From: a virus
Lineage: Duplodnaviria; Caudoviricetes
IMG/VR virus record: IMGVR_UViG_3300030118_004184
Span: 1-28,254 of that record
DNA: 28,254 nt
Direction: 5' to 3' (one strand)
In this document: piece after piece, positions 1 to 28,254 of the stretch
How positions within the stretch are numbered: position 1 is the stretch's first letter
Layout of the letters: each line of letters starts with the position of its first letter
The notes under the pieces: model-generated
What the model saw: only the letters and a program-made list of their open reading frames with translations
The model's database searches: none
What the model was told of the DNA's origin: nothing
Translations under genes and position numbers: made by a program

Positions 1-101
1 TTATCATCAAAATGATAGCTATTTGATCCAAAAAAAAAATAAAACAAAATGAAAACATCGGCAATTTAGCTAAAACCAACATAGCCAGCTTGATATTGTA
101 C

Positions 102-213
102 AGTGGTTTAACCAATTTCTAACCTTCGAATCTCAGCCGTTTTCTTTGCGAGATCTGCAGCTCTGTACACAAAGATGGCTGAGATTTGAATTCTACGAAT
201 TGGATGAACCAAT
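102..213. repeat. ~110-bp imperfect palindrome, copy A (inverted relative to copy B at 23510-23622)
   Basis: Aligns by eye to the reverse complement of 23510-23622 at roughly 85% identity, with an identical core CTGCAGCTCTGTACACAAAGAT; self-complementary arms TTCGAATCTCAGCCGT/ATGGCTGAGATTTGAA. Confidence 0.9.
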
Positions 214-265
214 TTTTTTTCGAGAAAAACCGGGACTCGGACCAAAAAAAATTTTTGGATCTTCG

Positions 266-649
266 TTACAACCGACGATCAAAGAACTCGATACATGACC
301 TTCTTTTGTTCTCGTCGCCTTTTCCAACCTTGTTACATTCTTGGAGGACAAAAGATTTATTGATCGTGTTTGATATGGCCTCACATTCTTTCGCACTTGC
401 CGAGTTCGATTGATTTCCGGATCTTGTGTTCATTCGACAAAACATCTCTCGACACAAAGCTTCACCTTTATCTTTTATGTATTCCTTTGAACATGGAATC
501 TTGAGAAGGTCCGCATCACTCAAAGAACTATCGACTTCGATCATCTTCTCGACAATCCGAGCCGGTTTATTCTTCATGACTCCAGCGGTCAAGCCCGCGC
601 CAGCTGCACCGCCAGCAATCAAACCAACAACCAACAAAATCCATTCCAT
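266..649 (-). CDS. Membrane-anchored Cys-rich protein after the endolysin (possible spanin-like lysis accessory)
   Basis: N-terminal TM helix MEWILLVVGLIAGGAAGAGLTAGV followed by a domain with six Cys; start may be 670 (ATGA overlap) or 649 (AAGGTAGG upstream). Confidence 0.55.
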   Translation of the reverse strand: MEWILLVVGLIAGGAAGAGLTAGVMKNKPARIVEKMIEVDSSLSDADLLKIPCSKEYIKDKGEALCREMFCRMNTRSGNQSNSASAKECEAISNTINKSFVLQECNKVGKGDENKRRSCIEFFDRRL

Positions 650-666
650 ATCAATACCTACCTTGA

Positions 667-1584
667 TCATGTTCGACCGTAGTCCATACGCTTCATCGCA
701 ACTTTGATTAACGATGCTTTGTCTTGTAATAGATGGAAATCAGTACCGGCCGGATCGATCTTCCGTTTGGTTAAATGATAGTGACCACAAAAGCCTTTGA
801 AAGATCCAGAAGCCGCAACATGATCAACAGCATCGAGAGTCCTTGGAACCTGCAAAGGAATACCGGTCGCCAAACTGACAGCCGCCCAAAGAGCGCAAGT
901 CGCATCGAGTTGATGATCATAAAAACCGAGATGTGACTTCAGCCGCTTACCATGTACATAGTCATTGCTTTGAATCGGTCTTTTTCCAAAGCCTTTTTTG
1001 ATATACCAATCTTGATATTTTAAGCTGTAAGCGTTCGAGATTTCCAAGCCGATCGATTTTCTGTTATGACCTCCAGCGTGAAAAGCTATGTCTTCCATGT
1101 CGCATAACTGGAAAATAGTTCCGTCGTTATCTATGGAAAAGTGAACACCTAAAGATCGAGCCTTTAAGACGCGAGCCATCGAAGAAGAAGAAAGGCAAAC
1201 GTCCCAATGATTCACAAAATAACTCGGCGATCTACCTTTCGATTTTTTACTCTTACAACTTAAACCGCCTTCTTCATTCCACAATACAACCTTTGACCAC
1301 ATGATCGGATATTCTTCGCCACGAAAAATAATCTTTGCCTGTTCTTTTGTTTTATTTTTATTTTCAAAATTAACTTTGTCTTGACTGATATATGTATACA
1401 ACCGGCGGAAAGATGATTCGCCAAGAAGACCATCAACTTCAAGATCATGCTCATATTGAAACTCTTCAATGATTTCAATAAGTCTTTGATCAAACTGTTC
1501 GATATGGAGTCCGAACCATTCCGGCGACCAACCAAAGTCCAAAGCTGAATTTTTATTGTAGGCGATTTTTTCTTCTAAGGTCAT
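667..1584 (-). CDS. Endolysin: peptidoglycan-binding domain plus N-acetylmuramoyl-L-alanine amidase (Amidase_2-like)
   Basis: FQYEHDLEVDGLLG (PG_binding_1-like); HF.ID.DGTI.Q, AFHAG..N..SIGLE and GHYH....KIDP amidase motifs; start MTLEEK overlaps the upstream stop (ATGA). Confidence 0.85.
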   Translation of the reverse strand: MTLEEKIAYNKNSALDFGWSPEWFGLHIEQFDQRLIEIIEEFQYEHDLEVDGLLGESSFRRLYTYISQDKVNFENKNKTKEQAKIIFRGEEYPIMWSKVVLWNEEGGLSCKSKKSKGRSPSYFVNHWDVCLSSSSMARVLKARSLGVHFSIDNDGTIFQLCDMEDIAFHAGGHNRKSIGLEISNAYSLKYQDWYIKKGFGKRPIQSNDYVHGKRLKSHLGFYDHQLDATCALWAAVSLATGIPLQVPRTLDAVDHVAASGSFKGFCGHYHLTKRKIDPAGTDFHLLQDKASLIKVAMKRMDYGRT

Positions 1585-3191
1585 AATGCACTTTGTCGGA
1601 ATGGAGCGGCTAAGGTGAGAACACAAGAAGCCGAAGAAATCGAATAGTCTACACCGGTCACCATAAAACGAGTTCCGGCATATGTTCGATCGTTGGCTCC
1701 TTGGTTTACTCCATAAAAGATCCCGCTATGAATTGCAACAACATCACCACAACAAAGAGTCGCATATTTCAACTTGACCACGAGAACAAGCTTTTCATAG
1801 TTGAACAAATCCCATTCTTTTAATCTTTGGATATCTCCATTTGCCAAACTGGATCGATCAGCTGCAGCGGTCCAAGGTGAATAACCATATAAGCCAGTGA
1901 CGTTTCTTTCGTTATCAGACTGAACAGGAAGAGAAGCGGCTTTTGTTGATCCGGTTGTGTAAGTGATCGAAGAAGTCAATCCGGCTTTGTTCTGATAGAT
2001 GATCGATGAACGGAAAAAGGTGTTTTGTTGATCGTTACTATAAAGTTCGTGGGTGCGAAGTTCAAAGATATCACTATCATAAATTTTAGCCGCGACCGTA
2101 ATATTTGACGAGTTGAGCAGTAAACAAGATCGATAGCTGATCGCGTTCTGCCTCCAAACTGGCCAATGTCCAACTTTGGCGAATACCTCGATCAAGTTAC
2201 GAAAGCCGCCGGTCATCGGTGAGTTTACCACATAGCCGATTTCATAAGCTGATAAATTTGGAGCCGCACCTTTGAGATAACTCTTCCAAGTGTTAGCATC
2301 TTGTTGATCATAGAAAGAAGAAGACAATCCGATCCCGCTATTCATCGCCGGCGGATATGTTAACAAGCCCGAACCGGTTCCTGTTGTTCCCATCAACATT
2401 TTGCCGAAGATATCAGCCGGCCAACCTTGTAAATATTGGGCCGTGAAAACCTTATCGCTTGTTGTCAAGTTTACAGGACTATATACAGTCGGATATATGG
2501 TTGAACTGAATTGATAAGTATGTGAAAGAGTAAGAAAGCCCGCATTTCCGGAAGTGGTTGTTTTACTATCCCATTGAAGAATAAACTCGTTTCCGCTCGC
2601 CGGCTGACATCTGACAACTCCATAAGTACCATTTTCTTTGTGGAATCCACGGATATCATTTAGATTTAATTGCGTAGGAAAACCGGCTCCGTGATTTGTC
2701 CAGTTTGACGTTAAGGTCGTTTCTATTCCTGCTGAATAAAATAATGAAAACGGATCTGGTTCTTCTGCTGTACCGGCGGCCGGTGTAGTCTCATATCTTG
2801 TTTGTAAAGCCGAGATCAGATCGACAAACTCCAAGATAAATCGATTGTATCTTTTATTAATAGATCGAAGCTGACCACATGCGATCCTCTCTTCGTGTCC
2901 GTCCAGCTCACAAAACAGTTCGGCAAAAGATCCCTTTCTCACCGCTGGAAACAAGCCGGACATATCACCAACAACTGGAACCGTAAAACCGCCGAAAGTG
3001 ATCGACCATCGAAGAGGAATGATTCTTTGACCGTTGATAGTCGGACCTTCTCGATCTATTGCTATTGATCGTCCTGTGGATCTTATGTTGAAGATAATAC
3101 TTCCAGCCGTGAAAGAACGAATCGCCAAACGATAAGAAGGTACTATCGATCGATGTGTCAAAGCTCTCTTGAAACCGTAAGACCACGACAT
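1581..3191 (-). CDS. Tail tip/hub protein (putative)
   Basis: Second gene after the tape measure; beta-rich; C-terminal GDVV...FMVTGVDY...LTL signature typical of hub/Tal proteins. Confidence 0.6.
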   Translation of the reverse strand: MSWSYGFKRALTHRSIVPSYRLAIRSFTAGSIIFNIRSTGRSIAIDREGPTINGQRIIPLRWSITFGGFTVPVVGDMSGLFPAVRKGSFAELFCELDGHEERIACGQLRSINKRYNRFILEFVDLISALQTRYETTPAAGTAEEPDPFSLFYSAGIETTLTSNWTNHGAGFPTQLNLNDIRGFHKENGTYGVVRCQPASGNEFILQWDSKTTTSGNAGFLTLSHTYQFSSTIYPTVYSPVNLTTSDKVFTAQYLQGWPADIFGKMLMGTTGTGSGLLTYPPAMNSGIGLSSSFYDQQDANTWKSYLKGAAPNLSAYEIGYVVNSPMTGGFRNLIEVFAKVGHWPVWRQNAISYRSCLLLNSSNITVAAKIYDSDIFELRTHELYSNDQQNTFFRSSIIYQNKAGLTSSITYTTGSTKAASLPVQSDNERNVTGLYGYSPWTAAADRSSLANGDIQRLKEWDLFNYEKLVLVVKLKYATLCCGDVVAIHSGIFYGVNQGANDRTYAGTRFMVTGVDYSISSASCVLTLAAPFRQSAL

Positions 3192-3194
3192 AAT

Positions 3195-4061
3195 TTATTC
3201 TCGATGTGGGAAACTATGGTTTGCAGGAAAAGGTTCGAGAACATCAGGACCAATTTGTCTTGCTACTCGATCCGGCGTGTTCAAAGATGTACCTTGATCA
3301 AATGCCACTTCTCGCGGAACTGTTTCACCGGATGGAATGAGATCAAAGTTCACCGTCGAATCATCACCGGTCATCATCGGATGAAAAGAGAACAAAGTCG
3401 AAGTATCGACAACCAACTGAAGAGCCAAGGAAAACAAGATCCCATTTTCGTTAGTGATGATCGATTGTCCAACATTCGAGGCAAGTCTCAAACATGGCCA
3501 AAATCTATAATATCGAACAAAAGCCGGTTTTGTGTAAGTGAAAGAAAGACCTTCTGAGATGTTCATGGTGCCACCGTTGACCGAAGTGAAAGCACCGGTC
3601 GCACTTGTATATTTTCCGACTTCATATGTAGCGGCCAAATTTGGCGTATCAAATGCAATGTAATCATTTGCGCTTGGAAGTTTTGAGCCGGTCATGTTTC
3701 GGAATGGATCTCCTAAGACTTGAAAACTTGTGTCACCTGTATAGGGAAAGTTTGAAACAGGAAAACAATAACTTCGATCGGCATCACTACAGAAGGCGAC
3801 TGAATATCCACGGAATAAATGATTCTCCATCGCGCGCAGCTTGTTTGCGATGTCTTCGCCAAGCTTGAGCCGATCGCGTTGAATTGTAATTACTTGTCTG
3901 CTCATCGTTACGGCTCGATACATTCCGCCAGCCATCGATGTAGCTGTTTCCTGTTGAACTTCAAAATCAAAAAAAAGCTCTCCGAGTCTTTCACCGAGAT
4001 CAATCTCAACTAACCGACCACCGTTCGGTTCCGGATAAAAATAAAACTTTGCATTTCCCAT
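3195..4061 (-). CDS. Distal tail (Dit)-like protein (putative)
   Basis: 288 aa directly after the tape measure; call rests on synteny. Confidence 0.5.
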   Translation of the reverse strand: MGNAKFYFYPEPNGGRLVEIDLGERLGELFFDFEVQQETATSMAGGMYRAVTMSRQVITIQRDRLKLGEDIANKLRAMENHLFRGYSVAFCSDADRSYCFPVSNFPYTGDTSFQVLGDPFRNMTGSKLPSANDYIAFDTPNLAATYEVGKYTSATGAFTSVNGGTMNISEGLSFTYTKPAFVRYYRFWPCLRLASNVGQSIITNENGILFSLALQLVVDTSTLFSFHPMMTGDDSTVNFDLIPSGETVPREVAFDQGTSLNTPDRVARQIGPDVLEPFPANHSFPHRE

Positions 4062-4063
4062 TT

Positions 4064-6442
4064 TTAACTTCCACCGAATAATGTTGATTGAGCAGATCCA
4101 AAAGTTGAAAACCTTCTTTCGATCTCGCGTACTATTTGATCAACTGCGTTCGACTCGACAACCATTCCGGAAACATTGACCGTGATTCCGCCGGTGTTCT
4201 GTTTCATGGTCCGTTCAACTGTTTGCGGCTTCTGACCGGAAGCCGGAACGACGAATTCATTTTCATGTAACAAAGCAAGTCCGCTTTTTTGCGCGCCGGT
4301 GAACATCATCCCAGATCGAGCGGATGGAATATAGCCGCCGGATCTTCTATTATAGGTCCTTGTATCCATTGCGGTAAGTGTTACGATCTCGGCTCCAGTA
4401 TCAAGGATCGCACCGACAACATCAAGAACCTGATTTCGTGATGATTTGAAAAGTTTACCAATTGCAATTCCGAACTCTTTTCCAATAGTAGCCGGAAGAT
4501 TAAAAATAGCTTTCAAAAGTCCAACGATGCCAAGCCCGATCGCCCGCGGTAAAACATTGATCAGGATAGCCGGTAAAACTTCCAGCGCGACCGCGAATCC
4601 TTCGACAAAGTTCTGAACTCGCATCCGTGCATCTTTTAATTGTGCATCTCGAATAATTTTTTCTTGTTCTTTTGCTGTTAAAGGTCTTCCGAGTTCTTCT
4701 TCTTTTGCTTTAACCGCGGTTTCTCCAACTTGTTTAAGTTGTTGCCCGATTGCCGATATTGATCCAAAAGCTGATGTAATCGCTCCGGCGAGTGGTCCCG
4801 CTATTTGTGTTACTAAAGTTTGCACGGCTTGAAAAGATCCAGATATGGCTTCTGTTATATTGACTCCGAATTCGATAGCCGCAATTCTAAATTGTTGTTT
4901 TAATTCTGATAAATCAATATTATTTAGTTCATCGGCTAACTTAGCGAACTCGGCTTGTGTGTTCTGGAAGATTTGCGATTCAAGTTCGGCTTTGAAGTTA
5001 AGAATGGGATCGATAGGCATCTTGAGTTTTTCAAAGAGCCGAATCAATCCGCCGGTTTTTTTGAGAGCACCTTCAAGAGTGATATCTCCCATTTCAAGAG
5101 TTCTCATCAAGTCCGCGAGCTTTTCTTTTGCCTTCTCCTGTGCCTTAATTAATCTTTCGGCGGCTTTCTCGGCCGCACTTTTACCGGTCTTTTTTGCTCC
5201 GGCTGAATCTTTTCCGGCTTCTTTATCAAGATCAACAAATAGCTTTTTCAACTCTTTGAGAGATTGAGAAGCGTTTTTTCCACTCGCTCCGGTATTATCG
5301 ACCGTTTTATTAAATCCAGAGATTGCTTCACGAGCTTCAGCCGCGGCTTGTTTGGCTTGGCTGATCCTTGCACTTGTGTTTTGAAAGATACCTGTTCCGG
5401 CCGGTGCTTTTGTTATGCTTTGGATCAAGTTTCCAAGATCATCCGCGACCTTAGGCGCGACCGCGCCGAGAAGTTTTAATCCATCAATGAAAAACTTGAA
5501 TCGACCAACTACAACATTAAAAATTGCTTTTCCTAAGATATTGATCTCTTTGGCAAATAGCCGGATCATTTCAGCGACAAAGACCACGGTTCCGATAGTC
5601 GCACTCAATAAACTATTGAAAGACTTGTAACCGCCCAAAGCCGAGACTATACGATCGCGCGCAAATGCAAAAGCCAAGCTAAGAGCCGCGAGCTTTTGCT
5701 GAAACTCGGCCGCATCAGCTGCACTCTTTTGAGTGTCGACTCCAAACTTTTCAGTGAACTTGATAAAGTTCTCGATCGGTCCAGTGTTGCCAAGTGCAAC
5801 CAAAAGATTACCGACATCACGCTTGAATATTCTTTGAGCCGCGGCCGTTCTTAGTTCGGCGTCTTCCATGTTCTGTAGTGTGGTAATGATATCTTTGAAA
5901 ACTTCATCACTGGAGCGATATCCGTCCGCAGCATTTCCGATCTCGATTCCCATTTGTTTTAGGATTCGATTACTATCCGATCCTTCTTTCCTTATGTCCG
6001 CGAGTCGTTGAGGAAACTTCTTAACGAATGTATCCGCTTGACTTGCGCTTTGTCCGGATGCCTCAAAAGCAAGACTCACCGCTTGAATAGTTGACGCGCT
6101 AAGGTTCGAAGCTGTTGATAAATCATTGAGCCGGTTTATTGCATCGACGGCATCACGCGTAAAGTTGAACATTGATTCGCCGACATTTTGAAGAATCGAC
6201 GGCAAAGATAACAAAGCATCTTTTCCAAACTTGGCCGCAGATGTAAAGCTTTTAAGAGAGATAGCTGATTTCTTTGAAGCTTTACCGGTCATCGTAAGTC
6301 CAGAAGATGCTTCTTTGCTTTCCTTCTCGAGCTTGTCAAGACTCAAAGCCGCTTTTTTAGAATCGCCGGCGACCTCTTTAAGTCCTCTTTCGGCTCCTTT
6401 CGTTTCGATGTCGAGTATATATTTAATAATGTTTTCGGCCAT
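4064..6442 (-). CDS. Tail tape measure protein
   Basis: 792 aa, Ala/Gly-rich and helical; follows the chaperone pair; C-terminal GG.IP...GLALLHENEFVVP motif and ITVNVSG. Confidence 0.92.
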   Translation of the reverse strand: MAENIIKYILDIETKGAERGLKEVAGDSKKAALSLDKLEKESKEASSGLTMTGKASKKSAISLKSFTSAAKFGKDALLSLPSILQNVGESMFNFTRDAVDAINRLNDLSTASNLSASTIQAVSLAFEASGQSASQADTFVKKFPQRLADIRKEGSDSNRILKQMGIEIGNAADGYRSSDEVFKDIITTLQNMEDAELRTAAAQRIFKRDVGNLLVALGNTGPIENFIKFTEKFGVDTQKSAADAAEFQQKLAALSLAFAFARDRIVSALGGYKSFNSLLSATIGTVVFVAEMIRLFAKEINILGKAIFNVVVGRFKFFIDGLKLLGAVAPKVADDLGNLIQSITKAPAGTGIFQNTSARISQAKQAAAEAREAISGFNKTVDNTGASGKNASQSLKELKKLFVDLDKEAGKDSAGAKKTGKSAAEKAAERLIKAQEKAKEKLADLMRTLEMGDITLEGALKKTGGLIRLFEKLKMPIDPILNFKAELESQIFQNTQAEFAKLADELNNIDLSELKQQFRIAAIEFGVNITEAISGSFQAVQTLVTQIAGPLAGAITSAFGSISAIGQQLKQVGETAVKAKEEELGRPLTAKEQEKIIRDAQLKDARMRVQNFVEGFAVALEVLPAILINVLPRAIGLGIVGLLKAIFNLPATIGKEFGIAIGKLFKSSRNQVLDVVGAILDTGAEIVTLTAMDTRTYNRRSGGYIPSARSGMMFTGAQKSGLALLHENEFVVPASGQKPQTVERTMKQNTGGITVNVSGMVVESNAVDQIVREIERRFSTFGSAQSTLFGGS

Positions 6443-6443
6443 T

Positions 6444-6665
6444 TTATAAACTTCTCAGCAAATCAGATATGTTAACAGTAGGAAATAACATAGCTTTTTT
6501 TCTGTTACTTTGCTTCATCAATTTATTCATCCGATAGGATCGGCTTTTCAAACACCTGATATTGAACATGATCTCTTGAAAAGAGAGGCCCAAAAGATCA
6601 GAAGGTAAGACCCCATAACTATCGGCCAAGATATCAAACAGATCGAAGATTTGAGGATCGTTTTC
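6444..6665 (-). CDS. C-terminal (gpT-like) part of the frameshifted tail assembly chaperone
   Basis: +1 frame opens across the chaperone stop; FDILADSYGVLPSDLLGLS resembles gpT-type motifs; ends 1 nt before the TMP start. Confidence 0.75.
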   Translation of the reverse strand, partial: ENDPQIFDLFDILADSYGVLPSDLLGLSFQEIMFNIRCLKSRSYRMNKLMKQSNRKKAMLFPTVNISDLLRSL

Positions 6666-6678
6666 AAAGGGACCCCCG
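6661..6678 (-). other. Programmed +1 frameshift cassette CGG GGG TCC CTT TGA (prfB-like)
   Basis: SD-like GGGGG, 3-nt spacer, then CTT TGA; same layout as E. coli prfB AGG GGG TAT CTT TGA. Confidence 0.7.
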
Positions 6679-7152
6679 AATGCTTTCGACGGCTTTCTTG
6701 TGACCTTGCAAAGCATGATCAAGGATTTGCTTTCGGTCATCTTCTGGAATCATGCCAACCCAAAGCCGGTTTTTTTCCGCATCTTGTTGATCGACACCTT
6801 CAACAAGAATGATATTTTGCCATGTCTCGCCATTGTCGGAAGATGCTCTTTTGATAACTCGACAAAGAATCTTGTCGTGTGCTTCTCCCATGGCTTCGAT
6901 ATTTTCCGGTCTTATTCTTTTAGCCAGCTGCAGAATCTCTTCAAAGTTCTGATCTGTTTCATCATCCTTGATCTGACTCATGGCTTGCAGTTGTTTCGGA
7001 TCAGCCATCGCGGCCGCTAACAATCCCGATGTCAGACCGGCCGCGTGTGCTTCACTCGGTGAAAGAATCCGACCTTCAAGAAGTAGCTTTCCAGCAAAAG
7101 CGGATACTGTGAATTTCGATTGTGAAATTATTTGATTGATTATGTGTTTCAT
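6664..7152 (-). CDS. Tail assembly chaperone (gpG-like)
   Basis: Lies between tail tube and TMP, with an overlapping downstream frame. Confidence 0.8.
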   Translation of the reverse strand: MKHIINQIISQSKFTVSAFAGKLLLEGRILSPSEAHAAGLTSGLLAAAMADPKQLQAMSQIKDDETDQNFEEILQLAKRIRPENIEAMGEAHDKILCRVIKRASSDNGETWQNIILVEGVDQQDAEKNRLWVGMIPEDDRKQILDHALQGHKKAVESIRGSL

Positions 7153-7191
7153 TGTCAGCCCAATTTTTTATTTTTATTTTATTAAAAAAAA

Positions 7192-8151
7192 TTAAATAGA
7201 ATCATTCCTATCATTTCGAATTTGTATTTCCAAAGCTTCATTTGATGAATCGGAAAAGCCCAAAAAGGTAAAGCTTTGAGTTAACCGACCGACCGTATCA
7301 ATAGCGTCGTCAAAGTCCGTGATTACTGCATTATGGATCAACAACTTGATATAATTACTTGTTCCAGTCTCAACAAACTCGATCACGATATCATGAGGAA
7401 CCCCAGAAAGCTGCAGATCATAAAGCGTATCATTTTCCTGATAACACTCTGCAGAAAGTTCAACTGATCGGAAGTCGGTTATTTCTGGTTCTTCTGTTAA
7501 CTTGGAACCAAGTACATTTTTGCGCTCGATGTTATTGTTCAAAGTTAGAGTAAAGTTGATCAGCTTATAGTTAACAGTAGCACCACCGGCGGAAGGTGTG
7601 ATTTGCATCGCTGAACTTTCATAATGAAAAGCTTGTTTTCCAGTTCCGAAAGTAGGTGAAGCAGTACCGGATCGAGTATTTGCTGTTTGTGCAATGATCT
7701 CAAATGATGCTTTGATCTCTTCGCCGGCCGCACCGCTTATTTCCATTGACTGAACTTTACAACCAAGAAAGGTTTCTCTATTTCCTGATCCTCGTTGCAA
7801 CTGGATCGAGATAGCCGGAAGATCGGTAGTCCCACATTTATAATCATGGATGAAAAGCGCACCGTCTGGAGTCGTGGTTTTTTGTCCACAAGCCGCATAT
7901 AGGAAAAGGCCTGCATGATCATATCTTAAAGGAATCTCGATTGCTCCGCCGGCTTCCTCGAAAATATCAAAATGATTTTGTGAGAAGGCTCCGTCGCTGG
8001 TTGATAGATCAGACTTGCGATCTCGTTGTTGAGATCTCGCCAAGGATACAGAATACAACCGCGCGCTATTTTGGAAAGCTGCGCAAATGGTGCCGTATGT
8101 TCCTTCTTCACCTGCATTGATAAAAGAGTTTCTTCCGAATATTTGAGCCAT
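7192..8151 (-). CDS. Major tail tube protein
   Basis: GRNS....GEEGTYG N-terminus, FLGCKVQSMEIS and NFTLTLNNNIE motifs typical of tail tube proteins; synteny. Confidence 0.85.
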   Translation of the reverse strand: MAQIFGRNSFINAGEEGTYGTICAAFQNSARLYSVSLARSQQRDRKSDLSTSDGAFSQNHFDIFEEAGGAIEIPLRYDHAGLFLYAACGQKTTTPDGALFIHDYKCGTTDLPAISIQLQRGSGNRETFLGCKVQSMEISGAAGEEIKASFEIIAQTANTRSGTASPTFGTGKQAFHYESSAMQITPSAGGATVNYKLINFTLTLNNNIERKNVLGSKLTEEPEITDFRSVELSAECYQENDTLYDLQLSGVPHDIVIEFVETGTSNYIKLLIHNAVITDFDDAIDTVGRLTQSFTFLGFSDSSNEALEIQIRNDRNDSI

Positions 8152-8161
8152 GATTTTAATC

Positions 8162-8929
8162 CTAAGGTAAAAGGTTTCGTATTCTTAAAAGTGCGCGCGC
8201 GCTCAAGGTTTGAGTTAGACCGCTGGAAGTTGTAACAATCTCAACGGCTATAGTATAATCAACGCCGGCCGATCCTGCTTTAACTTTTACACCGACCCAA
8301 GAAGGCAAAAATCTTGTTTCGCCTTCTGTATATCGATTGGCATCATCTGATCCAGCTGCATCGAGAGACTGAACTTTGATATATTTTATCTGCTCATAAT
8401 CGAGATGGTTATTATATTGACTGATTCGACGAGTCAACAAAGAGCCAACACGAAACCAAATATAAACCTCTTCATCGACTGTCTTCTGAAAAGATGCGGC
8501 CGGTGAGTCATTTCCTTGACCTTGTTCGAGATTTCCAACCGACAAAGAAGAAGGTCTATTCAAAGCTATCGTTCCGATCTTTGGTGAACTTGCGACAAAT
8601 GTTCCAGCAAGATCAGAAGATTGATCTGGATTATTAAAATAAATATAAAGAAGCGCAACACTGTTGCGATTTTGAAAGTTGACATTATCACCTTGTAACG
8701 TCAAAGATCTATCTGCATAATTAAAGACACTTCTTGTAAATGTTTCAGCGTTTCCTTCTGGATCTGCAAGAACGATATCGAAACCATCCGGCCGAATAGA
8801 AGTCCAAAACCTCTCAAAGTCTTTTGGAACAACTATCTCAACATCTTCTGTTCCGGCTGTTTCAGCACCACCAACAACGTTGATAGCTACAGGATAACGA
8901 TCTTTGAAATTTGAATCATACCATGTCAT
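8162..8929 (-). CDS. Virion protein with DUF2341-like N-terminus
   Basis: WYDSNFKDRYPVAI...DGFDIVLAD...LYIYFNNP resembles the DUF2341 pattern; lies in the head-tail block. Confidence 0.5.
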   Translation of the reverse strand: MTWYDSNFKDRYPVAINVVGGAETAGTEDVEIVVPKDFERFWTSIRPDGFDIVLADPEGNAETFTRSVFNYADRSLTLQGDNVNFQNRNSVALLYIYFNNPDQSSDLAGTFVASSPKIGTIALNRPSSLSVGNLEQGQGNDSPAASFQKTVDEEVYIWFRVGSLLTRRISQYNNHLDYEQIKYIKVQSLDAAGSDDANRYTEGETRFLPSWVGVKVKAGSAGVDYTIAVEIVTTSSGLTQTLSARALLRIRNLLP

Positions 8930-8931
8930 AG

Positions 8932-9384
8932 TTAAACACCGTTATCGGATTGAAATTTAATAGTTGCACGAATATAACCGATTCCGATTCCATTTAGCCC
9001 GACTTTGTCTCCGTCGATACTTGTGAAATCACATTTGATATCATCGACATCATCCGGCAAAGATAGATTTCTGATAGCTGTTAGTTTGCTGATCATGTCG
9101 CTCGAGATATTCAAAGCCGCATCACTACGTTCTTCGAATGAAGCACCACCAACAAAACAATATATCTCGAAGAGAGCATCACCTCGATAACGTCCCATAG
9201 TAGGACCGTAATCTTCGATCGCATCTTCGAACCTTACACACGCAAACGGGATCACCGGTGGTTCGTCGACCATTCCTCGAATCACATTTCCTGTAAGATT
9301 CAAACCAGAAAAGCCGGCCGCATATGATACACCGATCAGTTCTTGGATCTTCTTATGGATTTTGACTATTCGACAATCGGCCAT
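8932..9384 (-). CDS. Tail terminator/completion protein (putative)
   Basis: 150 aa, PFACV motif, position after the gp10-like gene. Confidence 0.55.
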   Translation of the reverse strand: MADCRIVKIHKKIQELIGVSYAAGFSGLNLTGNVIRGMVDEPPVIPFACVRFEDAIEDYGPTMGRYRGDALFEIYCFVGGASFEERSDAALNISSDMISKLTAIRNLSLPDDVDDIKCDFTSIDGDKVGLNGIGIGYIRATIKFQSDNGV

Positions 9385-9385
9385 G

Positions 9386-9796
9386 TTATTCTCGTTGACC
9401 GTAAAAATCAGGATCTCGCAAATATAAACCGAGATACTTTCTCAAGTCGTTTGGCACAAAGTTATTCACCTTTTCAAAAGCTCGGCGAAGATAATATCTC
9501 GGAGCCATCGATCCTTTTCCGCTGGTTCCAAGTTCAACAAATCGCGCATAGAAAGCGGATTCATTTCCAGCCGTGAGAGAAATCAAGAACTCGTCTTGTG
9601 TCGGTTTGACTGTTGCCTTGATCGACTTGTAAAGTTCGCCGGTTCTTCTTCGTGGATATGTGGTTGCGTTCTTCTTTGCCTCATATGAAAGCTGTCTTCG
9701 TACTCGCACCGCTAACCGTTCAAAGGTCTTTCTTGTGTTAAGGTGTTTTCTGTTCATCAAATCGACAAACTGATCAAATCTATAAACTCGACTCAT
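9386..9796 (-). CDS. HK97 gp10-like tail completion protein
   Basis: RTGELYKSI, YARFVELGT and MAPRYYLRRAF motifs. Confidence 0.88.
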   Translation of the reverse strand: MSRVYRFDQFVDLMNRKHLNTRKTFERLAVRVRRQLSYEAKKNATTYPRRRTGELYKSIKATVKPTQDEFLISLTAGNESAFYARFVELGTSGKGSMAPRYYLRRAFEKVNNFVPNDLRKYLGLYLRDPDFYGQRE

Positions 9797-10410
9797 AACA
9801 CAACTCGCGGAAGTCTGATCGGGTTCAGCAGCTCTTTAACTTCGTCCGGTATCGTTTTAACTGATATTCTTACCGTCGAGTTCGCTTGACTGATTTGTTC
9901 TTTTCCTTGGTTGGCTTTGTTTCGGTGTAGTTGAGAACACCAAACACAGATCGCATGTTCCAGATCATCCGGTAAGGTTACAGAAGTATAACCGGCGGTC
10001 ACTATTACTTTGTTAGTACGATAGCCGGTTTGAAATTGTGTAGTGGCTTGATTCGGATCTATGTAGATCCTTCCAAGTTGAGCATTAAAAGAATAGACCG
10101 AAGCATCGATCAGACTATCACTTTCGTACTTGCGATTAATGTCCGCATGTACAGAAGTGATAGTCGCGATCGGTGCTATCGGTAATTGTAAAGTGAAAGA
10201 ATCATACATTGCAGGTGCATCAACAAAGACCGTATAAGTTGAGACATCAAGCACAGGATTCAACGATCCATCTGGAGCCGGAAAGCCGAGATAACGAGCG
10301 ACCGCGGTTTCTACTCGATCCCGCAATGCTGTCAAATCGGTATCCGCTCCAGTTGAACCGGCAAGTTCTGGAAGATACTCTTTGATTGTTGATACACTTA
10401 CAATAGACAT
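9793..10410 (-). CDS. Head-tail connector/adaptor (gp6-like)
   Basis: IKEYL, LQLPIAPIATITSV, VIVTAGY and LPDDLEHAI motifs; follows the capsid gene. Confidence 0.85.
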   Translation of the reverse strand: MSIVSVSTIKEYLPELAGSTGADTDLTALRDRVETAVARYLGFPAPDGSLNPVLDVSTYTVFVDAPAMYDSFTLQLPIAPIATITSVHADINRKYESDSLIDASVYSFNAQLGRIYIDPNQATTQFQTGYRTNKVIVTAGYTSVTLPDDLEHAICVWCSQLHRNKANQGKEQISQANSTVRISVKTIPDEVKELLNPIRLPRVVL

Positions 10411-10416
10411 GATTGA

Positions 10417-11898
10417 TTAACTATTTAAGTTAGTAATGAACGCGCAGTTTTTCGCGAGTGCTGAATCACTGGAAGCCATGACACCACGGAAAGAAGCGAC
10501 CAAAGTCATTGCTCCGGTGGATATATCTCGTTGTGTCTCAACCTGTAAACCACGACGAACATATTGATGGAAACTTGATCGGTTAAAGATCACAAATCCG
10601 GTCATTGATGAAGGTGTATTTGTGTAGTTTCCGCTTGCATCAAGGTCCGCGGTCATAAATCGAGACATGATGACAGGCATATCCAAAATGGACCCGAGTT
10701 GCGTTCCAGTTAGAACAGTAGCTTTATCGCCAAACTTATCTATGGTCACAAGTTCGCTAAGATCTAAAAAGTGCTTGATCAATGCTTCTGGAGATACGAC
10801 AAGAACCTTGTCTTGACTTGCGCCATATTCGCCCATTGAAGAGATCGCGGTTATGATATCACTAAAAGCCATATCGTTGGGATCGCCGGCCATGTTTCGA
10901 GTTGACTTGTTAGCCGCTAATTGACGAAAACCATCAAACGCCTTTCTGTGGTCGTTTGCATTTCCTGTAACAGTCCAACGTGATCGAGGATTCCAGTTCG
11001 CAAAATCAGAATCAAAGGCTCCGCTGGTCTGACCGTTGATCATTGCATCCTCGAAACCGCTTTCGATAGTATCAACAAGATCACGACTCAAGATTTGAGT
11101 CAAGGCCAAAGCGGAATCTTCCATAACAGCTTGATCGATTAAATATCGCACGGTCATACCTTGCATGTTGATCGTCTTTTGTGCTGTTGTTACGGTTGAT
11201 GCTTTGTACTGGTTAGCAGCTGCATAAGGATTATCATCGCTGATCGTAGTTTGAACATATGGCTGTCCGCCTTTACTCAACCGAGGAATCAACAAAGAAC
11301 CACGATCGACCGGTACTTCATCAAGAAGTGCACGAAGTGATCGAGGTGTTTTGTAATCTTGTGCAAGCTCTTCGACAAATCGTGATTGAGTCCATTCAGC
11401 ACCGGAACCGGCTCCTCCAGCATAAACACGTTGGATTTGAGGCTTGATTGATTTCGGAGCAAGTTCTAAATGTTTATGAAGCTTGACATCCATCTTCGGC
11501 GTGTGTGGATTTGCCATCAACATGCGCGCAAAGTTACGCTTACGAACGATCTTTTGTAATTCATCCTGCCATTCACAGATCGGGCTATCATCAAGAAGAC
11601 CTTTTAGTTCGGCATCAATTACACCTTGACCATTGATCGAAATCTGTGAACGTTCAACACGAGTTCGAAGATTTCCATCTTTTTTGATGTAACGAGAAAG
11701 CTTGCCTTCTTCTCCGGTGTATTCTGGAGCCGCTTTGGTGTAAGCTTCTGAAAGTTTGCGCTGTGCAAGTTTCAGATCTTCAACTTGGCGATCAAGGTTA
11801 GTCAGTTTATCTTCTGCATTTTTTTGGTGGCTTCGGATTCCTTCAAGTATCCCTTTGGCTTCCGCGACCATGTTTTCATTTACATTATAATCAGACAT
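10417..11898 (-). CDS. Major capsid protein (HK97 fold, N-terminal scaffold-like coiled coil)
   Basis: 493 aa after the protease; EDAMING, GSILDMPVIMS and LQVETQRD...RG motifs; RBS AGGGAG. Confidence 0.92.
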   Translation of the reverse strand: MSDYNVNENMVAEAKGILEGIRSHQKNAEDKLTNLDRQVEDLKLAQRKLSEAYTKAAPEYTGEEGKLSRYIKKDGNLRTRVERSQISINGQGVIDAELKGLLDDSPICEWQDELQKIVRKRNFARMLMANPHTPKMDVKLHKHLELAPKSIKPQIQRVYAGGAGSGAEWTQSRFVEELAQDYKTPRSLRALLDEVPVDRGSLLIPRLSKGGQPYVQTTISDDNPYAAANQYKASTVTTAQKTINMQGMTVRYLIDQAVMEDSALALTQILSRDLVDTIESGFEDAMINGQTSGAFDSDFANWNPRSRWTVTGNANDHRKAFDGFRQLAANKSTRNMAGDPNDMAFSDIITAISSMGEYGASQDKVLVVSPEALIKHFLDLSELVTIDKFGDKATVLTGTQLGSILDMPVIMSRFMTADLDASGNYTNTPSSMTGFVIFNRSSFHQYVRRGLQVETQRDISTGAMTLVASFRGVMASSDSALAKNCAFITNLNS

Positions 11899-11914
11899 TA
11901 TAAGAACTCCCTTT

Positions 11915-13438
11915 TTAGTCTGTTTGTTTTAATAGATCGTACAAAAAAGCAAAAGATTTTGCTTCTTGATCTTTTGGCGAAGAGCCAAGCTTTTTGAGTT
12001 TGTCGATCTCGGCGTTGATTGTGTCTTTCATATGTTGTAGACCTTTCTCACCGATGACAAGCCATTTCATTTGTGCAACAGTTCCAGCTATACGGAAATC
12101 TTGAAGATGTCGAGCCGCCCAAGCTTCACGAAGTCGGATCGCTTCTTCTTGGTTCTCTGTTTCCGGAACACCGTTATTATCTTGTATTCTTTTCAATAGT
12201 CGGAACTGTTGATTTCCTAAGATGTTTCCACCTTTACGCCAAATAGACGGATATTCGAGTTTAATCTTCTCGGCATAATCAACAGGAAAGATCGGATATT
12301 GTGAGTTCCGCAATGATACCTTTTTATCTTCTCCAGCTTTCGGAAAGTTAGATATCTCTTTCGTGATTTGCTTCTCTTCTTCGGCGTTCGATAGTGGATG
12401 ATCTTTTGGTAATAGATCAACATCGTACGGTTTGCTTTTGAACTTTCCGGTCCTCATTGCAAAGAGTAAACCATTGACTCGGGCCATGGCCCATTGATCA
12501 GCACTGGAAACAGAAGGACGAACGGAAGAAGGATTTCCAAAAAATGCGGCCAAACCTCGATGATAGGAAACAGCTAAATAATTTCTATTCGTTAGTTTCT
12601 TCTCTGGATTGTCTCCATATTCTTCATTATGCTGTTCGGCTTTGTTGATGAGTGCTTTCTGTGTTGACTCTTTGAGTGCTTCCATCGCTTCTTTCGCGTT
12701 TGACTTCAAACCATAGTTTTCATCTTTGGTCTTTGGCTTGTCTTCTTCTGAATCTTCATCATGATAATACTTGTCTTCTTCTGACTCCGAATCTTCATCA
12801 TCATGATAGTATTTGTCATCCATTGAAAAAAGACTTTCGATAAAATCGGCTTGTCTCGCATGTGCCTCAACACTTCCACGAAGTTGTTCTATATACTTGT
12901 ATAACTCGGAAGCCTGATCTTTCGATAGAGTCATCGACTCAACATTCTCAATGTTACGATATTCTTTTGATGAAACAGCTTCTTGATTTGCTGGAATCGT
13001 CACGACTGAAACTTCCAGAAGCTCGGCACTCTTGAAGAATGTCCCCTTCTCACCTTTTGCATAATGGCCGTCTGGAAGTTCTGATCTTTCCACGGCTTCA
13101 ATTGGATTAAAACCAACAGACACAGCATTGAGAAAACCGGCTTTAACTTTGCGGCCTATCTCGGCGGCTCTCGGATCGTCCATATCAAAAGTGATATCGA
13201 TCATTAAGTTACCATCTACAACATCGACATCGCCTTTTCCGATCGGTAGTTGGTTAGCGTCGTGATTAAATAATATAATTGGATTTTTTCGGTAGTTCGT
13301 CAAATCCCATGATTGCGCTATGACATCACCATAGCGATCTTCGGCTGAAGTGGAAGCAATAAAAGAAGCCATTAATGGCGCGTCTTCCGGCTCTTCTTCT
13401 GGAGCGATTCGTTCGACAAATAGTTTTTTGATTATCAT
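11915..13438 (-). CDS. Prohead protease (HK97 family) with long C-terminal extension
   Basis: ASTSAEDRYGDVI, NPIILFNHD, AVSVGF and ELLEVSVVTIPAN motifs; likely start MIIKK at 13438. Confidence 0.92.
   Translation of the reverse strand: MIIKKLFVERIAPEEEPEDAPLMASFIASTSAEDRYGDVIAQSWDLTNYRKNPIILFNHDANQLPIGKGDVDVVDGNLMIDITFDMDDPRAAEIGRKVKAGFLNAVSVGFNPIEAVERSELPDGHYAKGEKGTFFKSAELLEVSVVTIPANQEAVSSKEYRNIENVESMTLSKDQASELYKYIEQLRGSVEAHARQADFIESLFSMDDKYYHDDEDSESEEDKYYHDEDSEEDKPKTKDENYGLKSNAKEAMEALKESTQKALINKAEQHNEEYGDNPEKKLTNRNYLAVSYHRGLAAFFGNPSSVRPSVSSADQWAMARVNGLLFAMRTGKFKSKPYDVDLLPKDHPLSNAEEEKQITKEISNFPKAGEDKKVSLRNSQYPIFPVDYAEKIKLEYPSIWRKGGNILGNQQFRLLKRIQDNNGVPETENQEEAIRLREAWAARHLQDFRIAGTVAQMKWLVIGEKGLQHMKDTINAEIDKLKKLGSSPKDQEAKSFAFLYDLLKQTD
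12746..12818 (-). repeat. Intragenic tandem duplication encoding DKYYHD(D)EDSE twice
   Basis: Protein reads DDKYYHDDEDSESEEDKYYHDEDSEED; DNA repeats GAATCTTCATCAT...ATGATA...TTGTC. Confidence 0.7.
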
Positions 13439-13509
13439 ATTATTCACCCGAGGAGAGTATACCTGTTTTTTTTTACTTTTGCAAAGTTGATTTTTTTCAG
13501 TATTATTTT

Positions 13510-14323
13510 TTATTCTTTCACGACCATAGCTTGCATCGTACATCGACAATTTATATCTTCAGCGGCTACACCAAAAGAAGCCGGTGATTGTGTTGTCGCT
13601 CCAGATGATGACACAAAGTCTTCATTCACTGGAATCGTTACACCGTCGAGTTCCGTATGTGTCTCGCGAACAAACTCATCGTTTTCAGTTATCCAAACTT
13701 TCTCAAGCTTGACTCCATTTTGACCGGCTTGATTATAGGCTTCATTAATTGCGCTATTGATTACTTTTGTTGATTCTGTTCTCGCGATGGTTTGCGCGCG
13801 TGACTCGTCAAATGCTACAGAGTCACGAATGGAATCAAGGATCTCGTCTTTCGATGCTCCTTCTTCTTCTCCCTTCTTGACAGCCTTCTCGATCTTGTCG
13901 ATGGTTGTCTTTGTTATCTCTCGGCTGATCTTCTGGAGATGTCTTTCGAGAGCATCGCCGGACTTGAATTGTATTGAGTCGAGATCGGCTTCTTGCATAA
14001 CCTTGTTGATCTCTTCTTGGCCGATCTGGTTATACTGTTCTCTATAGATAGATTTTGCAAGCTCTCGGATTTTCCGAACCTCGATATCTTGACCTCTCAA
14101 AGATGACCAATCGATTATGTTAATATCAAACTGTTTTGATATACTTCTTCTTTGTGTCTCTTGAATGTATTCTTCGGCTCTTTCAAGATATCGCTTTTTT
14201 GCACCGGCCAAATATCGAGAGAATATCAACCTGATTTTTTTCTCGACTGGTTTATATCTTCGTTCAAAGTATTGATTCCAGAAGAATCTTCTTTCAGTTG
14301 GTGAGTTATCAAAGTTTTTTTTT
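13510..14323 (-). CDS. Head morphogenesis protein (MuF/SPP1 gp7-like), possibly translated as a portal fusion via -1 frameshift
   Basis: RAQTIARTES, KVWIT..D..VRETH..LDG and EDINCRC motifs; frame is open back to the A10 run and closed by TAA just before it; the ORF-track start is TTG at 14229. Confidence 0.85.
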
Positions 14324-15560
14324 TAGTATTCTCAAAGAGTCGAAGAACGGTCTTTTGTGATTTTTCATCTAAAAGAGAAGGCTCTTCTTTGCTGGCCATC
14401 TTTCCGATCGGTGCATCATGTAAACCTTCAAACGCATAAGCATCACTCGCCTTCATCCCATTCATAATATGAAGTTGTATTCTCGCCAGCTGAGCATCTC
14501 TAACACTCTGCAGCGGTTCAACGCTTGAAAAGTCATGCTGAACAGAAAGATCAAGATCAAACAATCGCGCTAACTTTGTGAGCATGATCTCGATTCGCTT
14601 GGCGCGCTTCTTCTGCAGTTCCCAATAGTTAATACTTTGAGATCTCGAAGTTGCATAGTTAGCAGAAGGCAAACCAAGAACACTCGGGGGAGTTCCGATC
14701 ACCGCGCTGATGATTTGCATAGTCATCGTTCTAACTGTTTCAAATTCCATATCTTTCGGCGAGACGTTCAAAGGTGTTACATCGGCTTCACCAGATAGGA
14801 CCAAAACACCGCCGGACTTTGCAAGCTTCGAATAGTTATCGGATATTTGTCTTCTGGTTTCGGCCGGCCAAATATCTCCGTCTTTTGGTGAGATCAAAAT
14901 ATCCGGATGACCTTGCGCGCTGGCTTGGCTTGTAAGATTTTGCGTATTTAGATCGGCGTTGAGTTCTCGGCGTAAACTCTCGATCGCTCCAGTTCCAAAG
15001 AGCGACTTCGGTCCTTTCTCATAGCTTGCATTTCGTGCGGTTAGTATTCTTTCCGGTGGATACAATACTGATTGTCCGTTTGATGTATGCTCATAACCAA
15101 CGATCCCTAATTCATTTGTAACAATTCGAACCTCGTCCGGATGTAATCGAACAACCGAGTCCGGTTTTTTTTCGTTGACTCCCAACATAAGACAATAACA
15201 AGAACCGGATAAGATAAGATCAAGTATGATCTGATTACGGAATAAATAACCATCAACAGAAATAGATGGCTGATCAAGTAGTGCGGTGAGTGGATGATCA
15301 GCAATCTCGACCGCATCTTTCCCTTTTCCCTTGATAACTTTGAGAGGAAGAGCCGCGAGATCTTCACAGGATCGAGTAATAGCCGCATATAGATAGCCGT
15401 GATTTCCGTATGCTTCCAAAGCTGTCAAAGCATTAAAAGGATTCCGGACTCCATTCGGTGAGTTCCACGAAGAGCCGTGATTTTCTTTTGTTGGCTTACT
15501 TTCAAGCTTGGCAGCTGATCGGGTGCGAAACAATCCAAAGAAGGAATCAAATATAGACAT
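14226..15560 (-). CDS. Portal protein (HK97 family)
   Basis: LAALPLKV, HPLTALLDQP, SPKDMEF and IGTPPSVLG...ANYA motifs; start MSIFDSFF with GGAG RBS. Confidence 0.93.
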   Translation of the reverse strand: MSIFDSFFGLFRTRSAAKLESKPTKENHGSSWNSPNGVRNPFNALTALEAYGNHGYLYAAITRSCEDLAALPLKVIKGKGKDAVEIADHPLTALLDQPSISVDGYLFRNQIILDLILSGSCYCLMLGVNEKKPDSVVRLHPDEVRIVTNELGIVGYEHTSNGQSVLYPPERILTARNASYEKGPKSLFGTGAIESLRRELNADLNTQNLTSQASAQGHPDILISPKDGDIWPAETRRQISDNYSKLAKSGGVLVLSGEADVTPLNVSPKDMEFETVRTMTMQIISAVIGTPPSVLGLPSANYATSRSQSINYWELQKKRAKRIEIMLTKLARLFDLDLSVQHDFSSVEPLQSVRDAQLARIQLHIMNGMKASDAYAFEGLHDAPIGKMASKEEPSLLDEKSQKTVLRLFENTKKKTLITHQLKEDSSGINTLNEDINQSRKKSG

Positions 15561-15624
15561 GTTGAGATCTCCATTTTTGTCACAATGATGATAACATAAA
15601 AAAGGCGATCTTGTATTCAACACA

Positions 15625-15665
15625 AAAAGAGAAAGCCGGACAAAGCCGGCGAACCTTCTCTTTTC
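15625..15665. terminator. Possibly bidirectional hairpin terminator upstream of portal
   Basis: GCCGG-ACAAAG-CCGGC stem flanked by complementary AAAAGAGAA and TTCTCTTTT. Confidence 0.5.
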
Positions 15666-15761
15666 TTCATCTAACGACGTAAATCATATAGTGTTAGAAT
15701 TGCCGAACTTATTTCGGCCTGATTGATATAGTTTTATTTTATTTTATTTTCAAATTTTATT

Positions 15762-15821
15762 TTATTTTTGGTCTTCACAATCGCAAGGATCACAACCGCA
15801 ATAGTCACATGTATCTTTCAT
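15762..15821 (-). CDS. 19-aa Cys-rich microprotein MKDTCDYCGCDPCDCEDQK
   Basis: ATG overlaps the holin stop (ATGA); five Cys; below the ORF-track cutoff. Confidence 0.55.
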   Translation of the reverse strand: MKDTCDYCGCDPCDCEDQK

Positions 15822-16159
15822 TGTATTTTCTTCTGCCTGATAAGTAAAAGCGCATCAAGTTTATCTTTGATTGCGTTGATCATAAGATCCTGTTTCTCGA
15901 CGGTCTTCTCGAGCCGGTCGATTTGTTGGACGATTTGCGAATGTATCTTGTTTCGCTCTTCAAAGAATAAGACTCTCTCTTTATCGTACTTCTCGATCAC
16001 AACATCATATCGATCTCTCAAAAGCTGACTATCTTCTCGAGCTTGCTTTGATATCTTCTCGATTTGTTTTGTGTTCTGTAAGTAAAGCCAAAATAAAAGA
16101 CCGGCGGTGATGCCAAGCGATCCATAATCTAACAAGTATTTGAAAATTGATTCTTCCAT
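15818..16159 (-). CDS. Holin-like protein (BhlA/UviB-like: one TM plus coiled coil)
   Basis: YLLDYGSLGITAGLLFWLYL TM followed by a charged coiled coil; GAGGA RBS before MEESIF. Confidence 0.6.
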   Translation of the reverse strand: MEESIFKYLLDYGSLGITAGLLFWLYLQNTKQIEKISKQAREDSQLLRDRYDVVIEKYDKERVLFFEERNKIHSQIVQQIDRLEKTVEKQDLMINAIKDKLDALLLIRQKKIQ

Positions 16160-16188
16160 GATAATAATCCTCGATCTTATATATAGCA

Positions 16189-17658
16189 TTAAAAATGAGA
16201 TTTGTATCGGTGGTACCATGAGCAGAAATATCTCAAAGCGTCCATTCCGTGATCGTCTGACTTTTTCGGTCGGTCGGTACCGTTTGTGGTTTTTGCCCAG
16301 CGATATTTTTTGAATTCCATCAATAAGTTTTTGCATTTTTTAGCGACAAAAAGAAGCGGTTTTCCATCCGCTTGAATTGTAAGACTTGATTTAACAAGGT
16401 TGATAGATTCTATCAGTCCATACTTTCCTGATTTTGGAGCCGGTACATTTGGAAGATTACATTGTCGATTCAAGATCAAGCGCGCATCTTTTGATTCTGG
16501 ATCGCAAATCACAAAGTTAAAAGGCTTGTATCGATGAAACTTAGCTTGTATAGCATGTCCATTTTGGATCGTTGTCTTCTCTTTCATGAAGTATTCGTCA
16601 ACCACAAAATAGCGTTCGCCATCTGTGGCGATCAGCAAAGCCGCGAACGGGTTGACGACTCCGAAGTCGACGGACACAAAGACGTCAAATCGATCACGGT
16701 CTGATATATCTATCGAATCAATAACATGCACATTGCGGTCAAACTCAGGATAAACAAGTCCGGCCTGATTTGTAAAGTCACCGAATAAACGTGACCTTTT
16801 TGATTCGTCGCTCATGTGTGCTATTGTTGACATCATCTTCTTTGATGAAATATAAGGATTGTCAAGACCTGATATCTTAGCAGCGACGAAGCCTTCTTTC
16901 GGATCTTGGAGGAATAGATTTGCCGGCCAAGTAAATCCTTTTAGTGGTGTCATCGTCAGAATAACACCGTTCGAGATTCCGGAGTCGATTGTTCGCATTT
17001 GCGCTTCTTCGAAGATCTCGTAAGGATGTTCTTCATCCAACCAAACAAGCTCGCACGATTGTCCTTGATATTTTTCGCGACCACTATCAGCAGACATCGA
17101 ATAGATTTTTCCACCGTTTGGAAGGATAGCCATTCCGCGATCTTGCGCGTTCCATCTCGTGTACTTTGTACCGGCTGGAAGATATTGTTTTAACTTTGGC
17201 CGGATGTACGCGATAGCATCACCATAAGAAAGAGCACTCGCGATCACGGTTGAAGGGTTTTCGTTTGGAACAACCGAATCAGGGAGATCATTGAGTCGCA
17301 ACCATTCACGAACCCACCATTCACCGCGACCGGCCGCAACCGCTACACACAACATAGATCCGGCTTGTGTCTTTCCTGATCTATTACCACCGAAGAGAGC
17401 TGTCGAAGTTGTTCCGAGATTCGCGATCGCTTCTCGTTGACTTGTTCGCTCTTCTTTGATGTTGCACGTGGAACACTCATAATAACCACGGCCGATCTGT
17501 TTCATTGGTTGCATGCAACCACAAAGACGATCTGACTTTTCGCCAAGTCCATCCCACCGGACACAATGAGGAACCCAAAGACGCGAGATAGAAAGCGGAT
17601 AGTTATTCTGTAACCATCTTAATTGCTTTCTTGTCTCGATTACATCACGGAGATTCAT
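16189..17658 (-). CDS. terL: Terminase large subunit
   Basis: Walker A GGNRSGKT, Walker B VWLDEE, TMTP coupling motif, nuclease VDFG and DDHGMDALRY. Confidence 0.95.
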   Translation of the reverse strand: MNLRDVIETRKQLRWLQNNYPLSISRLWVPHCVRWDGLGEKSDRLCGCMQPMKQIGRGYYECSTCNIKEERTSQREAIANLGTTSTALFGGNRSGKTQAGSMLCVAVAAGRGEWWVREWLRLNDLPDSVVPNENPSTVIASALSYGDAIAYIRPKLKQYLPAGTKYTRWNAQDRGMAILPNGGKIYSMSADSGREKYQGQSCELVWLDEEHPYEIFEEAQMRTIDSGISNGVILTMTPLKGFTWPANLFLQDPKEGFVAAKISGLDNPYISSKKMMSTIAHMSDESKRSRLFGDFTNQAGLVYPEFDRNVHVIDSIDISDRDRFDVFVSVDFGVVNPFAALLIATDGERYFVVDEYFMKEKTTIQNGHAIQAKFHRYKPFNFVICDPESKDARLILNRQCNLPNVPAPKSGKYGLIESINLVKSSLTIQADGKPLLFVAKKCKNLLMEFKKYRWAKTTNGTDRPKKSDDHGMDALRYFCSWYHRYKSHF

Positions 17659-18095
17659 TCTTTGATATCAGGCATGAAGAACTTTTTTAGTTCTTCGTTA
17701 GATCTTGCCACCTCTTCAAGGAGTTCTTTTGTTGATATCTCATCAACCTCGATCGCTATATCTTCATCAACGGGATCAATCACTTTATTGTAACCAAAGC
17801 ACCTTTCCAGAAGCCAAGCCGAAGAAGTCCAGTTTCCATCTTTTGCACTTTTAAGAATGATCGCTAAGTTATGCGCGATTCCATCCGCAAGAGCTTTTTC
17901 TACTCGCTGCATAAATTGATAATATGGTTGTTCTTTTCGTTTGGCTTTTGCTTTCCATGAGTAATAGGCGCGCGTTGATATTCCGGCGCGCTGACACATA
18001 TGATCGACTTTCATTCCGAGCCGTGCGGACTCGCAAAGCTTAGCGACTGTTTCTTCTGTTAGTTTGGTCGGTCTTCCACTTGTCGGTTTTTTCAT
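17655..18095 (-). CDS. terS: Terminase small subunit
   Basis: GRPTKLT, HTH (AGISTRAYYSW) and AWLLER motifs; overlaps the terL start. Confidence 0.85.
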   Translation of the reverse strand: MKKPTSGRPTKLTEETVAKLCESARLGMKVDHMCQRAGISTRAYYSWKAKAKRKEQPYYQFMQRVEKALADGIAHNLAIILKSAKDGNWTSSAWLLERCFGYNKVIDPVDEDIAIEVDEISTKELLEEVARSNEELKKFFMPDIKE

Positions 18096-19225
18096 TGTTC
18101 AGCCTTTTTTTTAGTTCGTTTGTTTCTTATATACGAAAGATAGTTACATCCATCTTCGACATCCCAAAAGATTTTTATGCGCGCCGGCTCATCAGCAAAA
18201 GGATCGATAACAGCAAAACAAGCGGCTCCATGTTCTTGAATGTTGAAACCTTTCGACTTTGCATAACCATCTACACTTTTATAACCTTTGACCGATATCG
18301 CATGTGAGATCCTACCATGTCGCATTTCAGTCATCAAGTAACCCCAATTATGAATATGACCAGCTGCGAGAAGGTTGGCTTTTCCATCCCATATTGATTC
18401 TTTATTAGCAGCATGTGTAGAATGATAGAAAGAGTTTCCTTTGAAGAAGTGACGAAAATAAAGATTGATATCTTCGAGGTCCGGCCGCTTTTGCCATTCG
18501 ATATTTATCTTGAGTTCATCCGGTGCATAAAATCGAACACCACAATGTTCGGTTACATATTTAATCGGTGAGAATCCATTCGCATCATTCCATAGATCAT
18601 GATTTCCGCCGATGATACACAACCACTGTAAAGACTTGAAGAGCCATTCTGTTAATCGCCAACCGTCTGAAGCAAGGATCGAGGCTTTCGAATATTCTTT
18701 TCCGAGTCGACCGATCCACGAATCCAACTGATCACCAACTGAAACCGCGAGGACTCCTTCTGTTTGTTGGCATAGCTTGACGTGATGATGTAAGAGATAC
18801 CAATCACACGCTTCAGAATCGACATGTGGATCACCAAAGATAATGATTCCTATCGGCTCGGCTGGAAGTTTCACGGTTCGAAAGTGGGTCTTTCCAAACT
18901 TCCTGATCTTTCGTTGTGTAGCATCGATCCTTTGCTGAATCAGATCCTCGATAGGGATTTGATATTCTTCTTCTTCGAGTGGCTCTTCTTCTTCAATGAT
19001 CATATCTTTGGCGCGCTTGATCTCTTCTCGCTTCTCTCTTCGGTCTCTTGTGATCATGAGTTTATCGAATACGGTCCTCATGATATAGTGTGTACAATCT
19101 TGGCCGGTGTGTTTGACTATCTTGTCGCTACATTCTTGCATTGATAGATTCTCATCGATGGCCCACTTTCTGATGAGATGCGGATATTTATTAACGATGT
19201 GAGATGAAGATATTTTTTTTTTCAT
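18092..19225 (-). CDS. Calcineurin-like metallophosphoesterase
   Basis: Complete motif set GDPH, GD, GNHD, H and GHIH. Confidence 0.85.
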   Translation of the reverse strand: MKKKISSSHIVNKYPHLIRKWAIDENLSMQECSDKIVKHTGQDCTHYIMRTVFDKLMITRDRREKREEIKRAKDMIIEEEEPLEEEEYQIPIEDLIQQRIDATQRKIRKFGKTHFRTVKLPAEPIGIIIFGDPHVDSEACDWYLLHHHVKLCQQTEGVLAVSVGDQLDSWIGRLGKEYSKASILASDGWRLTEWLFKSLQWLCIIGGNHDLWNDANGFSPIKYVTEHCGVRFYAPDELKINIEWQKRPDLEDINLYFRHFFKGNSFYHSTHAANKESIWDGKANLLAAGHIHNWGYLMTEMRHGRISHAISVKGYKSVDGYAKSKGFNIQEHGAACFAVIDPFADEPARIKIFWDVEDGCNYLSYIRNKRTKKKAEQ

Positions 19226-19227
19226 TT

Positions 19228-21000
19228 TTATTTTTGGGAAAGAATTTTTTTCAGTTCTTCAAACTCTTGATTATGTCTTTCATGGCTTGAAGACTGGATC
19301 GCATGTTCGGCGCGCGCTTTTATGATATCACAATATTTCGGCTCCCGTTCTATGCCGAGACAAAAGCGGTCTTCAAGCTCGGCCGCGATCATCGTCGTAC
19401 CACTTCCACAAAAAGGTTCTAACACAATACCATTTTTCGGAGTCACCAAACGAACAAGCCAGCGCATCAACTTTACCGGTTTCACGGTCGGATGAATGTT
19501 CGCAACTTCGGAAGCTGTTCTTCCAGCACCGGCTCGAGGATTGTTCAGACCAGCCGATCCTTCTTTGCGGTTTACGGCTTCATGTCCTGTTATTGTTTTC
19601 ATATCATCAAGACCTTTTTCTCTTTCTGATCTTGATGCTTTCGGACATTGGTATATATTAGCCGGCCATCTTCCGAGATAATGTACTTCTGACATTTCTC
19701 CGCTTCTGCCGACACCATCAAACTTTATTACAGGACTTAAATTTTTTGGATTTGGCACAGATGGAGGCGGATTATTCGGACCAACCCAACAAGGATCACC
19801 ATAAGCAAAGCGACAATCATCAATGTTGATCCCGCCGGTTTTATATTTCAACCAGTTCAGCGCGACCGTTTTTTCGCTCAATGGTTTTCGACAAAGTGTC
19901 GCAGGTTCAAAAGCTGGCTTTAATGCGGTTCCGATTCCTTCCGCTTGTTGTGCTTCTTCTGTGTCTGGTTTTGTTATCATTGGAATTTCTGGGGTTATGT
20001 TCCATGCTTTTCCAGTCAATTTTCCTCCCCCATGCCTCAAAGATTTTCCTACTATTTCTCTTTCGGCTCCAAAGTGTTTATCAATCGCTTTTGAAACATC
20101 GAGACTTTTTGGAAAGCCGGAGAAGTACAACCAGTTGATCGTATCTCTAACCTCAAAGCCCGCGTCTTCTAAATTACAAACCAAACGATGAATTGTTCTT
20201 GTTGCTCCAAATGATAAAATATAACCGCCGGACTTAAGCACACGGAAACATTCTTTTGCCCACTCTTCCGGCGGAAGATGGGAATCCCACTCCATACCCA
20301 TAAAACCTTTTTTTCCTGTGCATTGATATGGTGATCCTTCATATTTTGATCGATCTTGTTTTCCAACTGTTTTTTTCATAGGAGAAACCAAAGCATACGG
20401 AGGATCGGTGACAATACAATCAATCGAGTTATCAGGAAGCCGTCGCATGATTTCGAGATTATCAGCACAACATAGAAGATGATTTCCAAGATCGACAATA
20501 TCGCCGGCTTTCGTTGTTGGCTTGACACTTGTCGGAATGTTATCATGTTCTGATATTTCATTCTCGCCAGCTCTCTGAACATCTTCTTCTTCTGGACCAT
20601 CGATGATCGGTGTAAACTGATCAAAGAGTTCAATGAGTTCTTTTTGATTCCATCCGAGATCATAGGCTTCTTCTGTCTCGATGTCTTTCAAGATTTCGTA
20701 AAGCTCGCGGTCGTTCCAGTCTGCTAACTCGTTTAATTTATTGTCAGCAAGTGCGAGCTTTTCCGCTTCTTCTGCAGAGAGATCTAAAAAGTGGACCGGT
20801 ACTTTTTCAAGCTTCATATGTTGAGCGGCTTTGTATCTTGTATGACCGGCGATGATTGTCCCGTCTTTGTTGGCGACGATAGGAGCCGCAAAACCGAACT
20901 TCTTTATTGATGAAACGACTCGATCAACAACGTGATCATTTTCTCGAGGATTACCACTCCAAGGAGTAAGGTCTTCAAGCTGTACATATTTCAAACGCAT
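19228..21000 (-). CDS. ParB-like N-terminal domain fused to an N6A/N4C DNA methyltransferase (beta class)
   Basis: NPREN...FGF..PI...IIAGHTR...LADNK (ParB-like), then VTDPPY, HPTVKP and EPFCGSGTT; GAGG RBS before MRLKY. Confidence 0.9.
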   Translation of the reverse strand: MRLKYVQLEDLTPWSGNPRENDHVVDRVVSSIKKFGFAAPIVANKDGTIIAGHTRYKAAQHMKLEKVPVHFLDLSAEEAEKLALADNKLNELADWNDRELYEILKDIETEEAYDLGWNQKELIELFDQFTPIIDGPEEEDVQRAGENEISEHDNIPTSVKPTTKAGDIVDLGNHLLCCADNLEIMRRLPDNSIDCIVTDPPYALVSPMKKTVGKQDRSKYEGSPYQCTGKKGFMGMEWDSHLPPEEWAKECFRVLKSGGYILSFGATRTIHRLVCNLEDAGFEVRDTINWLYFSGFPKSLDVSKAIDKHFGAEREIVGKSLRHGGGKLTGKAWNITPEIPMITKPDTEEAQQAEGIGTALKPAFEPATLCRKPLSEKTVALNWLKYKTGGINIDDCRFAYGDPCWVGPNNPPPSVPNPKNLSPVIKFDGVGRSGEMSEVHYLGRWPANIYQCPKASRSEREKGLDDMKTITGHEAVNRKEGSAGLNNPRAGAGRTASEVANIHPTVKPVKLMRWLVRLVTPKNGIVLEPFCGSGTTMIAAELEDRFCLGIEREPKYCDIIKARAEHAIQSSSHERHNQEFEELKKILSQK

Positions 21001-21676
21001 GATTTGCCTCAAATAGCTTTGATTGTAATTTATGATTTTGTATTCTCTTTAATGCTCTTTGAAAATAGACTTCTGATATTTCACAACCAACAAAATCACA
21101 GCCTTTGATCATGCAAGCAATAGCCAACGATCCAGATCCAAAATGTGAATCGAACACTTTTAACTTTTTACCCTTCATTGATTTGATTTCTATATCAAGG
21201 ATCTGTTCATATAGATCGATCGGCTTTTGACATGGATGAATTGTTTCGCATCTTCTATTTACGTTTTGCCATTTGCTATTAATATGGATTACTTTCGTGA
21301 ATCGGCTATAACTTGCGATCTCACAAGTTGATAGATTAGAAGAAAGCGGAACGCCTTTTAACCAGATCAAAGCTCCAGACTTGCCAACAAATTGATTAAA
21401 ATAGTTTGCTCCGAAAATTACTTGATGCTTTGATATTCTTAAAAGTTCATCAAAATATTTTTTATCTGGTTTCGTTTCATTCCAGTCGACATGTTCTTTT
21501 CGAGTTGTCGGTGTTCTTTGTTGTGACTTTGCATTTTTATTTTTTGGACCATGATTTGGATATTTTTTTGTCCAGTCTCCTATACCGTAAGGAGGATCGA
21601 CGATTCCGATATCAAAATAATCGTCGGTGTAATTTTTCATTACATCAATACAATTTTTGTTCAGTAGTTTTATCAT
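20975..21676 (-). CDS. N6A/N4C DNA methyltransferase (beta class)
   Basis: IVDPPYG, HPCQKP and DSHFGSGS motifs. Confidence 0.9.
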   Translation of the reverse strand: MIKLLNKNCIDVMKNYTDDYFDIGIVDPPYGIGDWTKKYPNHGPKNKNAKSQQRTPTTRKEHVDWNETKPDKKYFDELLRISKHQVIFGANYFNQFVGKSGALIWLKGVPLSSNLSTCEIASYSRFTKVIHINSKWQNVNRRCETIHPCQKPIDLYEQILDIEIKSMKGKKLKVFDSHFGSGSLAIACMIKGCDFVGCEISEVYFQRALKRIQNHKLQSKLFEANHAFEICTA

Positions 21677-22043
21677 TGTCAGCCCGATAAAAGAATGTTG
21701 AAACTATATGTCCGTTGACATAGTATATCAGTTGGAAATATTTTCGGCACATCGTTACATCTTTTTGTTCAATCTCGTTCTTTCTTCTGAACATATCACC
21801 TTGATATAATCCATTCCGGACGGTCATCTTCTTGACGTCTTCAAAAGGTGAATCAAGATCGATCCTTCTTTTGGTCAACACAAAGAACCGCCGATCGCAA
21901 ATCGTAAGTATCAAACCATGATTATTTTCAGCTTGGCAAACAATAACATTATGAGCCGTAGAAGAACCGATCGACAAATACAGTCGATTGATCAAGGTTA
22001 GCTTTTTTCTCCAATAGCCGCAATGATGATCGATCTTATTCAT
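21645..22043 (-). CDS. Hypothetical protein
   Basis: Fills the operon; start MNKIDH overlaps the upstream stop. Confidence 0.55.
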   Translation of the reverse strand: MNKIDHHCGYWRKKLTLINRLYLSIGSSTAHNVIVCQAENNHGLILTICDRRFFVLTKRRIDLDSPFEDVKKMTVRNGLYQGDMFRRKNEIEQKDVTMCRKYFQLIYYVNGHIVSTFFYRADNDKTTEQKLY

Positions 22044-22233
22044 TGAGTGCCTTGATGATTGCTTTGATGATCCAATCATTGTGATCGGTCTTCTCTTTTT
22101 GAGCGCGCTCTTTTACCGCGAGAAGAATCTCACCGTTCAGCTGCAGGAGCGGAACAAATGAAGTCGTTACACCTGATTTCCTGATTCGTTTGTTTGCATA
22201 TTCATAATATGCCTTTTTAACTTCTTTATCCAT
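22036..22233 (-). CDS. Small DNA-binding protein, ribbon-helix-helix-like (putative)
   Basis: LLQLNGEILLAVKERAQKEKTDHNDWIIKAI fits a strand-helix-helix pattern. Confidence 0.5.
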   Translation of the reverse strand: MDKEVKKAYYEYANKRIRKSGVTTSFVPLLQLNGEILLAVKERAQKEKTDHNDWIIKAIIKALNE

Positions 22234-22246
22234 AAAACACCAAAGT

Positions 22247-22269
22247 AAAAAAACCGGCTCGAAAGCCGG
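22247..22269 (-). terminator. Rho-independent terminator
   Basis: Minus strand CCGGCT-TTCG-AGCCGG followed by a T run, downstream of the 22290 ORF. Confidence 0.7.
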
Positions 22270-22289
22270 CTGTAGTATAACATGATTTT

Positions 22290-22472
22290 TTATTGATATT
22301 TGTACGCGTTGAAATGACCAGTTGATACAGGTTTTCCACCAAAGCGAATTGACATTTCAAGAACCTGTATCTCAACAACTGAAAGATCAAAGACCTCCTG
22401 ATAATCGTATATATTGATATCGACTATCTTCTTTGTATTATTTTGGATGTCTTCTATCATGTACAGCATCAT
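22290..22472 (-). CDS. Hypothetical protein
   Basis: Co-oriented small ORF ending before a terminator; start uncertain. Confidence 0.5.
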   Translation of the reverse strand: MMLYMIEDIQNNTKKIVDINIYDYQEVFDLSVVEIQVLEMSIRFGGKPVSTGHFNAYKYQ

Positions 22473-22517
22473 AACCACAAATGAAAATAAAGATATCGGA
22501 TGTCAAACATATAAACC

Positions 22518-23234
22518 TCAAAGGATCGATCTATCTATTCGCAAAGTAACACTGGCTTTCATTTTGTCCAGATCGGGCCGGTCAAGTTCTGGCCCATATA
22601 GCAGATCGAGAACTTCATTGAGTACGCCGGCCGAATGACAGCCGAGGAAGTCGAGCATATGAGGGTTGTCAAAATCACCTCTTTCGACAAGCTTGTTCAG
22701 CTTCTTATAGTAGAGGTTCTTTTGTTCTTTGTTATAGTTGATTGCGATCTTCTCGATCCATTCCTTCATAGCTTTACCGGCGCGCGATCGATCTTTTCTT
22801 GTTGGCTCGATTCCTTCAGTCAACCACGCCCACATTCTCCAATACTTCTCGCGGACCTCTTCGGGGAAGTCCATCCGGTTTGCGGACCTTTCAATTATCT
22901 TGTCATACATCACCATATAGTACGGCATGTTCTTAATATCTCGATCCTTGGTTTGTAGCTTCGGCCGCTTTACTCTTCCAAGCCAGCTGGTCAAGAAGTC
23001 GATCCACTCGTTCACCTTCCAGCGTTTCGCCGATTGCTTTGATCGTAGCCATTCGTCGATCTTGTCAAGCTCGAAGTATATGTCAACCTTTGACGGGTTA
23101 GGAATGTTGGCGAAAACCGCGAGCGGCTTTCTGTCTTGTGAGGTGCTCCATCCGTGCGCGTTATATAGATCGACGAATCGAGCTTGAAGTGGACTCATGT
23201 TATATTCCTCTTCAAGAGTTAGAATCAAACTCAT
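22518..23234 (-). CDS. Replication-initiator-like protein (putative)
   Basis: ELDKIDEWLRSKQSAKRW...FLTSWLGR resembles the C-terminal helical domain of phage replication O-like proteins; strong AAGGA RBS; next to an AT-rich non-coding region. Confidence 0.5.
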   Translation of the reverse strand: MSLILTLEEEYNMSPLQARFVDLYNAHGWSTSQDRKPLAVFANIPNPSKVDIYFELDKIDEWLRSKQSAKRWKVNEWIDFLTSWLGRVKRPKLQTKDRDIKNMPYYMVMYDKIIERSANRMDFPEEVREKYWRMWAWLTEGIEPTRKDRSRAGKAMKEWIEKIAINYNKEQKNLYYKKLNKLVERGDFDNPHMLDFLGCHSAGVLNEVLDLLYGPELDRPDLDKMKASVTLRIDRSIL

Positions 23235-23235
23235 A

Positions 23236-23268
23236 TTGATTATCCTTTTTTTGAGTGTTGAGTGTTTG
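23236..23268 (-). promoter_or_regulatory. Shared leader motif (AACACTC)n-AAGGATAATCAA before the 23234 start
   Basis: CAAACACTCAACACTCAAAAAAAGGATAATCAATATG; same motif precedes starts at 27307, 27827 and 28051. Confidence 0.8.
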
Positions 23269-23509
23269 TTTTTCGGCGGAGGTTAGCAATTTTTTTTTGT
23301 TTTATTTTTTTGATAAAAATTTACTATTTTTGTGTTTCTATGAAAAAAATTAAAATAATCCAGACATTGGAACAATTACTAACACTACGTTGTTATGTAA
23401 CACGTTTTGACGTCAAAAATCAAATGTTTCTTGTCAAATCTTGGATCGCTCTTTCGTTGATAGGTCAACATATCCGGCTGATCTTAGAATCGATTTTTGA
23501 GCCGGTTTT

Positions 23510-23622
23510 ATTGGTTCAACCAATATCTGAGTTTCAAATCTCAGCGATCTTTGTGTACAGAGCTGCAGCTCTCGCGAAGAAAACGACTCAGATTGCAAGG
23601 TTAGATAATTGGTTCAACCACT
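23510..23622. repeat. ~110-bp imperfect palindrome, copy B
   Basis: Inverted homologue of 102-213; central perfect palindrome AGAGCTGCAGCTCT; TTGGTTCAACCA at both ends. Confidence 0.9.
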
Positions 23623-23636
23623 TAGAAGGAGGAAAG

Positions 23637-23674
23637 AAAAACCGCCGATCGTGGGGCTGACTCCAGATCGGCGG
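23637..23674 (-). terminator. Rho-independent terminator after the fibre gene
   Basis: 9-bp stem CCGCCGATC/GATCGGCGG followed by TTTTT on the minus strand. Confidence 0.75.
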
Positions 23675-23718
23675 CTGGTCGCGTAGGAGAAACAACAGAA
23701 GTTGTTCGCGACCGTTCC

Positions 23719-25557
23719 CTATGTCAGATAATCAACGATAATAGAATCACCATTTGGAGCGGCTCCGAAAGTTACAGCACAAACAGAAGAGGTTCCATCG
23801 TTGGCGACACTATATTCTGAACTGTCAGAAGGTGAAGCAACCTTTTTACAACGTAGACCGTTTCGGAAAACTTGGACACGATCAAAGAAGTTAGCATTGA
23901 CAGCACGACCAAGATCATATTTGGTGTTTGTGGTTCCACTGAATGATTCGGTGTATGCTCGGAAGCCTACCTTCTCGATCAAAACAGCACCCGAAGCGAG
24001 TTCCGATGATCCGACCGCATCGTCGGCGATTTCCGAACTTCCGACCGCGTTGTTTTGTATGGCTGCAGCATTTACACAGTTGGCCGCTAACATGCTGGTT
24101 TGAATACCGCCGGCCGCAACTGATAGACCATTTGAAGAATCGAGCGCAAGTGACGAGCCATCGAGATCAATGGAAAGTGTTAAGGTTCCGCCGAGACTCA
24201 AAGATCCTCCACCCTGCAAACCATCACCGCTCACCACGGAAACAGAAGAAGAAGCGAGCTTGTCATTTGTTACGGCCGAGTCTGGAATTTTTGCGGTTGT
24301 GCAACTGTCATCTTGTAGTTGAGCCGATCCGACTCCAGCATCTGAAATCTTCAAACCAGATACGGACTTGCTAAGACTGGAGCCTTCAAGTTGTAAGTTA
24401 ATAGTTTTTGAGCCGCCTAAAGAAATCGCGCCGGATGCAATCGAAACACCGTCACCGCCGGAAAGAGTAACGGCTGAATTCTGGAGTTTTGCGTTTTCGA
24501 TAGATCCCGCTAACATTGAGTTCTCAACAGCAGCGGCTTTTATCGTTACGATTCCACTATTTGAAATTGTTACATCACCGTCTATTGTTGTTGCGGTTGG
24601 TCTGTTTGAGGCATTTCCCATGATCACTTTGCCAGCTGCGACGTTTTCGACTTTTACCAAGCTGACATTCGCATCGACAATGTTTCCAGTTTGCACGGAA
24701 TTTGCTGCAAGTTTGGCCGCGGTGACTCCTCCACTTGCAACCGAGATCCCGCTTCCGCTCACCGTGATCGAAGAATCCGCGGCCACGGCTGCGACTGTTA
24801 CACTGGCTCCGAGTGCGGTTGATCCACCGCCGGACAAACCAGATCCCGCATTGACAGTGATGCTACTATTCGCAAGCTTTCCGTTTGAGATTGTCGATCC
24901 GGCGATCATAGCGTCTTGGATACCGGAAGCTTTGATCTCAAGTTGACCAGATCCATTTGTACCGATCGAAGAGTCATCAAACTTAACTGATAATGTATTT
25001 GATGAAAGATCGAGTGCGGTTCCGGCTTGGCGACCTCCGTTTGTGGATGAAAACAAGATCCAGCTTTGTGAAGCAAAGCTTGAAAGCTCGGCACTTTGTA
25101 AATACCCTTTATCGGCTGAAGTTCCTTCTCGGATGAAAACCGCGGCTGACTGAAGCTCGGCAAAGGTGTCCGCATCCGCGGCTCGGGCCAAAGCTCCACC
25201 GGCTGAACTCCAAACATAGATCCCATTTTCAGAACCAGTACTTTGAGCAGTCAAAAGAACTCTATCATCCGCGGCCATACTGATTCCGTCGATGGTCGCC
25301 GGAGCGTCTGAAATATCAACGTTTGAGGAAGATCGAACACGAACAGAATCATGCCAAGAAAGACCTTGTAGTTTGTTATCGACATAAGATTTGCTAACGA
25401 CTTGATTTGCTGCAGTTGGTGTAGCGTTGATCGTAGGGATTGCGGTAAAACCGAAAACTTGAGAAAGATCGAGCTTTGCGGGTTGGATGGAACCGGCGAG
25501 CTTGTCATTTGTGACTTCACCGTTTTTTATCTGATCGGCTATGATTTGAATTGCCAT
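23719..25557 (-). CDS. Fibre/spike-like virion protein with Ser/Gly/Ala repeats
   Basis: SKSYVD..QGLSWHDSV...DRVL..Q....ENGIYV fibre-type domain; repeated SSITV.AG.GL.GGG and VT..KLA units; TAGGAG RBS. Confidence 0.75.
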   Translation of the reverse strand: MAIQIIADQIKNGEVTNDKLAGSIQPAKLDLSQVFGFTAIPTINATPTAANQVVSKSYVDNKLQGLSWHDSVRVRSSSNVDISDAPATIDGISMAADDRVLLTAQSTGSENGIYVWSSAGGALARAADADTFAELQSAAVFIREGTSADKGYLQSAELSSFASQSWILFSSTNGGRQAGTALDLSSNTLSVKFDDSSIGTNGSGQLEIKASGIQDAMIAGSTISNGKLANSSITVNAGSGLSGGGSTALGASVTVAAVAADSSITVSGSGISVASGGVTAAKLAANSVQTGNIVDANVSLVKVENVAAGKVIMGNASNRPTATTIDGDVTISNSGIVTIKAAAVENSMLAGSIENAKLQNSAVTLSGGDGVSIASGAISLGGSKTINLQLEGSSLSKSVSGLKISDAGVGSAQLQDDSCTTAKIPDSAVTNDKLASSSVSVVSGDGLQGGGSLSLGGTLTLSIDLDGSSLALDSSNGLSVAAGGIQTSMLAANCVNAAAIQNNAVGSSEIADDAVGSSELASGAVLIEKVGFRAYTESFSGTTNTKYDLGRAVNANFFDRVQVFRNGLRCKKVASPSDSSEYSVANDGTSSVCAVTFGAAPNGDSIIVDYLT

Positions 25558-25568
25558 TTGTGGAACTC

Positions 25569-25826
25569 CTATAAAGGTTGATAGAATACAAGAAGAGTCG
25601 ATCCCGTGGAAGGGATGAATGATGTCTGAAAGGTTGATCGAGATAGTTCTGTAATTTCGACGCCATTTCTTTGCGCGAGTCCATTAAAGAACACAAGTAT
25701 ACTACCACGACGAAATGGTTTAAGCGTGAAAATCCTTGTAGAATTATCAATTTGATCACTGAGATCTATCATATCAAAAGATCGACCATTTGAACCACCG
25801 TTTCTTGTAAAGACATTCGATATCAT
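25569..25826 (-). CDS. Small beta-sandwich virion/fibre-associated protein
   Basis: VFFNGL.Q...F...P..GS.L.V.Y pattern resembles the C-terminal domain of the adjacent fibre (VFRNGL...FGAAPNGDSIIVDY). Confidence 0.55.
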   Translation of the reverse strand: MISNVFTRNGGSNGRSFDMIDLSDQIDNSTRIFTLKPFRRGSILVFFNGLAQRNGVEITELSRSTFQTSFIPSTGSTLLVFYQPL

Positions 25827-26221
25827 GATGTCACCTCATAAGTCAAAGTAACAGAATCAATATTGACTGTTCCGGTGTCGGTATTCAAAAAAAGATATAA
25901 CTTCTCGGCTTCACTTGATACATATCGCATATCTATCGAATAGACAGCTGCACCGCTCGAAGTGGTTGTAAGACCAAACGCGATCGATGAATCAGTATCC
26001 GGAATGATGATTTTGTCGCCGGCTGTATCTTCAGCGAGTCGGATTGTCATAGCGGTCGGTGATGAGGCCGCACTTGATACCCTGATCCAAAGCCCGCGAA
26101 GTATTCCATTGAACACCGATCGAAAGTTAAAGTCGAGATCGACGTCGATCTTCTTGTTGACATCCATCGTCGATGATACACCGGTCACCGAGCTTGTAAT
26201 TGTCTTTGATAATATTCTCAT
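25823..26221 (-). CDS. Hypothetical beta-rich structural protein
   Basis: Ser/Thr-rich; coupled by ATGA overlap to the fibre module. Confidence 0.55.
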   Translation of the reverse strand: MRILSKTITSSVTGVSSTMDVNKKIDVDLDFNFRSVFNGILRGLWIRVSSAASSPTAMTIRLAEDTAGDKIIIPDTDSSIAFGLTTTSSGAAVYSIDMRYVSSEAEKLYLFLNTDTGTVNIDSVTLTYEVTS

Positions 26222-26241
26222 AAGTCAGCCCAAAAAAAAAT

Positions 26242-26269
26242 AAAAAAAAAGCGGCCCACCGTGGACCGC
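26242..26269 (-). terminator. Rho-independent terminator
   Basis: GCGGTCCA-CGG-TGGGCCGC followed by T9. Confidence 0.85.
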
Positions 26270-26305
26270 TCAAAACACTCAACAAGGATAATCAAGATCC
26301 ATGTC
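26242..26305 (-). ncRNA. Putative ~60-nt antisense sRNA against the shared leader/RBS motif
   Basis: Lies between a sigma70-type promoter and a terminator; contains UUGAUUAUCCUUGUUGAGUGUUUUG, complementary to four leaders. Confidence 0.72.
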
Positions 26306-26310
26306 ATAGT

Positions 26311-26339
26311 GTTATACCTTTTTCGTGATCTATGGTCAA
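26311..26339 (-). promoter_or_regulatory. Sigma70-type promoter
   Basis: TTGACC-17 bp-TATAAC. Confidence 0.75.
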
Positions 26340-26403
26340 ATGAAAAATACGATTCCAAAGATCACAAGTGACATTACAAGAATATCAATGAAGTTCTCGT
26401 CGC

Positions 26404-26658
26404 TCATGGTTGCAACTCCTTGGAGAGCTTCCGAACCGCTAACCGGATTAATTTGGATCTGGTCACCTTTCCTTTTCGTGACTCGCTAAGGATTGAACCT
26501 ATCCGGTCAAGCTCGGCCATGATAGCCGGATCATCTTTGAAAGAATAGGTCTTGAAGTTCTTATCGTCGCCGGCCGGTATTAAATCGGTCCCGCAATATT
26601 TGCAGGTGAGTGAGGGGCGTAGAGTCTTGTTTTTATATCCGCATTTTGAACATTTCAT
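26404..26658 (-). CDS. Zn-ribbon plus ribbon-helix-helix transcriptional regulator (putative)
   Basis: CSKC...CKYC, then YSFKDD.AIMAELDR...TRSKLIRLAV (CopG/Arc-like); ATGA overlap. Confidence 0.65.
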   Translation of the reverse strand: MKCSKCGYKNKTLRPSLTCKYCGTDLIPAGDDKNFKTYSFKDDPAIMAELDRIGSILSESRKGKVTRSKLIRLAVRKLSKELQP

Positions 26659-26936
26659 TTTATTTTTTCCTCGGTTAGTGTTGTACACCATACACAAATG
26701 TTTTTGTGTAGTTTAATTTTATAATCTCGCGTGAATGATTGTATCTTCACACCGCGATAGTTTGTTCTGATCGTTGATGTTTCGAAAACTGGTTTTATAT
26801 CAGTCCAAGCTTGATAGAAGCTTGATCTTGTTACGTAGATATTGAGGACCGATCCGCTCATGCGAACATCTTCAACGATAAGATCGAATTTGCTGATATA
26901 ATATCCGACCATCTTAAATAGTTTCGCGTGATTCAT
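26655..26936 (-). CDS. Hypothetical protein
   Basis: Coupled at both ends (TAATG and ATGA overlaps). Confidence 0.6.
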   Translation of the reverse strand: MNHAKLFKMVGYYISKFDLIVEDVRMSGSVLNIYVTRSSFYQAWTDIKPVFETSTIRTNYRGVKIQSFTRDYKIKLHKNICVWCTTLTEEKIK

Positions 26937-27307
26937 TATGCTACCTTTTGAAAGAGTGGAAGTTGACCGATCGTCTGATAGGCTGTTTTTTGTTTCATGG
27001 CGATGGTTTGATCTGGAAGATCAAGAGCCAGCTGCAGCCGAACCTTTGCAACAATCGCCGGAGGTGCGAACTGCTCAAGGCTCTTCGTGTGTTTTTTGCT
27101 GTTGCAACTTCGGCAACAGGTGACGAGGTTATCATTTGAATGATCTTCAATATCTCGACCGCGCCAAGTTTTTCGACGGGAGGCATCAACATGGTCGAGA
27201 GTAAGGTCTTGAGAAGATCCGCAATATACACATGCATGATTATCTCTTGCATAGATTTGCCATCTTCTTTTTATTGCGATCCATTTGCTTCCGTTCTTAT
27301 GTGTCAT
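26936..27307 (-). CDS. HNH endonuclease (McrA-like, Zn-binding)
   Basis: RDNHACVYCG...LTLDHV...NLVTCCRSCNSKK. Confidence 0.9.
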   Translation of the reverse strand: MTHKNGSKWIAIKRRWQIYARDNHACVYCGSSQDLTLDHVDASRRKTWRGRDIEDHSNDNLVTCCRSCNSKKHTKSLEQFAPPAIVAKVRLQLALDLPDQTIAMKQKTAYQTIGQLPLFQKVA

Positions 27308-27320
27308 TTGATTATCCTTT

Positions 27321-27348
27321 GAGTGTTGAGTGTTGAGTGTTGAGTGTT
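27321..27348. repeat. Four tandem GAGTGTT heptamers in the HNH leader
   Basis: (GAGTGTT)x4 read directly from the sequence. Confidence 0.95.
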
Positions 27349-27404
27349 TCGATCTATCTTGATCTCATCAGTTCACCGATAACAGGTGAAGACACAAGCT
27401 TCAA
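27340..27404 (-). ncRNA. Type III hammerhead ribozyme
   Basis: GUGUC^ UUCACC-uguuauc-GGUGAA CUGAUGA GAUC-aagaua-GAUC GAAACAC: intact catalytic core with all three stems. Confidence 0.88.
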
Positions 27405-27827
27405 TCAGCTTGTCAATACTTCGACTGTAATCTCGTAGTGTTCATGAATCGACTTGTCGATGTCGACAAAGTAGAGAATACACTGATGCGCAATGTATTC
27501 CTCCAAAGCATCAGCAGCTTCGAACTCGTCTCTTTGCATGTGAATTGTATATCGCTGGATCAAAGTGTGGATAAAAAGAAGAGACTCGCGCCATTCGGCC
27601 ATGCTGATCTTTTCTCCAGTACTGAGAGAGATCGAAGGTGTATGAAAATATTCTGAACCATGATCGCGGATGGTTCGATCTATTCCGGCGAGTGCTTGAT
27701 ACAGGCTCGGCTGATTGTAATGAGGATTATATGTTTCCTGTTTACAATGTTGGCAAACAGCCGCCGACCATTCAAGATGGTTATAAGTATTTGTTTCATG
27801 ACATTCGAGGCATTTGATTTCGTACAT
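27405..27827 (-). CDS. Hypothetical early protein with N-terminal Zn ribbon
   Basis: CLEC...CQHC; AAGGA RBS within the shared leader. Confidence 0.7.
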   Translation of the reverse strand: MYEIKCLECHETNTYNHLEWSAAVCQHCKQETYNPHYNQPSLYQALAGIDRTIRDHGSEYFHTPSISLSTGEKISMAEWRESLLFIHTLIQRYTIHMQRDEFEAADALEEYIAHQCILYFVDIDKSIHEHYEITVEVLTS

Positions 27828-27892
27828 TTGATTTCCTTTAGGTGTTGAGTGTTTGAAGGGTGAGCAGTTGAAAAGCTTACTCAGGCATGATC

Positions 27893-28051
27893 TTAATTGA
27901 TAATTTTTTTTACTTGATAAATTGCAATGTGATATTGATAAATACCGAGTTTTTTGGATAGTTCTCTTCTAAGAACTTCAGCTTCCCATATAGAAGAACA
28001 AGGGTATGTATCACCGTTTGGTAGAGTCACAATGTATTCAATTTTTTCCAT
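27893..28051 (-). CDS. 52-aa early protein MEKIEYIVTLPNGD... (not in the ORF track)
   Basis: Open frame from ATG 28051 to TAA 27893; shared leader with AAGGA RBS; first gene after the promoter. Confidence 0.75.
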   Translation of the reverse strand: MEKIEYIVTLPNGDTYPCSSIWEAEVLRRELSKKLGIYQYHIAIYQVKKIIN

Positions 28052-28131
28052 TTGATTTTCCTTTGAGTATTGAGTGTTAAAGGGACCTCGGGCGTTGAGC
28101 CGTTCGCTTTGTAAGCGCCGGATCTGTATAC

Positions 28132-28160
28132 AATATAGCCGGAAAATATTATTTTATCAA
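28132..28160 (-). promoter_or_regulatory. Sigma70-type early promoter
   Basis: TTGATA-17 bp-TATATT with AT-rich sequence upstream. Confidence 0.6.
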
Positions 28161-28254
28161 CATAAATAATACTTTTGAGGTGAAATAGGGGTATTTTTCG
28201 CACTTTTGGAGTAATTTACGCTTTATTTCTCAGAAAAGTGATCGTTTTATCATC

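Follow-up and report, generated by a model that had tools for sequence, protein, structure and literature searches.

The host-encoded small RNAs RsaE, LhrC and the csRNAs act on several targets, using exposed C/U-rich segments to mask the ribosome-binding sites of heterogeneous mRNAs. In phages, the antisense RNAs sar of P22 and OOP of lambda are encoded in cis. The accessible text of a 2025 review places both in phage development with one named target each, sar blocking the initiation of ant translation, and names aQ, VpdS, PreS and 24B_1 beside them, none with a shared-leader regulon (PMC12197685). C4 of phages P1 and P7 is a three-stem RNA of about 77 nt that RNase P cuts out of a longer precursor and that forms part of lysogenic immunity. 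According to the accessible part of the source, pairing of its loops with phage mRNA partly blocks ribosome-binding sites, and small loop changes set phage specificity (PMC5320573). The CI RNA of P4, as described in the accessible part of another article, is a small, processed antisense RNA that silences the phage's own genes for replication by ending transcription prematurely through seqA and seqC, which flank its own locus (PMC4825925). Finally, mycobacteriophages of Cluster K carry 11 to 19 copies of start-associated sequences (SAS), which contain a Shine-Dalgarno (SD) sequence and lie in one orientation ahead of non-structural gene starts, with a lone inverted orphan, unlinked to any start, in four K1 phages (PMC3203893). 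Their role was stated to be unknown in 2011 (PMC3203893) and in 2024 (PMC11373665), and the accessible text of these two papers proposes no antisense RNA for them. Our search of the accessible literature found no description of the system reported below.

The locus lies in a virus record of 28,254 bases, analyzed over its whole length (hereafter the window), with an overlap of a few bases between its two ends. Terminase, portal, protease, capsid, neck, tail, tape-measure, amidase, two methylases, an HNH nuclease and a CopG-like RHH protein are all encoded on the minus strand, to which the features below belong unless stated otherwise. Close relatives include TARA-named metagenome records, which suggests a marine origin. 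No relative of the phage was found in GTDB genome contigs, and these gave no host link. Two imperfect palindromes of about 110 bp (100-216 and 23505-23625; 84% alike when inverted over 96 nt) bracket a 4.8-kb early-plus-fibre segment across the genome ends, and this segment has the orientation opposite to the structural genes in several relatives. The palindromes are possible origins, inversion ends or hairpin sites. In the relative G001, a near-perfect 72-bp palindrome (L037 7211-7282) separates divergent exonuclease-like and replication-position genes. At 15628-15730 of the window, a promoter-like site is followed about 100 nt on by a terminator-like hairpin just ahead of the portal gene, an arrangement conserved in G006 and G007.

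A sequence-only reading of this DNA had placed at 26242-26339 a small RNA antisense to the leaders of four genes. Its promoter, terminator, U9 tail and leader coordinates and sequences all stood up to re-checking. The predicted promoter comprises a -35 hexamer TTGACC (26334-26339) and, across a 17-nt spacer, a -10 hexamer TATAAC (26311-26316), both invariant in the four distinct variants known. The last base of the -10 is non-consensus, and the site, in which the conserved final T is absent, was missed by a consensus promoter scan. With its start placed from the -10 spacing, the predicted sRNA spans about 60-64 nt (26242-26305). Its fold has a predicted energy of -21.8 kcal/mol (z -3.5), reached by none of 200 shuffles, and that of the opposite strand is -15. 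The first 25 nt (26281-26305) form a hairpin whose 7-nt loop, CUUGAUU, is complementary to the AAUCAA immediately ahead of the target AUG and whose 3' arm holds an anti-SD AUCC. A 23-nt anti-leader (26273-26295), delimited by motif search and pairing and invariant in the four variants, combines the anti-SD with an anti-AACACUC part. It had been described as single-stranded, which does not hold: its 5' half is in the hairpin, and only the loop and a linker of about 9 nt are unpaired in the predicted RNA. The unit closes with an intrinsic terminator-like hairpin and U9 called by the terminator scan (26242-26271). The hairpin (26271-26249) has an 8-bp core, or 10 bp counting an A-U/G-U extension, lies 39 nt from the -10, and is followed by the U9 (26250-26242). 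At the level of sequence patterns, the unit has its own promoter and intrinsic terminator and no ORF, an anatomy that suggests a primary transcript. The Rfam search proposed earlier as a check of novelty gave no match at gathering score in window 21000-28254, nor in L137, L138, L045 and L139. Among eight window matches at E<=5, C4 was absent and the ctRNA_pT181 model scored 31.5 bits against a gathering score of 56.

Directly 3' of the unit lies a 132-aa gene (25823-26221), which comparison across relatives established as a synteny marker. The 132-aa/85-aa/fibre operon (26221-23719) begins about 20 nt past the U tail, without a clear SD or a promoter of its own, and its expression may need read-through of the sRNA terminator. 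On the other side, the window terminator scan called no terminator-like site between the RHH gene (end 26404) and the unit, so that in the window the sRNA hairpin may double as the terminator of the early operon. The promoter scan placed a promoter-like TTGATA-17-TATATT (28132-28160) at the head of the leader-bearing early cluster. A 23-codon hydrophobic ORF (26336-26407), absent from the earlier reading, ends in a stop codon that overlaps the sRNA -35, and a similar 25-codon ORF in the relative G012 bears that genome's own targeted leader. These layouts are reminiscent of a type I toxin-antitoxin arrangement.

The leader motif sits directly ahead of the ATGs at 23234, 27307, 27827 and 28051. 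A search for AAGGA[AT]AATCAA with at most one mismatch gave four matches in the window: three leaders and one plus-strand copy (26284-26295), which confirms the earlier claim of a sole inverted copy. The 27827 leader matches only at two mismatches. All eight minus-strand AACACTC matches fall within the four leaders; among the five on the plus strand, only that at 26274 is accompanied by the remainder of the motif. The chance expectation for each perfect 12-mer is about 0.002 per strand. An unsupervised search for alike start regions retrieved exactly these four leaders out of 74 SD-bearing windows.

We then ranked 220 minus-strand start windows by predicted pairing with the sRNA. The best predicted target is the leader of the HNH gene 27307 (27308-27349; HNH by Pfam and PHROG), with four AACACTC units and AAAGGATAATCAA. 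It is followed by the leaders of the 238-aa ORFan 23234 (23235-23267) and of the 140-aa gene 27827 (27828-27854). The expectation that all four leaders would come out on top was thus borne out for ranks 1, 2 and 3, but the leader of the 52-aa gene 28051 (28052-28078) was only fifth by co-folding, or sixth by accessibility-corrected energies from a simplified IntaRNA-like script, not IntaRNA itself. At rank 4 in both energy models stands the start region of the 132-aa ORF 22043 (22044-22075), a possible fifth, degenerate target. A ranking of 2820 windows by raw duplex energy of the full RNA was dropped, being dominated by the GC-rich terminator and uninformative. The mean predicted pairing energy of -18.9 kcal/mol was reached by none of 200 shuffles of the sRNA 5' part (shuffled mean -7.0). 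The predicted duplexes are bulged, comprise 21-26 bp, cover the SD and reach to, or into, the AUG, on leaders that are nearly unstructured (three of the four fold at only -3 to -4 kcal/mol). The unit is intergenic, on the same strand as its targets, whose start regions are 1-3 kb off. The "rep-like" label given earlier to 23234 was a positional inference that found no support: its product has no Pfam or PHROG family, a best Atlas value of 0.81, and a model (pLDDT 63) without a PDB match at E<=0.001 in Foldseek. The 23234 orthologues in the relatives G011 and G012 likewise bear their own genome's leader.

Set against the described systems, the unit is an analogue of C4 and CI, not a member of either. 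Like C4, it is predicted to pair through a loop over the ribosome-binding sites of phage mRNA. Unlike C4, it is predicted to be a primary transcript of two hairpins that has a terminator of its own and several dispersed targets under a common leader; it has neither the three-stem structure nor a C4 match in Rfam. In contrast to P4 CI, pairing is predicted at the translation starts of dispersed genes, and the targets do not flank the RNA's own locus. Unlike sar and OOP, the unit is encoded apart from at least four predicted targets, neither opposite to them nor perfectly complementary. The targets of RsaE, LhrC and the csRNAs differ from those predicted here, which bear a common repeated leader co-varying with the RNA. 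As in SAS, the window leader is repeated in one orientation ahead of non-structural starts, with a single inverted orphan. However, the phages are unrelated and the 13-bp SAS consensus is absent from the window leader.

The unit is kept in all six close records, which with the window amount to four distinct variants. Across these, no change occurs in the 32 columns that cover the 5' hairpin and anti-leader, next to flanks that are about 90% identical. Differences lie only in the terminator loop and its closing pair, the linker, the spacer and positions near the predicted start. Different genes follow the leaders in the close-relative genomes, indicating that the leader is attached to interchangeable cassettes.

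More divergent relatives have a unit at the same site. Upstream of the 132-aa-gene orthologue, G011 (terminase 69%), G012 (60%) and G001 (52%) carry units with TTGTGT-17-TATATT, TTGCGT-17-TATAAT and TTGCGG-17-TAATAT, respectively. In each, 5-6 nt separate the promoter from a 5' hairpin, behind which come an anti-leader and another hairpin; all but the G001 unit end in a U tail. In the terminase tree, the window lineage, G011 and G012 group at 97/95, and G001 forms a separate long branch. The four RNAs share only 29-35 identities of 60-68 nt in pairwise comparison (about 50%). Median energies with own leaders were -16.8, -8.1, -8.9 and -9.7 kcal/mol for the window, G011, G012 and G001, and all 12 cross pairs were at -4.8 or weaker. 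The leader sets of G011, G012 and G001 were fixed after their units had been seen, a circumstance to which rankings over all start windows are less sensitive. In these rankings, seven leader windows of G011 (two of which overlap) are within the top 9 of 345, four of the six leaders of G012 within the top 10 of 114, and the top three of 297 in G001 are its leaders. The co-variation of sRNA and leaders that the sequence-only reading had suggested looking for in related phages is therefore found in the window, G011, G012 and G001, and the predicted pairing is conserved with co-varying targets. A separate terminator lies just upstream of the unit in G011 and G012, and most G011 targets are on the strand opposite to the unit, so the unit is more than just the end of the early mRNA. 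At about 24430-24560 of G011, a second possible short promoter-terminator unit lies directly upstream of the anti-leader unit.

In a wider survey, an exact-word search of viral contigs returned only two close relatives and no inverted copy in distant ones; divergent units surfaced only in G.U-aware scans. The terminator scan covered 533 terminator-like units in 23 records, leaving out G009, G010, G020, G028, L117, L119, L122, L124 and close kin. The top unit was an anti-leader element in 14 of the 22 records with a usable leader set, usually by a wide margin (e.g., -13.8 vs -5.0 in G022) and by a narrow one in G004 and G005. It was not credible in G003, G008, G012, G015, G016, G021, G025 and L131. 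Six of these eight records gave units by promoter scan, second rank or blastn, and G021 (partial) and G025 gave none. Altogether, 12 of 13 near-complete divergent genomes carry a unit, detected by terminator, promoter, blastn or window scan. Relatives that keep the leaders and lack the inverted copy had been named in advance as evidence against the proposal, and one genome of the 13, G025, is of this kind: its stereotyped leaders are kept and the scans found no unit.

Two layouts occur among the units, with the anti-leader either between the 5' hairpin and the terminator or within a large terminator loop. A TTG-17-TA promoter equivalent to that of the window precedes 13 of 19 related units, curated for complementarity, versus 29 of 514 other terminators, a contrast that is overstated because some units came via the promoter scan and several are homologues. 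Three homologue sets show compensatory stem pairs (3/12, 5/18 and 5/14) with conserved anti-leader stretches. For 12 of 13 units, none of 60 shuffles matched the observed energy, and for G024 one did. No SD-spaced ATG was present on the opposite strand at 17 of the 19 units. Transition differences between leader and unit comprised six G.U and five A.C, where a G.U share of 0.19 was expected (p 0.009, assuming independent rows, three of which are homologues). In a first cross matrix, off-diagonal cells were inflated by the reverse strands of real leaders, and the rows G011 22608, G012 5489, G015 18810 and G027 7264 were excluded by hand for this reason. Only 6 of 19 units ranked their own leaders first of 21 sets (14th for G008), mostly because sister genomes have the leader class in common. 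A U opposite a leader G recurs in the anti-SD of the units of G001, G003, G004, G005, G012, G013, G014, G015, G016 and L129, and may avert a perfect anti-SD that binds unrelated mRNAs. Two different anti-leader units are apparently present in each of G015, G016, G017, G024, L129 and G004.

The unit is a real feature and, judged from comparative sequence data, likely a functional multi-target antisense RNA. Since leader and anti-leader change together in divergent relatives, one small RNA likely silences a whole gene class. Our favored explanation, which we consider probable, is a trans-acting antisense RNA of about 60 nt that would block translation of the leader-tagged non-structural genes as a class, probably for early shut-off. 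The stand-alone, one-to-many antisense RNA first proposed has strong computational support from same-site co-variation in four lineages, presence in 12 of 13 near-complete divergent relatives, promoter enrichment and compensatory stems. A sigma70-type promoter would make a stable two-hairpin RNA, whose exposed loop and linker would begin the pairing with the unstructured A/C-rich leaders. Opening of the 5' stem would follow and 21-26 bp would cover the ribosome-binding site, so that SD occlusion would abolish translation. The leader would serve as an address tag, enrolling any cassette gene that bears it in the regulon. The effect is likely repression, as the nearly unstructured leaders offer no inhibitory fold for pairing to undo. 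We take early shut-off or damping in the lytic cycle to be the main role, since neither an integrase nor a prophage relative turned up.

The nature of the regulated genes and the lifestyle of the phages bear on that choice. Among 95 of 156 leader-bearing proteins, searched against PHROG, most had no family; those assigned were replication initiators (4), exonucleases, Erf, anti-restriction proteins, HTH regulators and a methylase. The replication programme suggested earlier as the target thus finds backing in the leader-bearing initiators of relatives, but not in the window's 23234, which has no family or fold match. The absence of an integrase also held, with a tyrosine integrase in none of 16 genomes against 14 of 14 positive control genomes (serine recombinases were outside the search). 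The supposed lack of a CI-type regulator needs qualification, as the CopG-like RHH regulator means that the phage is not regulator-free. With the same RNA and pairing, the main role could instead be immunity, the chief competing explanation: the RNA would be made in a carrier or plasmid-like state and would silence the resident phage's early and replication genes as well as those of superinfecting kin, with leader/RNA pairs setting immunity groups as in P1 versus P7. The lineage-specific leader/RNA pairs, predicted not to cross-react, fit this idea, as do the replication initiators, Erf and anti-restriction proteins among the relatives' leader-bearing genes. In the accessible part of the C4 study, small loop changes likewise limit P1/P7 cross-reactivity (PMC5320573). 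We nevertheless consider immunity unlikely as the main role, given the integrase result, the lack of relatives in GTDB genomes, and window PHROG matches that include no partition or protelomerase family, save a ParB-like domain fused to a methylase. The lineage specificity of the pairs implies that close kin in the same cell would be silenced too, so kin-specific exclusion is possibly a role, and it could follow from either shut-off or immunity.

Two features of the window count against the trans-acting reading, the non-consensus -10 and the lack of a called upstream terminator, and there the RNA could instead be the 3' end of an early mRNA. The attenuated leader of lambda, pR'/6S, is a precedent for a related idea. 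Either the anti-leader, at the 3' end of an early polycistronic mRNA, pairs back onto the leaders of that mRNA, or the unit acts as an attenuated leader of the 132-aa/fibre operon. The position of the unit ahead of the same gene and in the same direction in four lineages would suit such a cis-acting element, as would the 132-aa gene without clear SD or separate promoter in the window and the missing terminator call after the RHH gene. Yet G011 targets are mostly on the opposite strand, a terminator isolates the unit in G011 and G012, the 23234 leader belongs to a different transcript, and units are placed elsewhere in other clades. We find a purely cis-acting element improbable, whereas a dual trans and cis role is possible.

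Slightly less probable still is a functionless relic, in which cassette shuffling stranded an orphan copy of a gene-start cassette at a terminator and recombination kept it similar. The leaders are indeed a repeat family fronting interchangeable genes, sense strands carry hairpin-plus-leader cassettes, and the plus strand reads ATG-TCA-TAG after the inverted copy. That ATG, however, lies 12 nt from the SD, against 7-8 nt in true leaders, and begins a frame of just two codons, matched blocks are mostly 10-13 nt, and the anti-leader is invariant next to flanks that are about 90% identical. Promoter enrichment, compensatory stems, loop display and the G.U bias all favor an RNA from the opposite strand. 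Most improbable is that the AACACTC repeats are DNA operators bound by a phage regulator such as the RHH protein, the inverted copy being an operator downstream of a promoter: the 7-bp repeats are in tandem and the CopG-like RHH gene adjoins, but the match takes in the SD and the bases before the AUG, G.U substitutions specific to one strand occur repeatedly, and copies lie in RNA hairpin loops in related phages.

A trans-acting anti-leader RNA also invites comparison with Cluster K. The examined stretch of phage Anaya (L164) contains 15 forward SAS copies and one inverted copy. A long hairpin predicted in a 386-bp gap holds the latter (L164 29871-29883) in its loop and belongs to a conserved multi-hairpin intergenic element that matches 150 phage records. 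Of seven aligned Cluster K phages, four retain this loop and Yuna, Keshu and Pixie have lost it, so that the parallel is no more than suggestive. Tentatively, and with more doubt than confidence, we propose that stereotyped leaders may be RNA address tags for a single master anti-leader RNA, a protein-free equivalent of repressor and operator acting at translation. It would enroll new cassettes, diversify into immunity groups that do not cross-react, and also explain the SAS of Cluster K.

What purpose the Cluster K SAS and their single inverted copy serve is posed as an open question in the accessible text of the 2011 and 2024 papers, and the pattern offers a testable answer. The four natural RNA/leader pairs, predicted not to cross-react, are ready for a swap experiment and are possible orthogonal translation switches. 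If the trans-acting reading is true, a family of uncultured tailed phages of about 28-31 kb would run its interchangeable early genes by one small RNA and a common leader, not by a protein repressor and operators.
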